Source: Escherichia coli
Lineage (GTDB): Bacteria > Pseudomonadota > Gammaproteobacteria > Enterobacterales > Enterobacteriaceae
Assembly (NCBI RefSeq): GCF_044647545.1
Contig: NZ_CP172818.1
Length of the DNA stretch: 64,000 nt
Strand: one strand, 5' to 3'
Shown: in pieces, positions 1-64,000 of the stretch
How positions within the stretch are numbered: position 1 is the stretch's first letter
Layout of the letters: every line of letters starts with the position of its first letter
Made by a program: the position numbers and the translations under genes
Notes under the pieces: generated by a model
What the model saw: only the letters and a program-made list of their open reading frames with translations
Told to the model about the DNA's origin: nothing
The model's database searches: none

Positions 1-467
1 CTTTTGTTGGCAATCGTTACTCCCGCGAGCTGTTTATCGTGCCGGTATGGCGTAAAAGCTGGTGGCAGGGCGTGTGGTATGAAATCCGCTGGTATCTGTT
101 TCTGGCAAAACGTCCGAGTGCCGATATAGGCCATAACCCCATCGCCCAGGCGGCGATGTTCGGCTATTTCCTGATGTCAGTTTTTATGATCATCACCGGC
201 TTTGCGCTGTACAGCGAACACAGCCAGTACGCTATTTTTGCGCCGTTCCGTTATGTGGTGGAATTTTTCTACTGGACGGGCGGCAACTCAATGGACATTC
301 ACAGCTGGCATCGGCTGGGGATGTGGCTGATTGGCGCGTTTGTGATCGGTCATGTCTACATGGCGCTGCGTGAAGACATCATGTCCGACGACACAGTGAT
401 CTCCACCATGGTCAACGGCTACCGTAGCCACAAATTTGGCAAAATAAGTAACAAGGAGCGTTCATGA
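1..467 (+). CDS. hyaC: Hydrogenase 1 b-type cytochrome subunit, 3' portion (gene starts upstream of window)
   Basis: ORF ending at 467; translation matches HyaC C-terminus; followed by hyaDEF with overlapping stop/start (ATGA). Confidence 0.85.
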
Positions 468-1051
468 GCGAGCAACGCGTGGTGGTAATGGGGCTGGGCA
501 ACCTGCTGTGGGCCGATGAAGGCTTCGGCGTGCGGGTGGCGGAACGGTTGTATGCCCATTACCACTGGCCCGATGAAGTCGAGATTGTTGATGGCGGCAC
601 TCAGGGACTGAACTTGCTGGGGTATGTCGAAAGCGCCAGCCACTTGCTGATTCTCGACGCCATTGATTACGGGCTGGAACCCGGAACGCTGCGAACCTAT
701 GCCGGAGAACGCATTCCGGCCTATCTCAGCGCGAAGAAAATGAGCCTGCACCAGAACAGTTTCTCCGAAGTACTGGCGCTGGCAGATATCCGCGGAAATC
801 TGCCAGCACATATTGCCCTCGTCGGCCTGCAACCCGCGATGCTCGACGACTACGGCGGCAGCCTGAGCGAACTGGCGCGGGAGCAACTGCCCGCCGCGGA
901 ACAGGCGGCGCTGGTACAGCTGGCGGCCTGGGGAATTGTACCGCAACCGACTGAGGAGTTGCGCTGTCTCAATTATGACTGTCTGTCGATGGAAAATTAC
1001 GAAGGCGTTCGCTTGCGTCAGTACAAGATGAGGCTGGAGGAACAGGGATGA
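464..1051 (+). CDS. hyaD: Hydrogenase 1 maturation protease
   Basis: 195-aa ORF, start overlaps hyaC stop; sequence recognised as HyaD. Confidence 0.9.
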
Positions 1052-1446
1052 GCAACGACACACCATTTGATGCGTTGTGGCAACGAATGCTGGCGCGCGG
1101 CTGGACGCCGATCAGTGAATCCCGTCTTGACGACTGGCTTACGCAAGCGCCAGACGGCGTGGTGTTATTAAGTAGTGACCCGAAACGCACGCCAGAAGTC
1201 AGCGATAACCCGGTCATGATTGGCGAATTACTGCGCGAGTTTCCCGACTATACATGGCAGGTAGCGATTGCTGATCTTGAGCAGAGCGAAGCCATCGGCG
1301 ATCGCTTTGGCGTCTTTCGCTTTCCCGCCACATTAGTGTTTACCGGCGGAAACTATCGCGGCGTGCTGAATGGTATTCACCCGTGGGCGGAACTGATAAA
1401 CCTGATGCGTGGGCTTGTCGAACCACAACAGGAGCGTGCCTCATGA
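1048..1446 (+). CDS. hyaE: Hydrogenase 1 operon protein HyaE
   Basis: 132-aa ORF translationally coupled to hyaD. Confidence 0.9.
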
Positions 1447-2300
1447 GCGAAACTTTTTTCCATCTGCTGGGGCCAGGAACGCAACCGAACGATGACAGTT
1501 TCAGCATGAATCCACTGCCGATCACCTGTCAGGTGAATGATGAACCGAGTATGGCGGCCCTGGAGCAATGTGCTCACAGCCCGCAGGTGATTGCGCTGTT
1601 AAACGAGTTACAACATCAACTAAGCGAACGCCAGCCGCCGTTGGGCGAGGTGCTGGCAGTCGATCTGTTAAATCTCAACGCCGACGATCGTCACTTTATC
1701 AATACGCTTCTCGGGGAAGGGGAAGTGTCAGTGCGCATACAGCAGGCTGACGACAGTGAAAGTGAAATACAGGAGGCGATCTTCTGCGGATTATGGCGGG
1801 TGCGCAGACGTCGCGGCGACAAGTTGCTGGAGGACAAACTGGAGGCTGGCTGCGCGCCGCTGGCATTGTGGCAGGCGGCAACGCAAAACGTCTTGCCGAC
1901 AGATTCGCTGTTACCGCCGCCCATTGATGGCCTGATGAATGGCCTACCGTTGGCGCATGAGCTACTGGCGCATGTACGTAACCCCGACGCGCAGCCGCAC
2001 AGCATTAATCTGACGCAATTACCCATCAGCGAGGCTGATCGGCTTTTTCTCTCACGTCTCTGTGGGCCGGGAAATATTCAGATTCGTACCATTGGCTATG
2101 GCGAGAGCTATATCAACGCCACGGGGTTACGCCATGTCTGGCATTTACGCTGTACGGACACCTTAAAAGGCCCGTTACTGGAAAGTTATGAAATCTGCCC
2201 AATACCGGAAGTGGTGCTGGCAGCGCCAGAAGATTTGGTCGACTCTGCGCAGCGGCTTAGCGAGGTATGTCAGTGGCTGGCGGAAGGTGCACCGACGTAA
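1443..2300 (+). CDS. hyaF: Hydrogenase 1 operon protein HyaF
   Basis: ATG at 1443 overlapping hyaE stop gives 285 aa; the ORF track shows a longer upstream alternative start. Confidence 0.85.
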
Positions 2301-2433
2301 AAAGACGGTAAGTATCGCTTTCAGTCTTATGAATATCGCAATCGGCGAATACCTCTGGTCGTAGAGTTTCAGGATAAAGAGGGAGATCTACCATTATCGG
2401 GTTATTTTTCTCTCTTCGCCTACAGGAGTGCGC

Positions 2434-3978
2434 ATGTGGGATGTCATTGATTTATCGCGCTGGCAGTTTGCACTGACCGCGCTGTATCACTTTTTATTTG
2501 TACCCCTTACCCTGGGGCTGATTTTTTTGCTGGCTATCATGGAAACCATTTACGTGGTCACCGGCAAAACAATCTACCGCGATATGACGCGCTTCTGGGG
2601 TAAGCTCTTCGGTATCAACTTTGCTCTTGGCGTGGCTACCGGCCTGACCATGGAGTTTCAGTTTGGTACTAACTGGTCATTCTATTCCAACTATGTGGGC
2701 GATATTTTTGGCGCACCGCTGGCAATGGAAGCATTAATGGCCTTCTTCCTCGAATCCACCTTTGTCGGGCTGTTCTTCTTCGGCTGGCAGCGGCTGAATA
2801 AATACCAGCACCTGCTGGTGACGTGGCTGGTGGCGTTCGGTTCAAATCTCTCTGCATTGTGGATATTGAATGCCAACGGTTGGATGCAATACCCGACCGG
2901 TGCGCATTTTGATATCGACACCCTGCGTATGGAGATGACCAGTTTCAGCGAGTTGGTCTTTAACCCGGTCAGCCAGGTGAAATTTGTGCACACCGTAATG
3001 GCGGGATACGTGACCGGGGCCATGTTTATTATGGCGATCAGCGCCTGGTATTTACTGCGCGGACGGGAGCGCGATGTCGCATTACGCTCGTTTGCCATCG
3101 GTTCCGTCTTCGGTACTCTGGCGATTATCGGTACGCTGCAACTCGGAGACAGTTCTGCGTATGAAGTCGCGCAAGTACAACCGGTAAAACTGGCGGCGAT
3201 GGAAGGGGAGTGGCAAACAGAACCTGCACCTGCACCGTTCCATGTGGTTGCCTGGCCGGAACAGGATCAAGAGCGTAACGCCTTTGCCATCAAAATTCCC
3301 GCGCTGCTAGGGATCCTCGCCACTCACTCATTAGATAAACCCGTGCCGGGTCTGAAGAATTTGATGGCTGAAACCTACCCACGCTTGCAACGCGGACGTA
3401 TGGCCTGGCTGTTAATGCAGGAAATATCGCAAGGCAATCGTGAGCCGCATGTGTTGCAGGCATTCCGGGAGCTGGAAGGCGACCTGGGTTACGGCATGTT
3501 GCTCTCCCGCTATGCGCCGGATATGAATCATGTCACAGCCACACAGTACCAGGCGGCGATGCGTGGCGCGATACCTCAGGTTGCGCCGGTATTCTGGAGT
3601 TTCCGCATCATGGTAGGCTGTGGTTCCCTGCTGTTACTGGTGATGCTGATTGCGCTTGTCCAGACGCTGCGTGGCAAAATCGACCAGCATCGCTGGGTGC
3701 TGAAAATGGCGCTCTGGAGTTTGCCGCTTCCGTGGATTGCGATTGAAGCCGGATGGTTTATGACCGAGTTTGGTCGTCAGCCGTGGGCGATACAGGACAT
3801 CTTACCGACATACTCCGCGCACTCCGCCTTAACCACAGGACAACTGGCTTTCTCACTGATCATGATCGTAGGGCTTTACACCCTGTTCTTAATCGCCGAA
3901 GTCTACCTGATGCAGAAATATGCCCGTCTGGGGCCGAGCGCGATGCAGAGTGAACAACCGACGCAGCAACAGGGGTAA
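2434..3978 (+). CDS. appC: Cytochrome bd-II ubiquinol oxidase subunit I
   Basis: 514 aa from ATG 2434 ([11 protein letters not shown]...); multi-pass membrane protein. Confidence 0.92.
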
Positions 3979-3989
3979 AGGAGAAAATC

Positions 3990-5126
3990 ATGTTTGATTA
4001 TGAAACATTGCGCTTCATCTGGTGGCTGCTGATTGGCGTGATCCTGGTGGTCTTTATGGTCTCCGACGGATTTGACATGGGGATCGGCTGTCTGCTGCCG
4101 CTGGTGGCGCGTAATGATGATGAACGTCGGATAGTGATAAACAGCGTTGGCGCGCACTGGGAAGGCAATCAGGTCTGGTTGATCCTCGCAGGTGGGGCAT
4201 TATTTGCCGCCTGGCCCAGAGTGTATGCAGCGGCGTTTTCCGGCTTTTATGTGGCGATGATCCTGGTGCTGTGCTCGCTGTTCTTCCGCCCGCTGGCCTT
4301 TGATTATCGCGGAAAAATTGCCGATGCACGCTGGCGTAAAATGTGGGATGCCGGTCTGGTCATCGGCAGTCTGGTGCCGCCGGTAGTCTTCGGTATCGCC
4401 TTCGGCAACTTGTTGCTCGGCGTGCCGTTTGCCTTTACACCGCAATTACGCGTGGAGTATCTCGGCAGCTTCTGGCAACTGCTGACGCCATTCCCTTTAT
4501 TGTGCGGATTGCTCAGCCTTGGGATGGTGATTTTGCAAGGTGGCGTCTGGTTACAACTGAAAACTGTTGGTGTGATTCATCTGCGTTCACAGCTCGCGAC
4601 CAAACGCGCCGCACTACTGGTGATGCTGTGCTTTTTGCTGGCGGGTTACTGGCTGTGGGTCGGTATTGATGGCTTTGTACTGCTCGCCCAGGATGCTAAC
4701 GGTCCTTCCAATCCGTTAATGAAACTGGTGGCAGTGCTACCTGGTGCCTGGATGAATAATTTTGTCGAATCGCCCGTTTTGTGGATCTTCCCGCTGCTGG
4801 GGTTCTTCTGCCCATTGCTGACGGTGATGGCGATTTATCGTGGTCGCCCGGGTTGGGGATTTTTGATGGCATCATTGATGCAATTTGGCGTGATTTTCAC
4901 GGCAGGCATCACGCTGTTCCCCTTTGTCATGCCGTCAAGCGTGAGTCTAATCTCCAGCCTGACGTTGTGGGACAGCACTTCCAGTCAGCTGACGCTGAGC
5001 ATTATGTTGGTAATCGTGCTGATATTTTTGCCTATTGTGTTGCTCTACACTCTCTGGAGCTACTACAAAATGTGGGGACGCATGACGACAGAAACTCTCC
5101 GCCGTAACGAAAACGAGCTGTACTAA
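3990..5126 (+). CDS. appB: Cytochrome bd-II ubiquinol oxidase subunit II
   Basis: 378-aa hydrophobic ORF immediately after appC. Confidence 0.92.
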
Positions 5127-5138
5127 GGAGCAGGAACA

Positions 5139-5231
5139 ATGTGGTATTTACTTTGGTTCGTCGGCATTTTGTTGATGTGTTCGCTCTCCACCCTTGTGTT
5201 GGTATGGCTGGACCCGCGTCTGAAAAGTTAA
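5139..5231 (+). CDS. appX: Small membrane protein of cytochrome bd-II (30 aa, MWYLLWFVGILLMCSLSTLVLVWLDPRLKS)
   Basis: Short ORF with RBS directly after appB; below the length cut-off of the ORF track. Confidence 0.75.
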   Translation: MWYLLWFVGILLMCSLSTLVLVWLDPRLKS

Positions 5232-5240
5232 CGAACGTAA

Positions 5241-5272
5241 GCCTGATGTGGCGCATTAGCATCGCATCAGGC
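5241..5272. repeat. REP-like palindromic element (gcctgatg...catcaggc)
   Basis: Imperfect inverted repeat typical of enterobacterial REP units between appX and appA. Confidence 0.5.
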
Positions 5273-5310
5273 AATCAATAATGTCAGATATGAAAAGCGG
5301 AAACATATCG

Positions 5311-6576
5311 ATGAAAGCGATCTTAATCCCATTCTTATCTCTTCTGATTCCGTTCACCCCGCAATCTGCATTCGCTCAGAGTGAGCCGGAGCTGAAGCTG
5401 GAAAGTGTGGTGATTGTCAGTCGTCATGGTGTGCGTGCTCCAACCAAGGCCACGCAACTGATGCAGGATGTCACCCCAGACGCATGGCCAACCTGGCCGG
5501 TAAAACTGGGTTGGCTGACACCGCGCGGTGGTGAGCTGATCGCCTATCTCGGACATTACCAACGCCAGCGTCTGGTAGCCGACGGATTGCTGACGAAAAA
5601 GGGCTGCCCGCAGCCTGGTCAGGTCGCGATTATTGCTGATGTCGACGAGCGTACCCGTAAAACAGGCGAAGCCTTCGCCGCCGGGCTGGCACCTGACTGT
5701 GCAATAACCGTACATACCCAGGCAGATACGTCCAGTCCCGATCCGTTATTTAATCCTCTAAAAAATGGCGTTTGCCAACTGGATAACGCGAATGTGACTG
5801 ACGCGATCCTCAGCAGGGCAGGAGGGTCAATTGCTGACTTTACCGGGCATCGGCAAACGGCGTTTCGCGAACTGGAACAGGTGCTTAATTTCCCACAATC
5901 AAACTTGTGCCTTAACCGTGAGAAACAGGACAAAAGTTGTTCATTAACGCAGGCATTACCATCGGAACTCAAGGTGAGCGCCGACAATGTCTCATTAACC
6001 GGTGCGGTAAGCCTAGCGTCAATGCTGACGGAGATATTTCTCCTGCAACAGGCACAAGGAATGCCGGAGCCGGGGTGGGGAAGGATCACTGATTCACACC
6101 AGTGGAACACCTTGCTAAGTTTGCATAACGCGCAATTTTATTTACTACAACGCACGCCAGAGGTTGCCCGCAGTCGCGCCACCCCGTTATTGGATTTGAT
6201 CATGGCAGCGTTGACGCCCCATCCACCGCAAAAACAGGCGTATGGTGTGACATTACCCACTTCAGTGCTGTTTATCGCCGGACACGATACTAATCTGGCA
6301 AATCTCGGCGGCGCACTGGAGCTCAACTGGACGCTTCCTGGTCAGCCGGATAACACGCCGCCAGGAGGTGAACTGGTGTTTGAACGCTGGCGTCGGCTTA
6401 GCGATAACAGCCAGTGGATTCAGGTTTCGCTGGTCTTTCAGACTTTACAGCAGATGCGTGATAAAACGCCGCTATCATTAAATACGCCGCCCGGAGAGGT
6501 GAAACTGACCCTGGCAGGATGTGAAGAGCGAAACGCGCAGGGCAGTGTTCGTTGGCCGGTTTTACGCAAATCGTGA
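5311..6576 (+). CDS. appA: Periplasmic acid phosphatase / phytase AppA with aberrant C-terminus (about 421 aa; canonical about 432 aa)
   Basis: MKAILIPFLSLLIPFTPQSAFA signal peptide and RHGVRAP histidine acid phosphatase motif; C-terminus ends ...NAQGSVRWPVLRKS instead of the canonical ...NAQGMCSLAGFTQIVNEARIPACSL. Confidence 0.85.
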   Translation: MKAILIPFLSLLIPFTPQSAFAQSEPELKLESVVIVSRHGVRAPTKATQLMQDVTPDAWPTWPVKLGWLTPRGGELIAYLGHYQRQRLVADGLLTKKGCPQPGQVAIIADVDERTRKTGEAFAAGLAPDCAITVHTQADTSSPDPLFNPLKNGVCQLDNANVTDAILSRAGGSIADFTGHRQTAFRELEQVLNFPQSNLCLNREKQDKSCSLTQALPSELKVSADNVSLTGAVSLASMLTEIFLLQQAQGMPEPGWGRITDSHQWNTLLSLHNAQFYLLQRTPEVARSRATPLLDLIMAALTPHPPQKQAYGVTLPTSVLFIAGHDTNLANLGGALELNWTLPGQPDNTPPGGELVFERWRRLSDNSQWIQVSLVFQTLQQMRDKTPLSLNTPPGEVKLTLAGCEERNAQGSVRWPVLRKS

Positions 6577-6581
6577 ATGAA

Positions 6582-6840
6582 CGGGGGGACGACGGGCGAC
6601 GGGGGCCGCGGGGAAGACGACGGGACGCGGGGCTATCCGCCAGCGCGGCTGTTCGCGTTGCGGGTCGCGGCGCGGGCCCCGTGGTGCGCCTGCCGCTGGG
6701 CGCCTGGCCTGCTCGGCCTGCGGGGGTTGGTGCGGCGGGGCCGCTTGTCCCGCCGGGCGCCGCGCGCGTCCGCGGGCGGCCGTCGGCGCTCGGCGCGGGC
6801 GGGCCGCGCCTCGGGGGCCGCCCCCCCCGGGCGCCTCTCC
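6582..6840. other. Anomalous extremely GC-rich segment (about 260 bp, mostly G/C) between appA and cspH
   Basis: Composition completely unlike the flanks; G-tracts and a C8 run; only composition-driven Arg/Gly/Pro/Ala ORFs on both strands. Confidence 0.8.
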
Positions 6841-6841
6841 A

Positions 6842-7054
6842 TCAAGACAAATAAACATTTGCCGCTGTTGGTCCTCGCAGGCCATTTACGCGGCAAAATT
6901 CCACGCGTAATCCTGGTATAAGCACTTCTGCGTCGCGGGGAGTGAATGCGGAAATATGGACCTGGACTTCTTTACGACCGTCGGAGGGGATAATGAATCC
7001 TTTGCCGCTTTTGCGATCAAAGGTTTTGACAATTCCTGTCATTTTACGGGACAA
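6842..7054 (-). CDS. cspH: Cold shock-like protein CspH
   Basis: 70-aa [16 protein letters not shown]...; cold-shock domain. Confidence 0.9.
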
Positions 7055-7339
7055 ACAAATTCCTTACTGAAAATACTGCGCTGCACTATACGGGGTTAAT
7101 AAAATAAAGCCAGCGATATTTAAGACCGCCGGACGGCTAAAATAAAATTTGCTTAATCTCAATTATCATGCGTTAATAGCTGCGTCGGTTTGAAAGACAG
7201 ACAGCATACAAAGTAGTTTACTAAAGCAGTTCTCATTATCAGGCATTATCCCCTTCTTTTGAGTCTCTCTCCTGAACACTAAGTAGTTTCTGTATTAAAG
7301 CCCTGTTTGCCGAAAGGCCCAAAATGAAGGAAGTAAAAT

Positions 7340-7552
7340 ATGTCTAATAAAATGACTGGTTTAGTAAAATGGTTTAACGCAGATAAAGGTTTTGGCTTTA
7401 TCACTCCTGATGATGGCAGCAAAGACGTTTTCGTCCATTTCACCGCCATCCAGAGCAATGAATTCCGCACGCTGAACGAAAATCAGAAAGTTGAATTTTC
7501 TATTGAGCAGGGGCAACGTGGTCCCGCGGCAGCGAACGTTGTTACGCTCTAA
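7340..7552 (+). CDS. cspG: Cold shock protein CspG
   Basis: 70-aa [29 protein letters not shown]... with long 5' leader as in csp genes. Confidence 0.92.
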
Positions 7553-7751
7553 GGTTGCCGTTATTACTCAACATCTCCATTTCCGCTGTCCATGTTGTCA
7601 TGGTTCACAGTACCGCACATCGGCATTCGATGTGACGGAGCGAAATCCTTTAGGGGCAAAGTGTATTTTTTGTAAATCGACGATGATCACCTTTGATAAC
7701 GTCGCGCTGCAAATACGCACTGAGCATGCGCCGCTGGATTTCACAAAATAA
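7518..7751 (+). CDS. ymcE: Small protein YmcE (Sfa-like); start uncertain, overlaps the cspG 3' end
   Basis: ORF ...[35 protein letters not shown]... ending 7751; start codon choice (GTG 7518) is tentative. Confidence 0.5.
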
Positions 7752-7945
7752 TATCAGGCTCCCTCGTGGAGCCTTTTTTATATCTGCCTTATTTTTCTTC
7801 AACGCTGTATGTATAGTAAGCGATAACCTGTTGATTATTGAATCTTTCGGGGAGATGGCTTATAACATTTCTTACCTGACCAGGGTACCGGGAACCAACA
7901 CCTTACTGGCGTGTTGCTGTCATTTAAGACCAGAAGAGGTTAACA

Positions 7946-8119
7946 GTGAATATTGAAGAGTTAAAAAAACAAGCCGAAACGGAAATCGCTGACTTTATCG
8001 CGCAAAAAATCGCCGAGCTGAACAAGAATACAGGGAAAGAAGTCTCTGAAATTCGCTTCACCGCACGAGAAAAAATGACCGGGCTTGAAAGTTATGATGT
8101 CAAAATCAAAATAATGTGA
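7946..8119 (+). CDS. gnsA: GnsA (57 aa), GTG start
   Basis: GTG-initiated ORF VNIEELKKQAETEIADFIAQKIAELNKNTGKEVSEIRFTAREKMTGLESYDVKIKIM; missed by the ORF track because under 60 aa. Confidence 0.75.
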   Translation: MNIEELKKQAETEIADFIAQKIAELNKNTGKEVSEIRFTAREKMTGLESYDVKIKIM

Positions 8120-8125
8120 TTTTGT

Positions 8126-8154
8126 GAACATCACCCCGTGCGAGGTGATGTTCC
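8126..8154. terminator. Hairpin terminator between convergent gnsA and yccM
   Basis: gaacatcacc...ggtgatgttc inverted repeat. Confidence 0.5.
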
Positions 8155-8167
8155 GCTTGTTGCTAAT

Positions 8168-9241
8168 TTAGTGACCAATCATTGGCGCTTGCGGAATTAA
8201 GCGTCGGTACAATTCCTGCGGCACCGGGCTTTGCCATACTCCCGCATACATTGCGTAACCAATCACCGCAAACATAATCCCCAGAACCAGTAGCGTCATT
8301 AACCAGCCAGACAACGCAAAGGCTTTTTTATTTGCCGCAGGTTTTTGCAGTGAAAAGGTTAATGTTGAGGCTACCGGACATGACTCTACGCAAGTCATAC
8401 AGCCGGTACATTCCACTGTTCGTACCTGAATTAATTTATCGACCGGGATCCGTGATGGGCAATTTTTTGCGCATTTGCCACAGTCGATACAACTTTCGGC
8501 ATTGCGACGAATCTTAAACGGCGATAATAGCGAAACCATGCCCATCAGCGCGCCATATGGGCAAAGATAACGACACCAGGCATGGCGAATAAACAGGCTG
8601 GCAATCAGCAAAACGGTCACGCTGATTAATGTCGCGGTCCCCATATGACGAAAGAAATCGAGCATTTTAACGTCCATCACCACGCTGTAGGGCGACAACA
8701 TAAAATAGTGAATCGCCTGAGCGGGCATCAATAACGCGATATAGAGAAAAAAACTCAACAGCAAATACTTCACGCCGCGCAGAGGAATATCCAGCCAGCG
8801 GGGAAGGACACATTGCCGACCAAACAGTTTGTTACCGAGATCGCCGATTAATTCAGAAAGCGTACCAACCGGGCATAACCATGAGCAAAAGGCCTTTTTG
8901 AGTAATAGACTGATGACGATAAAAGCGACCAATAACAGCATCGCGGCGGCGTGGACGGACGGTAACTGACCTGTTGCAAGGCTATATTTCAGATTCATCA
9001 GACCGGCAATCGGTAGCCAGCCTTCGATACCTCCCGGTCTGGCGACAAATGTCGTACTACCTGCCGTTTCGTAATAGCGCACCCAATACCAGAACGTGAT
9101 GGCAATATAAATATTCATTGCCAACAGTAATAATTGCGTCGCTTTACGCCAGGTCGTGGCATTGCGCCAGTCATTCCACGGTAATTTGCCGCCCGTCGTG
9201 CCTGGCCGCCGCTGCCAGCGGGTTCTTTTTTTCTCTGCCAT
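8168..9241 (-). CDS. yccM: Predicted 4Fe-4S ferredoxin-type inner membrane protein
   Basis: 357-aa ORF with membrane helices and two CxxCxxCxxxCP clusters (CIDCGKCAKNCP, CTGCMTCVESCP). Confidence 0.88.
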   Translation of the reverse strand: MAEKKRTRWQRRPGTTGGKLPWNDWRNATTWRKATQLLLLAMNIYIAITFWYWVRYYETAGSTTFVARPGGIEGWLPIAGLMNLKYSLATGQLPSVHAAAMLLLVAFIVISLLLKKAFCSWLCPVGTLSELIGDLGNKLFGRQCVLPRWLDIPLRGVKYLLLSFFLYIALLMPAQAIHYFMLSPYSVVMDVKMLDFFRHMGTATLISVTVLLIASLFIRHAWCRYLCPYGALMGMVSLLSPFKIRRNAESCIDCGKCAKNCPSRIPVDKLIQVRTVECTGCMTCVESCPVASTLTFSLQKPAANKKAFALSGWLMTLLVLGIMFAVIGYAMYAGVWQSPVPQELYRRLIPQAPMIGH

Positions 9242-9323
9242 GATTTTGCCAGTCCGTTAAGTTGCATACCAAATGCCACTATTCTAGTTGTTCTTAACTG
9301 GCTGATATTGATTCAAATCGCGT

Positions 9324-21169: not shown

Positions 21170-21461
21170 TGGCAAAGGCATATGCTAAAAACCATTGTTA
21201 TTAGTCTCACACTTTTTTATTGGTAAATATTGTCTCTGTATTGGAAACGCCGCAGATATTCTGTTTAGCCACAGGTGCAATTATCAGCGGCGTACGCGAG
21301 GCAGGGGCTAATCAGGCATAGTTTGCGTCAAACCTTGCCTGTTTTTGAAGATGTATATAGAAAAACAGGCGTTCAACAAGCCATTTTGCGAACCTGTTCC
21401 CGGAAAAAAGTCATATTTCTGTCACACTCTTTAGTGATTGATAACAAAAGAGGTGCCAGGA

Positions 21462-22703
21462 ATGAACAAAACGCTAATCGCCGCAACTGTGGCAGGGATA
21501 GTTTTACTCGCTTCAAATGCTCAGGCACAAACCGTACCGGAAGGCTATCAGCTACAGCAAGTGCTCATGATGAGCCGCCATAACTTACGTGCGCCGCTGG
21601 CGAACAATGGCAGTGTGCTGGAGCAGTCGACGCCGAATAAATGGCCAGAATGGGACGTCCCCGGTGGGCAACTCACCACCAAAGGTGGCGTGCTCGAAGT
21701 GTATATGGGCCATTACATGCGTGAATGGCTGGCAGAACAGGGGATGGTGAAATCGGGGGAATGCCCGCCGCCGGACACCGTTTATGCCTATGCCAATAGT
21801 CTGCAACGTACCGTTGCGACTGCACAGTTCTTTATTACCGGCGCATTCCCGGGGTGTGATATTCCTGTGCATCACCAGGAAAAAATGGGCACTATGGACC
21901 CAACCTTTAATCCGGTGATCACCGATGATTCCGCCGCATTCAGTGAACAGGCGGTGGCGGCAATGGAGAAAGAGCTCAGCAAACTCCAGCTTACCGACAG
22001 CTACCAGCTACTGGAAAAAATCGTTAACTATAAAGATTCCCCTGCCTGTAAAGAGAAACAACAGTGTTCGCTGGTGGATGGCAAAAATACCTTTAGCGCG
22101 AAGTATCAACAAGAACCAGGTGTTTCCGGGCCGCTGAAAGTCGGCAACTCGCTGGTAGATGCGTTTACTTTGCAATACTACGAAGGTTTTCCGATGGATC
22201 AGGTGGCCTGGGGAGAAATCAAATCTGACCAGCAGTGGAAGGTGTTGTCGAAGCTGAAAAACGGTTACCAGGACAGCCTGTTTACCTCACCGGAAGTGGC
22301 GCGCAATGTTGCGAAACCGCTGGTCAGTTATATCGACAAAGCCCTGGTCACCGATCGCACCAGCGCTCCGAAAATCACGGTGTTAGTTGGGCATGACTCC
22401 AACATTGCCTCTCTGTTAACGGCGCTGGATTTCAAACCGTATCAGTTGCATGACCAGAACGAACGCACGCCGATTGGCGGCAAAATCGTTTTCCAGCGTT
22501 GGCATGACAGCAAAACCAATCGCGACCTGATGAAAATCGAGTATGTGTACCAGAGTGCAGAACAGTTACGTAATGCTGACGCGTTAACCCTTCAGGCACC
22601 TGCGCAGCGCGTGACGCTGGAATTAAGCGGTTGTCCGATAGATACCAACGGTTTCTGCCCAATGGATAAGTTTGATAGCGTGTTGAATGAAGCGGTGAAA
22701 TAA
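21462..22703 (+). CDS. agp: Periplasmic glucose-1-phosphatase
   Basis: 413 aa from [12 protein letters not shown]...; histidine acid phosphatase motif RHNLRAP. Confidence 0.92.
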
Positions 22704-22709
22704 CAGAAA

Positions 22710-22732
22710 ACTCCCCCGTTCGCTACGGGGGA
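22710..22732. terminator. Bidirectional hairpin terminator between agp and yccJ
   Basis: ctcccccgt-tcgct-acgggggag perfect stem. Confidence 0.7.
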
Positions 22733-22740
22733 GTCGCTGG

Positions 22741-22968
22741 TTAAACGTTTTTACGTTCGATGGTCTGTTCGCCCCAAAAAAGCGAATCTTTGTCGGTCTT
22801 AGCAAAGGCTTTGACTAACACTTCATCGCTACCTTCTTCCCAAATCTTTTCCGCCATTTTTTCGTCGTACCCGGCGACTTCGAAAATGGCCTCGGCTATT
22901 TCCGGCGACGTATTGCGCAGAGATGCCCATTCACCGACGTGATGAGCTTTCGCTTCTTGAGTTGGCAT
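22741..22968 (-). CDS. yccJ: Uncharacterised protein YccJ
   Basis: 75-aa [40 protein letters not shown]... Confidence 0.85.
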
Positions 22969-22988
22969 GCGTATCCTCCTGTTGAAGA

Positions 22989-23603
<615 letters not shown>

Positions 23604-23957
23604 TTATCTCTATTCCGTAGCGATTCGCTACCACTTATTTAAAGATAAGACGTCCTTTTCAGAGTGCAAATTTCACAACCACTTATTTGATTTATAACAA
23701 CTTTCACAAGCACGTAATTTTGTCGCAAAATGACACATTTTTATCTCATCGCGTTTTTTTAATCATAAGAGCGGCTTATGGATAATTATTGGAGATGATA
23801 TCTATTCTCGCTAAGAAGCTGTTGCAGGATATTACCAAACGCGGGTCTGCCCACGTCAGTTCACTAAGCTTAGTCCCACGTAGCGAAAATATGGCAGCCG
23901 CCATACGCCGCGTTAATTCTATGCAATATGATGTCTATACCCAGACGGAGGTCAGTA

Positions 23958-24131
23958 ATGGCAAACCATCGAGGCGGTTCCGGCAATTTTGCAGAAGACC
24001 GCGAAAGAGCATCAGAAGCAGGTAAAAAAGGTGGACAGCACAGCGGGGGTAATTTCAAGAATGACCCGCAGCGCGCATCTGAAGCAGGTAAAAAAGGTGG
24101 CAAGAGCAGTCACGGCAAAAGCGACAACTAG
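23958..24131 (+). CDS. ymdF: Stress-induced KGG-repeat protein YmdF
   Basis: 57 aa from MANHRGGSGNF...; duplicated RASEAGKKGG unit. Confidence 0.8.
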   Translation: MANHRGGSGNFAEDRERASEAGKKGGQHSGGNFKNDPQRASEAGKKGGKSSHGKSDN

Positions 24132-24211
24132 CCGGGCTAATCAATGACGAATGCATTTTTTTCTTAAGCTCGTCAAAAAGCCCACCGCCGGTAACCCCGG
24201 CGGTTTTCTGT

Positions 24212-25540
24212 TTATGGCTCCTGATGAATAACTTCTGGCGGTGGAACGTCAACCAACCTTCTGCTTAATAACGCATTGAGTAAAATCGCGCCAAAGGTTG
24301 CTGTACCGATCCCTCCCAACGTAAAACCGCCCAGCGTGAGAGCAAAATCACCCGCGCCCAGCACTAAGGTTACTGCGACCATAATCAAATTACCGTTCTG
24401 GCTTAAATCGACACGGTTTTGTACCCAGATCCTTGCGCCTGCGACGGCAATCAGCCCGAACACAACAATTGATGCACCACCAATCACCGCGGCCGGAATG
24501 GTATGGATCAGCGCGCCAAATTTCGGCGAAAAGCCCAACAGCATGGCGATGACGGCAGCAGCAACAAACACCAGCGTCGAGTAGACTTTGGTCACGGCCA
24601 TCACACCGATATTTTCAGCATAGGTGGTGACGCCGCTACCGCCGACAGAGCCGGAAAGCATCGTTGCCAGACCATCACCGACGAATGCCCGTCCCATATA
24701 CGGATCCATATTGCGTCCGGTCATCCCGGCGACCGCCTTGAGATGGCCTAAGTTTTCCGCCACCAGAATCACCGCCACGGGCGCAATCAGCATCATTGCC
24801 TGACCATTAAAAGCAGGAGTGGAAAAATGTGGCAAACCGAACCAGGCAGCATGGCTGACGAGAGTAAAATCGACGGCTTTTCCCAGCCCTAAAACGTTGG
24901 TCATCACGCCATACAGCAGACAGGCGACAATTAATCCTACGAGAATCAATAACCGCTGGATCATGCCACGGGTAAATACCGCTACCAGCCCAATACACAG
25001 CACCGTCATTACCGCCATCCAGCTATCAAAGGCCGAAGCCGATACACTTTTCACTGCGATAGGCGCTAAGTTCAGGCCAATCGCCATCACCACCGCACCC
25101 GTCACCACCGGCGGCATTAGCCGTTCAATCCAGCGCGTACCGATTTTCATCACCACCAGGCCAATGACGGTATAAACCAGCCCACAGGCGATAATCCCGC
25201 CCAGCGCGATGCTGATATTCGGGTTAATGCCCTGACCGTTAAAGCCCGTCGCGGCAATCACCACGCCGACAAAAGCCGCGCTGGAGCCGAGATAACTGGG
25301 GACGCGCCCGCCGGTAATAAAGAAAAACAGTAACGTGCCGATCCCCGACATCAAAATGGAAAGATTGGGATCCAGCCCCATCAGAATAGGCATTAACACC
25401 GTCGCGCCAAACATCGCCACCGCGTGTTGAACGCCCATTACTGCCGTCTGAGCAAACGGCAATCGTTCATCCGGCGCGACCACGCCGCTCTCTGTAGAGG
25501 TCGATTTTAACTGCCAGTGAGGAAAACCGAACATTGCCAT
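24212..25540 (-). CDS. rutG: Pyrimidine permease RutG (NCS2 family)
   Basis: 442 aa from MAMFGFPHWQLK...; polytopic membrane protein, first gene downstream in the rut cluster. Confidence 0.9.
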   Translation of the reverse strand: MAMFGFPHWQLKSTSTESGVVAPDERLPFAQTAVMGVQHAVAMFGATVLMPILMGLDPNLSILMSGIGTLLFFFITGGRVPSYLGSSAAFVGVVIAATGFNGQGINPNISIALGGIIACGLVYTVIGLVVMKIGTRWIERLMPPVVTGAVVMAIGLNLAPIAVKSVSASAFDSWMAVMTVLCIGLVAVFTRGMIQRLLILVGLIVACLLYGVMTNVLGLGKAVDFTLVSHAAWFGLPHFSTPAFNGQAMMLIAPVAVILVAENLGHLKAVAGMTGRNMDPYMGRAFVGDGLATMLSGSVGGSGVTTYAENIGVMAVTKVYSTLVFVAAAVIAMLLGFSPKFGALIHTIPAAVIGGASIVVFGLIAVAGARIWVQNRVDLSQNGNLIMVAVTLVLGAGDFALTLGGFTLGGIGTATFGAILLNALLSRRLVDVPPPEVIHQEP

Positions 25541-25560
25541 CAGCTGTCTCCTTAAGGAGG

Positions 25561-26055
25561 TTAACAAGCAGGGCGCATCAGCGCGTGATAACTGCGATCA
25601 AACCACACCAGCCCGTAGGGGGTGGCGTGACGATGAATCGCTTCGATGGCGCAAAACAGAATGTCGTGGGTGCCGACGCTCACCACCTGGCTGATACGGC
25701 AGTCAAACGAAACCAGTGCTTCTTCCAGTTGCGGGCATCCGGTCACACCAGTCTGCCAGCGGGCGGCGGCAAAGCGGTGTTCCATGGGCGTTTTGCCGCC
25801 AAAAAGGTTTGAAAGCAGCTCCTGCCCGGCGCTAAGTGTATTTACACACAGCGTTCGATTTTCATTGAATACCGACCAGACGGACGCCCCACGATTCAGG
25901 CACACCAGTAATGTGGGCGGCGTATCGGTCACGCTGCAGACGGCGCTGGCGGTGAACCCGGCGCGCCCGGCTGGACCGTCCGTGGTGATGATATTGACCG
26001 CCGCGCCCATGCAGGACATCGCATCGCGAAAAGTTTGTTGATCGACAATGTTCAT
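25561..26055 (-). CDS. rutF: FMN reductase RutF
   Basis: 164 aa from [14 protein letters not shown]... Confidence 0.88.
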
Positions 26056-26065
26056 AGTTTGCTCC

Positions 26066-26656
26066 TTACAACAGCCCGCAGGCTTCTTCAAAGGACAGAC
26101 GTGGCAGGCGCGCAAAAAGTTTGCTGGAATCGCCATAGCCGATATTAATCAGCAGATTGCTCTTCAGCGTGCTGCCCGCAAAAAAGGCGTCGTCAACGTA
26201 TTGACGGTCAAAGCCCGACATCGGGCCGGTATCCAGCCCGAGCGCACGGCAGGCGACGATCAGATAGGCCGCCTGCATGGAACTGTTGCGAAACGCTGTT
26301 TCTTCGGCAAGTTGTGGGCTGGAGGTAAACCAACTGCGGGCATCGCCGTGAGGAAACAGCTGTGGTAACCGTTCATAAAATTCACTGTCCCAGGCGACGA
26401 TAGCGGTGACGGGCGCGGTCAGGGTTTTTTGCAGATTGCCGCTGGAAAGCGCCGGGCGCAGACGTTCTTTTCCTTCTGGAGTGCGGATAAACACGATCCG
26501 TGCCGGAGAACAGTTAGCTGATGTCGGCCCCCATTTCATCAGGGCATAAATCTCCCGTAACGTCTCATCGCTGACGGGTGTCTCCCGCCAGCCGTTGTGA
26601 GTGCGGGCATCGGTGAACAGGGTGCTAAGCGCACCTGGGCTAACGGCTTCGTTCAT
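26066..26656 (-). CDS. rutE: Malonic semialdehyde reductase RutE (nitroreductase family)
   Basis: 196-aa ORF. Confidence 0.9.
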
Positions 26657-26665
26657 AGCAATTCC

Positions 26666-27466
26666 TTACAGGGCGGCTTCACGGTGATGTAACAGGCTGG
26701 CAAGCCCGTTGAGTAACAGAGCATTAAACGTTTCGGGATCGGTCACGTTGCAGGCGTGTCCGCCATAGCGCATCACCATTTTCTGGCTATCGGGCAGGGC
26801 GGCATGAAGTTCACTGGAACATGCTGTTGGCACCAGAAGATCATCACTGGCGCAGATGATTTGTACCGGGCAGCGGATACGATCCGCATGGTGACTAAAG
26901 TCAGCGCGTTTGAGGGCGTTAAGTCGACGCAGTAAATTATTTTTGCCCTGAAAATGCGCCAGTGCCAGCGCATCTTCTGCCTCAAGGCGAGGTGCGCGGG
27001 CCGCCATCCAGTCGGCGGGATAGAGGAACAATGGCTGAGCTGCCACCCATGCCTGCGCGCCGCCGCTATGTAGTAACTGTTCGCGAACCTGAAAACAGCG
27101 GCGCGTATGGGCGTTTATTCGTAGCCAGCCGTTAACGCTGACCAGCACAGTTACCGACGCGGGATAATCCAGCGCCAGCTGCATTCCCACCAGCGCACCG
27201 AGCGCATGGCCGACCACCGCGTAACGCTCAATCCCTGCGGCTACCAGCGCCTGATGCAGTTCCGCTGCCATCTGGGCGATACTGTAATCTTCTGCCAGCG
27301 TGTCGGGATTATTGCCGGTGCCGCGCTGGTCGTAACAGACTACCTGATACTCCTGCTCCAGCACCGCCAGTTGCGGTAACCAGTAACTGCCGCTACCGCC
27401 AAGACCCGAAATCAACACCACTACGGGCGCATCAGCATAAGGGGGAGGTGAGAGTGAAAGTTTCAT
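26666..27466 (-). CDS. rutD: Aminoacrylate hydrolase RutD (alpha/beta hydrolase)
   Basis: 266 aa from [26 protein letters not shown]... Confidence 0.88.
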
Positions 27467-27473
27467 CGCGACC

Positions 27474-27860
27474 TCACTTGGCGATATGCGCAATTGTGGC
27501 GATTTCCACCAGCGCGTCAGGTTTTACCAGTCCGCACTGAATGCAGAATCGCGCCGGTTTGTCACCCGGGAAAAACTCGGCGTAGATTTCGTTAATCGCG
27601 GCGTAATTTTTCCAGTCGGTAATAAAGATGCTGTTGAAGGTCACATCCGCCATCGAGCCACCCGCCGTCTCGATCACCTTGCGGATGTTTTCCAGAACGT
27701 GGCGGGTTTGCGCCTTTGGGTCATCGGCAAACAGCACGTTATTATGTTGATCAAAAGCCAGCGTACCGGAGACATACACCACGCCATCAGCCAGCGTGCC
27801 GGGAACGAAGGGGGCCAGCGGTGCGCTGCTGCCAGCGGGAATAATTACGGATTTTGGCAT
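27474..27860 (-). CDS. rutC: Aminoacrylate peracid reductase RutC (RidA/YjgF family)
   Basis: 128-aa ORF. Confidence 0.9.
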
Positions 27861-27871
27861 CGTTAAACTCC

Positions 27872-29712
<1,841 letters not shown>

Positions 29713-29740
29713 ATCCTTTTCAGCCGCGTAATGGCTTGTT

Positions 29741-29756
29741 TGCAAAGCGGATGCCA
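29741..29756 (-). promoter_or_regulatory. Sigma-54 promoter of rutA (TGGCAT-N5-TTGCA on minus strand)
   Basis: Reverse complement reads tggcatccgctttgca, matching the -24/-12 consensus TGGCAC-N5-TTGCW, about 30 nt upstream of the rutA start. Confidence 0.75.
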
Positions 29757-29820
29757 GTTTTTAAAAAGCGAATGTTATTAATGTGTTAATGTTTGGTTGT
29801 CTGAAATATCTGGAAAAAAG

Positions 29821-29836
29821 TGGACTAAACGGTCAA
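29821..29836. promoter_or_regulatory. RutR operator-like inverted repeat (tggactaaacggtcaa)
   Basis: Matches the TTGACCAnnTGGTCAA-type RutR box in the rutR-rutA intergenic region. Confidence 0.6.
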
Positions 29837-29942
29837 AACAGTTGCACATAAAACATGCATCCGTGCGCGATGAGAGTGCAGAAGGTCGAGGCCGGGCGGG
29901 GGTTTTGCTATCCTGTTGCCAATCTACAAGAGGGGAGAGCGC

Positions 29943-30581
29943 ATGACGCAAGGCGCAGTGAAAATAACGGGTAAACGTTCGCGCGCAGTAAGCGCGAAGA
30001 AAAAAGCGATTCTTAGCGCAGCACTGGACACTTTTTCACAATTCGGTTTTCACGGCACAAGGCTGGAGCAGATCGCAGAGTTGGCAGGCGTTTCAAAAAC
30101 CAATCTGCTGTATTACTTCCCGTCAAAAGAGGCGCTGTATATAGCCGTACTGCGGCAGATTCTCGATATCTGGCTGGCACCGTTAAAAGCGTTTCGTGAA
30201 GATTTCGCCCCGCTGGCGGCGATCAAAGAATACATCCGTCTGAAGCTGGAAGTTTCCCGCGATTATCCGCAGGCTTCGCGCCTGTTCTGTATGGAGATGC
30301 TGGCAGGCGCGCCGTTGTTAATGGATGAACTGACGGGCGATTTGAAGGCATTAATTGATGAGAAATCCGCGCTGATTGCCGGTTGGGTAAAAAGCGGCAA
30401 ACTCGCGCCGATTGACCCGCAGCATTTGATTTTTATGATTTGGGCTTCCACTCAACATTACGCCGATTTCGCCCCTCAGGTGGAGGCGGTGACAGGCGCG
30501 ACGTTGCGCGATGAGGTATTTTTCAATCAAACGGTTGAAAACGTGCAGCGGATTATTATTGAGGGGATTCGACCACGCTAA
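29943..30581 (+). CDS. rutR: TetR-family repressor RutR
   Basis: 212 aa from MTQGAVKITGKRSR...; N-terminal HTH. Confidence 0.9.
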   Translation: MTQGAVKITGKRSRAVSAKKKAILSAALDTFSQFGFHGTRLEQIAELAGVSKTNLLYYFPSKEALYIAVLRQILDIWLAPLKAFREDFAPLAAIKEYIRLKLEVSRDYPQASRLFCMEMLAGAPLLMDELTGDLKALIDEKSALIAGWVKSGKLAPIDPQHLIFMIWASTQHYADFAPQVEAVTGATLRDEVFFNQTVENVQRIIIEGIRPR

Positions 30582-30620
30582 TGATGCCGGAGGAGGTTGT
30601 AACATCCTCCGGCTACCTGT

Positions 30621-33600
30621 TTAACCGATCGTCATTAAACTAGCGTTACCGCCAGCGGCAGCGGTATTCACACTCAGCGAACGTTCGATATACAGCCGTT
30701 CCAGCAGGATATTGCTTTCGCCACGGGCAAAACCCTGCACCGAAACAATTGCGCCATCCCGCGCGGCAACGGCTTCACACAATGCGCGAAGCTGATCCGA
30801 ATCACCGTGGAAGATCACCGCATCAAAGGGTTGAGCGGTTATATTTTCCGCTTTCGCCAGTTGAATACGTTCGCTGACTGCGGATGGCAATGCCTTCACT
30901 AACTGATGATGCAGCGTGTCATCCGGCCACAGTACCTGGCTGCCCACCGCCAGCACGGCGGCGAGCTGAGTCAGCGCATCCTGTTCATCATCCGCGATAC
31001 ACAATACGCGCTCACGCGGCAGCAGCGTCCAGGTGTTGCGTTCACCCGTCGGCCCTGGCAGCAATCGTTGTGTTCCTGCCTGCGCCAGCTCGCCATATTG
31101 CGTACATAACGCCTGCAATTCTGGACGATTTGCTGCCCATTCCCGCAGTGCATTTAGCGGCTGAGTCAATGCGGCTTTCAACTGCGCATCGACCGGATAC
31201 TCTGCATCCTGACGCGCGAGCGTCACCGCCAGCGCACTTTCCGGGCGATTCGCCAGCAGACGGTAGAGATAGAGTGGACCGCCTGCTTTCGGCCCGGTGC
31301 CAGACAACCCTTCGCCGCCGAACGGCTGCACCCCAACCACTGCGCCCACCATATTACGGTTAACATACAGGTTACCAACATGCGCCGAGCCAGTGACCTG
31401 GGCGATGGTTTCATCAATGCGCGTATGGACGCCAAGCGTCAGACCATAACCGGAAGCGTTAATCTGCTCGATCAGCGCCGGCAGCTGGTTACGGTTATAA
31501 CGCACCACATGCAGCACCGGACCAAAGACCTCTTTTTGCAATTCGGCAAAATCATCCAGTTCGATCAGCGTCGGAGCGACAAAGGTGCCGCTTTGCCATT
31601 CACGGGTATCTTCGCTGTTTTCCCGCACCGCCTGGAACACCTGACGGCCTTTACTACGCATGGTCTGAATATGACGCTCGATATTGGCTTTCGCTTCGCT
31701 ATCAATCACCGGACCGATATCGGTGGTCAGGCGACCCGGATTACCCATCCGGCATTCGGCCATTGCGCCGCGCAGCATTTTCAGCGTGTGGTCGGCAATC
31801 TCATCTTGCAGGCACAGCACGCGCAGTGCCGAACAACGCTGACCTGCACTGTCGAACGCCGAGGCCAGCACATCTATTACGACTTGTTCGGTCAGTGCTG
31901 AAGAATCGACAATCATCGCGTTCATGCCGCCGGTTTCAGCGATGAGCGGAATAGGGCGACCCTGAGCGTCCAGGCGGCTGGCGATATTGCGCTGCAGTAA
32001 CGTAGCGACTTCGGTTGAACCGGTAAACATCACCCCGCGCACGCGATCATCACCCGTCAGCTGCGCGCCCACGGTTTCACCCCGACCGGGCAGCAATTGC
32101 ACCACGCCTGGCGGTACACCCGCTTCCAGCAAAATGGCGATCCCTTGCGCGGCAATCAGCGGCGTTTGTTCTGCCGGTTTTGCCAGCACGCTGTTACCTG
32201 CCGCCAGTGCGGCAGCGATCTGTCCGGTGAAAATCGCCAGCGGGAAGTTCCACGGACTGATACATACCACAGGCCCTAATGGACGGTGGGTTTCGTTAGC
32301 GAAATCATCCCGCACCTGTCCGGCATAGTAGTGGAGAAAATCGACCGCTTCGCGCACTTCGGCAATGGCGTTACTGAAGGTTTTTCCGGCTTCACGCACC
32401 AGAATACCAATCAGTTGCTGCATCTGGCTTTCCATTAGCACGGCAGCGCGATGCAAAATTGCCGCGCGTTCAGCCGGAGGAGTGGCAAACCAGATTGGCG
32501 CGTTATTAACCGCACTTTCCAGCGCCTGTTCTACTTCACGCGGCGTGGCTTCACGCACATAGCCCACAATATCTTTCGGTTCCGCAGGGTTAATAACGGG
32601 CGACATCTCACCTGCCGCTACCGGTTGTTCCAGCATTGGCAAGGACTGCCATTTTTGCAGTGCACTATTGAGCAGGGCTGAAGAGAGCGAGGCCAGACGG
32701 TGTTCGTTAGCGAGATCCAGCCCTGCCGAGTTGTCGCGCCCGTGACCGTAAAGATCGCGCGGCAGGGGAATTTTCGGATGCGGTAATCCAGTTTGCCCTT
32801 CCTGTTGCGCCAGTTTTTCTACAGCAGTGACTGGATCGGCGACCAGTTCATCCAGTGGCAAAGAGGTGTCGGCAATACGGTTAACAAACGAGGTGTTAGC
32901 ACCGTTTTCCAGCAGGCGGCGCACCAGATACGCCAGCAGCGTTTCATGTGTACCGACCGGAGCATAAATACGACACGGACGGTTAAGTTTGCCGTCGGCA
33001 ACTTTCCCGGTGACCTGCTCATACAGTGGTTCGCCCATACCATGCAGGCACTGGAACTCGTACTGACCCGGGTAGTAGTTTTGACCCGCCAGTTGATAAA
33101 TTGCCGCCAGCGTATGGGCGTTGTGCGTCGCGAACTGCGGGTAGATTAAATTCGGCACCGCCAGCAGTTTTTTCGCACAGGCAAGATAAGAAACGTCGGT
33201 ATACACCTTGCGGGTATAAACCGGATAACCTTCAAGGCCGTCCATCTGTGCACGCTTGATTTCACTATCCCAGTACGCGCCTTTCACCAGGCGAATCATC
33301 AGACGGCGACGGCTGCGGGTGGCGAGATCAATCAGGTAATCGATCACCAACGGGCAGCGTTTTTGATAAGCCTGAATAACAAAACCGATGCCGTTCCAGC
33401 CTGCCAGTTCCGGCTCGAAACAGAGTTTTTCCAGCAGATCGAGGGAGATCTCCAGACGATCGGCCTCTTCGGCATCGATGTTAATACCAATATCGTACTG
33501 ACGCGCCAGCAGGGTGAGTGATTTCAGACGTGGGTAAAGCTCTTCCATTACCCGGTCATACTGGGCGCGGCTGTAACGCGGATGCAGCGCCGACAGCTTG

Positions 33601-34583
33601 ATTGAAATGCCCGGACCTTCATAGATGCCACGACCATTGGACGCTTTACCAATGGCGTGAATCGCCTGCTGATAGGAAACCATATACGCTTGTGCATCTG
33701 CGGCAGTCAGTGCGGCTTCGCCCAGCATATCGTAAGAGTAACGGAAACCTTTCTCTTCCAGTTTGCGGGCATTGGCTAACGCTTCCGCGATGGTTTCGCC
33801 CGTGACGAACTGCTCGCCCATCAGGCGCATCGCCATATCCACACCTTTGCGGATCAGCGGTTCACCGCTCTTACCGATAATGCGGTTCAGCGAGCGGGAG
33901 AGGCTGGCTTCGTTATGGGTGGAAACCAGTTTGCCGGTAAACAGCAGCCCCCAGGTGGCGGCATTAACAAACAAAGACGGGCTACGACCAATGTGTGACT
34001 GCCAGTTACCGTTGCTGATTTTGTCGCGAATTAACGCGTCCCGGGTGGCTTTGTCGGGAATACGCAACAACGCTTCTGCCAGACACATCAGCGCCACGCC
34101 TTCCTGCGATGACAGCGAAAACTCCTGCAATAACCCCTGGACCATACCTGCGCGACCACTGGCATTTTTTTGATTACGCAGTTTATCGGCCAGTTGATAC
34201 GCCAGTTTATGCGCCTGTTCAGCAACTGGTTGCGGCAGGCGGGCTTGTTCCAGCAGCATCGAAACCGCTTCGGTTTCCGGGCGGCGATAGGCCGCGGTGA
34301 TCGCGGCGCGGGAAACCGACTGGGGCAAAATTTGCTCGGCAAAGTCGAGGAAAGGCTGGTGTGGTTCCTCTGCCGGAGTCGGTGCTTCATCGCTCTCATT
34401 GGCCGCGCCAGAAAGCAGCGCAGGTAGCTCCGGAAGAGTATCGCTGTTTTCCAGTTGTTCAAGATAAGAAAAAATCGCCTGCTTAATTAACCAGTGTGGC
34501 GTGCGATCGATACGTGTCGCGGCAGACTTAATACGCTCACGCGTCGCGTCGTCCAGCTTAACCCCCATGGTGGTGGTTCCCAT
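30621..34583 (-). CDS. putA: Bifunctional proline dehydrogenase / P5C dehydrogenase and repressor PutA
   Basis: 1320 aa from MGTTTMGVKLDDATRERIKSAATRIDRTPHWLIKQAIFSYL (ribbon-helix-helix N-terminus). Confidence 0.93.
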   Translation of the reverse strand: MGTTTMGVKLDDATRERIKSAATRIDRTPHWLIKQAIFSYLEQLENSDTLPELPALLSGAANESDEAPTPAEEPHQPFLDFAEQILPQSVSRAAITAAYRRPETEAVSMLLEQARLPQPVAEQAHKLAYQLADKLRNQKNASGRAGMVQGLLQEFSLSSQEGVALMCLAEALLRIPDKATRDALIRDKISNGNWQSHIGRSPSLFVNAATWGLLFTGKLVSTHNEASLSRSLNRIIGKSGEPLIRKGVDMAMRLMGEQFVTGETIAEALANARKLEEKGFRYSYDMLGEAALTAADAQAYMVSYQQAIHAIGKASNGRGIYEGPGISIKLSALHPRYSRAQYDRVMEELYPRLKSLTLLARQYDIGINIDAEEADRLEISLDLLEKLCFEPELAGWNGIGFVIQAYQKRCPLVIDYLIDLATRSRRRLMIRLVKGAYWDSEIKRAQMDGLEGYPVYTRKVYTDVSYLACAKKLLAVPNLIYPQFATHNAHTLAAIYQLAGQNYYPGQYEFQCLHGMGEPLYEQVTGKVADGKLNRPCRIYAPVGTHETLLAYLVRRLLENGANTSFVNRIADTSLPLDELVADPVTAVEKLAQQEGQTGLPHPKIPLPRDLYGHGRDNSAGLDLANEHRLASLSSALLNSALQKWQSLPMLEQPVAAGEMSPVINPAEPKDIVGYVREATPREVEQALESAVNNAPIWFATPPAERAAILHRAAVLMESQMQQLIGILVREAGKTFSNAIAEVREAVDFLHYYAGQVRDDFANETHRPLGPVVCISPWNFPLAIFTGQIAAALAAGNSVLAKPAEQTPLIAAQGIAILLEAGVPPGVVQLLPGRGETVGAQLTGDDRVRGVMFTGSTEVATLLQRNIASRLDAQGRPIPLIAETGGMNAMIVDSSALTEQVVIDVLASAFDSAGQRCSALRVLCLQDEIADHTLKMLRGAMAECRMGNPGRLTTDIGPVIDSEAKANIERHIQTMRSKGRQVFQAVRENSEDTREWQSGTFVAPTLIELDDFAELQKEVFGPVLHVVRYNRNQLPALIEQINASGYGLTLGVHTRIDETIAQVTGSAHVGNLYVNRNMVGAVVGVQPFGGEGLSGTGPKAGGPLYLYRLLANRPESALAVTLARQDAEYPVDAQLKAALTQPLNALREWAANRPELQALCTQYGELAQAGTQRLLPGPTGERNTWTLLPRERVLCIADDEQDALTQLAAVLAVGSQVLWPDDTLHHQLVKALPSAVSERIQLAKAENITAQPFDAVIFHGDSDQLRALCEAVAARDGAIVSVQGFARGESNILLERLYIERSLSVNTAAAGGNASLMTIG

Positions 34584-35005
34584 GCCATTACTCCTGTTGT
34601 TCTGAAAGGTGCAACTTAACGTTATCGTGAAATATCCATGATGTTGCAACTTTGTGCAACCATGTTAAATGTGACCTGCGTAGCAAGCTTAAAAATGAAT
34701 GAAATGTTAATAAAAGAAATCGATATGACAGGGATTAAAAAAATAACTCAGACTTTTTCTCTGCGGCAGTTAACATTTTTGAAAGGTGCAACCGCAAAAA
34801 ATGTGAGAGAGTGCAACCTGATGAAAAATAGTGTCGCTGAGCACTAAAATTTAATGTAAATGGTGTGTTAAATCGATTGTGAATAACCAGCGCTTCCGGC
34901 AGGATACGGTCGCCCTGGTAAAACATAAACTCTGTTACCCCGTTCCGGTGGCAGATATAACGGCAAGTTTCGACATTGCCGATAATAATTTTTTGGAGAC
35001 TTTAG
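34584..35005. promoter_or_regulatory. put control region with multiple GTTGCA PutA operator motifs and divergent putA/putP promoters
   Basis: At least five GTTGCA/TGCAAC hexamers (for example atgttgcaactttgtgcaacc near 34640-34660, ggtgcaacc near 34785, gagtgcaacc near 34810). Confidence 0.8.
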
Positions 35006-36514
<1,509 letters not shown>

Positions 36515-36515
36515 G

Positions 36516-36550
36516 AGAGGCAATCAGTGATTGCCCTCTGCGTTTTTTCT
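36516..36550 (+). terminator. Rho-independent terminator after putP
   Basis: gagaggcaatcagtgattgccctc hairpin followed by a T-run. Confidence 0.7.
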
Positions 36551-36687
36551 CAAAATATTTTTACATCTTCTCATCATTATCACTACATTTCACTTGTATT
36601 TTTCTTCATCGTAATGATAATCGCTATCACTGCGATTTACTTTTCTTTGCATAGATTGACTCAGAAAAACGTTTAAGGGTGGGTGGC

Positions 36688-37518
36688 ATGTTTGTTCCAT
36701 TTCTCATTATGTTGCGCGAAGGACTTGAAGCCGCGCTGATTGTCAGTTTGATTGCCAGCTATCTTAAGCGTACCCAGCGAGGCCGATGGATTGGTGTGAT
36801 GTGGATTGGCGTGTTGCTTGCCGCTGCGTTGTGCCTGGGCTTGGGTATCTTCATTAACGAAACCACCGGTGAATTTCCGCAAAAAGAACAGGAACTGTTT
36901 GAAGGCATCGTGGCGGTGATCGCCGTGGTGATCCTTACCTGGATGGTTTTCTGGATGCGCAAAGTGTCGCGCAACGTCAAAGTACAACTGGAGCAGGCGG
37001 TCGATAGCGCATTGCAGCGTGGAAATCATCATGGCTGGGCGCTGGTGATGATGGTTTTTTTTGCCGTTGCAAGGGAAGGGCTGGAGTCGGTCTTTTTCCT
37101 GCTGGCGGCATTTCAACAAGATGTCGGGATCTGGCCGCCGCTGGGTGCAATGCTCGGTCTTGCTACAGCCGTGGTGCTTGGCTTCCTGCTCTACTGGGGC
37201 GGTATTCGCCTCAATCTTGGTGCATTTTTTAAATGGACCAGCCTGTTTATTCTCTTCGTCGCCGCAGGGCTGGCGGCTGGTGCCATTCGCGCATTTCATG
37301 AAGCCGGATTGTGGAACCACTTTCAGGAAATCGCCTTCGATATGAGCGCGGTGCTCTCAACTCACTCGCTGTTTGGCACGCTGATGGAAGGGATTTTTGG
37401 CTATCAGGAAGCGCCGAGTGTCAGCGAAGTCGCCGTCTGGTTTATTTATCTCATCCCGGCGCTGGTGGCATTTGCTCTGCCACCACGCGCAGGGGCGACA
37501 GCGTCTCGCTCCGCGTAA
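36688..37518 (+). CDS. efeU: Ferrous iron permease EfeU (intact)
   Basis: Uninterrupted ORF with two REGLE motifs (REGLEAALIVSL and REGLESVFFLL); alternative GTG start at 36679. Confidence 0.88.
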   Translation: MFVPFLIMLREGLEAALIVSLIASYLKRTQRGRWIGVMWIGVLLAAALCLGLGIFINETTGEFPQKEQELFEGIVAVIAVVILTWMVFWMRKVSRNVKVQLEQAVDSALQRGNHHGWALVMMVFFAVAREGLESVFFLLAAFQQDVGIWPPLGAMLGLATAVVLGFLLYWGGIRLNLGAFFKWTSLFILFVAAGLAAGAIRAFHEAGLWNHFQEIAFDMSAVLSTHSLFGTLMEGIFGYQEAPSVSEVAVWFIYLIPALVAFALPPRAGATASRSA

Positions 37519-37575
37519 CAAATACGACGCAAACTCTTGCTTAGTTACAACATACTTTAAAGGGATAGTCTCGTC

Positions 37576-38703
37576 ATGACCATTAACTTCCGCCGTAACG
37601 CATTGCAGTTGAGCGTGGCTGCGCTGTTCTCTTCTGCTTTTATGGCTAACGCCGCTGATATTCCGCAAGTCAAAGTGACCGTAACGGATAAGCAGTGCGA
37701 GCCGATGACCATTACGGTTAATGCCGGTAAAACACAGTTCATTATTCAGAACCACAGCCAGAAGGCGCTGGAGTGGGAGATCCTCAAAGGCGTGATGGTG
37801 GTGGAAGAGCGGGAAAATATCGCCCCTGGCTTTAGCCAGAAAATGACGGCGAATTTACAGCCTGGCGAATACGATATGACCTGCGGTCTGCTGACTAACC
37901 CGAAAGGGAAGTTGATCGTCAAAGGTGAGGCAACGGCGGATGCGGCGCAAAGTGATGCGCTGTTAAGTCTTGGTGGTGCAATTACTGCATATAAAGCGTA
38001 TGTCATGGCGGAAACCACGCAGCTGGTGACCGACACCAAAGCCTTTACCGACGCGATTAAAGCAGGCGATATCGAAAAAGCGAAAGCACTGTATGCGCCG
38101 ACGCGCCAGCACTATGAGCGCATTGAACCGATTGCTGAACTGTTCTCCGATCTGGATGGCAGCATTGACGCCCGTGAAGATGATTACGAGCAAAAAGCCG
38201 CCGATCCAAAATTCACCGGTTTCCACCGTCTGGAAAAAGCATTGTTTGGCGATAACACCACTAAAGGGATGGATAAGTATGCCGACCAGCTTTATACCGA
38301 TGTGGTCGATTTGCAAAAACGCATCAGTGAACTGGCTTTCCCACCTTCAAAAGTGGTCGGCGGTGCAGCCGGACTGATTGAGGAAGTGGCAGCCAGCAAA
38401 ATCAGCGGTGAAGAAGATCGCTACAGCCACACCGATCTGTGGGATTTCCAGGCTAACGTTGAAGGCTCGCAGAAAATTGTCGATCTGCTGCGTCCACAAC
38501 TGCAAAAGGCCAACCCGGAACTGCTGGCAAAAGTCGATGCCAATTTCAAAAAGGTCGATACCATTCTGGCGAAATACCGAACCAAAGACGGTTATGAAAC
38601 TTACGACAAGCTGACCGATGCCGACCGTAATGCGCTGAAAGGGCCGATTACTGCGCTGGCGGAAGATCTGGCGCAATTTCGTGGTGTGCTGGGACTGGAT
38701 TAA
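37576..38703 (+). CDS. efeO: Periplasmic iron uptake protein EfeO
   Basis: 375-aa ORF with signal peptide. Confidence 0.9.
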
Positions 38704-38708
38704 GCGTT

Positions 38709-39980
38709 ATGCAGTATGAAGATGAAAACGGCGTGAATGAACCGTCACGCCGACGTTTACTGAAAGGGATTGGCGCGCTGGCGCTGGCAGGAAGTTGTCC
38801 GGTAGCGCATGCTCAAAAAACGCAAAGTGCGCCGGGGACGCTTTCACCGGATGCGCGCAGTGAAGCGCAGCCGTTTTATGGCGAACATCAGGCGGGTATT
38901 CTGACGCCGCAGCAGGCGGCAATGATGCTGGTGGCGTTTGATGTGCTTGCCAGCGATAAAACCGATCTTGAACGGTTGTTTCGCTTGTTGACTCAGCGTT
39001 TTGCTTTTCTGACTCAGGGCGGAGCGGCACCAGAAACGCCAAATCCGCGCCTGCCACCACTCGATTCCGGCATTCTTGGCGGCTACATTGCGCCCGATAA
39101 TCTCACCATAACGTTATCGGTGGGTCACTCATTGTTTGATGAGCGCTTTGGCCTTGCGCCACAGATGCCAAAAAAGTTGCAGAAGATGACGCGTTTCCCT
39201 AACGACTCGCTGGATGCGGCGTTATGTCATGGTGATGTGTTGCTACAAATTTGCGCCAACACCCAGGACACGGTGATCCATGCGCTGCGCGATATCATCA
39301 AACACACGCCGGATTTGCTCAGCGTGCGCTGGAAGCGGGAAGGGTTTATTTCCGACCACGCAGCGCGTAGTAAAGGCAAAGAGACGCCGATAAATTTGCT
39401 GGGCTTTAAAGACGGCACCGCCAATCCCGATAGCCAGAATGCGAAGTTGATGCAAAAAGTGGTGTGGGTGACGGCAGATCAGCAGGAGCCTGCGTGGACA
39501 ATCGGTGGCAGCTATCAGGCAGTACGCTTGATTCAGTTTCGGGTGGAATTTTGGGACAGAACGCCGCTGAAAGAGCAGCAGACGATATTTGGTCGTGATA
39601 AGCAAACCGGTGCGCCGCTGGGAATGCAGCATGAGCATGATGTTCCCGATTACGCCAGCGATCCGGAAGGGAAGGTGATCGCGCTGGACAGCCATATTCG
39701 GCTGGCGAATCCCCGCACGCCAGAGAGTGAGTCAAGTCTGATGCTGCGTCGTGGCTACAGTTATTCACTGGGCGTCACCAACTCCGGGCAACTGGATATG
39801 GGGCTACTGTTTGTCTGCTACCAACACGATCTGGAAAAAGGCTTCCTGACAGTACAAAAAAGGCTCAATGGCGAAGCGCTGGAGGAATACGTTAAACCCA
39901 TCGGCGGCGGTTATTTTTTTGCGCTGCCGGGAGTGAAGGACGCGAATGATTATCTCGGAAGCGCGTTATTGCGGGTTTGA
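38709..39980 (+). CDS. efeB: Dye-decolorising-type haem peroxidase EfeB (Tat substrate)
   Basis: 423 aa; twin-arginine signal [16 protein letters not shown]. Confidence 0.9.
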
Positions 39981-39989
39981 ACGACGCAA

Positions 39990-40085
39990 ATATGCCCGAT
40001 GCGCAGGTTTATCGGGCATGAGTTTTGTGCACAAATTATTAATCACTTGTAGGTCGGGTAAGGCGTTCGCGCAGCATCCGGCAAA
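39990..40085. repeat. REP/BIME palindromic units downstream of efeB
   Basis: atgcccgat...atcgggcat inverted repeat and a REP unit tgtaggtcgggtaaggcgttcgcgcagcatccggca. Confidence 0.6.
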
Positions 40086-40145
40086 CACGAGGCACATTTT
40101 ACCAGCCCAGCGAATCCTGCTGAAAGCACACAGCTTTTTTCATCA

Positions 40146-40163
40146 CTGTCATCACTCTGTCAT
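40146..40163 (+). promoter_or_regulatory. Pho box (CTGTCAT-CACT-CTGTCAT) upstream of phoH
   Basis: Two 7-bp direct repeats separated by 4 bp, the PhoB binding-site architecture. Confidence 0.8.
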
Positions 40164-40312
40164 CTTTCCAGTAGAAACTAATGTCACTGAAATGGTGTTT
40201 TATAGTTAAATATAAGTGAATATATTGTTGCAATGAATGCGAGATCTGTTGTACTTATTAAGTAGCAGCGGAAGTTCCCGGCAGTGATAGTCAGTCACTA
40301 TGGAGATCGCGG

Positions 40313-40609
40313 ATGGTAACGTCCTGTTCTGGACAATGTTTTGTTAAGCAAGGCTCCACCACTCGCGGAGATTTCTCCTCCGGTAGCAACTTCGTCACTC
40401 TGTATTTTTCTCACTTCCTCTCTTTACTCGTGTTACCGACGCCGCAAACGGTGTGCGTAGCCGTTTTTCGGCATTTTATCCAAAAGCAAACTATGGCTTA
40501 CAAGGAAGCCAACCCTCTGATGTTCGTGCGCATAATCGCGCTGCCAACGGCGCGTGTGATGAATACAAACAACTCAAGGTGCTCTCCATGGGAAGACAAA
40601 AAGCAGTGA
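40313..40609 (+). other. Upstream ORF (98 codons) in the position of the phoH long-form N-terminus, out of frame with the PhoH core
   Basis: ATG 40313 frame terminates at 40609, overlapping the core frame; core frame has an in-frame TAG at 40384-40386. Confidence 0.5.
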
Positions 40610-41376
40610 TCAAAGCTCGTCGCGAGGCAAAACGTGTGCTGAGACGGGATTCGCGCAGCCATAAGCAGCGTGAAGAAGAATCGGTCACCTCGCTTGTGCA
40701 GATGAGCGGCGTAGAAGCCATTGGTATGGCCCGCGACAGTCGCGATACTTCGCCCATCCTCGCGCGAAATGAAGCGCAATTGCACTATCTGAAGGCTATT
40801 GAGAGTAAGCAGCTGATATTCGCCACGGGCGAAGCTGGGTGCGGAAAAACCTGGATCAGCGCAGCAAAAGCGGCAGAGGCCCTGATACATAAGGATGTCG
40901 ACAGGATTATCGTCACCCGTCCAGTTCTGCAAGCCGATGAAGATCTTGGCTTCTTACCTGGTGATATCGCAGAAAAGTTTGCTCCCTATTTTCGCCCGGT
41001 CTACGATGTGCTGGTCCGGCGCTTAGGGGCTTCCTTTATGCAGTACTGCCTGCGACCAGAAATAGGGAAGGTGGAAATTGCGCCGTTCGCCTATATGCGT
41101 GGACGTACCTTTGAAAATGCAGTCGTCATTCTTGACGAGGCGCAGAATGTGACTGCCGCGCAAATGAAAATGTTTTTAACCCGCCTCGGGGAGAACGTGA
41201 CGGTTATCGTCAACGGTGATATCACGCAATGCGATTTGCCTCGCGGCGTGTGCTCCGGATTAAGTGACGCGCTGGAACGTTTCGAAGAGGATGAAATGGT
41301 CGGGATCGTCCGATTCGGTAAAGAGGATTGCGTACGTTCGGCACTTTGCCAACGTACGCTACATGCATACAGTTAA
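40588..41376 (+). CDS. phoH: PhoH ATPase core (short form, 262 aa)
   Basis: ATG 40588 MGRQKAVIKARREAK...; Walker A GEAGCGKT; ORF track shows an upstream alternative start at 40453. Confidence 0.85.
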   Translation: MGRQKAVIKARREAKRVLRRDSRSHKQREEESVTSLVQMSGVEAIGMARDSRDTSPILARNEAQLHYLKAIESKQLIFATGEAGCGKTWISAAKAAEALIHKDVDRIIVTRPVLQADEDLGFLPGDIAEKFAPYFRPVYDVLVRRLGASFMQYCLRPEIGKVEIAPFAYMRGRTFENAVVILDEAQNVTAAQMKMFLTRLGENVTVIVNGDITQCDLPRGVCSGLSDALERFEEDEMVGIVRFGKEDCVRSALCQRTLHAYS

Positions 41377-41425
41377 GTGTATTATCGGCGCAGAGCCCGG
41401 GCGAACCGGGCTTTGTTTTGGGTGT

Positions 41426-41839
41426 TTATACCCGGACTAGCGTTTTTTCTGAAACCACCATTTTTATTTGTCCCTGGCTGGTGAAGTGTACGCTCATCCT
41501 GTGGCTTTTTTGTAGTTGCTGATAAAGCTCATCAGGTATTGCTAAGCTCTCTGCATATTCTCGCGGCGTATATTGGTATGCTGCATGATGCTGCTGTTTT
41601 TTAAAACGCAGCTTATTGTACAATGCCCAGACGATTAACACGACGGCATTCGCCACTGCCAGCAAAAAATAGAACTGAAGTCGGCTTCTGGCCTCGCTTT
41701 GCCAGTAATAACCCGTCAGCAGATCAATGGCGAATAAGAATATGAACAAAGCAAATAATGTCCACAAGATGGTTGTGGCAACATAATCAACCAGTAAACG
41801 TACTGGCGATTGTCGGGTCGTAATAATTAGATTGTTCAT
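41426..41839 (-). CDS. pgaD: PGA biosynthesis protein PgaD
   Basis: 137-aa membrane ORF. Confidence 0.9.
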
Positions 41840-41840
41840 A

Positions 41841-43166
41841 TTAACCTCTCAGAATCCCACGATCGGGACTTACCCAACGAGCGCGTTGTTTTTTAGGCAT
41901 CAACATGACTCGTGTAAATGATACCAATGTCGTTGCCAGGCTTAGCATCCAGAAAATAACCGGGAACCAAATAATCCAGAAAAGCGATGAAGCCAGATTG
42001 TGCTCATAGCGATTCTCAATCACCAGACTGACAATAAATTGCAGTAAACATAACGTACACAATAATATTCCGGCAGTATGTGTCGCTGCGATATGTGTCA
42101 ATTCAATATTTAACGGTACACCTGCAAGTTGGACTGCGTAAATAATGAAACCGACCAGGCAGGTAAAGGCCCATATTGTCGTCAGACAGTATTCAAAAAA
42201 CAGTGGCCACATTCGAAAGTTTTCTTTGCGCCATAGCCTTGTCATATTTTTGAGGAATACTTCTGCACCGCCCTGAGCCCAGCGCAGGCGCTGTTTCCAC
42301 AGCCCTTTTAACGTTTCAGGCATTAATATCCAGCACAGCGCCCGTGGCTCGTAAAAAATCGTCCACTGATTCAACTGCAGCTTCCAGCTAATATCAATAT
42401 CTTCGGTGATCATATCGTCACTCCAGTAACCCACTTCTGCCAGGGCGCTGCGACGAAATGCGGCAATAACACCGGAAACTGTAAATACGTTTCCATAGAT
42501 ACGCTGGGTCCGCTTGATCAAACCAATAATTGAGGAATACTCGCCAACCTGAATTTTACCCACCAGGGTAGAACGTGTGCGAATACGAGGATTACCGGTT
42601 ACGGCACCCACACGCGGGTTGTACAACATCGGTTCCACAATATATGCCGCCGCATCGCGGTCTAATAACGCATCGCCATCAATGCACACCAGATATTCAC
42701 TTTTCGCCGCGGCAGCTCCGGTTTTAAGCGCAATGGCTTTCCCCTGGTTTTGCGCCAGATGAATGACCCGCAGGTGGGGAATTTGTGCAGCCATGCGATC
42801 CAGGATGGCACGGGTTTTGTCTGTTGAACCGTCATTTACGGCAATAACTTCAATGTTCTCATAACGCTGTGCTAAAGCGGCGTGTATGGTTTCCTCAACG
42901 TTTTTCTCCTCATTAAAACAGGGAATGATAATGGAGATAGACGGATTATCTTTCAACTGGGGGGCTGGTGCGTTTTCTCCCCACGGCCAGTGGCGTTCAC
43001 GATAGACCCAGAAATAGACGCCGCCAACAATCCACATAATGGACATAAAAAACGGCCAGAAGAAAACGAACCTCATCATCAGTTCACCAGAGTGAAAGTA
43101 CGCTACGCATAGGGGGATGCATAACACCAGACATAATATAAAAAACGATACGATGCGATTAATCAT
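41841..43166 (-). CDS. pgaC: Poly-beta-1,6-N-acetylglucosamine synthase PgaC (GT2)
   Basis: 441-aa ORF with glycosyltransferase family 2 motifs. Confidence 0.92.
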
Positions 43167-45177
43167 TTTTCGGATACCAGGCTGTTGAAAACTCAGGACG
43201 AATAACGTCTATTTCAGGTTGGTTATGCAGAAAATTGTCGGGATAATAACCATAATTTTTCACTCCATTCAGTTGTAATAGGCTCATCCAGTGAGCGAGT
43301 TGTTGTGAAGAAATAGCCTGATGCTGACCATTTTTCTGCCAGTTTTGTGCCTGTAATTCTAAAATTGATTTGTCTTTAGCCTGCGGGATGCTTTTCATCT
43401 GATTGGTCAATTGTGTTAACCATTGATCAGCCAATTTTTCTGTGACGCCTTCCATATAAGGCATAGCCATAATAGCGGTCCAGTCATAGCTTTTTAGGAA
43501 ATCAGCATAATTCTGTGCAAACCAGGCTTCACTTTCAGGTTGTATTACCGGAAGTGCAAAAATATTTCGTGCAGTTTTAACATGTGGACCACGAATGGCT
43601 TTTACGCGCGCACTAAGTTCTAAAGTGAAGTCAGTTAACGCACGACTTTTAAAGCGGGTCCACTGTTTAAATTGCTCCGGGTTTTGTCGAATTTCGCTCA
43701 GACTCCCGCTAAAGCCAGCTTGCTGATAAGCCGCGATAGCCGGTGCACTGGCATCTTCATAATCTGAAAGCAAAGCATCATCGTGGAACAATATGCCATC
43801 AAAAGCAGCATGTCCGGCAAGATCATCATATAACATGCCAACTTGTGCTCTGACCCTGTCATCGAAAGGAGAGAGACGGCGGTATTGTTCAGGATGAATT
43901 TGTGCTTTTTTCTCCCCAGTTGGTAAGTATTTTACTCGCGTTAATGTGGGATCTAAATCCCAGCTTAATACCGGCATCCACGCATAGATGTTTACACCTG
44001 AGCGGGTACGCAATTGCCAGGCAACCCGACTAAAAATATCTGCTTTCATTGGTAGCAAACGATTTGGAAACCAGACCTCTTTAACCAGCCCATCACCATC
44101 GGGATCAGCAAATGCTTGTAAATACACGGTAGATATTTGCATATCTTTTACCCGCTGAATTAGCACATCAATATTGCGATCCATTTGCTGGCGGTTTTCG
44201 TCATAAATGTAATCAAGATCGATATGCATTACCCGTTGTAGTGGTTTTTCCTGTACGGTAATAATTTGCTGGGCAAACTCTTTTAATGAGGGATTATTGG
44301 CGATTAATACTCGCGGAATGGAATCTAATTGCGACGCATTTGCCAAACCTGATTCAAGGGTGAAGAACATGTCATAACCGAGTTTTTTTAATTCCGCGAT
44401 TGCTATGCCATTCGCTTCGCCATAAGGCCAAACAAAAACGTGTGGATTTACCTCAGCCTTTGTACGCAGGTATTCCGTCATTTTTACAGCATCCAGACGA
44501 ATTCTTTCCCGGTATTCTGCTGCGGTTTCATACCGTGCGTGGTCAGTAAAATATGCACGATTTACATATACAGGCAATAAGCTGCCGGTGGCATTAGCCT
44601 GAATACCGTAGTGAGAATTCCATGTATGAGAAGCGACCTCAACGAGCCGGGAACGCGCAACTTCTCGCACTTGTTGCCACGTGGCAAAATATTCTCGATC
44701 GACCATCTCATCGCCAAATTTTACTTGTTCATCCGCTGGCGTATCGACCCAACTGCCGACGGGGGCCCATACAGCAGGCCACTGGAAGGCCTGAAGAATT
44801 GGGAAGACGCGGGTATAAAAACTCTGGTAGCCGTCATCAAAAGTCAGCACTACTGCTTTTTCCGGTAGCGGTTTTCCTCCTCGATGTGCTTCACGAATTT
44901 GAGCAATACTGACCGGTTGATAACCGTTCTCGCGCAGCCAGGCAAATTGTTCACGCAGTGCTGATGTTCGCACTGACATAAAACGCTGGTCGGCAGCTTC
45001 GTCTTCAACGTTATGCCATGAAATCGCCACAAAACCATTATGCGGCCACGGTTGCTCGGCGAGTAAAGATTCGCGATCCTGTGGCGGTATAAATGATGTT
45101 CTTGACTGGCTAATGCACGCAGTGAGCATAATTATACTCACCAGCATCAGGATATATTTATTTCCATTACGTAACAT
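43159..45177 (-). CDS. pgaB: PGA N-deacetylase PgaB
   Basis: 672-aa ORF with lipoprotein signal (LTACISQ). Confidence 0.92.
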
Positions 45178-45185
45178 ATTTATCC

Positions 45186-47609
45186 TTAAAATCTGAATGT
45201 CATATCGAATTCAACGTATAAGTTGTGTTCTCTGTCACCGTCATAAGGTCGTTTTTCCCAGCGTAGCGTTGCGCCAGCATCAATCACGTCATTCCAGCTA
45301 ATACGTTGCCCGTAGCCGAGTTGGGTGACGACATCCGTGCCATAATGTTTTTGCCAGGAGGCACCAACACCTGCGCTGAAGATTTGCTCCCAGCTATTTT
45401 CATAGCTACGCCATAACAAATGACTTGCCTCAAATGCCGGAACAATATCGAACGTTTTTATAGGGTTGTAGTATGGAGTGTCGTGTTCTGTATTTTGTTC
45501 GTAATACAGATTGGGTAGGAAATCGACAATCAAATATGGTGAAGACCAGATGCGTTCCTGACCCTCAAGTGAGACTTCCTGACGCTGGTTACTGTCGGAA
45601 AAATCAGTGAAAGCCCAGGAGACACCGTACTTACGCCGCTCATTTTGATACCAGCGAACATAAGCCTGAGCACTGTTGCCTGTAACACCATTTTTCATTG
45701 CCCGTAATGGAACGCGGTGAGAGAGGCGTTCCAGTTGCGAACCAATACGCCAGTTATCATTAAAATCATACCAGCCAGATAGGCGCGCGCCGGGTTTATG
45801 CTCATGATTGAAAACGCGTTCAGCGTACTCCGCCTCGAGCCAGATATTACGTGACCGCCACTCAACACCCGCCAGCCAGTCGCGAACAATCCCTTTTCCT
45901 TCGCTAAATTGTCCATCGGCATAACCGAATCCAGCAAAACCGCGCCAGTTATCCTTCAGCGGTGGTGAATAAACGATGGTGGTTAAGTCGACATCATGTT
46001 TACCACTATCCGGGCCTTCGGCATCAATTCCTGTTGAACCAGCTATACGAAGCTCTGCAAGATTATGTACATCAACCGCACGTTTTAAACGTACAACGCC
46101 GGGATCTTGCGGTTCACGTTCGACAACATCGTGCGTTAAGACAGCTGCCTGCTGCCATTCTTGTAACGTTAATGCTGTCCATGCTTGTTCAACCTCCAGA
46201 TTAATATTACGTGGCTCGATCACTTCTGCTTTTTTTAATTCATTTTCTGCTGCACGAGGCCAACCGCGGGCTTGTAACACACTCGCGTAATCAATGCGCA
46301 GTCCCTGATTTCCTGGTGCGTTATAAGCAAGCTCTCTGGCTATCATTTCAGCCTGAGGAAGATCATTACTATATTTTGCTACGGTTGAGAGAAACGAATG
46401 CCCCTGTAACCAGGTATCATTCGGGATGCTCGTAGGCGTGCCCATTAACCGAAGGAAAGGCGGCGAAGTATTAATGGTATGTTGGGTGACAGTTAGCGCG
46501 CCGGGATAATTTTCACTCTCCAGGTGGCTGTAAAAGAGATCCGCAAGTTCTTCATCGGATAAATCCGGGGCAATGGTCTCCTTGTGATAAAAGAGCTCTG
46601 TCATTATTGACTGTGCTTTTTTTGGCTGATGTTCTTTGAGATAAGCCGACGCAACCCAATATTGCGCCCAGGGTGGAATAATTTGCCCCGTCTTTTTTAA
46701 ACGCTGATAGTGAGAAATAACGTCTTTATAACGATCGCGAGTTAATAACGCGCCAAGATGATCAACCTGAATACGCTGGTACTGGGCAGTGCGGTCAGGG
46801 TTATCATACCAAAGAATTTCTAATGCAGCGTATTGGGCGAGGGCGCGATCGGCAATGGCATAACGTTCACTTTCACTGCGCGTAGGCATAAACGACAGTC
46901 TGACCAGTTCGGCATGAATATCAGCGCGAATATCTGGCGTTAAATTGGCATCGTCAATCGCGGCAGTAAGTTGATTATTCCGTAATGCCTGCACGTATTC
47001 TGTGGGATATTGTTGCGTTAAGGCATTTTCAGGTAATGATCCTGTCATCGCCCGTAATTCATCCTCATGCCGCCCCGCCAGTTTATAGATATAGGCTTCT
47101 GCGAGTAAATTAGCTTTGTCCGGTGCTCCAGAGTTAAGCTGCTTAAGTTTAACCAGCGCAGAATCATAGTGACCCGCATCTGCCAGGGTTAAAATTTGTC
47201 CCCGTTGATAATCCTTATTTTGCGACTCCAGAGAGAGTGCCTTTTGCCACAGTGTAAGCGAGTTTTGCCATTGTTGCAGGTTACGATAAGCGACGGCGAC
47301 AGCTGCATAACCACGCGCTGGTAATTGCTGATGACGGTAGCGGTTGTAAACGGTAATAACCTGTTTATCTTGCCCGGCCCATAAGGCAATCTGTAACCAG
47401 TCAGCAATTTGGTTATTACTGAGAGCTGATTTTTGTGCAAACCATAACAAAGCTGGCTGAGTATTTCCCTTGCGAGCTTCGATAATCAATGCATCATAGG
47501 CATTATTAACAGCACTCTTCGCCGCGGGACTCGCTGCTAAAAATGCGGCAGTAAGAATTTTCAAAGCCCATTTGGTTTTCGGGCACCTTTTTCTGCTACT
47601 TGAATACAT
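45186..47609 (-). CDS. pgaA: PGA export outer membrane porin PgaA
   Basis: 807-aa ORF with signal peptide. Confidence 0.92.
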   Translation of the reverse strand: MYSSSRKRCPKTKWALKILTAAFLAASPAAKSAVNNAYDALIIEARKGNTQPALLWFAQKSALSNNQIADWLQIALWAGQDKQVITVYNRYRHQQLPARGYAAVAVAYRNLQQWQNSLTLWQKALSLESQNKDYQRGQILTLADAGHYDSALVKLKQLNSGAPDKANLLAEAYIYKLAGRHEDELRAMTGSLPENALTQQYPTEYVQALRNNQLTAAIDDANLTPDIRADIHAELVRLSFMPTRSESERYAIADRALAQYAALEILWYDNPDRTAQYQRIQVDHLGALLTRDRYKDVISHYQRLKKTGQIIPPWAQYWVASAYLKEHQPKKAQSIMTELFYHKETIAPDLSDEELADLFYSHLESENYPGALTVTQHTINTSPPFLRLMGTPTSIPNDTWLQGHSFLSTVAKYSNDLPQAEMIARELAYNAPGNQGLRIDYASVLQARGWPRAAENELKKAEVIEPRNINLEVEQAWTALTLQEWQQAAVLTHDVVEREPQDPGVVRLKRAVDVHNLAELRIAGSTGIDAEGPDSGKHDVDLTTIVYSPPLKDNWRGFAGFGYADGQFSEGKGIVRDWLAGVEWRSRNIWLEAEYAERVFNHEHKPGARLSGWYDFNDNWRIGSQLERLSHRVPLRAMKNGVTGNSAQAYVRWYQNERRKYGVSWAFTDFSDSNQRQEVSLEGQERIWSSPYLIVDFLPNLYYEQNTEHDTPYYNPIKTFDIVPAFEASHLLWRSYENSWEQIFSAGVGASWQKHYGTDVVTQLGYGQRISWNDVIDAGATLRWEKRPYDGDREHNLYVEFDMTFRF

Positions 47610-47843
47610 CCTGTATTACTCCATGTATTGCCAAAATCTCTCTCTGTATCTAATTACAGGTAACTGAAACGAAAGATATTTTTTTTGCACATCATAATCC
47701 GTTATTAAACGCGGAAGAGAGACGTGAATTGTTGATGATGAGAAGAAGAAATGATGAGTAGAGTATCCATATAAAATCCTTTTCTCGCCCGAAAATCCAT
47801 TCCAATGATGAGGATCTTCAGGAATACGGCATAAATCCCAATG
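47610..47843 (-). promoter_or_regulatory. pgaA 5' untranslated leader with GGA (CsrA-type) motifs
   Basis: Minus-strand leader reads ...ttggcaatacatGGAgtaatacaGGAtgtattcaagtagc with GGA motifs over the SD and start codon. Confidence 0.65.
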
Positions 47844-48198
47844 CCTTTTTCAAAATAAATTAGGATTAAAATAATTAAATCAGTAAATTCCGATGCATGA
47901 TATCGGATTTTTCGAAAGTCCTGATGAAATGCAGCGTTACTGTACTCACGGATTCAATTGTTATTCCTAATATATCTATGAATTAATGTTTTATAAGGAT
48001 TTCCTTATAACCATTTATATGTATTTGCAAGCCTGTCTTGTCGCGAAGAATGTATAAAGCACTAAGGTAATAATAATTGCGGTCTGCAACTATCATCATT
48101 GGTATTGTTTGTGGTGGATTTTTATATTGACAACAGTACAGTTCTTATATCTATTAATGACAGAAAGGGATCTACAACCTACAGATTGGTGTAGCTTT

Positions 48199-49617
48199 AT
48201 GGAAAAAGACTATTTGGGAATTAGTAGTACTGTATTAGTGAGTTTATTGTTTGGGCTTGCGTTGGTTTTGGTGAATAGTTGGTTCAATCAGCCAACCGTT
48301 GAGGAAGTTGTTCCACGATCAACCTATCTGATGGTTATGATTGCTTTATTTTTTATCGATACTGTTGCATTTATTTTTATGCAGTTGTATTTCATTTATG
48401 ACCGTAGGCAATTTTCAAACTGTATACTTAGTTTGGCTTTTCTAAGTTGTTTGATTTACTTTATTAAAACCGTCATTATCATTCAGCAAATTATTGAGGG
48501 GCGTTTGACAAGCAGTGTTGTTCAAAATGACATTGCAATTTATTATTTGTTTCGTCAGATGAGTTTGTGCGTATTAATATTTCTGGCATTGGTAAATAAA
48601 GTTAGTGAAAACACAAAACAGCGCAATTTGTTTTCCAAAAAAGTGACTTTGTGCATAACTTTGTTTTTTGTTCTTGGGGGGCCGATAGTTGCTCACATAT
48701 TTTCTAGCCATTATGAGAGCTACGATTTACACATTGCCGAGTTAACCAATGAAAATGGTCAGGTGGTTTGGAAAGCCTCATATGTTACCATAATGATTTT
48801 CATGTGGTTAACCTTGCTTTCGGTTAATCTATACTTTAATGGTTTACGCTGTGATATCTGGAACGGGGTGTCGGTGATTGCTTTTTGTGCCGTGCTGTAC
48901 AATATCTCTCTGTTATTTATGAGCAGGTATAGCGTGTCCATTTGGTATATTAGTCGCACTATTGAAGTAGTCAGTAAGTTAACCGTTTTGGTAATTTTTA
49001 TGTGCCATATATTCAGTGCGCTACGAGTAACAAAGGACATTGCACATCGCGATCCCTTAACCAATATATTTAACAGAAATTATTTTTTTAATGAACTGAC
49101 GGTTCAATCAGCATCGGCCAAAAAAACACCTTATTGCGTCATGATTATGGATATTGACCACTTCAAAAAAGTCAACGACACCTGGGGACATCCGGTTGGC
49201 GATCAAGTGATAAAGACAGTGGTGAATATCATTGGGAAAAGCATACGACCAGATGACCTTTTAGCGCGCGTTGGCGGCGAAGAGTTTGGCGTCTTGCTGA
49301 CGGAGATCGATACTGAATGTGCGAAAGCTTTAGCGGAAAGGATTCGGGAAAATGTTGAACGTTTAACTGGCGATAATCCTGAATACGCCATACCACAAAA
49401 AGTGACGATTAGTATTGGCGCTGTTGTAACGCAGAAAAATGAGTTAAACCCTAAGGAGATCTATCAACTGGCTGATAACGCACTTTACGAGGCGAAAGAG
49501 ACCGGGCGTAATAAGCCGCTGTCGCCAGTTGTCGACCTCCGCTTGGGGCTTCTCATCCCCCCGGTGTGTGCAATATACGAAAAAAAAGCCCGTACTTTCG
49601 TACGAGCTCTTCTTTAA
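48199..49617 (+). CDS. dgcT: Diguanylate cyclase DgcT (YcdT) with divergent, extended C-terminus
   Basis: MEKDYLGISSTVLVSLLFGL... membrane N-terminus, GGDEF domain with RVGGEEFGVLL; ORF runs about 20 codons past the expected end into the serX terminator. Confidence 0.85.
   Translation: MEKDYLGISSTVLVSLLFGLALVLVNSWFNQPTVEEVVPRSTYLMVMIALFFIDTVAFIFMQLYFIYDRRQFSNCILSLAFLSCLIYFIKTVIIIQQIIEGRLTSSVVQNDIAIYYLFRQMSLCVLIFLALVNKVSENTKQRNLFSKKVTLCITLFFVLGGPIVAHIFSSHYESYDLHIAELTNENGQVVWKASYVTIMIFMWLTLLSVNLYFNGLRCDIWNGVSVIAFCAVLYNISLLFMSRYSVSIWYISRTIEVVSKLTVLVIFMCHIFSALRVTKDIAHRDPLTNIFNRNYFFNELTVQSASAKKTPYCVMIMDIDHFKKVNDTWGHPVGDQVIKTVVNIIGKSIRPDDLLARVGGEEFGVLLTEIDTECAKALAERIRENVERLTGDNPEYAIPQKVTISIGAVVTQKNELNPKEIYQLADNALYEAKETGRNKPLSPVVDLRLGLLIPPVCAIYEKKARTFVRALL
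49579..49607 (-). terminator. Rho-independent terminator of serX (minus strand)
   Basis: cgtac-tttc-gtacg hairpin adjacent to an A-run on plus (U-run on minus), immediately 3' of the tRNA. Confidence 0.65.
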
Positions 49618-49620
49618 ATA

Positions 49621-49708
49621 TGGCGGTGAGGGGGGGATTCGAACCCCCGATACGTTGCCGTATACACACTTTCCAGGCGTGCTCCTTCAGCCACTCGGAC
49701 ACCTCACC
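49621..49708 (-). tRNA. serX: tRNA-Ser (GGA anticodon)
   Basis: Reverse complement reads GGTGAGGTGTCCGAGTGGCTGAAGGAGCACGCCTGGAAAGTGTGTATACGGCAACGTATCGGGGGTTCGAATCCCCCCCTCACCGCCA with long variable arm and 3' CCA. Confidence 0.93.
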
Positions 49709-49902
49709 AAATTGTCGTTCCTGTCTTGCTGGAACGGGCGCTAATTTAGGGAAATCATGACCTGAGGTCAACAAACTTTTTTAAAAAATCGCTCGATTAT
49801 TCAAACTTCAATCAATATGCAGTTTTAATAAGCGAAATTTGCTTTTTTTGCCACCGACCACGGATTTGTTATGCTGGTGGCTTTTGTAGATCATAACGAT
49901 AA

Positions 49903-50880
<978 letters not shown>

Positions 50881-50934
50881 TAAAGCATCAGGTTTCCTGC
50901 TATCCTTGGCGGGAATTGAATACAGGAGAGAGTT

Positions 50935-51672
50935 ATGTATCCCGTCGACCTTCATATGCATACCGTTGCCAGCACGCATGCATATAGCACATTGAGTGAT
51001 TACATTGCCCAGGCCAAACAAAAGGGCATTAAACTTTTTGCGATCACCGATCATGGCCCGGATATGGAAGATGCGCCGCATCACTGGCACTTCATTAACA
51101 TGCGTATCTGGCCGCGAGTGGTTGATGGAGTAGGGATCCTGCGCGGCATCGAAGCTAACATTAAAAATGTTGATGGTGAAATTGATTGCAGCGGCAAAAT
51201 GTTTGATTCGCTGGATCTGATTATTGCCGGTTTTCATGAGCCGGTTTTTGCGCCGCATGATAAAGCGACCAATACACAAGCGATGATCGCCACTATCGCC
51301 AGCGGCAATGTGCATATAATAAGCCATCCCGGAAATCCGAAATATGAAATAGATGTTAAAGCCGTTGCTGAAGCAGCCGCGAAACATCAGGTGGCGCTGG
51401 AAATCAATAATTCCTCTTTTTTACACTCACGTAAGGGAAGTGAAGACAATTGTCGTGCGGTAGCCGCAGCGGTACGTGACGCTGGAGGTTGGGTGGCATT
51501 AGGCTCGGATTCTCACACCGCGTTTACCATGGGTGAATTTGAAGAGTGTCTTAAAATCCTCGACGCGGTAGATTTTCCGCCAGAGCGCATTTTGAATGTT
51601 TCTCCGCGCCGCTTACTGAACTTCCTTGAATCTCGCGGTATGGCACCGATTGCGGAATTTGCAGACCTTTAA
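50935..51672 (+). CDS. ycdX: PHP-family zinc phosphatase YcdX
   Basis: 245-aa [21 protein letters not shown]... Confidence 0.9.
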
Positions 51673-51695
51673 TTACTAGTAATGGAAATATATTA

Positions 51696-52250
51696 ATGAA
51701 CGAGTTTTCTATCCTCTGTCGTGTGCTGGGTTCGCTCTATTACCGCCAACCACAAGATCCTTTACTGGTGCCGCTGTTTACCCTGATTCGTGAGGGGAAA
51801 CTGGCTGCGAACTGGCCACTGGAGCAGGATGAGTTGCTGACACGTTTGCAGAAAAGCTGTGATATGACGCAAGTCTCTGCCGATTACAATGCGTTGTTTA
51901 TCGGCGATGAATGTGCTGTGCCGCCATATCGTAGCGCATGGGTTGAGGGCGCGACGGAAGCGGAAGTGCGCGCTTTTCTTTCCGAACGGGGGATGCCATT
52001 AGCGGATACGCCAGCCGATCACATCGGCACATTGCTGCTCGCGGCTTCCTGGCTGGAAGATCAGTCAACGGAAGATGAGAGCGAAGCACTGGAAACACTG
52101 TTCAGTGAGTATCTGTTACCCTGGTGTGGTGCGTTCCTTGGTAAAGTGGAGGCCCATGCAACTACGCCTTTTTGGCGCACCATGGCACCGCTAACCCGCG
52201 ATGCTATTAGTGCAATGTGGGACGAGCTGGAAGAAGATTTTGAAGAGTAA
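51696..52250 (+). CDS. ycdY: TorD-family chaperone YcdY
   Basis: 184-aa ORF. Confidence 0.88.
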   Translation: MNEFSILCRVLGSLYYRQPQDPLLVPLFTLIREGKLAANWPLEQDELLTRLQKSCDMTQVSADYNALFIGDECAVPPYRSAWVEGATEAEVRAFLSERGMPLADTPADHIGTLLLAASWLEDQSTEDESEALETLFSEYLLPWCGAFLGKVEAHATTPFWRTMAPLTRDAISAMWDELEEDFEE

Positions 52251-52351
52251 ATGTGATCTGCATCACTCATAACTGCAACAGATAATTTGTTGTTGCATAA
52301 AATGTGTGCTCGATCTCATTCATGGCCGCGTTTTCTGATATCATGCGCGGC

Positions 52352-52843
52352 ATGAACATACTTCTCTCTATTGCAATCACAACAGGTATTCTCTCCGGTA
52401 TCTGGGGATGGGTGGCTGTTTCCCTGGGCTTACTAAGCTGGGCGGGCTTCCTGGGCTGTACGGCCTACTTTGCCTGCCCGCAAGGTGGGCTGAAAGGGCT
52501 GGCGATCTCCGCTGCAACCCTGCTTAGTGGCGTGGTGTGGGCGATGGTCATTATTTACGGTAGTGCACTGGCACCACATCTGGAAATTCTCGGTTATGTC
52601 ATAACCGGTATTGTCGCGTTTCTGATGTGTATTCAGGCGAAACAGCTGCTGCTTTCATTTGTTCCGGGGACGTTTATAGGCGCATGCGCGACGTTTGCCG
52701 GGCAGGGTGACTGGAAACTGGTGTTACCTTCGCTGGCGCTTGGGCTGATATTTGGTTACGCAATGAAAAACAGCGGCCTGTGGCTGGCGGCGCGTAGTGC
52801 AAAGACGGCGCACCGTGAGCAGGAAATCAAAAATAAAGCGTGA
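52352..52843 (+). CDS. ycdZ: Inner membrane protein YcdZ
   Basis: 163 aa from MNILLSIAITTGILSG...; hydrophobic. Confidence 0.85.
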   Translation: MNILLSIAITTGILSGIWGWVAVSLGLLSWAGFLGCTAYFACPQGGLKGLAISAATLLSGVVWAMVIIYGSALAPHLEILGYVITGIVAFLMCIQAKQLLLSFVPGTFIGACATFAGQGDWKLVLPSLALGLIFGYAMKNSGLWLAARSAKTAHREQEIKNKA

Positions 52844-52876
52844 GGGGCACTCACGCTTTCGCTTAAACCGTAAAAT

Positions 52877-52901
52877 GCCGGATGATAATTCCGGCTTTTT
52901 T
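52877..52901. terminator. Hairpin terminator between ycdZ and csgG
   Basis: gccggatgataattccggc followed by a T-run. Confidence 0.7.
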
Positions 52902-52906
52902 ATCTG

Positions 52907-53740
52907 TCAGGATTCCGGTGGAACCGACATATGGCGGTATTTCACCAGAATGTCGTTCTGCCGTTCTGCTTTGTTCTGCAAATCCCACAGACCACGGTCA
53001 ATACCATCATTAATCAGGAAAATGACCCCTGTTTCGATAGCCGACATCAGGCACAGCATAACGGGTTCGTTCGAGGTGTAACCCACTTCCCCTTCCAGCA
53101 AGCGCTGGTAGTCAATAAAGCGGAAAACCCCGGCCTGAACTTCATAGGAAAGTATCGTCTTACTGGTGTTCACCGAGGAGAGGATCTCACCGGTACTCAC
53201 ATTGACGACACGCAGGTTCACGGCAATCTGATCAAGCTGGTATTGCGTGTCGGCACCGATCCCAAAATATCTTGCCCCAACACCGCCCGATTTAACGTTG
53301 CTTTCATAACCGATAATCGAACCTTCAACCATGATATTTGCCGCCGTTAAAGACTGCAGCGGGATTCGGTTATTAATGGCAACCGTACCGTTTTCTTGTG
53401 CCGCACGAATAATCTTGCGCTCGTTAAGCAGGTTTTGTAAGCCCTGGCGCTCCAGCGGTATAAACCAGCGAGAATCTTTCAATGCCGTGACCAGCATTGC
53501 CGTGGCGCTTTGCGGAACAGCAGTGGAGAAGTTACTTGCCGGGTAAGGTTTAAATTGCCCGGTTTCGTCCTGAATGTTGTATACCGAAACAAAGATCTTA
53601 CCCGTCGGCGCTGGCAGATGGGTCAAATCTTTGTAGCTCTGAGCACGAGGCATTAATGTCGGTCTGGCTGCTTCTTTAGGCGGGGCGGTTAAGCATCCGC
53701 TCAGTAACATGACGGCAACCAAAAGAAATAAGCGCTGCAT
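52907..53740 (-). CDS. csgG: Curli secretion channel lipoprotein CsgG
   Basis: 277-aa ORF with lipobox LLSGC. Confidence 0.93.
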   Translation of the reverse strand: MQRLFLLVAVMLLSGCLTAPPKEAARPTLMPRAQSYKDLTHLPAPTGKIFVSVYNIQDETGQFKPYPASNFSTAVPQSATAMLVTALKDSRWFIPLERQGLQNLLNERKIIRAAQENGTVAINNRIPLQSLTAANIMVEGSIIGYESNVKSGGVGARYFGIGADTQYQLDQIAVNLRVVNVSTGEILSSVNTSKTILSYEVQAGVFRFIDYQRLLEGEVGYTSNEPVMLCLMSAIETGVIFLINDGIDRGLWDLQNKAERQNDILVKYRHMSVPPES

Positions 53741-53766
53741 GATTATTTTCCTTATGAAGCTGGGGC

Positions 53767-54183
53767 TTAAAAATCGGTTGAGTTATTTTGTAAACCCGAA
53801 ACCTGGATGGTCGAGGTTTGTCCGGTTTTACGATCTGTCACGTTCAACTGCAATTGACCATCGCGGTTAGCAATATCAACAATATAATCGTTGGTCACCA
53901 TGCGGCCCGGTTTACCGGTATTAATATTCGACAGTAGCCCACCTAAAATTTGTGACTGGATGGCCTGAGTAAAGTTATCTAACGCTGAGGGTGTTTCAAT
54001 ACCAAAGTCATCGTTATAGCTCGGATCTTTATACGAGTTTTGGGCCTGGGCGCTATTTAATAAAAAAGCGCCATTATTTGGGTTACCACCAAAGTTTGGA
54101 TTACGGAACTGAAAAGTCATTGTTCCAGCCCAACTTAATGGCGAAATAAGCATGAGTAGAACTACTGCATGTTTGACACGCAT
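53767..54183 (-). CDS. csgF: Curli assembly protein CsgF
   Basis: 138-aa ORF. Confidence 0.92.
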
Positions 54184-54207
54184 TGCAGCCTCCGAACAAT
54201 TTTTTAT

Positions 54208-54597
54208 TTAGAATTCATCATGCGCCAAATCGCCCGTACTTAATAACGCCTGATTTATCTGGCGACGATTTAGTGCTTCTTCAGTTTGAATCAGTGCAAA
54301 GACGACAGTTTTTTCGAAGTCTCTTTTCAACGGGAATAAAAAAGTCTGGAAAATAACGTCCTGATTGACCGTTATAGTGATCCAGCTTCCCCATCGTGCA
54401 CTGGGCCTTTCATTAATCGTTAAGTTACCCGTATAGTCACTTTCCCATTTATCACTAAAGGCTCGGTAAAAATCATGGCCAATAGATGAAACAGTATGGT
54501 CAGTTAACAATCCCGGGACTTCTACCTCAACGGCGTGAAGATTCCCTGCGGCGAACAGAAATTCTGCCGCCACAATCCAGCGTAAATAACGTTTCAT
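54208..54597 (-). CDS. csgE: Curli assembly protein CsgE
   Basis: 129-aa ORF. Confidence 0.92.
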
Positions 54598-54601
54598 GGC
54601 T

Positions 54602-55252
<651 letters not shown>

Positions 55253-56007
55253 GATGAAACCCCGCTTTTTTTTATTGATCGCACACCTGACAGCTGCCTC
55301 TAAAATAGAAGCACCAGAAGTACTGACAGATGTTGCACTGCTGTGTGTAGTAATAAATCAGCCCTAAATGGGTAAAATATAAAACTAATGGATTACATCT
55401 GATTTCAATCTAGCCATTACAAATCTTAAATCAAGTGTTAAACATGTAACTAAATGTAACTCGTTATATTGAAATGTTAATCTTAAGGTTTTATTAAGTT
55501 TAGAAATGATAGAAAAGTTGTACATTTGGTTTTTATTGCACAATTTTAAAAAATCATACAAATGGTGCTAACTTGCTAATAATGCATATAAAAAATATTT
55601 CGGTGTAGTCCTTTCGTCATGTAAAACGTTCTTGTTTTTTCTCTACACCTCCTTGGACAATTTTTTACTGCAAAAAGACGAGGTTTGTCACGGCTTGTGC
55701 GCAAGACATATCGCAGCAATCAGCGACGTGCAAGAAGAATGGCTGTCTGGTGATTTTTGATTGCGGAAAACGGAGATTTAAAAGAAAACAAAATATTTTT
55801 TTGCGTAGATAACAGCGTATTTACGTGGGTTTTAATACTTTGGTATGAACAAAAAAAGAAAAATACAACGCGCGGGTGAGTTATTAAAAATATTTCCGCA
55901 GACATACTTTCCATCGTAACGCAGCGTTAACAAAATACAGGTTGCGTTAACAACCAAGTTGAAATGATTTAATTTCTTAAATGTACGACCAGGTCCAGGG
56001 TGACAAC
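55253..56007. promoter_or_regulatory. csgD-csgB divergent intergenic regulatory region (AT-rich, about 750 bp)
   Basis: Long AT-rich non-coding interval between divergent csgDEFG and csgBAC. Confidence 0.8.
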
Positions 56008-56463
56008 ATGAAAAACAAATTGTTATTTATGATGTTAACAATACTGGGTGCGCCTGGGATTGCAGCCGCAGCAGGTTATGATTTAGCTAATTCAGAATAT
56101 AACTTCGCGGTAAATGAATTGAGTAAGTCTTCATTTAATCAGGCAGCCATAATTGGTCAAGCTGGGACTAATAATAGTGCTCAGTTACGGCAGGGAGGCT
56201 CAAAACTTTTGGCGGTTGTTGCGCAAGAAGGTAGTAGCAACCGGGCAAAGATTGACCAGACAGGAGATTATAACCTTGCATATATTGATCAGGCGGGCAA
56301 TGCCAACGATGCCAGTATTTCGCAAGGTGCTTATGGTAATACTGCGATGATTATCCAGAAAGGTTCTGGTAATAAAGCAAATATTACACAGTATGGTACT
56401 CAAAAAACGGCAATTGTAGTGCAGAGACAGTCGCAAATGGCTATTCGCGTGACACAACGTTAA
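56008..56463 (+). CDS. csgB: Curli nucleator CsgB
   Basis: 151 aa from MKNKLLFMMLTILGAPGIAAA; imperfect Q/N-rich repeats. Confidence 0.92.
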   Translation: MKNKLLFMMLTILGAPGIAAAAGYDLANSEYNFAVNELSKSSFNQAAIIGQAGTNNSAQLRQGGSKLLAVVAQEGSSNRAKIDQTGDYNLAYIDQAGNANDASISQGAYGNTAMIIQKGSGNKANITQYGTQKTAIVVQRQSQMAIRVTQR

Positions 56464-56503
56464 TTTCCATTCGACTTTTAAATCAATCCGATGGGGGTTT
56501 TAC

Positions 56504-56959
56504 ATGAAACTTTTAAAAGTAGCAGCAATTGCAGCAATCGTATTCTCTGGTAGCGCTCTGGCAGGTGTTGTTCCTCAGTACGGCGGCGGCGGTAACCACG
56601 GTGGTGGCGGTAATAATAGCGGCCCAAATTCAGAGCTGAACATTTACCAGTACGGTGGCGGTAACTCTGCTCTTGCTCTGCAAGCTGACACCCGTAACTC
56701 TGATCTGACCATTACCCAGCACGGCGGCGGTAACGGCGCAGATGTTGGCCAAGGTTCTGATGACAGCTCAATCGATCTGACTCAGCGTGGTTTCGGCAAC
56801 AGCGCTACTCTTGATCAGTGGAATGGTAAAGATTCTACTATGACTGTTAAACAGTTCGGTGGCGGTAACGGTGCTGCTGTTGACCAGACTGCATCTAACT
56901 CCAGCGTTAACGTCACTCAGGTTGGCTTTGGTAACAACGCGACCGCTCATCAGTACTAA
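56504..56959 (+). CDS. csgA: Major curlin subunit CsgA
   Basis: 151 aa; five imperfect S-x5-Q-x-G-x-G-N-x-A-x3-Q repeats. Confidence 0.93.
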   Translation: MKLLKVAAIAAIVFSGSALAGVVPQYGGGGNHGGGGNNSGPNSELNIYQYGGGNSALALQADTRNSDLTITQHGGGNGADVGQGSDDSSIDLTQRGFGNSATLDQWNGKDSTMTVKQFGGGNGAAVDQTASNSSVNVTQVGFGNNATAHQY

Positions 56960-56977
56960 TACATCCTCTATATTAAA

Positions 56978-57006
56978 GAAACAGGGCGCAAGCCCTGTTT
57001 TTTTTC
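56978..57006 (+). terminator. Rho-independent terminator after csgA
   Basis: aaacagggcgcaagccctgttt hairpin plus a T-run. Confidence 0.8.
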
Positions 57007-57017
57007 GGGAGAAGAAT

Positions 57018-57401
<384 letters not shown>

Positions 57402-57402
57402 G

Positions 57403-57782
<380 letters not shown>

Positions 57783-57876
57783 GTTTCTGAACAACTCACC
57801 TTGCTGAGCAGAAAAATGCGATTTAACCAAAAAGCCTGCTGTACACTTAAGAAACAAGAAGGTGTAAGGAGGCGTT

Positions 57877-58410
57877 ATGAAAACGCGTATTCATGTTGTG
57901 CAGGGTGATATTACCAAACTGGCCGTTGATGTGATTGTGAATGCGGCTAATCCGTCATTAATGGGAGGCGGCGGCGTCGATGGGGCCATTCATCGCGCAG
58001 CGGGTCCGGCGCTGCTGGATGCCTGTTTAAAAGTCAGGCAACAGCAGGGCGATTGCCCTACGGGGCATGCCGTTATTACGCTTGCAGGCGATCTTCCCGC
58101 TAAAGCCGTAGTGCACACCGTCGGGCCAGTCTGGCGTGGTGGTGAACAAAACGAAGACCAGCTTTTGCAGGATGCCTATCTCAATAGCCTACGACTGGTG
58201 GCGGCAAACAGCTATACGTCAGTGGCTTTTCCTGCAATCAGTACTGGGGTTTATGGTTACCCTCGTGCGGCAGCGGCTGAAATCGCAGTAAAAACCGTTT
58301 CAGAATTTATTACCCGTCACGCTTTACCCGAACAGGTATACTTTGTCTGTTATGATGAAGAAAACGCCTACCTCTACGAAAGACTCCTTACCCAACAAGG
58401 AGATGAATGA
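57877..58410 (+). CDS. ymdB: Macrodomain O-acetyl-ADP-ribose deacetylase YmdB
   Basis: 177-aa [28 protein letters not shown]... Confidence 0.92.
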
Positions 58411-59833
58411 TTTGCCCCGGCTGGCGAGCGCGGTGCTGCCACTGTGTTCGCAACATCCCGGTCAGTGTGGTCTTTTCCCTCTGGAGAAAAGTCTGGATGC
58501 GTTTGCCGCCCGGTATCGTCTGGCCGAAATGGCAGAGCATACGCTGGATGTTCAGTATTACATCTGGCAGGACGATATGTCGGGTCGGTTACTGTTTTCC
58601 GCCCTGTTAGCCGCAGCAAAGCGTGGCGTTCGCGTCCGTTTGTTGCTGGACGACAACAATACACCCGGACTTGACGACATTTTACGCTTGCTTGACAGTC
58701 ATCCCCGCATTGAAGTCCGGCTTTTTAATCCTTTCTCGTTTCGCTTGCTACGTCCGCTTGGTTATATCACCGACTTTTCCCGTCTCAATCGCCGTATGCA
58801 CAATAAAAGTTTCACTGTCGATGGCGTGGTGACGCTGGTAGGGGGGCGAAATATTGGTGATGCCTATTTTGGTGCAGGGGAAGAGCCACTTTTTTCGGAT
58901 TTAGATGTCATGGCAATAGGACCAGTTGTAGAGGACGTTGCCGATGATTTCGCCCGCTACTGGTATTGCAAATCGGTTTCACCCCTACAGCAGGTGCTGG
59001 ATGTCCCGGAAGGTGAAATGGCGGATCGCATCGAGTTACCCGCCTCCTGGCATAACGATGCTATGACGCATCGTTACTTACGCAAAATGGAATCCAGTCC
59101 GTTTATAAATCATCTGGTTGATGGAACATTGCCGCTTATCTGGGCGAAAACACGTTTATTAAGTGATGATCCGGCGAAAGGGGAGGGCAAGGCAAAACGG
59201 CATTCACTGTTACCGCAGCGCCTGTTCGATATCATGGGCTCACCCAGTGAACGCATCGATATTATCTCTGCCTATTTTGTACCGACACGCGCAGGTGTGG
59301 CGCAACTCTTACGGATGGTGAGAAAAGGGGTAAAGATTGCGATCCTAACCAATTCTCTTGCCGCTAACGATGTTGCTGTCGTCCATGCCGGATACGCACG
59401 CTGGCGCAAAAAATTGCTCCGCTACGGCGTGGAATTATATGAACTCAAGCCGACGCGTGAACAAAGTAGTACGTTACACGATCGCGGCATAACCGGTAAT
59501 TCCGGTGCCAGCCTGCATGCTAAAACCTTTAGCATCGATGGTAAAACGGTGTTTATCGGCTCTTTCAATTTCGATCCGCGTTCGACATTGCTCAATACTG
59601 AAATGGGGTTCGTGATAGAGAGCGAAACGCTGGCACAGTTAATTGATAAACGCTTTATTCAGAGCCAGTATGATGCGGCCTGGCAGCTCCGTCTGGACAG
59701 GTGGGGACGGATCAACTGGGTTGATCGTCATGCAAAGAAAGAGATTATTCTCAAAAAAGAACCCGCCACCAGTTTCTGGAAGCGGGTTATGGTCAGACTG
59801 GCATCGATATTGCCCGTGGAATGGTTATTATAA
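58403..59833 (+). CDS. clsC: Cardiolipin synthase C (PLD superfamily)
   Basis: Two HKD motifs ([18 protein letters not shown]); start ambiguous (ATG 58403 overlapping ymdB stop, or TTG 58412). Confidence 0.88.
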
Positions 59834-59840
59834 GCGTGGC

Positions 59841-60998
59841 TTAACGGGCTGGTGCTTTATCGTTCTCACGCTTGACAACCGGTTTACCAGAGAACAAAAA
59901 CTTCAGTAACGGGATGCGTAAATGAATTTCATACAGAATTATCGCAATCCCTACAACGAATATCAGGCCACAGAGAAAACCAAGCCAGTTGGAGGTGATG
60001 TGCGGTGTAATGTATGCGCCGAAAAACAGCGTTAACGGGTGGTGAACCAGATAGATAAACAGCGATGCGTTAACAAAGTAAGTCACCCGCGCTGACTGGA
60101 AGTTAAGCAAACGGTGGCCGAAGGAGAAGACCACATTCACCATCCACAGACCGAGGACCATGGTGATCACCGACTCGGTTTCGTACATCCAGGCATCGCC
60201 ACTGCCATAGCGCTGGTTGAGTAAGTAAGCGACAAATGCCAATGCTGCTGCGAGGGTACAGCCACGAGACGGCGTGGTAAACAAGGCTTTAAGATGAGGG
60301 AAAATGAAAGCCAGTGCGCCGAGGATAAAGAACGGCAAATAAAATAGCGTTTGCATGACAATAAAATTGAACATGCCATTACTCAGAATGGGCGGATACA
60401 CAATAAAAATCGTTCTTCTTATTACCGCATAACCGATGCCGAGGCACAAAAAAATCACCGATAGTTTTACCATCGAGAATTTTTTATTCGTTTTATCAGA
60501 ATTTTCTAAATTATTTCTGATGCGTTTGAATATCCAGACGCACAGCGTCGTCATGACCACTAACACCAATAAAAACCACAGGTGCGATATTAATTCCCAG
60601 GCCAACGTATTATATTTGTCATACATTGACAGCCCAGGCCAACTTTCCGCTTTCCCTTTGACGTATTGCAGCATAATAAATTGCGGTAATGTCAGTAGGG
60701 GGATGGCTGTTAACATCGGGATACCTACACGTTCGACACGTACTTTCCACCATTTTTTCAAGGGATAGCGTAAAAAAAGCATGTAGGAAAAGTAGCCGGA
60801 TATAACGAAAAATACCTGCATGCGGAACGAGTGGATGAAGTCATTAAAAAGGGTCAGCCACAATGACGGTTCGGCGCTATTCACATGCCATGTATGGCTC
60901 GAATAGATTAAAGAAATATGAAAAGGGATCCCTAACAACATCAGCCAGGCGCGGATGGAGTCGAGGAAATATTCACGTTGCGCGGGTACTGGATTCAT
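59841..60998 (-). CDS. opgC: OPG succinyltransferase OpgC (MdoC)
   Basis: 385-aa polytopic membrane ORF. Confidence 0.9.
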
Positions 60999-61280
60999 AT
61001 ATGGTTAACTAATCTCGGATTTTTCGTCTTATCCCTGTCGGGTTATGCCTTTAGGCTTGTTGCCATAGCGACACCGACCTGACCGCGCCAGACGCAGGCT
61101 TCAAGGTTTTTATGCATAGCATCATCGCTACCACTAACCAGAATGGAAGCGTCTGTAAGACGGTTGATAAATAAATTTGCTGGCAAACCCTACACGAAGT
61201 CGATGCTTCTGTCTTTAGGAGAAGCACGGAAAGTGAAAACGGTTGCAATCAGGTGCTTAATCCATGAGCCAGCGTGCTGA

Positions 61281-64000: not shown

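What the first reader, a model, noticed from the sequence alone, without database searches (positions are those of the whole stretch)
6540..6582. appA carries a 3' frameshift and truncation that removes the conserved C-terminal cysteines
AppA is canonical through ...GCEERNAQG, then reads SVRWPVLRKS-stop rather than the MCSLAGFTQIVNEARIPACSL ending I recall for E. coli phytase. This is consistent with a 1-bp deletion near 6544/6545; the next 37 nt match the reference in the shifted frame and then diverge into the GC-rich segment at 6582. The change removes two cysteines that form disulfides in AppA, so the product may be unstable or inactive.
Basis: partly seen in the sequence, partly recalled or inferred. 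Interest (0 to 1): 0.4.

Follow-up and report, generated by a model that had tools for sequence, protein, structure and literature searches.

The report
Private compound lesion truncating E. coli appA
The phytase gene appA in this E. coli sequence is broken at its 3' end by a one-base deletion and, 37 bases later, by an unmatched 253-base GC-rich block; both are unique to this sequence, so this is either an assembly error or an ordinary strain-private gene loss.

Summary
A T is missing between 6544 and 6545. AppA then reads GSVRWPVLRKS-stop (TGA 6574-6576) and loses Cys413 and Cys430 (mature C391, C408), leaving C404 and C155 unpaired.

The frameshift is only half of the lesion. At 6582-6834, a 253-bp block of 86% G+C replaces a 19-bp hairpin that encodes the last codons of appA. 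If the T is restored in silico, AppA still lacks C430 and gains 78 residues.

The normal tail in this lineage is ...ARIPACALHQDK, overlapping cspH, because the etk-gfc operon is absent. It is not K-12's ...ACSL.

Neither lesion occurs in 5,426 complete E. coli genomes or in sister assemblies with identical flanks. The block matched nothing in any DNA, RNA or protein search.

Across 64 kb the window has no private SNPs but five private indel or replacement events, four of the five beside hairpins. That pattern suggests sequence-reconstruction error (about 0.5) over real breakage and end-joining repair (about 0.35). Reads or PCR are needed to decide.

Interest is low.

The parts
5311..6576 (+). 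appA coding sequence as written: 421 aa from the MKAIL start used in sister genomes (an upstream ATG at 5281 would give 431 aa). It is truncated.
   Evidence: The first 411 residues are identical to AppA of FDAARGOS_497. The RHGVRAP and GHDTN active-site motifs are present. Alignment to 1DKL and 7Z1J covers mature residues 1-390.
6544..6545 (+). Site of the 1-bp deletion. The T of the Met412 codon is missing between these two bases.
   Evidence: the only difference from four sister assemblies in the 6.5 kb upstream of the block; absent from 5,344 complete genomes.
6544..6576 (+). Frameshifted tail SVRWPVLRKS plus the TGA stop.
6545..6581 (+). 37 nt of native appA sequence, now read out of frame. 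Natively it encodes CSLAGFTQIVNE.
   Evidence: identical to the reference up to base 6581.
6582..6834 (.). Unmatched 253-bp block, 85.8% G+C, replacing the native 19-bp hairpin GCACGC-ATACCG-GCGTGCG (codons for ARIPAC). Net gain is 234 bp, or 78 codons.
   Evidence: Boundaries. Composition. No relative found in E. coli genomes, plasmids, phages, Rfam, IMG/VR (19, 62-64, 66), GTDB genomes, JGI metagenomes (27, 36) or proteins. Folding is no better than shuffles. Weak 3-base periodicity.
6835..6854 (+). Remnant of the native appA end (CTC TCC ATC AAG ACA AAT AA, encoding ...LHQDK*), now detached from the gene.
   Evidence: The native frame stays open through the block and rejoins here (ORF 6552-6854).
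6842..7054 (-). cspH, intact. Its stop codon lies 7 nt from the right edge of the block, so its 3' flank is changed.
   Evidence: the protein is identical to K-12 CspH.

Best explanation
As written, appA is a pseudogene made by one compound, sequence-private lesion at the appA/cspH junction. A small hairpin that encodes the last codons (19 bp) has been replaced by 253 bp of unmatched GC-rich DNA, and one base is missing 37 bp upstream.

The most likely cause is a failure of sequence reconstruction at a site that is hard to read, not a mutation in the cell. This could be local misassembly, gap filling or polishing that patched in reads from a GC-rich contaminant or co-assembled organism, or some other non-biological corruption. 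The 1-bp deletion would belong to the same bad patch.

Shown: the lesions exist, they are private, they are linked, and they would each remove essential cysteines. Inferred: that they arose in the computer and not in the cell.

If the sequence is taken at face value, the product lacks the C404-C413 and C155-C430 disulfides and the C-terminal 25 residues, and should be misfolded and degraded in the periplasm.
For: 1. The window has no private SNPs in 64 kb. All three differences from FDAARGOS_497 are that strain's own. It does have five private indel or replacement events: 6545 (1 bp deleted), 6582-6834 (19 bp replaced by 253), 24183 (2 bp deleted), 36519 (46 bp deleted) and 49516-49518 (53 bp replaced by 3).
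2. Three sister genomes pooled show 8 SNPs against 3 non-SNP events, two of them IS1-associated. Hypergeometric P is about 0.013.
3. Scaled up, five events in 64 kb means about 400 per genome. That is a normal error rate for a draft consensus, but implausible for a viable isolate that has no new SNPs.
4. Four of the five events lie in or beside hairpins or terminator stems. The dgcT event, like the others, is at a gene's 3' end but is not clearly at a hairpin. Such stems are typical trouble spots for sequencing and assembly.
5. The two appA lesions are 37 bp apart. The chance that any two of eight differences lie that close is about 0.03.
6. The truncated AppA, the altered DgcT and two ORFs in the block are not on record among 153 billion gene positions. 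Sister contigs carry the intact 436-aa AppA and 455-aa DgcT.
7. The block has no relative anywhere. It has more than 80% G+C at all three codon positions, and all ten A's fall in the first 61 nt (P about 7e-7).
Against: - Apart from the five events, the window is a perfect match to its sisters and has no homopolymer errors. By contrast, GCA_029964605.1 and GCA_028888425.1 show 8-9 single-base indels per 20 kb. An assembly this clean is not expected to invent a 253-bp insert with two exact junctions.
- The block shows significant three-base periodicity with constant phase (permutation P 0.007). It therefore looks like real codon-structured DNA, not noise, though a contaminant read would show the same.
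- Hairpins are also hot spots for real breakage and deletion.
- No reads are available, so the artefact is inferred, not shown.
Confidence: 0.5

Rival explanations
1. The lesion is a real, very recent, strain-private mutation. The small hairpin at the appA/cspH junction broke, for example through hairpin cleavage or a replication stall. The ends were resected and rejoined without homology, capturing a 253-bp fragment of foreign GC-rich DNA as filler and losing one base nearby during repair synthesis. The other four private events would be products of the same end-joining process. appA would be a true null allele.
For: - The junctions are exact and the flanks are perfect.
- The five events together look like an end-joining signature: small deletions, a 3-nt filler (CCG) and one large filler.
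- The events lie at hairpins, which are known fragile sites.
- The block has coding-like periodicity, so it probably comes from real DNA.
- The rest of the assembly is of high quality.
- From established knowledge, not tested here: E. coli has a rare RecBCD- and LigA-dependent alternative end-joining route that can insert unrelated DNA.
Against: - E. coli has no Ku/LigD end-joining system, and alternative end-joining is rare.
- Five such events in 64 kb with no new SNP implies hundreds per genome, which is hard to reconcile with viability.
- No donor for the block was found in any collection.
- No other assembly carries any of the five alleles.
Confidence: 0.35
2. A mixed case. The GC-rich block is really present in the strain, but the 1-bp deletion beside it is a consensus error, caused by poor read coverage next to 86% G+C DNA. 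AppA would then be a 514-aa protein with a 78-residue Gly/Arg/Ala/Pro-rich replacement tail that lacks C430.
For: - The native appA frame stays open through the block and rejoins ...LHQDK*. The net insertion is 234 bp, or 78 codons.
- The deletion is only 37 bp from the block.
- Extreme G+C is known to depress short-read coverage (established knowledge).
Against: - An in-frame net length has a one-in-three chance, and GC-rich DNA rarely contains stop codons, so the open frame carries little weight.
- The deletion is not in a homopolymer (GGGCA|GTG), and no other consensus-type error is visible in the adjacent kilobases.
- This probability is already included in the split between the two main readings.
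Confidence: 0.1
3. One reading: an independent natural 1-bp frameshift allele of appA circulating in related strains, with the GC-rich segment being normal downstream sequence.
For: The frameshift itself is present.
Against: - No complete genome has the deletion.
- No genome has the block.
- Sister assemblies with identical flanks have intact 436-aa AppA.
- The block replaces coding sequence.
Confidence: 0.03
4. The block is a functional element: a mobile element, a small intergenic repeat, a structured RNA, a terminator or a new gene. The frameshift would be programmed.
For: Long ORFs cross the block in several frames, and there is weak periodicity.
Against: - There are no terminal inverted repeats and no target duplication. 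The event is a replacement that deletes 19 bp.
- There is no second copy in the window or in 5,426 genomes.
- There is no Rfam match.
- Folding energy equals that of shuffles, z = 0.32.
- There is no protein relative among 5.8 billion clusters or 1.84 billion representatives.
- ORFs are expected in any 86% G+C DNA.
- There is no slippery heptamer at GGGCAGTG, and relatives read straight through.
Confidence: 0.02

Closest known systems
E. coli AppA (periplasmic pH 2.5 acid phosphatase / 6-phytase, histidine phosphatase clade 2; PDB 1DKL, 7Z1J)
   Same: Residues 1-411 are identical to AppA of sister strains and differ at 9 of 411 positions from K-12 (about 98% identical). The signal peptide and the RHGVRAP and GHDTN catalytic motifs are present, as are six of the eight cysteines.
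   Different: The last 25 residues of the lineage protein are replaced by 10 out-of-frame residues. C413 and C430 are lost, so two of the four native disulfides cannot form, including the non-consecutive DsbC-dependent bond.
Lineage-typical appA-cspH junction (ST648-like strains such as FDAARGOS_497, ECONIH1, DFL.5, strain ST648)
   Same: The gene order hya-appCBX-appA-cspH-cspG is the same, there is no etk-etp-gfc operon, and the flanks are 100% identical.
   Different: In those strains appA is 436 aa, ends ...ACALHQDK and overlaps cspH by 13 bp. Here 19 bp of that end is replaced by 253 bp and one base is deleted upstream.
Deletion with filler-DNA insertion, as left by end-joining repair of double-strand breaks
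   Same: Loss of a short stretch, gain of unrelated sequence, no target duplication, no homology at the junctions, and companion small deletions elsewhere, including a 53-bp loss with a 3-nt filler.
   Different: The mechanism was not shown here. E. coli lacks the classical Ku/LigD pathway. No filler donor could be identified. The density of events with no SNPs is not what a natural lineage shows.
Local misassembly or 'break fix' replacements made by assemblers, gap closers and polishers
   Same: Changes of the form 'remove x bp, add y bp' at sites with secondary structure. They are private to one assembly, with no accompanying SNPs.
   Different: This cannot be verified without reads or the assembly history. 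A 253-bp patch with coding-like periodicity needs a real foreign template in the read set.

Membership tests
AppA / histidine acid phosphatase clade 2 (Pfam His_Phos_2) | N-terminal RHGXRXP catalytic motif and downstream HD motif | tested here: met
   SRHGVRAPT and AGHDTN are present in the translation. The alignment to 1DKL and 7Z1J has E about 1e-261.
AppA / histidine acid phosphatase clade 2 (Pfam His_Phos_2) | Full set of eight cysteines forming four disulfides (C99-C130, C155-C430, C200-C210, C404-C413) | tested here: not met
   Only C99, C130, C155, C200, C210 and C404 remain. The pairing is taken from PMC8010977.
AppA / histidine acid phosphatase clade 2 (Pfam His_Phos_2) | Complete C-terminal segment (mature residues 391-410) | tested here: not met
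   The alignment to solved structures ends at mature residue 390 of 410.
AppA / histidine acid phosphatase clade 2 (Pfam His_Phos_2) | Phytase and acid phosphatase activity | not testable with these tools
   This needs an enzyme assay of the strain.
Insertion sequence / MITE (tested for the 253-bp block) | Terminal inverted repeats, target-site duplication and multiple copies | tested here: not met
   There are no terminal inverted repeats. The event deletes 19 bp and duplicates nothing. The block is single-copy in the window and absent from 5,426 E. coli genomes.
Enterobacterial intergenic repeats (REP/BIME, ERIC and similar) | Recurrence at many loci in E. coli genomes | tested here: not met
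   A word-11 blastn of the block against 28 Gb of E. coli genomes gave no match.
Structured RNA or intrinsic terminator | Match to a curated RNA family, or folding better than composition predicts; a stem followed by a T-run | tested here: not met
   Rfam gave no hits at E up to 10. The folding z-score is 0.32. The native junction has no terminator-like site.
Programmed ribosomal frameshift | Slippery site conserved among relatives that share the shifted arrangement | tested here: not met
   All relatives have the unshifted frame. The sequence at the site, GGGCAGTG, has no slippery heptamer.
Horizontally acquired gene fragment from a known organism | Detectable DNA or protein similarity to a donor | tested here: not met
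   Nothing was found in plasmids, phages, IMG/VR, GTDB genomes or JGI metagenomes (exact words only for the last three), nor in six-frame protein searches. Eukaryotic non-coding DNA could not be searched.

The most novel reading that the evidence does not exclude
The block is real and was captured in vivo at a broken hairpin. It would be a fragment of DNA from outside the known bacterial, phage and plasmid sequence space, for example host (eukaryotic CpG-island-like) or GC-rich viral DNA. Together with the four other filler or deletion scars, it would mark an E. coli isolate that went through a burst of double-strand breaks repaired by non-homologous joining.
Probability: 0.08. Interest if true: 0.6.

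Novelty: new member of a known kind. Interest (0 to 1): 0.17.

Why it matters
If real, this strain has lost its periplasmic phytase and acid phosphatase. That is a minor, strain-level trait: agp is intact in the window, and appA is dispensable.

The main value is practical. The window carries five private indel or replacement events and no private SNPs, so any finding in it that rests on a small indel or on the GC-rich block should be checked against reads before it is interpreted.

The unmatched block would become interesting only if reads confirm it. It would then be a clean case of foreign-DNA capture by illegitimate joining in a natural E. coli.

Tried and rejected
1. **Source of the block by DNA similarity.** No hit in E. 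coli complete genomes, distant mode. Plasmids gave only 50-140-bp matches at 69-80% identity to assorted GC-rich replicons, E 0.005-1. Phages gave the same kind of noise.
2. **Exact-word scans.**
   - A 29-mer and three 18-mers against IMG/VR. The three seed hits do not extend.
   - Two different words of 21-22 nt against the GTDB species genomes.
   - Two different 22-mers against the JGI metagenomes. All were negative.
   - These scans find only near-identical donors.
3. **Six-frame protein searches.** No hit among 5.8 billion clusters. One spurious low-complexity hit among 1.84 billion representatives; it straddles the artificial join between two frames.
4. **RNA.** Rfam found nothing. Folding is not better than shuffles.
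5. **Transition hypermutation.** The idea was that A>G / T>C hypermutation of local DNA had produced the block. Purine/pyrimidine pattern matching against the window, sister loci and the K-12 etk-gfc interval stayed at background, best 161 of 253. Only about 150 kb was tested, not a whole genome.
6. **Mobile element or repeat.** There are no terminal repeats, only weak internal repeats.
7. **Tracing the source assembly.** Exact lookups of the private proteins were not on record: AppA 421 and 431 aa, two block ORFs and DgcT 472 aa.
8. **Literature.** A search for a 16-mer of the block found nothing. The primary Berkmen 2005 paper is not held, so its result is cited second-hand from PMC8010977 and PMC9181005.
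9. **Comparator.** Two accession lookups without the NZ_ prefix failed. DFL.5 proved imperfect as a single comparator because it has its own IS1 and SNPs.

Full report
**What is in the sequence**

The window is an E. coli chromosome segment running hyaC to mdoH, with appCBX-appA at 2.6-6.6 kb. The appA ORF ends ...LAGCEERNAQGSVRWPVLRKS*, with TGA at 6574-6576. It is followed by a stretch of extreme G+C, the only such island in the 64 kb. The intact convergent gene cspH follows at 6842-7054 on the minus strand.

**Check of the observation**

The window is 99.98% identical to strain FDAARGOS_497. Alignment shows one missing T between 6544 and 6545 (GGC ATG TGT becomes GGC AGT GT). The next 37 nt are identical (6545-6581), and divergence begins at exactly 6582.

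In precursor numbering, K-12 and FDAARGOS_497 AppA have cysteines at 99, 130, 155, 200, 210, 404, 413 and 430. The window's protein lacks 413 and 430. Its alignment to solved AppA structures stops at mature residue 390 of 410.

1. The lineage's normal tail differs from K-12's. K-12 carries the 9-kb etk-etp-gfcEDCBA operon plus an IS1 between appA and cspH. In FDAARGOS_497, ECONIH1, DFL.5, strain ST648 and every other top-ranked genome, that interval is absent. There appA is 436 aa, ends ...NEARIPACALHQDK* and overlaps cspH by 13 bp.
2. The GC-rich segment is a second lesion inside appA. Bases 6582-6834 (253 bp, 85.8% G+C) replace the 19 bp GCACGCATACCGGCGTGCG. That 19 bp is a small hairpin and encodes ARIPAC.
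3. The net gain is 234 bp, or 78 codons. The native frame stays open through the block and rejoins ...LHQDK* at 6835-6854.
4. Restoring the T in silico gives a 514-aa protein that still lacks C430. Each lesion is therefore enough by itself to damage the C-terminus.

**Likely functional consequence**

The native disulfides are C99-C130, C155-C430, C200-C210 and C404-C413. The C-terminal bond is the non-consecutive, DsbC-dependent one (PMC8010977; PMC9181005). PMC8010977 reports that removing C155-C430 or C404-C413 in the engineered ApV1 variant prevented usable production in Pichia. It also cites Berkmen et al. 2005 for the finding that every native bond contributes to activity.

The product as written leaves C155 and C404 unpaired and lacks the terminal segment. 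An unstable, inactive protein is a reasonable inference, but it is not shown here.

**Both lesions are private**

- None of the 5,344 complete genomes that hold the 77-bp stretch around the deletion matches at 99% or better. The best is 98.7%, which is the one-base gap.
- No genome covers the block.
- Exact-sequence lookups of the truncated AppA (two possible starts) and of two ORFs in the block found nothing among 153 billion gene positions.
- Contigs that share the window's TorR and CsgA alleles carry 436-aa AppA and 455-aa DgcT.
- DFL.5 is identical to the window over 2907-23832 apart from the two appA lesions.

**The block has no detectable relative**

| Search | Result |
|---|---|
| E. 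coli genomes | none |
| Plasmids, phages | short chance matches only |
| Rfam | none |
| IMG/VR | one 29-mer and three 18-mers; seed-only hits that do not extend |
| GTDB species genomes | two words, none |
| JGI metagenomes | two words, none |
| Six-frame protein search, 5.8 billion clusters | none |
| Six-frame protein search, 1.84 billion representatives | one spurious hit |

Other properties of the block:

- It folds no better than shuffled sequence, z = 0.32.
- It has no terminal repeats and no target duplication.
- It is not a purine/pyrimidine-preserving derivative of nearby DNA or of the K-12 etk-gfc interval.
- G+C is 94, 81 and 82% at the three codon phases. This is not ordinary bacterial coding sequence.
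- The phase difference is nevertheless significant and constant along the block (permutation P 0.007). The sequence therefore probably derives from real codon-structured DNA.
- All ten A's lie in the first 61 nt, P about 7e-7.

**Context that bears on authenticity**

Against FDAARGOS_497 the whole window shows three SNPs (13285, 47934, 56690) and five indel or replacement events:

| Position | Change | Location |
|---|---|---|
| 6545 | 1 bp deleted | appA 3' end |
| 6582-6834 | 19 bp replaced by 253 bp | appA/cspH junction |
| 24183 | 2 bp deleted | beside the terminator between ymdF and rutG |
| 36519 | 46 bp deleted | between the putP stop and its terminator stem |
| 49516-49518 | 53 bp replaced by CCG | last 17 codons of dgcT |

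At all three SNP sites the window carries the common allele, shared with ECONIH1 and others. None of the five events is seen in any sister genome that spans its site, nor among the top-ranked complete genomes.

The window therefore has no private SNPs and five private non-SNP events. Three sister genomes pooled show 8 private SNPs against 3 non-SNP events, two of them IS1-associated. Hypergeometric P is about 0.013.

All five events sit at gene 3' ends, and four of the five lie in or beside hairpins. Scaled up, the density is about 400 events per genome.

**Weighing the explanations**

- **For reconstruction error (misassembly, gap fill, polishing or other corruption):** the indel-only spectrum, the density of events, the placement at hairpins, the linkage of two lesions within 37 bp, and the absence of every private allele from public data.
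- **Against it:** the otherwise flawless consensus, which contrasts with the homopolymer-riddled assemblies seen. The exact junctions also argue against it. The block's biological-looking periodicity fits less well, although a contaminant read would show the same.
- **The real-mutation reading** (hairpin breakage, resection, end-joining with filler DNA) explains the forms of the scars well. It conflicts with the event density, with E. coli's lack of classical end joining, and with the missing donor.

I put about 0.5 on artefact and about 0.35 on a fully real lesion. Most of the rest goes to a mixed case, with a real block and a spurious frameshift. Without reads this cannot be settled.

**Comparison with known things, and verdict**

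The gene is AppA by every sequence criterion except its C-terminus (membership table). The lesion is not a mobile element, a known repeat, a structured RNA, a terminator or a programmed frameshift. It belongs to the ordinary class of strain-private or assembly-private gene-disrupting indels, and this allele is not on record.

Interest in the appA truncation is low. The unmatched block is a curiosity that would deserve attention only if reads confirm it. The practical lesson is to distrust small indels in this window until they have been verified.

Noticed in passing
window 6582-6834: The 253-bp block of 86% G+C has no relative in any collection searched. All ten A's lie in its first 61 nt, its G+C rises along the + strand, and it shows weak but significant 3-base periodicity. 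It is the only GC island in the 64 kb.
   Followed up: yes
window 49516-49518 (dgcT 3' end): The 53 bp that hold the last 17 codons and the stop of dgcT are replaced by CCG. The ORF now runs on to 49617 with a new 34-residue tail and ends 3 nt before the convergent tRNA-Ser (49621-49708). The change is private to this window, and the 472-aa product is not on record.
   Followed up: partly
window 36519 (between putP and efeU): A private 46-bp deletion lies between the putP stop codon and its terminator hairpin. It clips the outer bases of the left arm of the stem.
   Followed up: partly
window 24183 (between convergent ymdF and rutG): A private 2-bp deletion (AT) lies immediately 5' of the shared terminator stem ACCGCCGG/CCGGCGGT.
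   Followed up: partly
window about 6500-7054, compared with L004 (K-12): This lineage lacks the whole etk-etp-gfcEDCBA group 4 capsule operon. appA and cspH are convergent and overlap by 13 bp in sister strains, which gives AppA a lineage-specific ...ACALHQDK tail.
   Followed up: partly
window about 9313-12056 (torS, minus strand): torS is annotated as a frameshifted pseudogene in FDAARGOS_497 and ECONIH1. The window is identical to them there, so this older lesion appears to be lineage-wide.
   Followed up: no
L006, L008, L010 (GCA_029964605.1, GCA_028888425.1): These sister assemblies show 8-9 single-base indels per 20 kb relative to the window and split several genes. This is what ordinary long-read consensus error looks like, and it differs from the window's few, larger events.
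   Followed up: no
window 6577-6921 (+) and 6562-6885 (-): Long ORFs of 114 and 107 aa cross the block and run antisense into cspH or appA. They are Gly/Arg/Ala/Pro-rich, have no homologues, and are expected by chance in stop-poor GC-rich DNA.
   Followed up: yes

Follow-up and report, generated by a model that had tools for sequence, protein, structure and literature searches.

The 86-codon open reading frame at 7491-7751 of the analysed DNA (a stretch of 64,000 nt from Escherichia coli, hereafter the window) contains ymcF, an already known and annotated gene of 62 codons that occupies 7563-7751 and that a preliminary description had mislabelled ymcE. Comparison with related loci resolves its start in favour of the non-canonical codon ATT at 7563, 10 nt past the cspG stop codon (7550-7552), and the cspG and ymcF coding sequences therefore do not overlap. 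Taken together, the data make it very probable that 7563-7751 is ymcF and that the preceding 7491-7562 is open by chance in the +1 frame of cspG and is not translated with ymcF. The features of the locus are collected in Table 1.

Table 1. Features of the cspG-ymcF locus, in window coordinates.
Feature	Position	Strand	Description and support
cspG	7340..7552	+	70-aa cold-shock protein, first gene of the unit; NF007378 CspG equivalog, 179 bits; RefSeq
Non-coding 5' extension of the mechanical ORF	7491..7562	+	24 codons covering the cspG 3' end, in its +1 frame, and the 10-nt spacer
SD-like TAAGGT over the cspG stop (TAA 7550-7552)	7550..7555	+	Putative ribosome-binding role
ymcF start codon, ATT	7563..7565	+	Non-canonical; RefSeq CDS start; comparison of homologous codons
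ymcF CDS	7563..7751	+	62 codons and TAA; PF23641; homologues; codon-position entropy
First cysteine knuckle of YmcF	7587..7598	+	C9-P-C-C12, then H13-G-S-Q-Y-R; 39-member alignment
Second cysteine knuckle of YmcF	7662..7673	+	C34-I-F-C37; 39-member alignment; AF2 model
Intrinsic terminator	7756..7780	+	7-bp G+C-rich stem, 5-nt loop, T run; terminator scan; 4 nt past the ymcF stop
ymcE (sfa)	7726..7956	+	76 codons, frame differs from that of ymcF; NF007379, PF15939, RefSeq
gnsA	7946..8119	+	57 codons, downstream neighbour; PF08178, 122 bits; RefSeq

The ORF listing of the window gives a + strand frame from TTG 7491 to TAA 7749-7751, and the preliminary description was accurate as to its coordinates, its beginning within cspG and its cysteine-containing stretches (FRCPCCHG, and the C-x-x-C of CIFC). 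Its length by itself is no evidence of coding, since mechanical ORFs of similar size lie in the same 1-kb region (87 aa at 7693..7956; 63 aa, antisense, at 7279..7470). A search of the 86-aa translation against the Pfam and NCBIfam profiles returned the YmcF-like family PF23641 as its sole match (163 bits against a cut-off of 27, E 1.9e-48), covering the whole profile (1-62/62) and confined to residues 25-86 of the frame; NCBIfam offered no family above cut-off for this frame, and the PHROGs searched hold no family for YmcF or YmcE. The label ymcE (sfa) had to be withdrawn: the YmcE models find nothing in the translation of 7491-7748 and match that of 7726-7953 instead, in another frame (NF007379, 184.3 bits against a cut-off of 163; PF15939, 186.3 bits), which rules out that identity. 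RefSeq names the gene "cold shock small protein YmcF" at the place of 7563-7751 in FDAARGOS_497, where the DNA is 100% identical, and K-12 carries the same gene models. The region is close to universal in the species, as megablast of 7300-8150 found it in 5,416/5,426 complete E. coli genomes. YmcF of K-12 (b4723) is the product of the same gene, with 62 aa and an ATT start 10 nt past cspG, and the window protein differs from the K-12 type by only one or two residues (e.g., E55 here, D in the K-12 type); it is 95% identical to the commonest E. coli cluster when ATT is read as Met.

Homologous proteins fall into 137 clusters, the named ones almost all from Enterobacteriaceae. An alignment of 39 members contains 15 invariant and 11 nearly invariant columns, with P10, C12 and C37 invariant and C9, C11, H13 and C34 nearly so. 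The window protein has the family's length of about 62 residues and carries its two conserved motifs, one of them GAKCIFCK.

To place the start, 80 loci encoding YmcF relatives were gathered, one genome per species (the search gave 191 loci in all), and their csp-ymcF junctions were read. Twenty-five orthologous loci share one geometry (a 70-codon csp, its stop, a 10-nt spacer and 62 codons). Across these, variation in 7491-7549 falls at cspG third positions, which are the second codon positions of the extension frame (20/20 variable), and entropy by codon position in the extension frame is 0.21/1.36/0.40, the pattern of cspG. Within 7563-7751 the corresponding values in the ymcF frame are 0.45/0.25/1.17, with variation at third positions. 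In-frame stops interrupt the extension upstream of ATT in 12 of the 25 loci, and none of the candidate starts at 7491, 7503, 7518 and 7539 is conserved across the set. Twelve loci have no ATG, GTG or TTG at all between the last in-frame stop and ATT/ATC; these are five of the same-geometry loci (L007, L014, L040, L050 and L063) and seven of a Kosakonia type, in which the csp stop is in frame with ymcF, 3 codons upstream. The homologous start position in relatives is ATT/ATC or, in other genera, ATG.

The patterns of codon-position variation demonstrate that purifying selection, as far as aligned sequences record it, acts on the 62 ymcF codons only, and the apparent overlap with cspG is on this comparison an artefact of taking the longest ORF. 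The preliminary description had proposed such an overlap, which is not seen with the annotated and comparatively supported start at ATT 7563. It was right that an internal start is used and that the choice is not obvious, the true start offering no ATG, GTG or TTG. It had also suggested examining conservation of the overlapping frame across Enterobacteriaceae, and synonymous-site variation within it. The first comparison leaves the overlapping part devoid of coding constraint, with its interrupted frames and cspG-phased variation; the second refutes coding there and supports coding of 7563-7751.

Across Enterobacteriaceae and prophages, start codon identity tracks the gene upstream. ATT or ATC is the start in 37/37 loci with an adjacent intact csp, with no ATG within 12 codons, and the distance from the csp stop to the ymcF start is 9-10 nt in 36 of these and 29 nt in one. 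They come from Escherichia, Citrobacter, Salmonella, Kosakonia, Yokenella, Trabulsiella, Siccibacter, Pluralibacter and Intestinirhabdus. Where there is no adjacent intact csp (Klebsiella, Raoultella, Enterobacter, Leclercia, Lelliottia, Silvania, Atlantibacter and others), 36/38 loci have an ATG start, in the same place or one beside it, usually behind a stronger Shine-Dalgarno (SD) sequence such as CAGGAG; the two exceptions, L034 and L078, keep ATT. The contrast of 37/37 with 36/38 overstates the statistical weight, because the ATT/ATG split follows clades and may reflect as few as 4-6 independent events. We did not find this pattern described in the literature searched, and regard it as a modest comparative addition, in which a link between a non-canonical start and translational coupling in the cold-shock response could be tested simply.

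Traces of a lost csp are visible at some of the ATG-type loci. In Klebsiella and Raoultella, global alignment scored against shuffles recognised the remains of a csp 3' end in the 70 nt upstream of ymcF (z 6.8-7.9), and it gave weaker signals in several others (z 4-5); blastn-short found almost nothing upstream of the ATG-type genes. Citrobacter sedlakii (L018, 2297-2689) has a single 130-aa ORF in which a degenerate cold-shock domain (CSD), reading KEFN for KWFN and VFVPS for VFVHF, is fused in frame to YmcF, and the ymcF start position there is ATG. No Rfam cspA-like 5'UTR was found upstream of the stand-alone ATG-type ymcF in seven loci.

The junction itself resembles that of a coupled gene pair, with a short, conserved stop-to-start distance and an SD-like element over the stop codon. 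All 26 csp-ymcF junctions that were aligned carry T[AG]AGG, and the remainder of the 10-nt spacer varies freely; in the window 8 nt separate G7554 from the ATT. The preliminary description had raised coupling as a question, and it proves a reasonable one given the 10-nt gap, the TAAGG over the cspG stop and the distribution of ATT and ATG across genera. We infer from these features that translation of ymcF is coupled to that of csp and deliberately weak. Ribosomes would translate the gene directly after terminating on cspG, or after recruitment by the TAAGG over the stop codon, and the weakness of the AUU start would keep YmcF at a low, constant proportion of CspG, which is very abundant. At loci where csp decayed, the ymcF start would have become ATG with a stronger Shine-Dalgarno sequence.

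Published reporter assays place initiation at the near-cognate codons AUU and AUC at about 1-2% of that at AUG, and infC and pcnB were then counted as the only confirmed AUU starts in E. coli. The ymcF gene has the sequence properties of an AUU-initiated gene, namely AUU/AUC at the start position and, in the 12 loci described above, no usable canonical in-frame start. Initiation factor IF3 discriminates against AUU, the ratio of initiation factors to ribosomes rises in the cold, and AUU mRNAs have been described as the most cold-sensitive in vitro, competing poorly at low temperature. Such behaviour sits uneasily with a role in cold shock, unless it is offset by coupling or by a relaxation of IF3 discrimination. 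A possible, still tentative reading is that the AUU/AUC start of ymcF and of its paralog ynfQ is a maintained device, which makes synthesis depend on csp-terminating ribosomes and possibly on the IF3-to-ribosome ratio, fixes a low YmcF:Csp proportion, and gives way to AUG with a stronger SD whenever csp is lost. Were this true, the functional AUU starts of E. coli, of which very few are listed (infC, pcnB), would gain two cold-shock genes, and Csp proteins would be implied to be functional partners of the YmcF family.

Somewhat unlikely, and the most serious competitor, is initiation at AUU 7563 independently of cspG, with the 30S subunit binding TAAGG de novo, ATT kept for low or IF3-sensitive expression, and the association with csp due to shared ancestry. 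It would account for the SD-like AGG at fixed spacing in all loci, the ATG-type ones included, and for the retention of ATT in L034 and L078; infC is an example of an AUU that functions as a start by itself under IF3 regulation, and the clade structure of the split fits shared ancestry. It accounts poorly for the absence of ATG from all 37 csp-adjacent loci when it is the start in 36 of the 38 others, for a stop-to-start distance held at 9-10 nt although the spacer sequence varies, and for the appearance of ATG with csp decay in separate lineages (the Klebsiella/Raoultella relics, the C. sedlakii fusion and Enterobacter). A hairpin masking the SD, pairing cspG 7526-7533 with spacer positions 7554-7561, was considered and rejected. 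It is the minimum free energy structure in E. coli but not significant (z -1.47), and it is not conserved: RNAalifold returned no consensus pair in the 26 junctions, and complementarity in Citrobacter occurs only in a shifted register.

Production of a CspG-YmcF fusion, by +1 frameshifting at CUC-UAA-G (in relatives CUU-UGA-G, similar to the prfB site) or by stop-codon readthrough, is very improbable. The ymcF frame is indeed +1 relative to cspG, the junction reads CTT TGA GG in several relatives and in the Qin and other prophage copies, and C. sedlakii encodes a 130-aa in-frame CSD-YmcF ORF in its genome. However, the frame relation of csp and ymcF is not conserved, since the csp stop lies in the ymcF frame at the Kosakonia-type loci; the shift site lacks an SD-like stimulator 3 nt upstream, the ATT/ATC is invariant next to spacer codons that show no constraint, and ATG-type loci have no csp at all. 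In C. sedlakii, moreover, conserved motifs for nucleic-acid binding are gone from the fused CSD, and ymcF has an ATG of its own.

A genuine long frame, starting within cspG at TTG 7491 or 7503, GTG 7518 or TTG 7539 and giving a protein of 70-86 aa, has an equally slight chance of being correct and is already contradicted by the comparative data. The frame is open from 7491 in the window and in several Escherichia and Citrobacter loci, and some database entries annotate versions of 70-72 aa. These longer versions carry Ile at the start position of the 62-aa protein, which implies an ATT-type codon there, and the PF23641 profile begins at residue 25 of the long translation; the stops in 12 of 25 orthologs, the lack of any conserved candidate start and the cspG wobble pattern at all 20 second positions tell against it equally. 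That the flagged frame is a chance ORF in the 3' untranslated region of cspG, encoding nothing, is so improbable as to be negligible and is already refuted by conservation as seen in the alignments: small ORFs of this size commonly arise by chance and neither PHROGs nor NCBIfam gave a match above cut-off, against which stand the 137 homologous clusters with their 26 invariant or nearly invariant residues, the third-position-dominated variation, a curated Pfam family and the RefSeq and K-12 gene models.

An intrinsic terminator follows ymcF directly, so that cspG and ymcF would form a two-gene unit. The terminator folds at -12 kcal/mol (z -2.96), with 0/200 shuffles as good, and a hairpin with a T run follows ymcF in about 31/36 csp-adjacent loci and in the prophage copy. 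Sequence comparison demonstrates that the order of elements is fixed: the csp stop is followed by a 10-nt spacer with GG at its beginning, then by ATT, 62 codons and an intrinsic terminator, on enterobacterial chromosomes as on lambdoid prophages (cspI-ynfQ in Qin). In K-12 the cspA thermoregulator model of Rfam (RF01766) spans the cspG 5'UTR and CDS and continues ~45 nt into ymcF; published work has established the cspG 5'UTR as a cold thermometer. ymcF would be co-transcribed with cspG from a cold-shock promoter and a thermosensing 5'UTR. In published transcriptomes cspG is co-regulated with ymcF and cspI with ynfQ, ynfQ is described in the literature as "cold shock induced", and a tagged YnfR protein, whose gene starts 2 nt after the ynfQ stop, is cold-induced. 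Translation and cold induction of ymcF itself may thus be presumed from annotation names and from the literature on co-regulation and on the paralog ynfQ. Both ymcF and ynfQ were reportedly first described by Zhang and colleagues (Zhang et al. 2018), from cold-shock ribosome profiling.

The gene that properly bears the name ymcE (b0991; PF15939, NF007379) adjoins ymcF on the same strand in another frame; its product has no sequence relation to YmcF and no YmcF-type cysteine knuckles. Its reading frame shares 26 nt with the end of ymcF and continues across the terminator, the T run of which encodes its phenylalanine-rich segment GAFFISALFFF. It was found only in Escherichia, where it is disrupted by start loss, stops or frameshifts in 6/7 loci compared and intact only in K-12; among L002-L006 and L035, the ATG is replaced by AGG or ATA in four loci, and stops or frameshifts occur in four. 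With its position across the ymcF terminator and its poor conservation even among Escherichia loci, ymcE is doubtful as a conserved protein-coding gene. Multicopy suppression phenotypes of this region have been attributed to gnsA, and ymcE-gnsA is listed as a toxin-antitoxin pair in some papers and in Pfam names. The 21-aa ynfR (L086 1189-1254, - strand; L083 3192-3230, + strand) is likewise encoded across a terminator hairpin. In ymcE it is the 5' part that crosses the homologous hairpin (window 7756-7780), the 3' half in the same frame (…GAF…), so that the two look like positional counterparts.

The AF2 model of YmcF (pLDDT 71.5 overall, 84-89 over residues 11-40) places short strands on the flanks of both cysteine knuckles, and its top structural neighbours are all zinc ribbons, with TFIIE-alpha first. 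Zinc-ribbon/rubredoxin-like miniproteins such as the TFIIE-alpha zinc finger (1vd4) share with YmcF two CxxC knuckles ~21 residues apart and short strands; a phage homolog of YmcF is labelled "TFIIE alpha finger" in nr, and a published AF3 model of the paralog YnfQ has been described as rubredoxin-like with a metal site. We predict, with less assurance than for the gene itself, that YmcF is a single-metal (Zn) zinc-ribbon miniprotein with C9/C12 and C34/C37 as ligands. It may act on nucleic acid or on the transcription/translation machinery in cold adaptation, beside the Csp RNA chaperone. YmcF would then point to an uncharacterised zinc-ribbon partner that travels with Csp genes on phages. 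Membership of the Rieske [2Fe-2S] proteins was rejected, as only the box-II-like CPCCHGSQY aligns (E 0.056, 15 residues, a motif-level match) and there is no box I.

Several irregularities were observed near the locus. Between the 3' ends of appA and cspH, a block of about 246 bp (6582-6828), 80-88% G+C and nearly devoid of A on the + strand, stands in place of ~13 bp in FDAARGOS_497, a strain that is otherwise 99.9% identical. None of the 5,426 complete E. coli genomes has it, nor do PLSDB plasmids, and it contains only weak 10- and 14-bp repeats. appA (5281-6854) appears disrupted: its long ORF stops at 6576, where the C-terminus (…ERNAQGSVRWPVLRKS) has no in-frame continuation, another frame (6552-6854), which starts MAGFTQIVNE…, continues through the G+C-rich block, and there is a 1-nt indel relative to FDAARGOS_497. 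In the window appA directly adjoins cspH, where K-12 (L082) has gfcA and IS1D just upstream of cspH, and within 6577-7340 the alignment to the K-12 stretch does not begin until about 6841. Farther downstream, torS (window ~9313 onward; L001 3514-3851) is annotated as a frameshifted pseudogene in the near-identical FDAARGOS_497.

Comparable gene orders recur on prophages and phages. The lambdoid prophage moron cassette consists of lysis genes, csp, a ymcF-like gene, gnsB and terminase, and its order and junction geometry match those of cspG-ymcF-(ymcE)-gnsA. The csp/ymcF-like/gns order is repeated in prophages and in phage Tritos, where the ymcF-like copies likewise lie 10 nt after csp with an ATT start. 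In L083/L084 (859-5387) and L085 (phage Tritos), csp/ymcF-like/gnsB sits between lysis genes (holin, lysozyme, Rz-like) and terminase. Unlike these, the window copy is chromosomal, between appA/cspH and yccM, and no phage genes were seen in the annotated flanks examined (appA to torS). As the csp/ymcF-like/gnsB cassette occurs in lambdoid prophages and phages, the chromosomal cspH-cspG-ymcF-ymcE-gnsA cluster is probably of prophage ancestry.

The paralog YnfQ (b4724) is encoded downstream of cspI in the Qin prophage and is 66% identical to YmcF over all 62 residues; YnfU, an earlier candidate for the paralog, was rejected, as it gave no alignment whatever. Like ymcF, ynfQ has an ATT start 10 nt past the csp stop and a terminator after its own stop. 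It differs in being prophage-borne, in being followed by ynfR/ynfN/gnsB rather than ymcE/gnsA, and in having TGA, not TAA, as the junction stop. Among genes with established AUU starts, infC and pcnB share the start codon of ymcF, and infC is in addition cold-stress inducible, its AUU being a target of IF3 discrimination. While infC is autoregulated and free-standing, ymcF follows a highly translated gene at a distance of 10 nt, and the occurrence of AUU as its start correlates with whether that gene is present.

Follow-up and report, generated by a model that had tools for sequence, protein, structure and literature searches.

How does a protein of 56 residues, disordered and made of two KGG units, affect biofilm formation, antimicrobial tolerance and growth in acid? 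This general question does not arise from the DNA analysed here, a stretch of 64,000 nucleotides from Escherichia coli (RefSeq assembly GCF_044647545.1, contig NZ_CP172818.1), which we refer to as the window and which contains the short gene ymdF. Publications already cover this gene and the family to which it belongs, as well as its repeat, its regulation and several phenotypes. Our analysis provides an anatomy of the protein that should be useful for the design of unit-deletion, unit-swap and scramble variants, comprising the exact unit boundaries, the predicted helix in each unit, the old and stable two-copy state and the recognition of a 'Walker' motif as spurious. Taken as a whole, the locus is best explained as chromosomal ymdF encoding a two-unit KGG protein, a paralog of YciG, a reading to which we assign a probability of about 0.85; the further step to a hydrophilin-like function is graded separately below.

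Identity, start codon and flanks of ymdF

An initial annotation of this DNA had named the gene product YmdF and noted that it contains a KGG-type unit duplicated in tandem, as is typical for the small KGG-repeat proteins induced by stress. The name is correct. The encoded protein is 100% identical to YmdF of E. coli K-12 MG1655 (b4518, UniProt P56614), RefSeq annotation agrees, and the ATG at 23958 and the stop codon at 24129-24131 match the RefSeq coding sequence exactly. Because the position agp-yccJ-wrbA-ymdF-rutG is identical as well, the window and K-12 copies are the same gene, differing solely in the downstream spacer. A megablast search found the locus, annotated, in 5417 of 5426 complete E. 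coli genomes, where RefSeq lists it as ymdF, 'general stress protein' or 'con-10 family general stress protein'. The order wrbA-ymdF-rutG is seen in the window, and the order agp-yccJ-wrbA-ymdF is also kept in Salmonella and Klebsiella. Identity to the K-12 protein and the place beside wrbA, which is the same in K-12, Salmonella and Klebsiella, assign the gene to the ymdF orthologous group. The segment 23958-24131 is the E. coli gene ymdF, already known; its features are collected in Table 1.

Table 1. Features of the ymdF locus, with positions in the window
Feature	Position	Strand	Remarks
Candidate promoter-proximal conserved block ATGCAATATGATGTCTA	23921..23941	+	three-species alignment
Candidate -10 element TATGAT	23927-23932	+	inside block ATGCAATATGATGTCTA
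Candidate σS-like -10 element TCTATACC	23934-23941	+	inside block ATGCAATATGATGTCTA; C at -13
Shine-Dalgarno sequence GGAGG	23947..23951	+	6 nt 5' of the ATG; seen in the sequence
ymdF coding sequence	23958..24131	+	57 codons plus stop; ORF list and RefSeq annotation; product MANHRGGSGNFAEDRERASEAGKKGGQHSGGNFKNDPQRASEAGKKGGKSSHGKSDN
KGG unit 1, residues 7-26, GSGNFAEDRERASEAGKKGG	23976..24035	+	unit HMM and Pfam KGG stretch
DNA direct repeat	23982-24043 and 24048-24109 (overall 23982..24109)	+	copies 66 nt apart, 71% identity
Identical 20-nt cores GAAGCAGGTAAAAAAGGTGG	24015-24034 and 24081-24100	+	within the DNA direct repeat
KGG unit 2, residues 29-48, SGGNFKNDPQRASEAGKKGG	24042..24101	+	unit HMM; best Pfam KGG stretch at residues 32-52
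C-terminal tail KSSHGKSDN, residues 49-57	24102..24128	+	degenerate, truncated start of a third unit
Intrinsic terminator hairpin, bidirectional	24184..24204	.	8-bp stem, 7 GC pairs, T-runs on both strands

Three observations fix the translation start. In an alignment of E. coli, Salmonella and Klebsiella, the block GGAGGTCAGTAATG at the Shine-Dalgarno sequence is invariant. An upstream ATG at 23928, which would open a 67-residue reading frame, was rejected, as the frame is broken by a 2-nt indel in Klebsiella. Moreover, the monoisotopic mass computed from the window sequence for YmdF after removal of the initiator Met, 5748.73 Da, equals the mass recorded for the intact protein by top-down mass spectrometry in E. 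coli BL21 colonies (5748.73 Da; PMC5594050), and only the 57-residue start minus Met fits this value. The annotated start is therefore correct, and the agreement between computed and observed mass shows that YmdF accumulates unmodified.

Upstream of the Shine-Dalgarno sequence, the conserved block ATGCAATATGATGTCTA is a candidate for the ymdF promoter, an assignment suggested by cross-species conservation and by the putative -10 elements that lie within it. A σ70 promoter scan returned nothing convincing near the ymdF start codon. Farther upstream in the wrbA-ymdF intergenic region, at about 23636-23745, the four blocks TTTAAAGATA, AGAGTGCAAAT, TTTGATTTATAACAA and ACATTTTT do not vary among E. 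coli, Salmonella and Klebsiella and are probably part of the divergent wrbA promoter or of the sites that regulate it.

On the downstream side, ymdF (+) and rutG (-) are convergent. The hairpin reported by a terminator scan lies 53 nt past the ymdF stop codon and 8 nt past that of rutG (24212-24214), and with this position and T-runs on both strands it is a bidirectional terminator common to the two genes. The ymdF-rutG spacer (24132-24211) is 80 nt long in the window and contains this single hairpin, whereas the spacer of K-12 MG1655 is 256 nt long and harbors a REP/BIME-like insert of ~175 nt between two copies of the hairpin. The two strains thus differ by a repetitive extragenic element that one of them has and the other lacks. 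An Rfam scan of positions 22500-25000 pointed only to the entry sroD at 24140-24209 (+). We rejected this candidate, which scored 20.5 bits (E=0.68) against a gathering score of 50 and overlaps the terminator hairpin; the resemblance is most likely due to chance and driven by the hairpin. For rutG itself, the mechanically called reading frame (24212-25567, minus strand) begins with TTG and spans 451 residues, compared to 1329 nt and 442 residues in RefSeq. The longer frame is probably just an in-frame extension upstream.

YmdF consists of two tandem KGG units and a short tail

The YmdF sequence repeats with a period of 22 residues (66 nt). In the best ungapped self-alignment, at an offset of 22, residues 9-35 pair with residues 31-57 and 17 of the 27 positions are identical. 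The BLOSUM62 score of this alignment, 84, was not reached by any of 3000 composition-preserving shuffles of the protein (mean 30.8, sd 6.0, maximum 73), which places the repeat far beyond chance. Each unit follows the pattern G-N-F-x-x-D-x-x-R-A-S-E-A-G-K-K-G-G, completed by a linker of two to four Gly, Ser or His residues, and the hallmark RASEAGKKGG appears at residues 17-26 and, 22 residues further on, at 39-48. The tandem duplication described in the initial annotation is thus real, being evident both in the self-alignment and in two separate stretches matching the Pfam KGG profile (PF10685). The peptides that it had given as the two copies, residues 17-38 and 39-53, are likewise present, but their boundaries are out of phase. 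By cutting the units at RASEAG, it arrived at one full and one truncated copy and missed the N-terminal GGSGNFAEDRE of unit 1. This segment (residues 6-16) is homologous to SGGNFKNDPQ (residues 29-38), and YmdF therefore holds two complete units. Beyond the second unit, the 22-residue register persists up to the last residue, with QHSGGNFKN pairing with KSSHGKSDN, and this tail varies among orthologs. Accordingly, YmdF is composed of two tandem 22-residue KGG units followed by a short degenerate tail.

The profile search confirmed family membership with a wide margin. YmdF matches PF10685, the 'stress-induced bacterial acidophilic repeat motif', with 67 bits (E=1.6e-18; gathering cut-off 20.4). 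Pfam places the two KGG stretches at about residues 10-30 and 32-52, the latter being the best and spanning profile positions 1-22 of 22, while our own unit HMM delimits the units at 7-26 and 29-48. In keeping with the family, the tandem units carry K-G-G after an R-A-x-E-A-G core. An NCBIfam profile scan of YmdF gave no family match, and a PDB sequence search gave no relative at E≤1. To place the architecture in a wider context, we used an exhaustive phmmer search over 1.84 billion cluster representatives, which returned 639 representatives at E≤1e-3, of which 199 had E≤1e-10. A 20-residue unit HMM (consensus SSGNFANDPERASEAGRKGG) was built from these relatives. Among the best 150 of the 639 representatives, 105 proteins have two units, 39 have three, five have one and one has four, and in 128 of 186 intervals one unit starts exactly 22 residues after the preceding one; judged by these unit counts and this spacing, YmdF displays the modal architecture of the family. 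The core RASEAGKKGG hardly varies across the family: an alignment of 32 sequences has 21 conserved columns, one of them invariant (A21) and 20 at ≥90%.

KGG genes are also found in several copies and on plasmids. The number of KGG loci in E. coli genomes has a median of two and reaches five, and one E. coli variant is 60 residues long (P0089). Genes related to ymdF reside on 128 plasmid records, most of which are non-mobilizable; Pantoea accounts for 69 of these records and Escherichia for 13.

Composition and predicted structure

After cleavage of Met, mature YmdF comprises 56 residues and is basic, with a pI of about 9.9. Its 11 Lys and Arg residues against 7 Asp and Glu residues result in a net charge of about +4 at pH 7 and +10 at pH 4.5. 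Glycine accounts for 12 of 57 residues (21%), and the mean hydropathy (GRAVY) is -1.71. With these values YmdF falls within the compositional definition of hydrophilins, which asks for more than 6% Gly and a hydrophilicity index above 1 (Garay-Arroyo et al. 2000), and the paralog YciG has been listed among the hydrophilins (PMC5437024). AlphaFold2, run with the 32-sequence alignment, yielded a model of low confidence (mean pLDDT 59.8, pTM 0.26). Only two 10-residue helices were predicted, both at low confidence, at residues 15-24 and 37-46, one per unit; they fall on the conserved RASEAGKK core, with Gly-rich linkers between them. The low confidence of the model is compatible with disorder, though short of proof. 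It fits the unstructured state in solution attributed to YciG, YmdF and STM14_1829 by Oguri et al. 2019, as cited in PMC7161692.

A protectant or a regulator?

Regulation and phenotypes of the KGG genes have been described in several species. Transcript and protein depend on RpoS in Salmonella and in E. coli (PMC7161692, PMC5437024), and RpoS-dependent expression holds for yciG, ymdF and a third Salmonella paralog, whose protein products were distinguished by mass spectrometry (PMC5437024, PMC7161692). Intact YmdF has been detected in E. coli colonies (PMC5594050). Expression of the gene is thereby established from the literature and, together with the PF10685 match, this dependence on RpoS justifies describing YmdF as a typical small stress-induced KGG protein. 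KGG genes have further been reported to be induced in biofilms (PMC9262955). In S. Typhimurium, the KGG genes are induced by acid. At pH 4.5, growth is normal in single mutants and modestly reduced in the ΔyciG ΔymdF double mutant and in the triple mutant (bioRxiv 10.64898/2026.04.09.717482). That the defect in acid appears only in multiple mutants indicates redundancy.

Our tentative view, held at somewhat less than even odds and argued from analogy, is that YmdF acts as a hydrophilin-type, dose-dependent protectant or as a weak multivalent binder. According to this model, YmdF would be an abundant, disordered and positively charged protectant in which each KGG unit contributes a single nascent helix (RASEAGKK) flanked by flexible Gly linkers. 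The protein could weakly bind or shield many macromolecules in stationary phase, under acid stress and during biofilm growth, and two units should provide more avidity, or a higher dose per molecule, than one. YciG would be partially redundant with YmdF, which might account for the mild stress phenotypes of single mutants.

Several published observations do not sit easily with bulk protection. The main alternative, which we regard as possible but doubtful, is that YmdF is a specific regulatory adaptor, with each KGG unit serving as a short linear motif that becomes helical upon binding to a defined partner. Examples of such a partner would be a c-di-GMP phosphodiesterase such as PdeH/YhjH or a component that acts upstream of the regulators of biofilm formation. 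Instead of shielding macromolecules in bulk, σS-induced YmdF would in this case adjust c-di-GMP, motility and biofilm signalling. Biofilms of E. coli BW25113 ΔymdF form a patchy monolayer with about 10-fold fewer cells and are about 100-fold more sensitive to H2O2, sensitivity to tobramycin and ciprofloxacin being increased as well (PMC9262955); a single-mutant phenotype of this strength, in the presence of intact yciG, fits a specific regulatory role better than bulk protection. The same holds for the P. aeruginosa ΔsagS signalling mutant, whose biofilm architecture and tolerance are rescued by expression of either PA2146 or YmdF (PMC9262955). The authors of the PA2146 study found no link of PA2146 to a stress other than biofilm growth (PMC9262955), overexpression in UTI89 shifts persister levels in opposite directions depending on the antibiotic (bioRxiv 10.1101/310961), and motility phenotypes vary between Salmonella strains (PMC7161692), all of which argues against a bulk protectant. 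The adaptor is also favoured by the near-invariant RASEAGKKGG core in the 32 aligned sequences, which exceeds the need of a purely compositional function, and by the single nascent helix predicted for each unit. The most direct pointer to a partner comes from a two-hybrid library screen with S. Paratyphi A YhjH, in which YciG was recovered three times, and from an AlphaFold model of the pair that positions YciG at the c-di-GMP site (bioRxiv 10.64898/2026.06.04.730116).

The evidence for an adaptor has to be weighed against three points. First, the YhjH-YciG interaction is allele-specific, as YciG showed no interaction with the S. Typhimurium YhjH allele (bioRxiv 10.64898/2026.06.04.730116), and these data concern YciG rather than YmdF or E. 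coli. Second, YmdF, PA2146 and three Klebsiella paralogs, for which rescue of the ΔsagS mutant is reported as well, cross-complement between species (PMC9262955); this cross-complementation disfavours a specific, fast-evolving partner. Third, the KGG family occurs in very diverse bacteria and, per InterPro, in eukaryotes (PMC5437024), and many of these organisms are without PdeH. A sharper version of the adaptor idea, in which the KGG unit is a linear motif for a dimeric PdeH/YhjH-type c-di-GMP phosphodiesterase and the 22-residue spacing of two units allows bivalent engagement, appears improbable to us. If it were true, YmdF and YciG would not be passive protectants but would modulate c-di-GMP, biofilm and motility signalling under the control of σS.

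The duplication predates the split of YmdF and YciG

The repeat could also be read as a recent, slippage-prone 66-nt tandem duplication with a copy number that varies between strains, i.e. as a contingency locus. The perfect 20-nt core shared by the DNA copies and the range of one to four units across the family point in this direction. However, the DNA copies are just 71% identical overall, and 5 of the 14 residues that are identical between the two units are encoded by different codons. A comparison with YciG (b1259) is more telling. Between the two paralogs, the first units share 85% and the second units 100% identity, whereas the two units within YmdF share only 70%, and the signatures AEDRE of unit 1 and KNDPQ of unit 2 are common to both paralogs. 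Because matching units of YmdF and YciG are closer to each other than the units within YmdF, the duplication is not recent and is older than the split of YmdF and YciG. The word 'duplication' in the initial annotation stands, although it should not be taken to mean a recent event. Farther out in the family the positional signal is gone, with an identity of 0.64 between units at the same position and 0.65 between units at different positions. Close to YmdF the copy number is nearly constant as well: the 120 closest clusters of proteins come from E. coli, Shigella, Salmonella, Klebsiella, Citrobacter and Enterobacter, and all but one of them (119) have exactly two units. When E. coli genomes were queried with synthetic junctions of one- and three-unit alleles, places covered at 100% were found, and these were formed by joining two partial pieces of the normal allele. 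Given the codon differences, the unit matches with YciG and the near-constant two-unit state of the closest clusters, we rejected a recent or unstable duplication as very improbable.

The Walker A pattern appears to be a compositional accident

According to the Pfam description of the KGG family, KGG is followed by a Walker A motif (quoted in PMC9262955 and repeated in PMC7161692), and PMC9262955 reports a Walker-type motif in YciG alone. YmdF in fact matches the pattern [AG]-x4-G-K-[ST] twice, with AGKKGGKS (residues 43-50) and GKSSHGKS (residues 48-55; together 24084-24122 in the window), and YciG matches it once, with GGNKSGKS. That YmdF binds ATP or GTP through this motif is nevertheless the least credible of the readings considered, and we rejected it: in a protein so rich in Gly, Lys and Ser 5.6% of shuffles produce the pattern, its place is the tail, which is variable (KSSNRNS in Salmonella, KNSHGSRES in Klebsiella), it is carried by only 10 of 147 family representatives, and a genuine P-loop requires a β-strand, loop and helix embedded in the core of a folded NTPase, whereas for YmdF we found no P-loop Pfam family, no PDB relative and no predicted β-strand, at a pTM of 0.26. 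The match would thus be an accident of composition and not a genuine, family-defining feature.

Relation to known systems

A close relative of YmdF in E. coli is its paralog YciG. Like YmdF, YciG has two units at 22-residue spacing and is σS-dependent, and the two proteins share the N-terminus MA(N/E)HRGGSGNF. They differ in the C-terminal tail, which reads QQSGGNKSGKS in YciG and KSSHGKSDN in YmdF, and in gene organization, as yciG is the first gene of the operon yciGFE, which it forms together with yciF and yciE, and ymdF is a monocistronic gene. Within the KGG family at large, where the copy number ranges from one to four units among the representatives, YmdF stands at the common value of two. 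Members of the family include P. aeruginosa PA2146 and Salmonella STM14_1829/SEN1538, and the family also takes in B. subtilis GsiB and Neurospora con-10.

Outside the KGG family, the systems to compare are the hydrophilins and LEA-type small disordered protectants, such as yeast Hsp12 and A. baumannii DtpA and DtpB. YmdF has no sequence relationship with the LEA families, as Pfam finds KGG alone. The likeness is one of composition, YmdF likewise being small, disordered and stress-induced, and by this analogy a hydrophilin-type protectant is most plausibly what YmdF works like.

Follow-up and report, generated by a model that had tools for sequence, protein, structure and literature searches.

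We are highly confident that the interval 29741-29836 of the Escherichia coli window (the whole stretch of DNA that was analysed, 64,000 nucleotides) forms the core of the control region shared by the divergent genes rutA and rutR, a two-input switch that combines NtrC-dependent sigma-54 transcription with the repressor RutR. The first-pass annotation had described this interval as carrying a sigma-54 promoter on the minus strand, consistent with NtrC-dependent rut expression, and a RutR operator further upstream. This interpretation was supported by the analysis; the feature was already known, and both exact sequences have been published. The sigma-54 promoter of rutA (rutAp) and the RutR box of the rutA/rutR region were reportedly described earlier by Zimmer 2000, Loh 2006, and Shimada 2007.

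Both motifs fall within the 287 bp of E. coli chromosome that separate the divergent genes rutA and rutR. In the list of open reading frames of the window, the region is flanked by rutB and rutA on the minus strand, rutR on the plus strand, and putA on the minus strand. The two genes that face each other across it are as follows.

Positions 28564-29655, minus strand: rutA coding sequence (PGAP), encoding pyrimidine monooxygenase, the first gene of rutABCDEFG (24212-29655)
Positions 29943-30581, plus strand: rutR coding sequence (PGAP), encoding a TetR-family repressor of 212 aa

A 601-bp query across the region matched in 5,421 of the 5,426 complete E. coli genomes, several of them with 100% identity. 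The comparison with E. coli K-12 returned the same locus, with an identical sigma-54 17-mer, RutR 16-mer, pair of NtrC-like dyads, and rutR-proximal 130 bp; the strain-level SNPs were confined to the AT-rich spacer 29762-29815, plus one RutR residue (T8I). Seven of the approximately 5,424 matching places were located on plasmid records, and in one of these, an assembly of EDL933 (NZ_CP124742.1), the record is a 212-kb 'plasmid unnamed1'. The plasmid placement of rutA/rutR there may result from misassembly or mislabelling. In another genome (NZ_CP033850.1), which is identical to the window at the rutA/rutR region, torS is annotated as a frameshifted pseudogene at 9311-12054.

For the comparative data set, RutA (363 aa) was used as a query and provided 80 loci, one per species, comprising 79 from Enterobacterales and one from Pseudomonas. 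The rutR gene was divergent from rutA in 77 of the 80. The scan for the sigma-54 motif covered 80 sequences, namely the window and 79 usable loci. In addition, the whole intergenic region of 26 genus-level representatives was aligned with MAFFT (alignment A2), with a mean column identity of 45%.

The promoter and its predicted start are located on the rutA strand.

Positions 29741-29756, minus strand: sigma-54 core promoter rutAp, TGGCATCCGCTTTGCA, with the -24 element TGGCA at 29756-29752 and the -12 element TTGCA at 29745-29741
Position 29730, minus strand: predicted rutA transcription start (+1), placed by sigma-54 geometry 12 nt downstream of the C in the -12 GC

The minus strand reads ...AAAACTGGCATCCGCTTTGCAAAC..., and the TGGCAT-N5-TTGCA element proposed by the first-pass annotation was present in it as TGGCAT-CCGCT-TTGCA at 29756..29741. 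Against TGGCAC-N5-TTGCW, with the GG and GC doublets 10 bp apart, rutAp agreed at 10 of the 11 specified positions, and it spans -26 to -11 relative to the predicted +1. Occupancy by sigma-54 in vivo has been demonstrated at this very element, as CTGGCATCCGCTTTGCA is the ChIP-seq peak OS10, reported on the minus strand for the gene rutA with a PSSM score of 9.96 (Bonocora et al. 2015, PMC4591121). The same study predicted the same start, 18 bp from the K-12 start codon, and gave the EcoCyc status of the promoter in 2015 as 'predicted', not confirmed. The RpoN holoenzyme also bound the rutA/rutR spacer in genomic SELEX, with 71% in the absence of NtrC and 73% in its presence (Shimada et al. 2021, PMC8743547). 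Our literature search found neither a mapped rutA start site nor a report on the rpoN-dependence of rutA transcription. A second sigma-54 ChIP site near rut, OA02, which was assigned to rutR (PMC4591121), was absent from the window even at 2 mismatches.

The operator lies further upstream of rutA.

Positions 29821-29836, plus-strand reading TGGACTAAACGGTCAA: RutR operator (RutR box), with its centre at -98.5 from the predicted rutAp +1 and 114.5 bp upstream of the rutR ATG

The sequence TGGACTAAACGGTCAA matched the RutR consensus TTGACCAnnTGGTCAA at 11 of 14 positions in either orientation, including the critical A4 and T13. It is the RutR site published with the same 11/14 score as '-114.5, intergenic (rutA)', where binding was documented by a uracil-sensitive ChIP-chip signal plus EMSA (Shimada et al. 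2008, PMC2475637). We reproduced the published offset of -114.5 as the rutR ATG minus the box centre (29943 - 29828.5). Four substitutions in the box (operator-constitutive) abolished the uracil-sensitive autoregulation of rutR, for which the box is thus required; the same work located it a little past the start of rutR transcription and, as seen from rutA, on the upstream side of the sigma-54 promoter (Nguyen Le Minh et al. 2015, PMC4325133). Binding of RutR to boxrutA was further demonstrated by EMSA/ITC by Kremer et al. 2024, who also summarised the rutAG promoter architecture, including NtrC sites and the RutR site. The first-pass annotation had called the site an inverted repeat. The sequence was found where it had been placed, but its symmetry was overstated, as 4 of 8 pairs are complementary and only TTGACC is a good half-site, the other (TGGACT) being degenerate. 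Other RutR sites are likewise semi-palindromic (PMC2475637).

Two NtrC-like dyads, which were an omission of the first-pass annotation, lie just upstream of the RutR box.

Positions 29843-29859: proximal NtrC-like dyad, TGCATGTTTTATGTGCA (rutA sense), centre -121, 9/13 to TGCACCN4TGGTGCA
Positions 29864-29880: distal NtrC-like dyad, TGCACTCTCATCGCGCA (rutA sense), centre -142, 10/13 to TGCACCN4TGGTGCA

These dyads (29843-29880) are the putative NtrC sites that would make rutAp NtrC-dependent. Since they are 21 bp apart, equivalent to two helical turns, they would be exposed on the same helical face. Both dyads were invariant in E. coli. Across the 26 genera, the terminal TGC and GTGCA of the proximal dyad were invariant or nearly so, and the TGCAC and GCA ends of the distal dyad were conserved. 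In a logo anchored on the RutR box, the dyads were blurred by +/-1 bp offsets. NtrC-dependent sigma-54 expression of rut, as originally proposed, is supported by this conservation, by the sigma-54 ChIP-seq data (PMC4591121), and by NtrC ChIP-seq in nitrogen-starved cells, in which a 94-fold peak was obtained at ycdMLKJIHG (= rutABCDEFG) (Brown et al. 2014, PMC4066584).

The NtrC ChIP-seq peak at rut is among the strongest (PMC4066584, Table 1), whereas the rutA/rutR spacer is not on the list of the NtrC-only genomic SELEX at the 40% cut-off, in which glnA and glnH were reported (PMC8743547, Table 2). This contrast may mean that the dyads bind NtrC weakly by themselves and depend on cooperativity or on assistance from the holoenzyme.

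A further element was recognised between the RutR box and the -24 element.

Positions 29776-29788, plus strand: IHF-like site TATTAATGTGTTA, 8/9 to WATCAANNNNTTR, centre approximately -52

The best IHF-like match occurred at the same position (-52/-55) in approximately 61 of the 79 loci. The score was at least 8/9 in 59 of 79 loci, compared with 17.5% of shuffled spacers, and the match was perfect in 7 loci from several genera. The block was conserved in A2 and overlaps the predicted rutR promoter. Judged from the sequence, IHF may have a role near -52; a literature search for IHF at the rutA promoter found nothing. As far as we found, the IHF-like block and the conserved leader module described below are apparently unreported before.

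Upstream of the rutA start codon, the columns of A2 that were invariant or at least 90% identical were mostly found in five places.

First place: TGGCA and TTGC of the -24/-12 element
Second place: TTnACC and GTC of the RutR box
Third place: TGCAC...GCA and TGC...GTGCA of the two 17-bp dyads just upstream of the RutR box
Fourth place: a TTAACA...T..T block between the RutR box and the sigma-54 promoter
Fifth place: a ATAGCAAA block near rutR

The pattern TGGCAY-N5-TTGCW was found upstream of rutA in 79 of the 80 sequences, with a freely varying N5 and at 40-130 nt from the conserved rutA start; only the Pseudomonas locus was without it. The TGGCA and TTGC columns were invariant in the 26 genera and in seven diverse E. 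coli strains. The half-sites TTnACC and GTC of the RutR box were likewise invariant across the 26 genera, with the box at a fixed offset. In the seven E. coli strains, the sigma-54 element, the RutR box, and both dyads were identical, except for two single-base changes in KMi012, one in the N5 spacer and one at the end base of the RutR box. Approximately 20 polymorphic sites crowded the AT-rich spacer 29762-29815 of these strains, and a handful were found in the 130 bp on the rutR side. The offsets of the elements (-98/-121/-142) were fixed in Enterobacteriaceae and were approximately 9 bp further out in Erwiniaceae and Yersiniaceae. Because of this clear phylogenetic footprint across loci, both the sigma-54 motif and the RutR box stand well above chance.

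A second RutR-like box, TTGGACCAnnnnCTCAA, was observed in Erwiniaceae and Yersiniaceae directly on the promoter side of the first, and the enhancer is approximately 9 bp farther from the promoter. Examples are found in columns 232-268 of A2 in Serratia plymuthica (L071), Erwinia psidii (L030), and the locus L066.

In the mechanism that we propose, RNA polymerase with sigma-54 would wait on the minus strand of 29741-29756 as a closed complex. It would fire only when phosphorylated NtrC on the dyads at -121/-142 contacts the polymerase by DNA looping, and the IHF-like bend near -52 would probably aid the formation of the loop. Transcription would then proceed from near 29730, through a leader of approximately 75 nt, into rutABCDEFG. 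A uracil-free RutR dimer would occupy the single box, 6 bp from the proximal dyad and between the enhancer and the bend. From this one box, RutR would repress both units, including the adjacent sigma-70 rutR promoter; its release by uracil has been shown in published experiments. RutR at the box may hinder the assembly of the NtrC oligomer or the looping. Under such dual control by phosphorylated NtrC and RutR, the operon would need two signals, nitrogen limitation and pyrimidine (uracil), as in an AND gate.

The main alternative is that the RutR box serves essentially the autoregulation of rutR only, with rutABCDEFG under NtrC/sigma-54 alone and an indirect effect of RutR on rutA. The site-directed evidence on the box indeed concerns rutR autoregulation (PMC4325133), and the box is approximately 98 bp from the rutA start, yet a few bp from the predicted rutR start. 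Additionally, in exponential LB culture, the deletion of rutR caused no rise in rutA mRNA, which was also unchanged by RutR K52 acetylation (Kremer et al. 2024). With this result, the documentation for a direct repression of rutAp by RutR is poorer than that for autoregulation. However, the LB experiment was carried out without NtrC activation, so derepression could not show; no rise in rutA is expected if phosphorylated NtrC is absent. RutR has been described as the rutAG repressor (PMC2475637, PMC4325133, Kremer et al. 2024). The spacing of box, dyad, and promoter is fixed across three families, which suggests that selection is tied to the rutA side too, and Erwiniaceae and Yersiniaceae carry the extra RutR-like box. 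Because of the conserved spacing, we consider a box devoted to autoregulation unlikely and retain the two-input switch.

The distance between promoter and gene depends on which of two start codons is taken for rutA.

Positions 29653-29655, minus strand: conserved rutA start codon (PGAP), opening M-K-I-G-V... (MKIGVF...) in the 363-aa RutA
Positions 29710-29712, minus strand: legacy K-12 rutA start (NC_000913.3 annotation), opening MQDAAPRL... in the 382-aa form

The first-pass annotation had placed the sigma-54 element about 30 nt upstream of rutA. This holds for the K-12 start, as the -12 element is 28 nt from ATG 29712, but not for the conserved ATG 29655, from which it is separated by 85 nt. 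With the conserved start at ATG 29655, the leader would be approximately 75 nt long. The K-12 annotation would instead give a RutA of 382 aa from ATG 29712, an 18-nt leader, and a leader module that is coding sequence. It is followed by NC_000913.3 and by the crystal construct 5WAN, which used the long form, and the extended frame is open in the window. Against it, ATGAAA with GAGG 6-8 nt upstream was found in 80 of 80 loci, and many loci, one of them from E. coli (L003, 6 codons), had an in-frame stop 1-10 codons before the conserved ATG. Neither the upstream ATG nor the N-terminal extension was conserved across loci, and the AAGGA that precedes ATG 29712 sits just 1 nt from it. The PGAP call is 363 aa, and short forms (363/364 aa) were crystallised in 6SGG and 6SGL, with the 363-aa protein folded in 6SGG. 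From these sequence comparisons, the K-12 RefSeq rutA start is probably too far upstream and adds a spurious 19-residue extension; we consider it very unlikely that the K-12 annotation is right.

Taking the conserved start, the transcript would begin with the following leader.

Positions 29656-29729, minus strand: predicted rutA 5' leader of approximately 75 nt, with the Shine-Dalgarno sequence GAGAGG upstream of ATG 29655
Positions 29692-29729, minus strand: leader module of approximately 38 nt, with the GC-rich arms ACGCGGC and GCCCCGT around the invariant core GCAGGAUGC (29710-29702)

The leader module, which is the stretch translated in K-12 as the N-terminal extension of RutA, was present in 59 of the 79 leaders; lineages with short leaders, such as the Enterobacter hormaechei group and Buttiauxella, show a clean deletion of it. 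A permissive Rfam scan of 29600-29960 resulted in a chance-level match alone (E = 7), with no Rfam match for the leader module. The minimum free energy of the E. coli leader was no better than that of shuffles (z = +1.2), and RNAalifold on the leaders returned a 2-bp invariant closure of the AGGAU loop only. A hand-drawn 7-bp outer stem was 81% paired, had four pairs with double changes, and beat slid controls; as it was drawn from the same sequences, we left it unexplained, and we regard the covariation evidence for a stem as weak. The module was rejected as a repeated or mobile element, with one copy per E. coli genome and a weak look-alike at 40068 that has 3 mismatches. A uORF was rejected as well, given that the ATG of the module lacks conservation. 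A tentative reading, to which we assign a low probability, is that the module is a post-transcriptional control element and not neutral leader or coding sequence; it could be, for example, a GGA-loop hairpin recognised by CsrA or another RNA-binding protein, or an sRNA target. A literature search for a link to CsrA found nothing relevant.

At the Rfam gathering threshold, the scan of the whole window placed no family in the rutA/rutR intergenic region. Unrelated families were found elsewhere in the window, comprising a cspA-type thermoregulator (the cspG leader) at 7184-7606, naRNA4 at 18288-18366, Ysr251 (antisense, within the phoH coding region) at 41178-41371, a tRNA at 49624-49708, and ES056 at 55309-55400.

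On the rutR side, two candidate hexamers were placed by eye, and one block stood out by its conservation.

Positions 29778-29783, plus strand: possible rutR -35 hexamer TTAATG, by eye
Positions 29802-29807, plus strand: candidate sigma-70 rutR -10 hexamer TGAAAT (TAAAAT in K-12), by eye, low confidence
Positions 29904-29911, plus strand: conserved 8-bp block TTTGCTAT, 32 nt upstream of the rutR ATG

The scan with the sigma-70 consensus for a rutR promoter gave no match in the window or in K-12, and for this reason confidence in the two hexamers is low. Their position fits a RutR box located shortly downstream of the rutR start site (PMC4325133). One of the spacer SNPs alters the candidate -10, which reads TGAAAT in the window and TAAAAT in K-12. 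The TTTGCTAT block was conserved like the known sites, with A42 and A49 invariant and T43, A44, C46, A47, and A48 at 90% or above in the 26 genera. Speculatively, it is possibly the extended -10 (TGcTATcct) of a proximal or second rutR promoter, or another binding site. The IHF-like block at -52 and the TTTGCTAT block could both be unrecognised parts of the rut switch.

The weakest alternative, that both motifs arose by chance in AT-rich intergenic DNA and regulate nothing, draws on their frequency in the window. Although rutAp was the sole exact TGGCAYN5TTGCW match in the 64 kb, 0.43 were expected by chance, and 36 of 100 shuffled windows carried at least one. Matches to TTGACCAnnTGGTCAA at up to 3 mismatches occurred at the chance rate (3 in the window versus 2.6 expected). 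Neither match was compelling by itself in the window, so the case was built on position, orientation, and conservation. Functional positions were kept across 79 loci while the flanks and N5 diverged, and in vivo occupancy is on record for sigma-54, NtrC, and RutR (PMC4591121, PMC4066584, PMC2475637). Together, conservation and the ChIP data already refute the chance reading, which retains practically no probability.

Among known systems, glnAp2 and glnHp2 combine a -24/-12 core with tandem NtrC dyads approximately 110-150 bp upstream, on the same helical face, and are activated by looping. In the glnHp2 type, an AT-rich or IHF-like bend lies between the NtrC dyads and the core. By analogy, rutAp would resemble these promoters in its core, tandem dyads, looping, and, as in the glnHp2 type, intervening bend. 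It differs from them in that a TetR-family repressor site is located between the enhancer and the bend, and a divergent sigma-70 promoter shares the same spacer. Both glnAp2 and glnHp2 are listed as confirmed sigma-54 promoters (PMC4591121).

The RutR box of carAB P1, TTGACCATTTGGTCCA, and the rut box bind the same protein through a 16-bp motif with A4 and T13, and binding is uracil-sensitive at both (PMC2475637). However, the carAB box scores 13/14, is situated a long way upstream, at -184.5, and has a positive effect through antagonism of PepA, whereas the rut box scores 11/14 and acts negatively (PMC2475637, PMC4325133, Kremer et al. 2024). As in repressors of the TetR/QacR type, RutR is a dimeric helix-turn-helix repressor that is released by a small ligand and whose gene is divergent from the regulated operon. 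Unlike TetR/QacR-type operators, which overlap promoters, the rut box is approximately 98 bp upstream and clear of the rutA -24/-12 (or -35/-10) elements. Simple promoter occlusion, therefore, cannot explain the repression of rutA.

For the rut system, the analysis indicates that the two-input switch is recoverable from raw sequence, and the biology of the switch itself gains nothing from it. As by-products, it provided comparative evidence against the K-12 rutA start, with a promoter-to-start distance of approximately 85 nt, and a conserved rutA leader module. The footprint fixes the NtrC dyads, the IHF-like site, and the RutR box in three enterobacterial families, and it frames the question of how a TetR-type repressor bound approximately 98 bp upstream blocks an enhancer-dependent promoter.

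Follow-up and report, generated by a model that had tools for sequence, protein, structure and literature searches.

The 422-bp stretch at positions 34584–35005 of the 64,000-nt segment of DNA analyzed here (hereafter, the window) is the put control region of Escherichia coli, a feature already known in this exact DNA, and the five GTTGCA-containing places within it are almost certainly operators for PutA. An earlier note, made from the sequence alone, had claimed that at least five GTTGCA/TGCAAC hexamers lie between divergent putA and putP and that these are consistent with autorepression by PutA through its ribbon-helix-helix (RHH) domain. Our analysis confirms that the repeated GTTGCA motifs are real and that they were already known. 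PutA/put is a textbook example in which one protein serves as both enzyme and repressor and is regulated by its cellular location, and its operators have reportedly been mapped and crystallized for this very DNA. The sequence-only reading was accurate in its coordinates, motif count, and interpretation. The check is useful as a calibration, and the feature matters little as a discovery. What is slightly new is a conserved core of four sites, for which the comparison provides an independent phylogenetic footprint, together with a fifth site that varies among lineages; of the species sampled, only E. coli has the putA-proximal site.

The window originates from E. coli, and its spacer is 100% identical to those of many E. 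coli genomes, those of the O157:H7 type among them. When compared to K-12 MG1655 (NC_000913.3, 1078883–1079304), 420 of 422 bases are identical, with the two substitutions (34603 and 34676) both falling outside of the motifs. These identities therefore indicate that the noted feature is none other than the put control region of E. coli. The interval corresponds exactly to the putA-putP intergenic spacer, bounded by the ATG of putA, which ends at 34583, and that of putP, which begins at 35006, and its G+C content is 38.6% compared to 50.2% for the window. On one side is putA (30621–34583, minus strand), which encodes a trifunctional (type C) PutA of 1320 amino acids comprising an RHH repressor, a proline dehydrogenase, and a P5C dehydrogenase; its product matched NCBIfam NF008772 (trifunctional regulator/PRODH/P5CDH) over its full length with 2658 bits, above the equivalog cut-off. 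On the other side is putP (35006–36514, plus strand), which encodes a sodium/proline symporter of 502 amino acids that matched NCBIfam NF011948 with 1143 bits, also above the equivalog cut-off. The two genes are thus transcribed divergently from either side of the spacer, and both their identity and their divergence are as the earlier note had them.

An exact scan of both strands of 34584–35005 recovered six GTTGCA/TGCAAC matches, which fall at five places. At each of these, GTTGCA can be read in the direction of putA (minus strand), with the matches at 34643 (plus strand) and 34645 (minus strand) overlapping as an 8-bp palindrome, GTTGCAAC, that contributes one match per strand. The rest of the window contains 47 matches in 63.6 kb, or 0.31 expected per 422 bp, and the Poisson probability of the spacer containing at least six matches is 1e-6 (2e-5 for at least five), which is beyond what is expected by chance. 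First-order Markov simulations of the AT-rich spacer reached five matches in one of 20,000 trials, and none of 3,000 trials in a separate simulation run reached the observed count. Across the whole window, GTTGCA is not over-represented (53 found versus 55 expected from shuffles), and the excess is therefore local to the spacer. The maximum among other 422-bp stretches of the window was four matches, with stretches containing five presumably being offsets that overlap the spacer. Since the hexamer occurs 47 times elsewhere at a chance level, it is not specific on its own, and further discrimination must come from flanking bases or from clustering. The 8-mer GGTTGCAC, an extended consensus of the sites, occurs five times in the window, and three of these copies are inside the spacer.

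A second cluster of four GTTGCA matches was identified within 357 bp at 52157–52513, within and between an open reading frame (ORF) encoding a DmsD/TorD-like chaperone, which we take to be YcdY, and a following ORF without a family match, presumably YcdZ. This cluster was rejected as a set of PutA-type sites and was judged to be due to chance, with none of its hexamers occurring in the GGTTGCAC context.

The hexamers were then compared across Enterobacterales using one genome per species and the first 140 residues of PutA as the query, which yielded 80 loci from as many species of Escherichia, Citrobacter, Salmonella, Kluyvera, Enterobacter, Leclercia, Kosakonia, Pantoea, Serratia, Yersinia, and other genera. 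In all 80 loci, putP was divergent from and upstream of putA. The density of hexamers was 11.5 per kb in the spacers of these loci (406 in 35.4 kb) and 0.51 per kb in flanking coding DNA from the same loci (199 in 390 kb), such that GTTGCA is enriched 22-fold in spacers relative to their own flanking genes. In an unbiased count, GTTGCA was the only 6-mer with at least three copies in all 78 non-E. coli spacers.

Sixty spacers of similar length (median of 63% identity to the window) were aligned, and conservation was calculated as the fraction that keep the window base. Four of the five sites are kept at 98–100% in these orthologous spacers (34643–34650, 1.00; 34655–34660, 1.00; 34787–34792, 0.98; 34812–34817, 0.99), whereas the remaining spacer columns average 0.63. 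The block TGTTGCAACTTTGTGCAACC at the palindromic site is invariant, and the preferred extended form across the aligned spacers is GGTTGCAC. By this comparison, no other element of the spacer is as conserved or as often repeated as the hexamers.

The protein encoded by putA has the N-terminal RHH domain. Residues 11–43 matched Pfam PF21775 (‘PutA, RHH domain’) with 76 bits, and the other Pfam domains detected (PF14850, PF01619, and PF00171) correspond to the proline dehydrogenase and aldehyde dehydrogenase portions. The N-terminus (residues 1–52 to 1–80) is identical to PDB chains 4o8a, 2gpe, 2rbf, and 2ay0, with residues 1–52 corresponding to 2gpe, 2rbf, and 2ay0. At low proline, trifunctional PutA is bound to operator sites in the putA-putP spacer and represses the two genes (PMC5879082), and at high proline it relocates to the membrane (PMC5879082, PMC5293562). 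In a genomic SELEX screen of the whole K-12 genome, the putA/putP spacer was the only PutA target (PMC8249747). The RHH domain (residues 1–52) is sufficient to confer binding to 420-bp put control DNA, for which the Kd is approximately 45–58 nM, and reduction of the flavin lowers DNA affinity only about twofold, such that induction is mainly through relocation of the repressor (PMC5293562). Each site is reported to be taken by a single PutA dimer rather than by a dimer of dimers (PMC2777438). Collectively, the PF21775 match, the PDB-identical N-terminus, the published binding data (PMC5879082, PMC8249747, PMC5293562), and the 80-species comparison support the autorepression through the RHH domain that the earlier note had proposed.

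The individual sites are arranged in two groups. The site nearest to putA (34610–34615, minus strand; aaGTTGCAcc) is approximately 32 bp before the putA ATG and would lie at about +10 to +15 of the predicted putA transcript. The palindromic site GTTGCAAC (34643–34650) comprises two overlapping hexamers that are considered one putative binding place, and the site at 34655–34660 (minus strand; gGTTGCAc) is 10 bp, or one helical turn, from it. All three are within 77 bp of the putA ATG. The other two, at 34787–34792 (minus strand; gcgGTTGCAccttt) and 34812–34817 (minus strand; agGTTGCAct), are 25 bp apart and form a putP-side pair in the middle of the spacer. In 2008, Zhou et al. (J Mol Biol 381:174) reportedly mapped five PutA operators, each with GTTGCA, of which three are said to be important for repression of putA and two for repression of putP; the structure of PutA52 in complex with operator 2 was reportedly solved in the same study. 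The layout of the five places described here, three plus two, fits that account. The 21 bp at 34778–34798 would match the operator-2 oligonucleotide that was reportedly crystallized with PutA52 (PDB 2RBF), and the 34610 site would be operator 5 in the numbering of that study.

Several of these sites coincide with a predicted promoter of putA. A relaxed consensus scan combined with conservation points to a minus-strand promoter at 34631–34659, with a −35 element of TTGCAC (34659–34654), a 17-nt spacer, and a −10 element of GATATT (34636–34631), that would start transcription near 34624. The −35 and −10 hexamers have conservation values of 1.00 and 0.97, respectively. A standard promoter scan identified two promoter-like sites versus 1.6 in shuffled sequences, and the putA promoter was not listed by this stricter scan; the promoter positions given here are consensus-level guesses. 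With these positions, the palindromic site falls within the spacer of the predicted promoter, and the 34655 site coincides with its −35 element.

The putP side of the spacer contains a block of direct repeats for ArcA at the putP P1 promoter (34855–34883, plus strand), identified from the sequence and a published footprint. It comprises TGTAAA (34855), TGTTAA (34866; 11 bp on), and TGTGAA (34878; 12 bp on), and it is conserved in the aligned spacers. In the putP P1 footprint, the third repeat (DR3), at 12-bp spacing, was unprotected, and the block in the window agrees with that description (PMC3798270). The ArcA repeats are a separate regulatory input within the put spacer. TGTTAA itself occurs four times in the spacer, at 34664, 34705, 34770 (reverse strand), and 34866, and is the second most widely repeated 6-mer, with at least three copies in 71 of the 78 non-E. 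coli spacers. They may represent additional half-sites for ArcA or elements resembling a −10 hexamer.

Given such elements, it might be argued that the hexamers are conserved because they belong to promoters or are bound by factors other than PutA (the −35 element TTGCAC, ArcA, or CRP), rather than for the binding of PutA. The coincidence of the 34655 site with a plausible putA −35 hexamer and the presence of further conserved elements in the spacer, namely the ArcA repeats at 34855–34883 and the four conserved TGTTAA copies, would be in keeping with this explanation. However, the hexamer recurs four to five times per spacer in 80 species, and these positions cannot all be −35 elements. Moreover, overlap with a promoter is expected of a repressor operator, such that the promoter and operator readings are compatible, and in published binding data the spacer is a target of PutA (PMC8249747, PMC5879082, PMC5293562). 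We therefore consider it very improbable that the hexamers are conserved for reasons other than PutA binding.

An explanation that fares slightly worse still, and to which we give very little credence, is that the hexamers are operators for CytR, which acts together with CRP and binds pairs of GTTGCATT octamers that are either direct or inverted. In RegulonDB, the model of the CytR site is a pair of GTTGCATT octamers, which have a GTTGCA core in common with the put sites (PMC3013702), and a CRP-like sequence, TGTGACCTGCGTAGCA, is present in the spacer at 34670. However, a full GTTGCATT is not present at any of the five sites, the contexts of which are GTTGCAcc, GTTGCAac, GTTGCAca, GTTGCAcc, and GTTGCAct. 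Rather, the conserved extension of the sites is GGTTGCAC. The only close pair of hexamers (34645 and 34655) is without the 2-bp gap that CytR prefers (as defined in PMC3013702), and both the TT extension and the paired-octamer geometry are missing at all five sites. Selection of the spacer by PutA itself in genomic SELEX (PMC8249747) also argues against CytR.

The CRP-like sequence TGTGACCTGCGTAGCA that starts at 34670 matches at 8 of 10 positions and has a conservation value of 0.86. The 34655 and 34787 sites are each followed by AAATGTGA at an equal distance, in the form GTGCAACC-N6-AAATGTGA (34654–34674 and 34786–34806; 76% identity over 21 nt). It is possible that CRP half-sites are paired with PutA sites in the spacer.

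Two small ORFs have been annotated within the spacer. The first is ymdG (34821–34847, plus strand), an 8-codon ORF (MKNSVAEH; K-12 annotation b4737) located between the 34812 site, which it directly follows, and putP. The initial report described a tagged protein of 40 amino acids at K-12 positions 1079024–1079146, equivalent to 34725–34847 of the window (PMC6001520), and ymdG has been named among candidate uORFs for putP, with RNA 3′ ends located upstream of that gene (PMC7815308). An intact ymdG was present in none of the 60 other species in the spacer alignment, and it is thus not conserved outside Escherichia. Translation of ymdG implies putP transcripts that start upstream of 34821, and the 34787/34812 pair would then lie at or just downstream of a putative putP promoter upstream of ymdG. 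The second ORF, at 34638–34847 on the plus strand, is annotated by RefSeq (PGAP) in O157:H7 and other strains as a ‘hypothetical protein’ of 69 amino acids (WP_000979516.1), and it covers four of the five sites. This ORF was intact in none of the 60 other species and had no family match, and for these reasons it looks like a spurious gene call. A permissive Rfam scan of 34400–35200 detected no RNA family.

The weakest explanation, namely that the cluster reflects chance in a low-complexity, AT-rich spacer (38.6% G+C) or coding constraint from the 69-amino acid O157 RefSeq ORF that overlaps four of the five sites or from the earlier 40-amino acid YmdG, has a negligible probability and was excluded by the Poisson and simulation statistics (1e-6; one of 20,000; none of 3,000) and by the 98–100% conservation of the hexamers in the same 60 species in which the 69-amino acid ORF is broken and without a family.

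The reading that the five places are PutA operators leads to the following model of regulation. The two N-terminal RHH domains of a PutA dimer form a single DNA-reading β-sheet. According to work published by others, when proline is scarce, oxidized PutA is cytoplasmic, occupies these sites, and represses both divergent genes; when proline reduces the flavin of PutA, the protein moves to the membrane as an enzyme and leaves the sites vacant. The putA-side cluster (34643–34660 together with the E. coli-specific 34610 site) appears to extend over the spacer and −35 element of the predicted putA promoter and over the early part of its transcript, and bound PutA would therefore probably exclude or block RNA polymerase. 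The 34787 and 34812 pair, in turn, may act on putP transcription that starts upstream of ymdG. The route of putP repression is not settled by the sequence, as the putP-side pair is approximately 100 bp upstream of the ArcA-footprinted putP P1 region.

The closest known system is the put control region of E. coli K-12, which has the same locus, divergent putA/putP layout, five GTTGCA places in a three plus two arrangement, and identical RHH domain, and which differs from the window spacer only at 34603 and 34676, whereas O157:H7-type genomes match the window spacer fully. The put control region of Salmonella enterica was described by Hahn et al., 1988 (cited in PMC5879082), and PutA was described as a redox-dependent repressor by Ostrovsky de Spicer and Maloy, 1993 (cited in PMC5293562). 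In the S. enterica subsp. arizonae locus of our dataset (L009), the four core sites are at equivalent distances from putA (68−/70+, 80+, 210+, and 235+). However, the Salmonella put region is without an exact 34610-type site and instead has an extra, oppositely oriented hexamer approximately 105 bp from putA. Among other RHH repressors, Arc, MetJ, CopG, and NikR resemble PutA in that a β-sheet reads a short pseudo-palindromic core at multiple sites per control region. Unlike these repressors, PutA reportedly binds as a single dimer per site (PMC2777438), is fused to two enzymes, and is induced through relocation to the membrane with only a twofold loss of DNA affinity (PMC5293562).

The number of sites varies among Enterobacterales. 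Spacers contained four distinct sites in 51 species, five in 15, three in 11, six in two, and two in one. The core of four sites comprises the GTTGCAAC palindrome, the site 10 bp from it, and, approximately 130 bp further on, the 25-bp-spaced pair, the spacing of which is retained in most species. In contrast, the conservation of the 34610 site is 0.20 among the 60 aligned species, and of the 80 loci, L004 and L005, both from E. coli, were the only ones with the exact site. Conservation outside E. coli thus gives the 34610 site no support. In E. albertii, Salmonella, and Kluyvera, an extra site is located approximately 101–105 bp from the putA ATG on the opposite strand, whereas in Pluralibacter an extra site is located approximately 42 bp from putA. 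We tentatively raise the possibility, which we consider somewhat doubtful, that the operator set is not fixed and that an ancestral Enterobacterales core of four sites has gained a fifth site at positions and orientations that differ among lineages. If this is true, a lineage-variable fifth site could tune the tightness of putA autoregulation in each species.

An extended repeat, TT(C/T)TGAAAGGTGCAAC, is shared by 34600–34615 and 34777–34792 at 15 of 16 positions. This suggests that the E. coli-specific 34610 site may have arisen as a copy of the conserved 34787 operator or by convergence on it. Within E. coli, a search with 34584–35005 recovered the spacer from 5420 of 5426 complete genomes; seven of the 5428 put-spacer matches are on records labeled as plasmids, and a few genomes have two copies.

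Follow-up and report, generated by a model that had tools for sequence, protein, structure and literature searches.

The efeU gene occupies positions 36688-37518 (+) of the window, by which we mean the whole 64,000-nucleotide stretch of DNA that was analysed. According to the list of open reading frames, the family HMMs and the alignments, it encodes an Ftr1p-like inner-membrane iron permease of 276 aa and is uninterrupted. The six-frame ORF list gives an open frame at 36679-37518 (+) that is 279 aa long when read from a GTG codon and 276 aa long when read from the ATG at 36688, with TAA at 37516-37518 as the stop codon. The ATG at 36688 is also the start given by RefSeq for the identical sequence in the strains ST648 and ECONIH1 (831 bp, WP_000497942.1). 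An intact efeU of 276 aa at 36688-37518 had been called in the initial annotation, and the ORF list confirms it with exactly these coordinates. A frameshift or a stop codon within this interval had been named beforehand as what would speak against the call, and re-translation revealed neither.

The translated protein matches the Pfam family FTR1 (PF03239) over residues 1-275 with 300 bits (cut-off 25.3, E=1.8e-89), the NCBIfam EfeU equivalog NF041756 with 331 bits (cut-off 255), and TIGR00145 with 352 bits (cut-off 304). The scores against FTR1 and the EfeU equivalog show that the ORF is no chance frame. A sequence search of the PDB found no solved relative of EfeU. As had been stated initially, both REGLE motifs (REXXE type) are present. 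On the basis of the translation and the hydropathy profile, motif 1 comprises residues 10-14 (36715-36729, +), within hydrophobic segment 1, and motif 2 comprises residues 129-133 (37072-37086, +), within hydrophobic segment 4. The number of helices was estimated from Kyte-Doolittle hydropathy with a 19-residue window, which yields seven peaks of at least 1.59, at residues 5-23, 38-56, 70-88, 119-138, 152-170, 185-203 and 248-266. Published EfeU is described as a protein of 276 residues and seven helices that belongs to the OFeT family (PMC9174327), and the seven hydrophobic segments and the placement of the motifs in the window protein agree with this description.

Downstream of efeU, and on the same strand, lie efeO and efeB, the gaps in the order efeU-efeO-efeB being 57 bp and 5 bp. 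The efeO gene (37576-38703, +) encodes a periplasmic protein of 375 aa, identified by Pfam, NCBIfam and PDB matches, which combines a cupredoxin-like domain (Cupredoxin_1, PF13473) with an M75 (imelysin) domain (Peptidase_M75, PF09375). It scores 479 bits against NCBIfam NF041757 (cut-off 270) and matches the solved structure of E. coli EfeO (PDB 7wgu) with E=3e-228. Its HxxE motif reads HRLE, at residues 217-220, and its N-terminal signal peptide, which ends in FMANA, is identical to the one given in PMC7549933.

The efeB gene (38709-39980, +) encodes a Tat-exported DyP-type haem peroxidase/deferrochelatase of 423 aa, the assignment being based on Pfam, TIGR01412 and PDB matches. Both Dyp_perox_N and Dyp_perox_C are found, the score against TIGR01412 is 616 bits (cut-off 428), and the PDB search shows the protein to be near-identical to the YcdB structures 2y4f (E=2e-263), 2y4d and 3o72. 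The twin arginines lie in the Tat motif SRRRLLK at residues 13-19. Asp235, His329 and Arg347 are kept; in the numbering of the YcdB structure papers we take these to be the catalytic Asp, the proximal His and the distal Arg, respectively. The earlier statement that efeU is followed by an intact efeO and an intact efeB with a Tat signal is thus correct, both frames being open and SRRRLLK being present. A terminator-like hairpin at 39991-40020 (+), found by consensus match only and having an 11-pair stem with 5 G-C pairs, lies 10 bp past the efeB stop and is the probable end of the operon.

On the upstream side, a three-way alignment defines a proximal block at 36608-36687 (+) that would comprise the promoter, the operator and the ribosome-binding site. 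These 80 bp before the efeU ATG are 100% identical in the window, in K-12 MG1655 and in O157:H7 Sakai. Direct scoring predicts a Fur-box-like site, CGTAATGATAATCGCTATC, at 36610-36628 (+), which agrees with the consensus GATAATGATAATCATTATC at 15/19 positions. It is the sole match of at least 15/19 in the 64-kb window and is the same in K-12 and Sakai; a consensus search at up to 3 mismatches gave no match. A Fur box at efeU and control by Fur and CpxR have been reported (PMC4145685, PMC9600279), and exposure of ExPEC to serum induces efeU and efeOB (PMC4145685). A scan for the sigma-70 promoter consensus showed no enrichment (2 found vs 3.5 expected from shuffles), for which reason no -35/-10 pair is assigned, and upstream of efeU the Rfam scan at gathering level gave no RNA family.

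The control region is bounded upstream by a terminator-like hairpin of putP at 36515-36550 (+), recognized from sequence, alignment and RNA fold. It adjoins the putP stop codon (36512-36514), consists of GAGAGGCAATCA-G-TGATTGCCCTCT followed by a T-run, and folds with -14.5 kcal/mol. Just past the putP stop, at 36518/36519 and 170 bp upstream of the efeU ATG, there is a deletion of 46 bp with AGAG microhomology at its flanks, which is private relative to all ST648, IAI39 and CE10-type genomes. The contiguous junction 36518/36519 is present in no complete E. coli genome searched. As a result of the deletion, the perfect 13-bp stem of the putP terminator has become a bulged stem of 11 bp. This deletion is the only source-specific feature near efeU.

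At 173 bp, the putP-efeU spacer of the window is the shortest seen, compared to 219 bp in ST648/ECONIH1, 542 bp in K-12 and 2,673 bp in Sakai. In K-12, ca 370 bp of extra sequence, REP-like sequence included, follow putP, and the Sakai spacer holds an additional gene, ECs_1262, of 447 aa. The structure of the spacer is hypervariable from one lineage to the next. Upstream of 36608, the control region differs from those of both K-12 and Sakai, and since the 46-bp private deletion also falls there, the distal regulation of efeU could differ in this strain. One could speculate that the trimmed putP terminator allows read-through from putP into efeUOB, such that iron uptake would be coupled to proline in this strain, and that variation of the spacer tunes efeUOB; we regard this as very improbable.

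The alignment with K-12 efeU that the initial annotation had proposed as a check shows one deleted G and 12 substitutions. The deleted base is the first of codon 36 (GGT), present here at 36793 (+) and missing in K-12 MG1655, where its loss leads to a stop two codons on. All of the 12 substitutions are at third codon positions and are synonymous, and the translation of K-12 efeU with the missing base restored (frame 2) equals the window EfeU exactly. The claim that efeU (ycdN) is split by a frameshift in K-12 holds accordingly: the lesion is a 1-bp deletion in codon 36, MG1655 efeU is annotated as the pseudogene b4490 with a length of 830 bp, and the same lesion is described in PMC3577903. The deletion lies outside any homopolymer run and so is not a site of phase variation.

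To count the K-12 allele, a 90-bp K-12 probe spanning the deletion was matched at 99% or more to the complete E. coli genomes that have the locus. The deletion allele is found in 368 of the 5,417 genomes (6.8%), and all 60 of the 60 carriers among the matches listed are K-12 laboratory derivatives (MG1655, DH5alpha, DH1, C600, J53, NCM3722 and others). The converse probe, 91 bp of window sequence, has a 100% match in 3,343 genomes, and the remaining genomes, in the rows sampled, have single SNPs at the 91-bp span or carry the 90-bp K-12 span (DH10B, for example). With ca 93% of the complete E. coli genomes being without the K-12 deletion, an intact efeU is the norm of the species, and for this reason it excludes the K-12 lineage only and says nothing strain-specific.

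Over the 13.6 kb shared with K-12, the flanking DNA has 96.3-97.5% identity to it. For the 1,001 bp around efeU, at least 30 independent complete genomes among the matches listed have 100% identity, including 'ST648', MS6198 and ECONIH1, and 103 genomes have 99% or more. A 25-kb query is 100% identical, bar two private deletions, to ECONIH1, MS6198, IMT16316 and others, and the EfeU, EfeO and EfeB proteins are identical to their ECONIH1 counterparts. MS6198, IMT16316 and ECONIH1 are, we assume, ST648 strains. A non-K-12 background had been proposed from the intact efeU, and the 12 synonymous sites in efeU, the flank identity, the spacer length and the ST648-type nearest genomes all agree with it; from the sequence, an origin outside the K-12 lineage is firmly supported. 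By closest whole-locus identity the background would be ST648-type (phylogroup F), a sequence type that is assigned by nearest neighbour because no MLST locus lies inside the window.

One known system for comparison is the functional EfeUOB of O157:H7 (YcdNOB; Cao et al. 2007, Mol Microbiol 65:857), which has the same gene order at the same site between putP and phoH. EfeU shows 100% aa identity to Sakai ECs_1263, with 0 aa differences for 12 nucleotide differences, and is preceded by the same 80 bp before the ATG, whereas the 2,673-bp Sakai spacer with ECs_1262 sets it apart from the 173-bp spacer of the window. The partner proteins differ slightly more, EfeO at 4 of 375 aa (34 nucleotide differences in efeO) and EfeB at 8 of 423 aa (57 in efeB), and none of these EfeB and EfeO substitutions falls at the residues checked. 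The K-12 MG1655 locus (ycdN, b4490) is the same, with putA, putP, efeO, efeB, phoH and pgaDCBA as neighbours; it differs by the missing G of codon 36, the longer putP spacer, and 5 aa substitutions in EfeO and 8 in EfeB. That 0 replacement vs 12 silent changes are obtained twice independently, with K-12 and with Sakai, is a sign of purifying selection on EfeU.

According to Cao 2007 and Grosse 2006, cited through PMC7549933, PMC2808357, PMC3577903 and PMC9174327, efeU is cryptic in K-12 and EfeUOB is functional in O157:H7. The O157:H7 system is presented there as a working, acid-induced Fe2+ transporter that is repressed by CpxAR (Cao 2007, quoted in PMC7549933, PMC9174327 and PMC3577903). Given the 100% aa identity to the Sakai protein, we infer that the window EfeU would transport Fe2+ as well. 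A working low-pH Fe2+ uptake system had been considered likely at the outset, and the identity of EfeU to its Sakai counterpart together with the conserved proximal promoter supports this as probable. EfeUOB is thus probably functional in the source strain, and we infer from the literature that its transport activity, pH dependence, regulation and oxidation step would be those described for the known systems.

In the most likely mechanism, EfeU would be a seven-helix inner-membrane permease, in which the REGLE motifs of helices 1 and 4 would carry iron across the membrane. EfeO, a reported Sec substrate, would bind iron in the periplasm, its cupredoxin and M75 sites being the reported places of metal binding, and EfeB would be a haem-containing DyP peroxidase that is exported in folded form via the Tat pathway. 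Jointly, the three proteins would import Fe2+ under acidic conditions, probably by oxidation of Fe2+ in the periplasm and delivery of the resulting Fe3+ to EfeU, in analogy to yeast Fet3p/Ftr1p and to the model for B. subtilis. The operon would be repressed by Fur when iron suffices and by CpxAR at higher pH.

The analogy with Ftr1p/Fet3p of S. cerevisiae (OFeT) holds for the permease, with which the window EfeU shares the full-length FTR1 domain, the seven segments, and REXXE in segments 1 and 4. It does not extend to the partners, since Fet3p is a multicopper oxidase, whereas the window has the unrelated cupredoxin/M75 protein EfeO and the DyP haem peroxidase EfeB (PMC9174327). EfeUOB of B. 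subtilis (YwbLMN) and FepABC of S. aureus are likewise tripartite, combining an Ftr1-like permease with an M75 binding protein and a DyP peroxidase that is exported via Tat (PMC3577903, PMC9174327). The B. subtilis protein YwbM has M75 only, without a cupredoxin domain (PMC9174327), whereas the window EfeO has both.

It should be noted that there is debate about which substrate EfeUOB uses physiologically, with Fe2+, Fe3+ and haem iron all being considered (PMC3577903, PMC9174327). The operon could be intact and yet have as its main job the removal of iron from haem within the periplasm, with EfeB acting as a deferrochelatase and EfeU as the importer, instead of the scavenging of Fe2+ at low pH. 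According to PMC3577903, periplasmic haem iron can be used without the Dpp haem permease when the O157:H7 EfeUOB with a complete efeU is present, and EfeB frees the iron from haem with the tetrapyrrole left intact; the window EfeB is near-identical to the EfeB described in that study. For the paralogue YfeX, on the other hand, the same source describes deferrochelatase activity as controversial, and low-pH Fe2+ uptake was shown by Cao 2007, as cited in PMC9174327. The haem-iron and Fe2+ roles are compatible with each other, and sequence cannot separate them; we consider it unlikely that haem is the main job. Another scenario is that the genes are intact and the system is either silent, owing to the altered distal upstream region, or dispensable, being redundant with Feo, Sit, MntH and siderophores. 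The changes upstream of 36608, including the deletion 170 bp before the ATG, would fit with a silent operon. The delta-efeOB mutant of ExPEC PCN033 has full, wild-type virulence (PMC7549933), which fits with a dispensable one and implies that EfeUOB may contribute little to fitness or be redundant. However, the fact that both comparisons give 12 silent changes and no aa change for EfeU speaks for continued selection, the core promoter, the Fur-box-like site and the ribosome-binding site are the same as in the functional O157:H7 operon, and efeU and efeOB respond to serum in ExPEC (PMC4145685). A silent or dispensable system is therefore distinctly improbable in our view.

The window differs from its closest relative, ECONIH1, by two SNPs and five private indel differences, and this indel-heavy pattern raises doubt about the quality of the sequence, including the possibility that the intact frame of efeU is a sequencing or assembly artefact that hides a real lesion. 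No private indel lies inside 36608-40020, however, and the identity of the three Efe proteins to those of ECONIH1 and of the surrounding 1,001 bp to the many independent complete genomes among the matches listed leave a negligible chance for this. A sequencing artefact as the source of the intact frame was thus rejected, as the coding region matches many independent genomes. In our judgement it is very likely that 36608-40020 holds the efeUOB (ycdNOB) operon in its canonical, undamaged form, in an E. coli that is not K-12 and has ST648-type strains as its closest relatives.

An intact efeUOB is as such already known, since the K-12 lesion and the function in other strains were published in 2006-2007. 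The present locus confirms that the source strain does not derive from K-12 and possesses the complete EfeUOB gene set, as do ca 93% of sequenced E. coli. Beyond annotation this has little consequence; in annotation, the K-12 label 'efeU pseudogene' should not be transferred to other strains.

The five private differences to ECONIH1 consist of deletions of 1 bp, 2 bp, 46 bp and 50 bp and a GC-rich replacement of ca 250 bp. The replacement, at 6582-6834, has 84% G+C, which is very atypical for E. coli, and stands at the appA/cspH junction in place of the 19-bp hairpin GCACGCATACCGGCGTGCG of ECONIH1. K-12 has the etk-etp-gfc cluster at this junction, and the lineage of the window lacks it. Searches of 5,426 E. 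coli genomes, the PLSDB plasmids, 100,044 species genomes, the JGI metagenomes and IMG/VR gave no match to the block, which belongs to no Rfam family and, when folded as DNA, does not outperform shuffles. Its possible origins include an assembly artefact, a chimera and a foreign insert. Next to it, appA is truncated by a 1-bp deletion at 6544, giving 431 aa with a stop at 6576. The 50-bp deletion is at 49515-49519, where the window reads CCG instead, and removes the stop codon of dgcT (ycdT, a diguanylate cyclase), the ORF of which runs ca 33 codons further and ends at 49617, 3 bp short of tRNA-Ser(GGA) at 49621-49708. The 2-bp deletion (AT) is at 24182, in the ymdF-rutG intergenic region. Taken as a whole, such a predominance of indels suggests that the source is chimeric or that the assembly is at fault, with efeUOB untouched.

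Some further genes of the window differ in their state between related genomes. The torS gene (9313-12056, -) carries a frameshift annotation in ECONIH1; the window is free of indels there compared to ECONIH1 and should thus share its lesion, which is apparently near the 3' end, the long ORF stopping at 9324 and not at 9313. A gene of low G+C content at 20084-21128, between cbpA and agp, is uninterrupted here and has an IS1 insertion in ECONIH1; its position is presumably that of yccE in K-12. The pgaC gene (41841-43166, -) is intact here (441 aa) and in ECONIH1, and is annotated as frameshifted in strain ST648. At the Rfam gathering level, the window also contains a cspA-type thermoregulator upstream of cspG (7184-7606, +), naRNA4 (CssrE; 18288-18366, -), the antisense RNA Ysr251, which overlaps the 3' end of phoH (41178-41371, -), and the sRNA ES056 (55309-55400, -).

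Follow-up and report, generated by a model that had tools for sequence, protein, structure and literature searches.

The phoH locus of the DNA analysed here raises the question of why an upstream ATG opens a long reading frame that does not run into PhoH, and of what that frame might be for. PhoH is in wide use as a marker gene; it is a core protein of the Pho regulon, and to our knowledge its function is still unknown. In K-12 MG1655, phoH (b1020, NP_415539.1) is one continuous frame of 354 codons from the ATG homologous to position 40313 of the window, that is, of the whole stretch of 64,000 nucleotides that was analysed. The window is Escherichia coli DNA; over positions 40100-41400 its identity is 100% with strain FDAARGOS_497 and 96.8% with K-12. 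The first-pass annotation, made from the letters of the sequence, had proposed that, if the long isoform of K-12 is real, a 1-bp indel abolishes it in the window and leaves only the short one. The elements of the locus are the following.

About 40146 to 40164, plus strand: Pho box, where PhoB binds, in the phosphate-regulated promoter of phoH, with the K-12 PhoB site TGTCATCACTCTGTCATC lying within CTGTCATCACTCTGTCAT
40228 to 40257, plus strand: promoter-like element, -35 TTGCAA, 18 nt, -10 TACTTA, conserved across genera
40302 to 40305, plus strand: Shine-Dalgarno sequence GGAG of the leader ORF, 7 nt 5' of ATG 40313
40313 to 40609, plus strand: leader ORF of 98 codons, MVTSCSGQCFVKQ..., in the +1 register relative to PhoH, TGA at 40607-40609
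40328 to 40454, plus strand: hypervariable patch of 127 nt, 27 substitutions and 1 indel relative to K-12 (22%)
40384 to 40386, plus strand: TAG in the PhoH frame, closing that frame upstream of 40387
40405 to 40410, plus strand: frameshift site, a T5 run followed directly by C, with one A absent between 40409 and 40410
40576 to 40581, plus strand: Shine-Dalgarno sequence AAGGTG of the PhoH ATPase, 6 nt 5' of ATG 40588
40588 to 41376, plus strand: phoH CDS, 262 aa, 29.3 kDa, Walker A GEAGCGKT, supported by NCBIfam, PGAP and codon periodicity

The layout given in the first-pass annotation was found again in the sequence: a Pho box CTGTCATCACTCTGTCAT at 40146-40163 stands 5' of ATG 40313, this ATG opens the 98-codon frame that starts MVTSCSGQCFVKQ... 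and is closed by the TGA at 40607-40609, and the PhoH core (MGRQKAVIKARREAK..., with GEAGCGKT) starts at ATG 40588 in a different frame, with an in-frame TAG upstream of it at 40384-40386. The distance from 40313 to the end of phoH is indeed one nucleotide short of a multiple of three (41376-40313+1 = 1064 nt = 3x355 minus 1). The Pho box contains the PhoB site TGTCATCACTCTGTCATC that ChIP-seq had located 5' of phoH in K-12 (PMC10294691), from which regulation by PhoB is predicted for the window as well. Further downstream, the blocks TGTTGCA and TG.TGTACTTA were conserved in an alignment of 19 species at the promoter-like element 40228-40257, which is possibly a second, PhoB-independent promoter of phoH and is put forward as a candidate; a promoter consensus prediction fell elsewhere, on 40199-40226. 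From GTG 40453 onwards the PhoH frame has no stop before its end at 41376, and it includes ATG 40588; the leader and PhoH frames overlap over 40387-40609. The leader ORF closes with its TGA 22 nt into the PhoH coding sequence, counted from the A of its ATG, and the computed leader product has a mass of 11.0 kDa and a pI of 9.6. Since ATG 40313 is located at -275 from ATG 40588 and the TAG at 40384 interrupts the PhoH frame, the window does not encode a pair of in-frame isoforms.

When the window was aligned with K-12, the two-frame arrangement was found to be absent from MG1655, which leaves the proposed indel standing. The two sequences have much in common, namely the locus, the Pho box, the upstream Shine-Dalgarno sequence and ATG, the internal Shine-Dalgarno sequence and ATG, and the ATPase core. 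Differences were few in the 218 nt at 40110-40327 (3) and in the 789 nt of the phoH CDS at 40588-41376 (11), and there were none in the 133 nt at 40455-40587, directly before the internal ATG. The 127 nt at 40328-40454 carried 27 substitutions and one missing base (22%). The base missing from the window falls between 40409 and 40410. In the alignments and the phase analysis, all other Escherichia alleles read TTTT[T/C]A at this site and the window reads TTTTT-C; the lost base is therefore the A after T5, and the length of the homopolymer is not what changed. The first-pass annotation had asked for homopolymer lengths to be checked and had placed the T run near 40403-40408; the T5 run actually lies at 40405-40409. 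Because one A is missing after this run, the register of the leader ORF is +1 relative to PhoH. The upstream ATG of K-12 is in frame and allows a 39.3-kDa long form besides a short form; the window allows only the 262-aa form and an 11-kDa leader product. The indel thus does abolish the long frame of K-12. One qualification is that the short PhoH is not left on its own, since the intact 98-codon leader ORF with its strong Shine-Dalgarno sequence accompanies it. With both the leader ORF and the PhoH ATPase intact, the window would therefore yield a 29.3-kDa PhoH and an 11.0-kDa leader product of arbitrary sequence, and no 39.3-kDa form. To describe the window allele as one without the long isoform is correct, but the allele is probably not a defect.

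The frequency of the allele was monitored with a 181-nt query (40290-40470) against 5,426 complete E. coli genomes. At an identity of at least 95%, the window allele was present in 1,963 of 5,415 genomes (approximately 36%), and all 22 genomes sampled among the 1,963 had the window's length. The K-12 type accounted for 3,443 genomes at 80-90% identity, and all 36 sampled were one base longer. The patch at 40328-40454 falls into two main haplotype classes in E. coli, with intermediate haplotypes in only a handful of strains, among them the frame-intact strain PI6. An independent 81-nt query gave 2,006 window-type and 3,411 K-12-type genomes. Variation in the length of the T run at 40464-40468 was considered as the main E. 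coli polymorphism and rejected, for the 81-nt query was matched over its full length in nearly all of 5,417 genomes. With the allele in 1,963 genomes and a PhoH core identical to that of K-12-type strains, the locus has the marks of neither a pseudogene nor an artefact, and because so many complete genomes share the allele, sequencing reads would not be expected to restore the frame.

The window's PhoH scored 511.6 bits with the NCBIfam model NF007827 (PRK10536; cut-off 380), model positions 1-253 lying on residues 9-261, and its translation contains the Walker A motif GEAGCGKT of P-loop NTPases. It differs from the K-12 ATPase by one S/G difference in 262 aa. The 98-aa leader product matched no family in the NCBIfam scan. 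PGAP calls exactly the 262-aa CDS (WP_000533533.1) in the genome identical to the window, and among the E. coli genomes listed it gives only the 262-aa CDS, with nothing annotated under the leader; the lack of the K-12 long frame in the window strain is already implicit in existing annotation. The identical protein WP_000533533.1 is found with both leader types.

As regards the long form, the original K-12 phoH study, that of Kim et al. in 1993, reportedly described a 39-kDa product, which makes it probable that K-12 produces the long form. Ribo-RET detected an internal start of K-12 phoH that is in frame (Meydan et al., bioRxiv 10.1101/520783); we assume that it is the equivalent of ATG 40588.

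To place the two E. coli layouts in the family, the closest PhoH loci of 80 species representatives of Enterobacteriaceae were surveyed (PhoH identity 92-100%; C. koseri with only 149 nt of upstream sequence). A fused frame was present in 54-55 species, with the upstream ATG at -270, -273, -276, -279 or -282, always a multiple of three. Since the PhoH frame is open upstream to the ATG in 55 of 80 species, the long frame is not an accident of K-12. The remaining layout, a shifted frame, was found in 25 species; in all 24 with enough upstream sequence, the ATG stood at -272, -275 or -278, which is one and the same +1 register, and the shifted ORF ended at +22 (TGA) in 19 of these and at -23 in five. 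The shifted species are most Citrobacter, Salmonella, E. albertii, E. whittamii and the E. coli-like strain E69, together with Kluyvera, the Pseudescherichia group and one Enterobacter cloacae. The arrangement of the window, with the start at -275/-272 and the stop at +22, is shared by Salmonella, Citrobacter, E. albertii and E. whittamii, in which the survey shows the split-frame layout to be fixed. The third register was used by no species in the survey.

Both starts are strongly conserved. Upstream, 79 of 81 sequences had GGAGAT, 4-6 nt and ATG, with GGAGAC in the remaining two. Downstream, AAGGTG at 40576-40581 and ATG 40588 were invariant in 62 species, as expected of an internal start with a Shine-Dalgarno sequence of its own. 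The upstream Shine-Dalgarno sequence and ATG, followed by an open frame of 270-282 nt, were kept in 79 of 79 species, and the other frames averaged 2.7-7.3 stops; therefore, the arrangement in the window is not due to chance. The reading that we favour, with a probability of roughly 0.6, is that the upstream stretch would be a leader, both translated and structured, which is fused to PhoH only incidentally. We infer its translation, and its coupling to PhoH, from the conservation of the sequence.

The distribution of stop codons bears directly on this reading. The frame fed by the upstream ATG had no internal stop between the two ATGs in 79 of 79 species. Stops per frame between the two ATGs were 0, 2.65 and 7.31 in fused species and 0.2, 4.48 and 3.8 in shifted species. 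The stretch from -125 to the PhoH start, counted by frame, gave a reciprocal pattern.

+1 frame, -125 to PhoH start: stops in 20 of 56 fused sequences and in 0 of 26 shifted sequences
PhoH frame, -125 to PhoH start: stops in 0 of 56 fused sequences and in 7 of 26 shifted sequences

Fisher's test gave p of approximately 2e-4 for each comparison, uncorrected for phylogeny and overstating the significance because the species are related. As far as the PhoH start, the frame entered from the upstream ATG stays open; the other one drifts. A 38-codon ORF from ATG 40493 (MAYKEAN...) was also considered as an independent small gene; it was rejected, as its frame is closed in 20 of 56 fused sequences and it has neither a Shine-Dalgarno sequence nor codon periodicity.

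The leader RNA was analysed with RNAalifold on alignments of 20 and then 62 species, which gave three hairpins (HA, HB and HC); one more, in the 5' part, came from the alignment of 19 species.

40364 to 40383, plus strand: hairpin C.CGGA / UCCGG with a variable 9-nt loop (RNAalifold)
40440 to 40473, plus strand: hairpin HA, in which 40441-44 pair with 40469-72 as the outer stem and 40450-52 with 40460-62 as the inner one
40494 to 40511, plus strand: hairpin HB, UGGCUU-ACAAGG-AAGCCA, stem and loop nearly invariant in 62 species
40537 to 40554, plus strand: hairpin HC, CGCGCUG-loop-CGGCGCG, compensatory changes in the stem, loop variable in sequence and length

In the 62-species alignment, 94.8% of hairpin cells were paired compared with 88.5% in shuffles, and double-change cells numbered 118 compared with 42 in shuffles; neither value was reached in any of 500 shuffles. 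When the partners were slid as a control, pairing fell to 29-57%. Compensatory changes mark HA and HC as conserved structures. Pair 7:34 of HA was CG in 20 sequences, GC in 20, GU in 7 and AU in 3; in HC, pair 107:123 was CG in 32, UA in 15 and UG in 15, pair 109:121 was CG in 43 and UA in 15, and pair 110:120 was CG in 35, UG in 16 and UA in 6. HB hardly varies and is thus uninformative on covariation, either way. Its loop presumably resembles a CsrA site; a literature search on phoH and CsrA found no link between them. In the 5' half of the leader the covariation was weak, and this includes the hairpin at 40364-40383, where 94.7% of cells were paired with only few double changes, giving this hairpin weak to moderate support; it accounts for an apparent 'RGG..SGS' peptide motif. 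A single-sequence fold of 40440-40625 was no more stable than shuffles (z = -0.41), so the structural argument is one from covariation only. A proposed pairing of the PhoH Shine-Dalgarno sequence is invariant, which places it beyond a covariation test. In Rfam 15, nothing in the leader matched at E <= 1 over positions 40100-41170; the only hits were Ysr251 antisense, towards the 3' side of phoH, and two below threshold further upstream. The Ribo-RET preprint reports locally raised conservation of synonymous sites in phoH, which its authors leave unexplained (bioRxiv 10.1101/520783), and the leader hairpins offer an explanation for it.

If the 354-aa PhoH were a useful protein in which the N-terminal 92 residues matter, the window would have lost a functional isoform and its 98-codon ORF would be an unselected remnant. 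Several facts fit this: the ATG is in frame and the frame fused in 55 of 80 species, with changes in length only by multiples of three; the 354-aa form is annotated in K-12; and the internal start reported for K-12 would imply two isoforms (bioRxiv 10.1101/520783). That so many species keep the fused frame also counts against a mere leader, and the long protein could be useful. A protein segment under selection should, however, show codon periodicity, and the extension has none, even among the 56 fused-frame sequences. The codon-position entropies were as follows.

First 15 PhoH codons: 0, 0.02 and 0.30 at positions 1, 2 and 3
-100 to -1, 56 fused sequences: 0.53, 0.44 and 0.44 at positions 1, 2 and 3
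-239 to -101, 56 fused sequences: 1.02, 1.05 and 1.03 at positions 1, 2 and 3

The classic coding signature thus begins at ATG 40588, and the leader is shown to be without constraint at the amino-acid level. Moreover, the apparent conserved peptide motifs of the extension coincide with the covarying RNA stems. On the K-12 protein the NCBIfam PhoH model covers residues 101-353, and the solved homologue 3b85 aligns to residues 152-352, so that both leave the extension outside. Salmonella, Citrobacter and several Escherichia species are fixed for the split layout, yet have the Shine-Dalgarno sequence, ATG and ORF intact, and in shifted lineages it is the PhoH frame upstream that decays; from a dead remnant one would expect the opposite. 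For these reasons, the loss of a functional isoform is an unlikely account of the window.

The absence of codon periodicity would agree with a leader that is not translated at all, in which 40313-40587 is a structured 5' UTR, the upstream ATG is unused and the 354-aa ORF of K-12 is an annotation artefact. PGAP and NCBIfam both ignore the extension, and its substitution pattern is like that of non-coding sequence with covarying hairpins. An untranslated leader would nevertheless have no need of the conserved Shine-Dalgarno sequence and ATG with 270-282 nt of open frame that 79 of 79 species retain against 2.7-7.3 stops in the other frames. Its length changes would not be confined to two of the three registers, nor would stops build up reciprocally in the frame that is not entered from the upstream ATG. 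We regard this account as quite improbable. The stops, the reciprocal decay and the periodicity together point to selection on ORF continuity independent of the peptide, and the stop of the upstream ORF lies near the PhoH start, at +22 in the window; both are features expected of translational coupling.

A long PhoH might also be restored in the window by programmed -1 ribosomal frameshifting or transcriptional slippage. The two frames overlap over 40387-40609, where a -1 slip would make the fusion, and CCAAAAG (40480-86) contains an A-AAG motif. On inspection, however, the leader frame has no canonical X XXY YYZ heptamer, and the T runs are of only 5 nt. In other shifted species the PhoH frame has stops as near to the ATG as -18, -39 and -93, so the fusion cannot be the selected product, and recoding is very improbable. 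Finally, a sequencing or assembly error at the homopolymer, suggested by the missing base adjoining the T5 run, is refuted by the 521 complete E. coli genomes at least 99% identical to the window over 40290-40470 and the 1,963 at least 95% identical, which come from many laboratories and platforms, and by the lost base being the A after the run and not a T.

How the register came to differ among lineages was followed by phase analysis. Indels at six different sites, at least six separate events, all give the same register.

-179 (window 40409/10): window type and Escherichia sp. E1V33
-125 (window 40463, 3' linker of HA): E. albertii, E. whittamii, E69, Salmonella, and Citrobacter except C. 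amalonaticus S646 and C. koseri
-108: Pseudescherichia group
-99 (+2 insertion): Kluyvera
-167: Citrobacter amalonaticus S646
-168: Enterobacter cloacae M-7

The 3' linker of HA is the T run 40464-40468, in which the -125 indel of the other lineages falls. A single register for six events has a p of only approximately 0.03, and it could also reflect an indel bias or stops of the third frame in conserved sequence. In a neighbour-joining tree of the PhoH core with midpoint rooting, the Salmonella/Escherichia/Citrobacter clade was uniformly shifted at -125, with the E. coli-proper alleles and C. amalonaticus S646 as exceptions. This midpoint-rooted gene tree suggests that the shifted layout may be ancestral for Escherichia, Salmonella and Citrobacter. 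On the simplest reading, the fused frame of K-12 would be secondary, produced by a change from T4 to T5 at 40464-68, and the window type would then have lost the frame again through a new deletion.

In the translated leader that we favour, ribosomes would travel from ATG 40313 to the PhoH start, and selection would act on this transit. Several reasons for the transit are conceivable. It may couple the translation of PhoH to that of the leader, or allow reinitiation at 40588 after termination at 40609; it may melt leader structure around AAGGTG/AUG; or it may protect a long leader from premature termination by Rho or from decay by RNases. In each case selection would fix the continuity of the ORF and its end point near the PhoH start, and not the peptide. 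Single-base indels in unpaired linkers would then repeatedly flip the leader between a state fused to PhoH and an overlapping uORF; in E. coli both states segregate at roughly 63:36. Tentatively, and at somewhat less than even odds, we extend this to the family: the locus would carry a regulatory leader throughout, a chain of hairpins traversed from the upstream ATG for PhoH expression, with indels toggling the register and the 39-kDa isoform as a neutral by-product.

Such a leader would share features with several known systems. Bacterial isoform pairs by alternative initiation, such as the IF2 forms of infB, clpB and mcrB, likewise have two starts on one mRNA, with the downstream start giving the conserved core. 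Their products, however, share a frame and their extension is a conserved protein segment, whereas the phoH extension lacks amino-acid conservation and switches its frame relative to the core between lineages. Translated leaders that control a downstream start are known from secM-secA and from termination-reinitiation in the scanning model of van Duin; they resemble phoH in having an upstream ORF with its own Shine-Dalgarno sequence that ends within approximately 23 nt of the downstream start, with hairpins in between, and in selection on ORF continuity rather than on the peptide. The phoH leader differs in its unusual length (92-98 codons), in showing no evident conserved arrest or sensing peptide and in being fused in frame to the downstream protein in most genera, and the dependence of PhoH on its translation is putative. 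In gene split and fusion polymorphisms by single-base indels, a 1-nt indel also turns a long ORF into two overlapping ORFs; in phoH, by contrast, neither part decays, the split is stable across genera, and it is the unpaired linkers within a conserved RNA structure that carry the indels.

A literature search on phoH with start, isoform, leader and uORF returned only the Ribo-RET preprint and the PhoB ChIP-seq paper as relevant, and a Salmonella HilD paper had nothing on phoH start sites. The 63:36 dimorphism of E. coli, the family-wide leader that toggles its register and the covarying hairpins were not found described in the literature searched.

The register of the leader explains the disagreement between the 354-aa annotation of K-12 and the 262-aa protein that the NCBI pipeline assigns to other E. 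coli. A long form requires that the conserved, putatively translated leader happens to be in frame, and it is impossible in approximately a third of E. coli and in Salmonella and Citrobacter. The layout of the strain in use therefore matters for studies of PhoH isoforms, N-terminal tags, knock-outs and reporter fusions. The leader, with its covarying hairpins and an ORF kept open without peptide constraint, offers a testable route into the post-transcriptional control of phoH, and the long PhoH isoform is an example of a protein form that a regulatory ORF may generate as a neutral by-product.

The long reading frame that joins the leader to phoH in K-12 was found to be broken independently in two other E. 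coli strains. E. coli T16R (L010, NZ_CP142710.1) carries a K-12-type leader, with four T residues instead of five at the equivalent of 40464-40468, inside hairpin HA (40440-40473). The same T4 run was present in E. coli E69 (L011), and this site is the one at which the frame is shifted in Salmonella and Citrobacter, at -125 relative to the PhoH ATG. The T4 run in T16R may have arisen by a genuine, recurrent change, or it may be a homopolymer sequencing error.

When E. coli genomes were searched with window 40100-41400, 7 of the 5,490 matching places lay in plasmid-typed records, and a few genomes held up to 4 matching places each. A contig labelled Chryseobacterium sp. 18061 (L017, CACSKA010000011.1) bears an Enterobacteriaceae phoH locus, with 95% protein identity. 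Since the same study's Citrobacter sp. 18056 has a nearly identical locus, the L017 assembly is suggested to be mislabelled or contaminated.

The sequence around phoH contained the following promoter-like, terminator-like and RNA-like features.

39991-40020, terminator-like hairpin 3' of efeB
40052-40088, naRNA4, a REP-derived RNA; weak, sub-threshold Rfam match
40199-40226, promoter-like TTTATA and TATATT 16 nt apart; consensus match by promoter search
40228-40257, promoter-like TTGCAA and TACTTA 18 nt apart; hexamer regions kept across genera
41178-41371, minus strand, Ysr251 (Yersinia sRNA 251, antisense type); strong Rfam match over the full model length

In the efeB-phoH intergenic region (40021-40115), the E. 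coli strains were wholly unlike one another upstream of approximately 40110 (columns 1-25 of their alignment). The two promoter-like sites, within 40199-40257, are both downstream of the Pho box and upstream of the leader ATG. The phoH gene of K-12 has a second, PhoB-independent promoter, and either of these candidate sites could correspond to it. With 186.9 bits, the Ysr251 match exceeded its gathering score (100); it lies opposite the 3' end of phoH, in antisense orientation to the coding sequence.

An ATG inside the SD region of the leader ORF (ATGGAG...) starts a 15-codon ORF at 40300-40347, whose product would be MEIADGNVLFWTMFC. Other genera keep its initial codons as MEIA(N/D)G, and the ORF is probably a by-product of the conserved SD and spacer. 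Further downstream in the leader, the hairpin UGGCUU-ACAAGG-AAGCCA (40494-40511) was near-invariant, including its loop, in 62 species. The high-affinity consensus of CsrA is RUACARGGAUGU, with the GGA placed in a hairpin loop. The loop and flank of the 40494-40511 hairpin, UUACAAGGAAG, resemble this consensus; a literature search found no paper connecting phoH with CsrA binding.

The patch at 40328-40454 showed 22% divergence from K-12, approximately 16 times that of its flanks, and the neighbouring 133 nt were identical. The patch haplotypes were mosaics common to E. coli, E. whittamii, E. albertii and unnamed Escherichia lineages. The large within-species excess in this patch is not obviously explained by relaxed constraint alone. 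One possibility is that old alleles have been swapped via short-patch recombination.

Follow-up and report, generated by a model that had tools for sequence, protein, structure and literature searches.

GGA motifs and attenuator elements in the pgaABCD leader of an Escherichia coli strain, a very probable two-level CsrA docking platform

Genomic context of the pgaABCD leader

The stretch of DNA analysed here (the window, 64 kb in its full length) originated from an Escherichia coli chromosome and carried the pgaABCD operon on the minus strand; dgcT (ycdT), which encodes a diguanylate cyclase, faces away from it on the plus strand. The coordinates of the operon, its promoter region and the elements recognized in its 5' leader are collected in Table 1. 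The region 47300–48300 was 100% identical to strain CFSAN061771 and approximately 95% identical to MG1655, and it had a match in 4,295 of the 5,426 complete E. coli genomes, while a shorter 300-nt query for the leader (47601–47900) showed 97.7% identity to MG1655. About 21% of the complete genomes (1,174/5,426) were without a leader match and in some of them, such as NZ_CP050044.1, nothing beyond the initial 41 nt of the promoter-distal query was left, which indicates a recurrent loss of the pga locus.

Table 1. Features of the pgaABCD operon and of its leader in the 64-kb window. Positions with a plus sign are counted from the putative transcription start at 47846 unless K-12 numbering is indicated.
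Feature	Window position	Strand	Remarks
pgaA CDS	45186..47609	-	ORF of 807 aa; first gene of pgaABCD; name from the annotation of the 100%-identical strain
pgaB ORF	43159-45177	-	672 aa; annotated in the strain identical over 47300-48300
pgaC ORF	41841-43166	-	441 aa; annotated in the strain identical over 47300-48300
pgaD ORF	41426-41839	-	137 aa; annotated in the strain identical over 47300-48300
pgaABCD promoter region	47847..47940	-	NhaR-activated in K-12 (literature); 1 substitution vs K-12
-10-like TATTTT	47857-47852	-	putative; assigned by reading of the sequence
pgaABCD 5' untranslated leader	47610..47846	-	237 nt; +1 by homology to the 234-nt leader of K-12
5'-terminal hairpin GGCAU-UGGGAUUU-AUGCC, +2 to +19	47828..47845	-	predicted; loop GGA +9 at 47838-47836
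Adjacent GGAs +44/+49 (uuGGAauGGAu)	47796..47803	-	predicted base-paired (+44 partly)
Attenuator L arm, K-12 +61-81	47766..47786	-	AAGGA (GGA 47779-47777) and AUGGA (GGA 47768-47766); identical to K-12
Attenuator R arm, K-12 +82-107	47765-47740	-	start of the rut region
C-rich, G-poor rut region for Rho, including the R arm	47712..47765	-	rut role shown in K-12 (PMC4052769)
ACGGA motif at +147	47698..47702	-	located by the GGA count; putative CsrA site
AGAGAGAGA run, +202-210	47637..47645	-	identical to K-12; candidate non-GGA CsrA site
Translation-initiation hairpin AAUACAU-[GGAGUAAUACAGG]-AUGUAUU	47603..47629	-	predicted; SD GGA and start GGA; ATG at 47609-47607

Scanning of the minus strand upstream of +1 for the sigma-70 consensus did not produce a promoter match, a result that is expected, and uninformative, for a promoter dependent on the activator NhaR. 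The promoter/terminator scan also returned a plus-strand 'terminator' at 47828–47845, which was rejected: it is the pgaA 5' hairpin seen from the opposite strand, where the hairpin followed by TTTTT scores as terminator-like. At the gathering score, the search of the whole window against Rfam left the leader without a family match, and lowering the threshold to E ≤ 1 for the region 47500–48300 yielded matches at chance level only. Further along the operon, a strong Rfam match (187 bits) to the Yersinia antisense sRNA Ysr251 was located at window positions 41178–41371 (-), just 3' of pgaD and on the strand antisense to the convergent phoH, at the 3' end of that gene. Conservation of the phoH coding sequence may be all that the match reflects, or else transcription reading through out of pgaABCD.

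On the divergent side of the intergenic region, dgcT (48199–49617, +) had GGAs at 48168–48170 (aaGGGAuc) and at 48201–48203 (AUGGAA, over the start codon). The same gene, under the name ycdT, is a published single-site CsrA target and, together with pgaA, this means that two mRNAs under CsrA control, transcribed in opposite directions, would share the 589-bp intergenic region. At its 3' end (49515–49617), dgcT differed from the closest strain: approximately 50 nt were missing and the normal stop codon was gone, the last 17 residues giving way to a 34-aa tail that ended at most 4 nt from tRNA-Ser, with a resulting protein length of 472 aa vs 455. Neither the GGEEF motif nor the end of the GGDEF domain was affected. 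A comparison over 49566–49710 showed an IS3 element immediately beyond dgcT in MG1655 (K-12), whereas in this strain the gene is directly followed by tRNA-Ser(GGA) at 49621–49708.

Extent of the leader and its differences from K-12

The preliminary description placed the leader at 47610–47843, an interval that directly abuts the pgaA start codon on its upstream side and, with 234 nt, has exactly the published length of the K-12 pgaA leader (PMC4052769). In this strain, however, a run of eight adenines (A8) occupies the place of the A5 run found in K-12 (K-12 +161–165), i.e., there is an AAA insertion, and this expansion moves the K-12-homologous +1 to 47846 and makes the leader 237 nt long. 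The start at 47846 is thus a putative one, deduced by homology, and the 3-nt shift of the leader start is of no consequence. All positions below refer to +1 = 47846, so that position p corresponds to window position 47847 - p; the K-12 numbering is equal through +160 and 3 lower beyond.

The K-12 pgaABCD 5' UTR (Wang et al. 2005; Figueroa-Bossi et al. 2014, PMC4052769) belongs to an orthologous locus with the same gene order, and its L arm, C-rich rut tract, SD and start context are identical to those of the strain analysed here. Next to the A5-to-A8 expansion, four substitutions separated the two leaders in the alignment with MG1655, at K-12 positions +82 (C>T), +88 (G>A), +156 (G>T) and +174 (T>G). 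All eight GGAs of the K-12 leader and its AGAGA run were unchanged, and the SD/AUG region was also free of differences.

GGA motifs and their assignment to CsrA sites

The presence of repeated GGA motifs in the minus-strand pgaA leader, including ones over the SD and the start codon, had been noticed already in the preliminary description, and both observations were confirmed by counting. In total, eight GGAs were found, at +9, +44, +49, +68, +79, +147, +225 (SD) and +236 (start). Seven of them lie on the minus strand inside the originally described interval, while the eighth (caGGAtg, 47611–47609) shares the A of the ATG. The string quoted for the SD and start region, catGGAgtaatacaGGAtgtattc, was located at 47625..47602; within it the SD GGA (47622–47620, part of a GGAG) and the start GGA are 11 nt apart.

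GGA was the most over-represented trinucleotide of the leader (3.1x), with only three GGAs on the opposite strand of the same interval, and along the full 64 kb just 0.6–0.7% of all 237-nt windows had at least eight. Mononucleotide shuffles of the leader had a mean of 2.35–2.57 GGAs with P(≥8) = 0.001. Dinucleotide-preserving shuffles, in which the GG and GA counts are kept and the probability is marginal for this reason, had a mean of 4.97–5.19 with P = 0.04–0.06. The GGA excess is genuine, yet modest once the GG and GA dinucleotide frequencies are held. The high expectation in the latter shuffles speaks for an explanation in which the GGAs simply follow from composition and the presence of a normal Shine-Dalgarno, without a regulatory role in this strain; against this stands the identity of the sites to those footprinted and mutated in K-12, and further evidence on the same question was provided by the folding and the interspecies comparison described below.

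Six CsrA sites were identified in the K-12 pgaA leader by Wang et al. (2005), as cited in PMC4052769 and PMC7652899, and their positions were reconstructed here from such secondary sources. According to the same two papers, translational repression depends on the two sites over the SD and the AUG, mutation of which relieves about 60% of it. Since the +61–81 deletion removes both 5'-proximal sites (PMC4052769), the GGAs at +68 and +79 correspond to sites 1 and 2. The ACGGA at +147 is probably one of the two middle CsrA sites, and the AGAGAGAGA run is probably a non-GGA one: Table 2 of Kulkarni et al. (PMC4066749) includes AGAGA among the secondary CsrA sites, one of the two references given for it being Wang 2005 (pgaA), and this listing points to the run at +202–210. 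With these assignments, the published six sites are likely to be +68, +79, +147, the AGAGA run, SD and AUG. The GGAs at +9, +44 and +49 appear to fall outside the six footprinted sites, so not every GGA in the leader need be a CsrA site.

Predicted structures in the leader

The 5'-terminal hairpin was the best-folded element of the leader (-6.7 kcal/mol, 94% of the ensemble, z = -2.0) and exposed its GGA in an 8-nt loop. The hairpin predicted at the translation start carried the SD and start GGAs at opposite ends of a 13-nt loop and was weak (-3.5 kcal/mol); the GGA bases were mostly unpaired across the ensemble, the probability of being unpaired ranging from 0.43 to 0.98 for the individual bases. 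A count of GGAs in predicted hairpin loops, proposed as a check in the preliminary description, gave a divided outcome: a loop position was obtained for the GGAs at +9, SD and AUG, while those at +49, +68 and +147 and both G's of +79 were predicted to be paired, and +44 partly so. A paired state of +68 and +79 is what the attenuator model expects.

This model was developed for K-12 by Figueroa-Bossi et al. (2014, PMC4052769), who described a hairpin at +61–107 with the two 5'-proximal CsrA sites in its left arm (+61–81) and the start of the rut site in its right arm (+82–107). Binding of CsrA nucleates at the stem base, on the first of the two sites; this opens the hairpin and exposes the rut, resulting in Rho-dependent termination in the distal leader. 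In the same work, deletion of the left arm locked expression off, while deletion of the right arm increased it about 10-fold and was epistatic to rho and nusG mutations; the CsrA-stimulated Rho termination was obtained with the K-12 sequence both in vitro and in vivo, the latter in a Salmonella host.

The attenuator architecture was present in this strain as well, with a weak hairpin, two CsrA sites in its 5' arm and the rut start in its 3' arm. The L/R hairpin (+61–107), with the GGAs +68 and +79 in the left arm, was imperfect and had a predicted energy of -6.0 kcal/mol vs -6.4 kcal/mol in K-12; the 54 nt at +82–135 contained 19 C, only 2 G and 15 YC dimers. Compared with shuffled sequences there was no excess of folding stability (z = -0.28 for the whole leader, -0.22 for the L/R hairpin and -0.67 for the SD hairpin), which means that structure alone would not have flagged the leader. 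Such absence of significance in the predicted local structures also favors the composition explanation, but the published attenuator model itself needs a weak hairpin (PMC4052769).

Two of the substitutions, K-12 +82 C>U and +88 G>A, are both located in the R arm and alter the predicted upper stem of the hairpin, and the AAA insertion is positioned 3' of the rut region. These changes raise the question of whether the attenuator is weakened or otherwise altered in this allele, leaving mainly the translational repression. Such an effect is considered unlikely, given the nearly same predicted energy of the two hairpins, the intact state of the stem base, of the +68 nucleation site and of the C-rich tract, and the fact that the allele is a common one, found in 417 genomes at ≥99% identity.

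Conservation across leaders

The comparison was based on an alignment (A1) of 13 leaders, nine of which came from typical E. coli, two from divergent Escherichia with about 80% identity (strain 54 and SCPM-O-B-8794) and two from Citrobacter, whose PgaA proteins had 72–74% identity. Within E. coli itself the conservation of the leader was high: 4,161 of the 4,252 genomes matching the leader query (47601–47900) were at least 95% identical to it, with a small class at about 80%. The PgaA scan of genome contigs resulted in four loci and the protein search mainly in E. coli fragments. In the Leclercia locus (L007), pgaA was disrupted and the 300 nt preceding it lacked GGAs, and three distant metagenome pga loci (L008, L010 and L012), whose leaders were not alignable, were kept out of the evidence; two of these three had GGAs around the called, provisional start codon.

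Among the nine typical alleles none of the 20 variable columns fell into the 24 GGA columns (2.0 expected, P = 0.12), and after addition of the two divergent Escherichia leaders this was the case for 3 of 73 (7.2 expected, P = 0.036). Four GGAs, at +9, +68, SD and start, were kept in 13/13 leaders from Escherichia to Citrobacter, the Citrobacter leaders being barely alignable outside them. The +68 site (AAAGGAUUU) and the ACAGGAUGUAU over the start codon were invariant in all 13, and the SD GGA was present in all of them with a displacement of 1 nt in Citrobacter. The +9 loop GGA was likewise invariant in 13/13 together with its GCAU/AUGC stem, the loop reading UGGGA, AGGGA or AAGGA in the three lineages, and the 5' hairpin ranked among the best-conserved elements of the leader. 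The C-over-G tract was found in 6/6 lineages examined for such a tract.

The remaining GGAs were less stable. Those at +44 and +49 were present in 9/9 typical E. coli leaders, with +49 also retained in the divergent Escherichia, and both were absent from Citrobacter. The +79 GGA was missing from the divergent Escherichia and the Citrobacter leaders, and the +147 GGA, present in 9/9 typical E. coli, was replaced by GGG in the divergent Escherichia. The latter leaders (L003 and L004) had therefore lost +79 and +147, with +44 moved by 1 nt to +45, and had new GGAs at +59 and +187/188, so that their total was still eight. This turnover at a constant count suggests that the number of sites is maintained.

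The avoidance of the GGAs by sequence variation, the maintenance of their count despite the turnover of positions and the persistence of four of them in Citrobacter leaders that can otherwise barely be aligned all argue against composition as the explanation of the motifs, which is accordingly regarded as extremely improbable. The comparative data fit the published hierarchy of sites, in that the invariant ones are those of nucleation (+68) and of translational control (SD and AUG). Site 2 (+79) and the +147 site, judging from the aligned leaders, appear to be dispensable in evolution; for site 2 of K-12, the sequence was found to be less important than the stability of the hairpin (PMC4052769).

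Other features of the window

For ymdA (57471–57782, +), activation of translation by CsrA is reported in PMC7492729; with pgaA and dgcT, this makes three CsrA-targeted genes located within 10 kb. A match to the Rfam sRNA family ES056 was obtained at 55309–55400 (-), in the 5' UTR of csgD (CDS about 54602–55252, minus strand); with csgD and pga, both major biofilm-matrix loci, curli and PGA, are present in the window.

The most puzzling item in the window, unrelated to the pgaA leader, is a 249-nt block at 6582–6830 (+) with a G+C content of 85.5%, the next-highest 249-nt window reaching 64%. In CFSAN061771, which is 99.97% identical elsewhere, its place at the 3' end of appA, shortly before cspH, is taken by 16 nt. 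A 1-nt deletion is located about 45 nt upstream of the block, and the appA reading frame terminates prematurely at 6576, its tail being altered. By blastn the block was without a match in the 5,426 E. coli genomes, in PLSDB plasmids and in phages; a search of metagenome contigs for exact copies of one of its 24-mers was also negative. Possible origins are foreign DNA, an artefact of the assembly and an engineered insertion. Another difference from CFSAN061771 was a 39-nt indel at 36514–36521 in the efeU-putP intergenic region. Two further Rfam matches, a cspA-type thermoregulator at cspG (7184–7606, +) and the REP-derived nucleoid-associated RNA naRNA4 (18288–18366, -), are expected in this chromosomal region.

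Interpretation and mechanism

Orthology of the locus, identity of the sites, the GGA excess, the hairpin/rut anatomy and the conservation were all observed directly in this analysis. Taken together with the K-12 work, they make it very probable that the stretch is the 5' leader of the pgaABCD mRNA, acting as a CsrA docking platform through which expression would be shut off at two levels. CsrA binding, competition with the ribosome and Rho termination are carried over from the experiments in K-12 and are expected to operate here by analogy. Since every element of the scheme is present and essentially unchanged, the same mechanism can be assigned with high confidence, and it is presumably unaltered in this strain.

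At the first level, attenuation, CsrA would bind the left arm of the weak +61–107 hairpin during transcription, through the GGAs at +68 and +79; an arm occupied by CsrA would not pair with the right arm, the C-rich rut would become exposed, Rho would load and transcription would stop ahead of pgaA. At the second level, translational repression, CsrA bound at the SD and AUG GGAs would exclude the 30S subunit and make the mRNA less stable. Titration of CsrA by CsrB, CsrC or McaS would lift both blocks and allow the PGA adhesin to be made. Competition of CsrA with the ribosome (30S) at SD/AUG is established for K-12 (PMC4052769, PMC7652899), where CsrA also lowers the stability of the transcript and has an indirect effect by repressing the activator NhaR and reducing c-di-GMP synthesis (PMC7652899). 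The preliminary description explained the leader by CsrA translational repression of PGA synthesis, which holds for the SD and AUG sites, base-for-base those of K-12, but it omitted the Rho-dependent attenuation: the +68 and +79 GGAs work through CsrA-induced Rho termination and not through translation (PMC4052769).

The literature on K-12 also bears on the idea that the main regulator is something other than CsrA, with the GGAs of secondary importance, the candidates being McaS pairing at the rut, a leader peptide and a riboswitch-like or PNPase-dependent switch. A 21-codon ORF does begin at +77, within CsrA site 2, but mutation of its AUG (+78 in the published numbering, +77 here) was without effect, by which the leader peptide was ruled out (PMC4052769). 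For McaS, a target within the R arm had been proposed, but direct pairing of this small RNA to the leader was tested and excluded in K-12: the activation by McaS survives deletion of the proposed site and is lost in a csrA plus L-arm double mutant, and McaS activates pgaA by titrating CsrA (PMC4052769). The authors of the latter paper raised a riboswitch-like possibility as well, and PNPase-dependent cis determinants are described in the 5' UTR, but the PNPase effect was proposed to be indirect, via the levels of CsrB, CsrC and CsrA (PMC8151843). With regulation reported to be lost in a csrA deletion strain of K-12, a main regulator different from CsrA is considered very unlikely, and control by CsrA is retained as the preferred explanation of the leader.

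In its general design, the leader resembles other multi-site CsrA-repressed leaders (glgC, cstA, nhaR and ydeH/dgcZ), which have at least two GGA sites around the ribosome-binding site, one of them over the SD. In these, a CsrA dimer bridges sites located 10–63 nt apart, a range that covers the spacing of the SD and start GGAs in pgaA (11 nt). The pgaA leader differs from them in having the most sites and in being the only one for which coupling to Rho termination is described.

The GGA in the loop of the 5' hairpin (+9) is the only feature of the leader that might be new. It is possible, though doubtful, that it represents an unrecognised seventh CsrA site with a role in seeding and bridging or in decay, in a leader whose number of GGAs is under selection. 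As a seeding site, it might promote co-transcriptional loading of CsrA before the attenuator hairpin forms, bridging to +44/+49 or to +68; another possible function would be a link between CsrA and decay that depends on the 5' end. The related proposal, that the number of GGAs and not only their positions could be under selection, comes from the divergent Escherichia leaders, which retain eight although three have moved. A precedent for CsrA acting at an mRNA 5' end is the flhDC transcript, where its binding gives protection from RNase E. The conserved GGA hairpin of pgaA (+2 to +19) would be comparable, CsrA binding there being hypothetical; in contrast to flhDC, which is stabilised and activated by CsrA, pgaA is repressed and destabilised.

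The pgaA leader is a textbook case of multi-layer CsrA control over the switch between the free-swimming and the biofilm state, already known from the well-studied K-12 leader. With the leader intact, the strain analysed here very probably regulates PGA synthesis in the same way as K-12, and no new question is opened by it. A small refinement comes from the comparison of leaders, with four GGAs kept across genera, the apparently dispensable +79 and +147 sites and a conserved 5'-hairpin GGA that seems to lie outside the six known sites, and it could guide a dissection toward a minimal leader.

Follow-up and report, generated by a model that had tools for sequence, protein, structure and literature searches.

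The csgD-csgB intergenic region

In the window, by which we mean the whole stretch of 64,000 nucleotides of Escherichia coli DNA analysed here, the list of open reading frames (ORFs) and the sequence together delimit a gap of 755 bp at 55253..56007, between the divergently oriented genes csgD and csgB. All seven csg genes are full length, free of internal stops and arranged in the K-12 order (csgDEFG and csgBAC), and the cluster has ycdZ and ymdA-ymdB-clsC as neighbours. The identity of the region, its anatomy and the conservation of every landmark were observed directly. The features are as follows, with negative positions counted upstream from the csgD transcription start:

54602..55252, minus strand: csgD coding sequence, 216 aa, left boundary of the gap (from the ORF list)
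55253..55400, minus strand: csgD 5′ UTR, 148-149 nt, identical to K-12 except for one extra base
55260-55265, minus strand: CCCCGC, complement of the csgD Shine-Dalgarno (SD) sequence, within the csgD 5′ UTR
55266..55273, minus strand: A8 tract in the mRNA (T8 on the plus strand, with the extra T at 55266), directly upstream of the csgD SD sequence
about 55283-55333, minus strand: SL1 of the csgD 5′ UTR
55309..55400, minus strand: match to Rfam family RF02752 (“ES056 sRNA”), 119.7 bits against a gathering threshold of 43
55407..55412 (-7 to -12), minus strand: putative -10 hexamer TAGATT of csgD P1, placed by its distance to the transcript 5′ end
55440..55461, minus strand: OmpR D1 direct repeat GTTACATTTAGTTACATGT, centre near -51, recognized by its sequence, identical to K-12 and conserved across genera
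55471, no strand assigned: SNP at -71, G on the plus strand (A in K-12), in the conserved block that separates OmpR D1 from the MlrA box
55513..55547, no strand assigned: MlrA palindrome AAAAGTTGTACA...TGCACAATTTT, centre near -130, identical to K-12, both half-sites conserved across genera
55581..55837, no strand assigned: central spacer, 257 bp, with 6 of the 11 K-12 SNPs, poorly conserved in sequence and constant in length
55838..55957, plus strand: csgB promoter block, made up of conserved blocks, with one K-12 difference at 55851
55873-55883: CGGGTGAGTTA, which we take to be the CsgD box on the basis of its consensus
55903-55908, plus strand: putative sigma-S-like -10 element CATACT, identical to K-12
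55958..56007, plus strand: distal csgB 5′ leader, identical to K-12
55988-56007, plus strand: csgB SD region, conserved at 0.91-0.94, directly before the ATG at 56008
56008..56463, plus strand: csgB coding sequence, 151 aa, right boundary of the gap

With a GC content of 0.343, compared with 0.502 for the window, the gap falls within the lowest 1.8% of all stretches of 755 bp, and the minimum over 200 bp reaches 0.23 at 55400-55599. It is the second-largest stretch of the window without ORFs of at least 100 aa, the largest being 6922-8167 (1246 bp). Within the homologous 50 kb of K-12, the corresponding gap of 754 bp tops some 50 inter-feature gaps, followed by gaps of 735, 586 and 542 bp. Published work ranks it as the 13th largest intergenic region of K-12 and the 5th between divergent operons, with an AT content of 65.5% and strong intrinsic curvature (Smith et al. 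2017, PMC5745457), and places mapped protein-binding sites more densely here than elsewhere in E. coli (PMC5745457). The first-pass annotation had described an unusually long, AT-rich gap of about 750 bp between csgDEFG and csgBAC. This description holds at exactly 755 bp, 34% GC and no conserved ORF; the size and AT-richness are real and no chance feature.

Comparably AT-rich DNA occurs in the window at approximately 19600-21250 and 47380-49180 (minimum GC over 755 bp of 0.33 and 0.32, respectively), and the latter stretch maps near ymdE/ycdU in K-12. The ORF-poor stretch at 6922-8167 contains a match to the cspA-thermoregulator family (157 bits, 7184-7606, plus strand) and probably holds small csp genes, presumably a cold-shock cluster with long 5′ UTRs. 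Further matches were naRNA4, a REP-derived nucleoid-associated RNA (18288-18366, minus strand), and Rfam Ysr251, a Yersinia antisense sRNA (186.9 bits, 41178-41371, minus strand), which lies in what corresponds to the pga (PGA exopolysaccharide) operon and may reflect coding-sequence conservation only. A tRNA-Ser(GGA) gene, serX, is located at 49621-49708 (minus strand); its position and that of the csg genes fix the collinearity with K-12, at about 1.097-1.107 Mb. In practical terms, the csg region serves as an annotation anchor that places the window near 1.10 Mb in K-12 coordinates.

Comparison with K-12 and distribution in E. coli

An alignment with K-12 had been proposed along with the first-pass annotation as a means to find strain-specific promoter polymorphisms. 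Run end to end against MG1655 (NC_000913.3, 1103197-1103950, 754 bp), it gave 98.4% identity and 12 differing positions, namely 11 substitutions and one extra base in the window. Flanking genes and layout are the same in both strains, and the UTR core, the -10 hexamer, OmpR D1, the MlrA palindrome, the CsgD box and the csgB SD sequence are all identical. A megablast search recovered the region from 5371 of 5426 complete E. coli genomes, with a typical length of 752-756 bp and identities of 97.4-100% (5329 genomes). More than 30 genomes, including strains ST648, MS6198 and ECONIH1, are 100% identical to the window over the region.

We are practically certain that the region is the divergent csgDEFG-csgBAC control region of E. 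coli, in a natural allele common to ST648-type genomes. Its designation as the curli control region in the first-pass annotation is correct, in line with the intact csg genes and the end-to-end match to K-12, and was already known: this is a textbook regulatory region, and there is nothing new in the allele. The window thus carries an ST648-type csg allele with curli genes and regulatory landmarks intact.

The differences were polarized with a panel of 16 sequences, comprising the window, K-12, nine further E. coli alleles and five other Escherichia species. K-12 differs alone from the whole panel at 55753 and 55851, and at 55568 it carries the minority base, in common with one other panel strain. 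Six changes belong to the lineage of the window alone: A8, -71G, -175G, -244T, -253T and -329T. The csgD coding sequence differs from K-12 by 5 nt and 2 aa and contains no internal stops. Every E. coli genome retrieved for the panel has one CsgD accession, WP_000481500.1, and it may be the K-12 protein that is the unusual variant. For csgA (56504-56959), 34 of 456 nt (7.5%) differ from K-12 with only 4 aa changes, and the neighbouring csg genes differ by 0.2-2.5%; judged by these figures, csgA looks like a divergent or recombinant allele.

Conservation of the promoter regions across genera

For a phylogenetic footprint, 80 CsgD-encoding loci were retrieved, one genome per species, which yielded 77 usable sequences including the window and K-12. 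They represent about 20 genera, among them Escherichia, Citrobacter, Salmonella, Enterobacter, Lelliottia, Leclercia, Trabulsiella, Phytobacter, Kosakonia, Franconibacter, Atlantibacter and Buttiauxella. The gap between csgD and csgB measured 742-802 bp in 75 of the 77 sequences, the only two exceptions being Kosakonia pseudosacchari and K. quasisacchari with 586-589 bp. These two natural deletion variants have a central spacer of 135 bp and a csgB side of 115 bp. Across genera, the csgD side (55253-55580, i.e., the UTR and the promoter to about -180) is 63-82% identical to the window and the csgB side (55838-56007) 61-81%. Conservation peaks exactly at the UTR core, the -10 element, OmpR D1, the MlrA half-sites, the CsgD box and the csgB SD sequence throughout the approximately 20 genera.

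A GC content of 34% in a window of 50%, together with the IS1 copies that a few strains carry within the region, could be read as the signature of horizontally acquired or mobile DNA of which only a remnant persists, instead of a native regulatory region. The window itself is free of IS sequence, however, and the region occupies the same place with the same length in nearly all E. coli, while its length is kept in all but two of the sequences from about 20 enterobacterial genera, between conserved flanking blocks. This conservation of synteny and length across genera excludes a foreign origin, to which we attach virtually no probability.

On the csgD side, the block around the -10 hexamer (55403-55415) is invariant across 18 genera, and 66 of 71 species have 108 bp between the -10 element and the MlrA half-site. 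On the csgB side, the CsgD box lies within a block conserved across genera; its consensus is reportedly that of Brombacher and colleagues from 2003. A scan for sigma-70 promoters and terminators returned 2 promoter-like sites, compared with 4.1 expected by chance, and missed the known P1, as is to be expected because this promoter is weak and activator-dependent. OmpR D1 has been described as an activating site at -51 (PMC13304067), and MlrA has been assigned a 33-bp palindrome (cited in PMC3913822). Of 32 mapped protein sites, 26 are located within 200 bp of the csgD start (PMC5745457), and the pattern of a conserved csgD side and a poorly conserved centre matches this published clustering. 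Strain WCHEC000837 (NZ_CP032879.1) has a 10-bp deletion equivalent to 55444-55453 (-44 to -53), which removes half of OmpR D1; from this lesion, the strain is probably curli-negative.

The csgD 5′ UTR and ES056

The published csgD 5′ UTR is 148 nt long, folds into the hairpins SL1 and SL2 and is a target of small RNAs (PMC4152358). Position 55400, the 5′ end of the Rfam ES056 match, agrees with this length. The UTR of the window is that of K-12 except for the one additional base, and the predicted minimum free energy structure is the same for the A8 and the K-12 A7 alleles, at -40.1 kcal/mol for both. The description of this UTR as an sRNA target hub in the first-pass annotation would apply to the window allele as well. 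Across genera, the UTR block at 55313-55350 is strongly conserved.

In strain 142 (NZ_CP048337.1), the exact allele of the window is interrupted by an IS1A element at the equivalent of 55312-55320, inside SL1, with 777 bp added and a 9-bp target duplication (CACCAGAAG); this insertion presumably disrupts csgD expression. CUVET20-416 shows the same two-piece match at 100% identity with an IS1A transposase under it, and strain 2018-11-1BCC has an IS1 in a K-12-like allele of the region.

RF02752 was the sole Rfam match in the region and is full length (positions 1-92 of 92). ES056 stems from an RNA-seq survey (Rau et al. 2015, PMC4676190), the coordinates of which put this 92-nt transcript between 56 and 147 nt ahead of the csgD ATG, and no Rho-independent terminator was reported for the novel transcripts of that survey (PMC4676190). 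The stretch in the window that matches the family corresponds to the initial 92 nt of the csgD 5′ UTR. Because its 5′ end is the csgD transcription start and its 3′ end lies inside SL1, ES056 is best read as a fragment of the csgD 5′ UTR and not as a separate gene. Automatic annotation based on Rfam would wrongly place an sRNA gene at 55309-55400.

This bears on the question of whether the gap hides an unannotated gene, be it for a small protein or for an independent small RNA such as ES056. The sRNA label of the Rfam family with its score of 119.7 bits and the detection of the 92-nt species by RNA-seq (Rau et al. 2015, PMC4676190) would speak for such a gene, as would the seven mechanical ORFs of 38-64 aa in the gap. 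Yet all seven ORFs were rejected by comparison across Escherichia: for six of them, stops or frameshifts interrupt the frame in other E. coli or Escherichia species, and the seventh (55832-55957, minus strand), which is disrupted in K-12, lies over the conserved csgB promoter. RefSeq has no annotation under the gap in the matching genomes listed, and the central spacer is not conserved between genera. When both strands of the spacer were compared with shuffled sequences, no excess of RNA structure was found (z of +1.15 and -0.06). With ES056 favoured as a UTR fragment, we consider a hidden gene highly improbable.

A fast-evolving central spacer of constant length

What is not already obvious about the region is the combination of fast divergence and length stability in its centre. 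In the multiple alignment, the central spacer is 28-47% identical across genera, and its identity to the window base is 0.22-0.35 across the non-Escherichia species. In pairwise global alignments, the spacers of Buttiauxella and Atlantibacter align with that of the window no better than shuffled sequences, and those of Salmonella and Citrobacter only about 2 SD above them. Even congeneric species differ by 21-38% in the spacer, compared with 2-22%, mostly <15%, in the flanks. The spacer nevertheless measures 253-268 bp in 75 of the 77 sequences.

Summed over 13 species pairs, the net length change of the spacer was 13 bp per 933 substitutions, in contrast to 41 bp per 541 substitutions on the csgD side and 30 bp per 260 on the csgB side. 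In this crude comparison, the net length change per substitution is about 6-fold smaller in the spacer than in the conserved flanks. In 10 pairs the rate of length change was lower for the spacer than for the flanks, in 1 it was higher and 2 were ties, corresponding to a p of about 0.01-0.02 in a sign test that was calculated by hand on pairs that are not all independent. An alignment-independent measure, the spacing of the MlrA half-site and the CsgD box, is 353-367 bp in all 74 species with both motifs (about 20 genera) and agrees with the stability of spacer length per substitution. From the CsgD box to the csgB ATG, the distance is 114-156 bp across species.

The spacer of the window also shows a periodicity of AA/TT dinucleotides at 10.5 bp (z of about 5), which none of 300 dinucleotide-preserving shuffles reached. 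The same periodicity was found in every other Escherichia species (z of 2.2-3.7), in C. koseri and in Pseudescherichia, so that the Escherichia spacers keep their A-tract phasing despite a sequence divergence of about 25-30%. This fits the strong inherent curvature published for the E. coli region (PMC5745457). The 10.5-bp signal was absent from the spacers of Salmonella, Enterobacter, Buttiauxella and others. A family-wide conserved curvature signal was therefore rejected, as the periodicity is confined to some genera, and strict helical phasing between the two promoters was rejected as well, since spacer lengths differ by 6-11 bp between genera.

On one tentative reading, which we hold to be somewhat less probable than its negation, selection acts on the length and shape of the spacer and not on its sequence. 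The spacer would then serve as a curved ruler or insulator through which the csgD activator complex and the csgB promoter are kept in a defined geometry. Instead of stabilizing selection, a low rate of local indels could account for the constant length. Should the ruler reading be true, the geometry of the spacer could bear on the H-NS/IHF architecture and on bimodal curli expression, and selection on length would offer a simple, testable handle on promoter geometry in curli regulation.

Lineage-specific polymorphisms and csgD expression

Apart from A8 and -71G, the changes of the window lineage comprise an A-to-G substitution at 55575 (-175) and the spacer SNPs at 55644 (-244), 55653 (-253) and 55729 (-329). 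The A8 tract is unique among the 16 panel sequences, K-12 and the 14 others having A7 or fewer, and an exact 91-mer with A8 was present in 83 of 5342 matching E. coli records. The -71 position is A in K-12, in all five outgroup Escherichia and in seven of the nine other E. coli panel strains, i.e., all outgroups and 8 of the 10 other E. coli lack -71G. An exact 61-mer with -71G was present in 271 of 4746 records. Both are thus minority alleles, and of the 12 positions that differ from K-12 these two fall within or next to conserved elements, A8 being adjacent to the SD sequence.

Polymorphism of the region has been surveyed previously for the rdar phenotype (bioRxiv 10.64898/2026.04.22.719398) and for host or source tracking (PMC5007776). 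The window allele might be regulated unlike that of K-12, with one or more of these six lineage changes altering csgD expression and hence curli formation and the rdar morphotype, e.g., in its temperature dependence. The rarity of A8 and -71G and the location of -71 within a block conserved across genera point in this direction. The csgD promoter of Salmonella becomes measurably less active through single SNPs at -47, -80 and -189 (PMC6611641), and a 2026 preprint ties polymorphisms in the OmpR, IHF, CsgD and RBS sites to rdar variation in UPEC (bioRxiv 10.64898/2026.04.22.719398). Against this stand the identity of all landmark sites to K-12, the unchanged predicted structure and energy of the UTR with A8, and the position of most changes in the apparently unconstrained spacer. 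Conservation of the A-tract stretch across genera is poor (0.39) and A6 occurs in a further E. coli allele, so that variation in its length is tolerated. On balance we regard altered regulation as unlikely, and the A-to-G change at -71, by its sequence context, as the most plausible candidate for a functional promoter polymorphism.

Within the panel, variable columns were densest in the spacer, with 22 in 257 bp. The csgB side had 4 in 170 bp and the csgD side 24 in 328 bp, of which a single 10-bp deletion accounts for 10. Such spacer-dense variation fits relaxed constraint there and does not fit polymorphism confined to binding sites.

Proposed regulatory logic

Factor binding, sRNA pairing and sigma-S-dependent expression are known from experiments in K-12 and Salmonella (PMC12388358, PMC12713406, PMC3535384, PMC13304067, PMC4152358, PMC5745457). 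The binding factors include OmpR, MlrA, IHF, H-NS, CpxR, RcsB and CsgD, and the pairing sRNAs OmrA/B, McaS, RprA, GcvB and RydC. For the window allele, we infer the regulatory logic and the binding events from this literature.

Read from csgD towards csgB, the 5′ UTR of about 148 nt would be the place where Hfq-dependent small RNAs pair and block translation or destabilize the mRNA. The next 200 bp or so would comprise the sigma-S/sigma-70 promoter P1 with OmpR D1, the MlrA palindrome and, upstream, binding of IHF, H-NS, CpxR, RstA and RcdA. The fast-evolving, AT-rich 257-bp spacer with its phased A-tracts then separates the two promoters, and at the right end the csgB promoter with its CsgD box is followed by the csgB leader. 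In this scheme, environmental signals would set the level of CsgD through the region and the csgD 5′ UTR, and CsgD, acting at the other end, would then activate csgBAC. Curli are biofilm fibres, and their control region is a textbook case of dense signal integration at one promoter.

Comparison with Salmonella and with uspC-flhDC

The closest parallel beyond E. coli is the csgD(agfD)-csgB(agfB) region of Salmonella enterica, which has the same architecture, including OmpR D1, MlrA, IHF and H-NS sites, and a flank identity of 75-78%. Its gap is 754-755 bp long in published reports (PMC13304067, PMC6611641) and 760 bp in the retrieved S. diarizonae genome. The Salmonella spacer differs from that of the window, with only 36% identity in the multiple alignment and a pairwise value of 0.61, barely higher than the 0.55 of shuffled sequences. 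It lacks the 10.5-bp A-tract phasing and holds lineage-specific sites such as that of SoxS at -294. A length of 521 bp for the Salmonella region is contradicted by both the genome and the papers; this figure may be the distance between the two transcription starts. By description, the uspC-flhDC region can be likened to the csg region: it is likewise a long, AT-rich target of multiple transcription factors and small RNAs, and both regions are sources of strain-typing SNPs and hot spots of IS insertion, although the genes and regulators of uspC-flhDC differ from those of csg.
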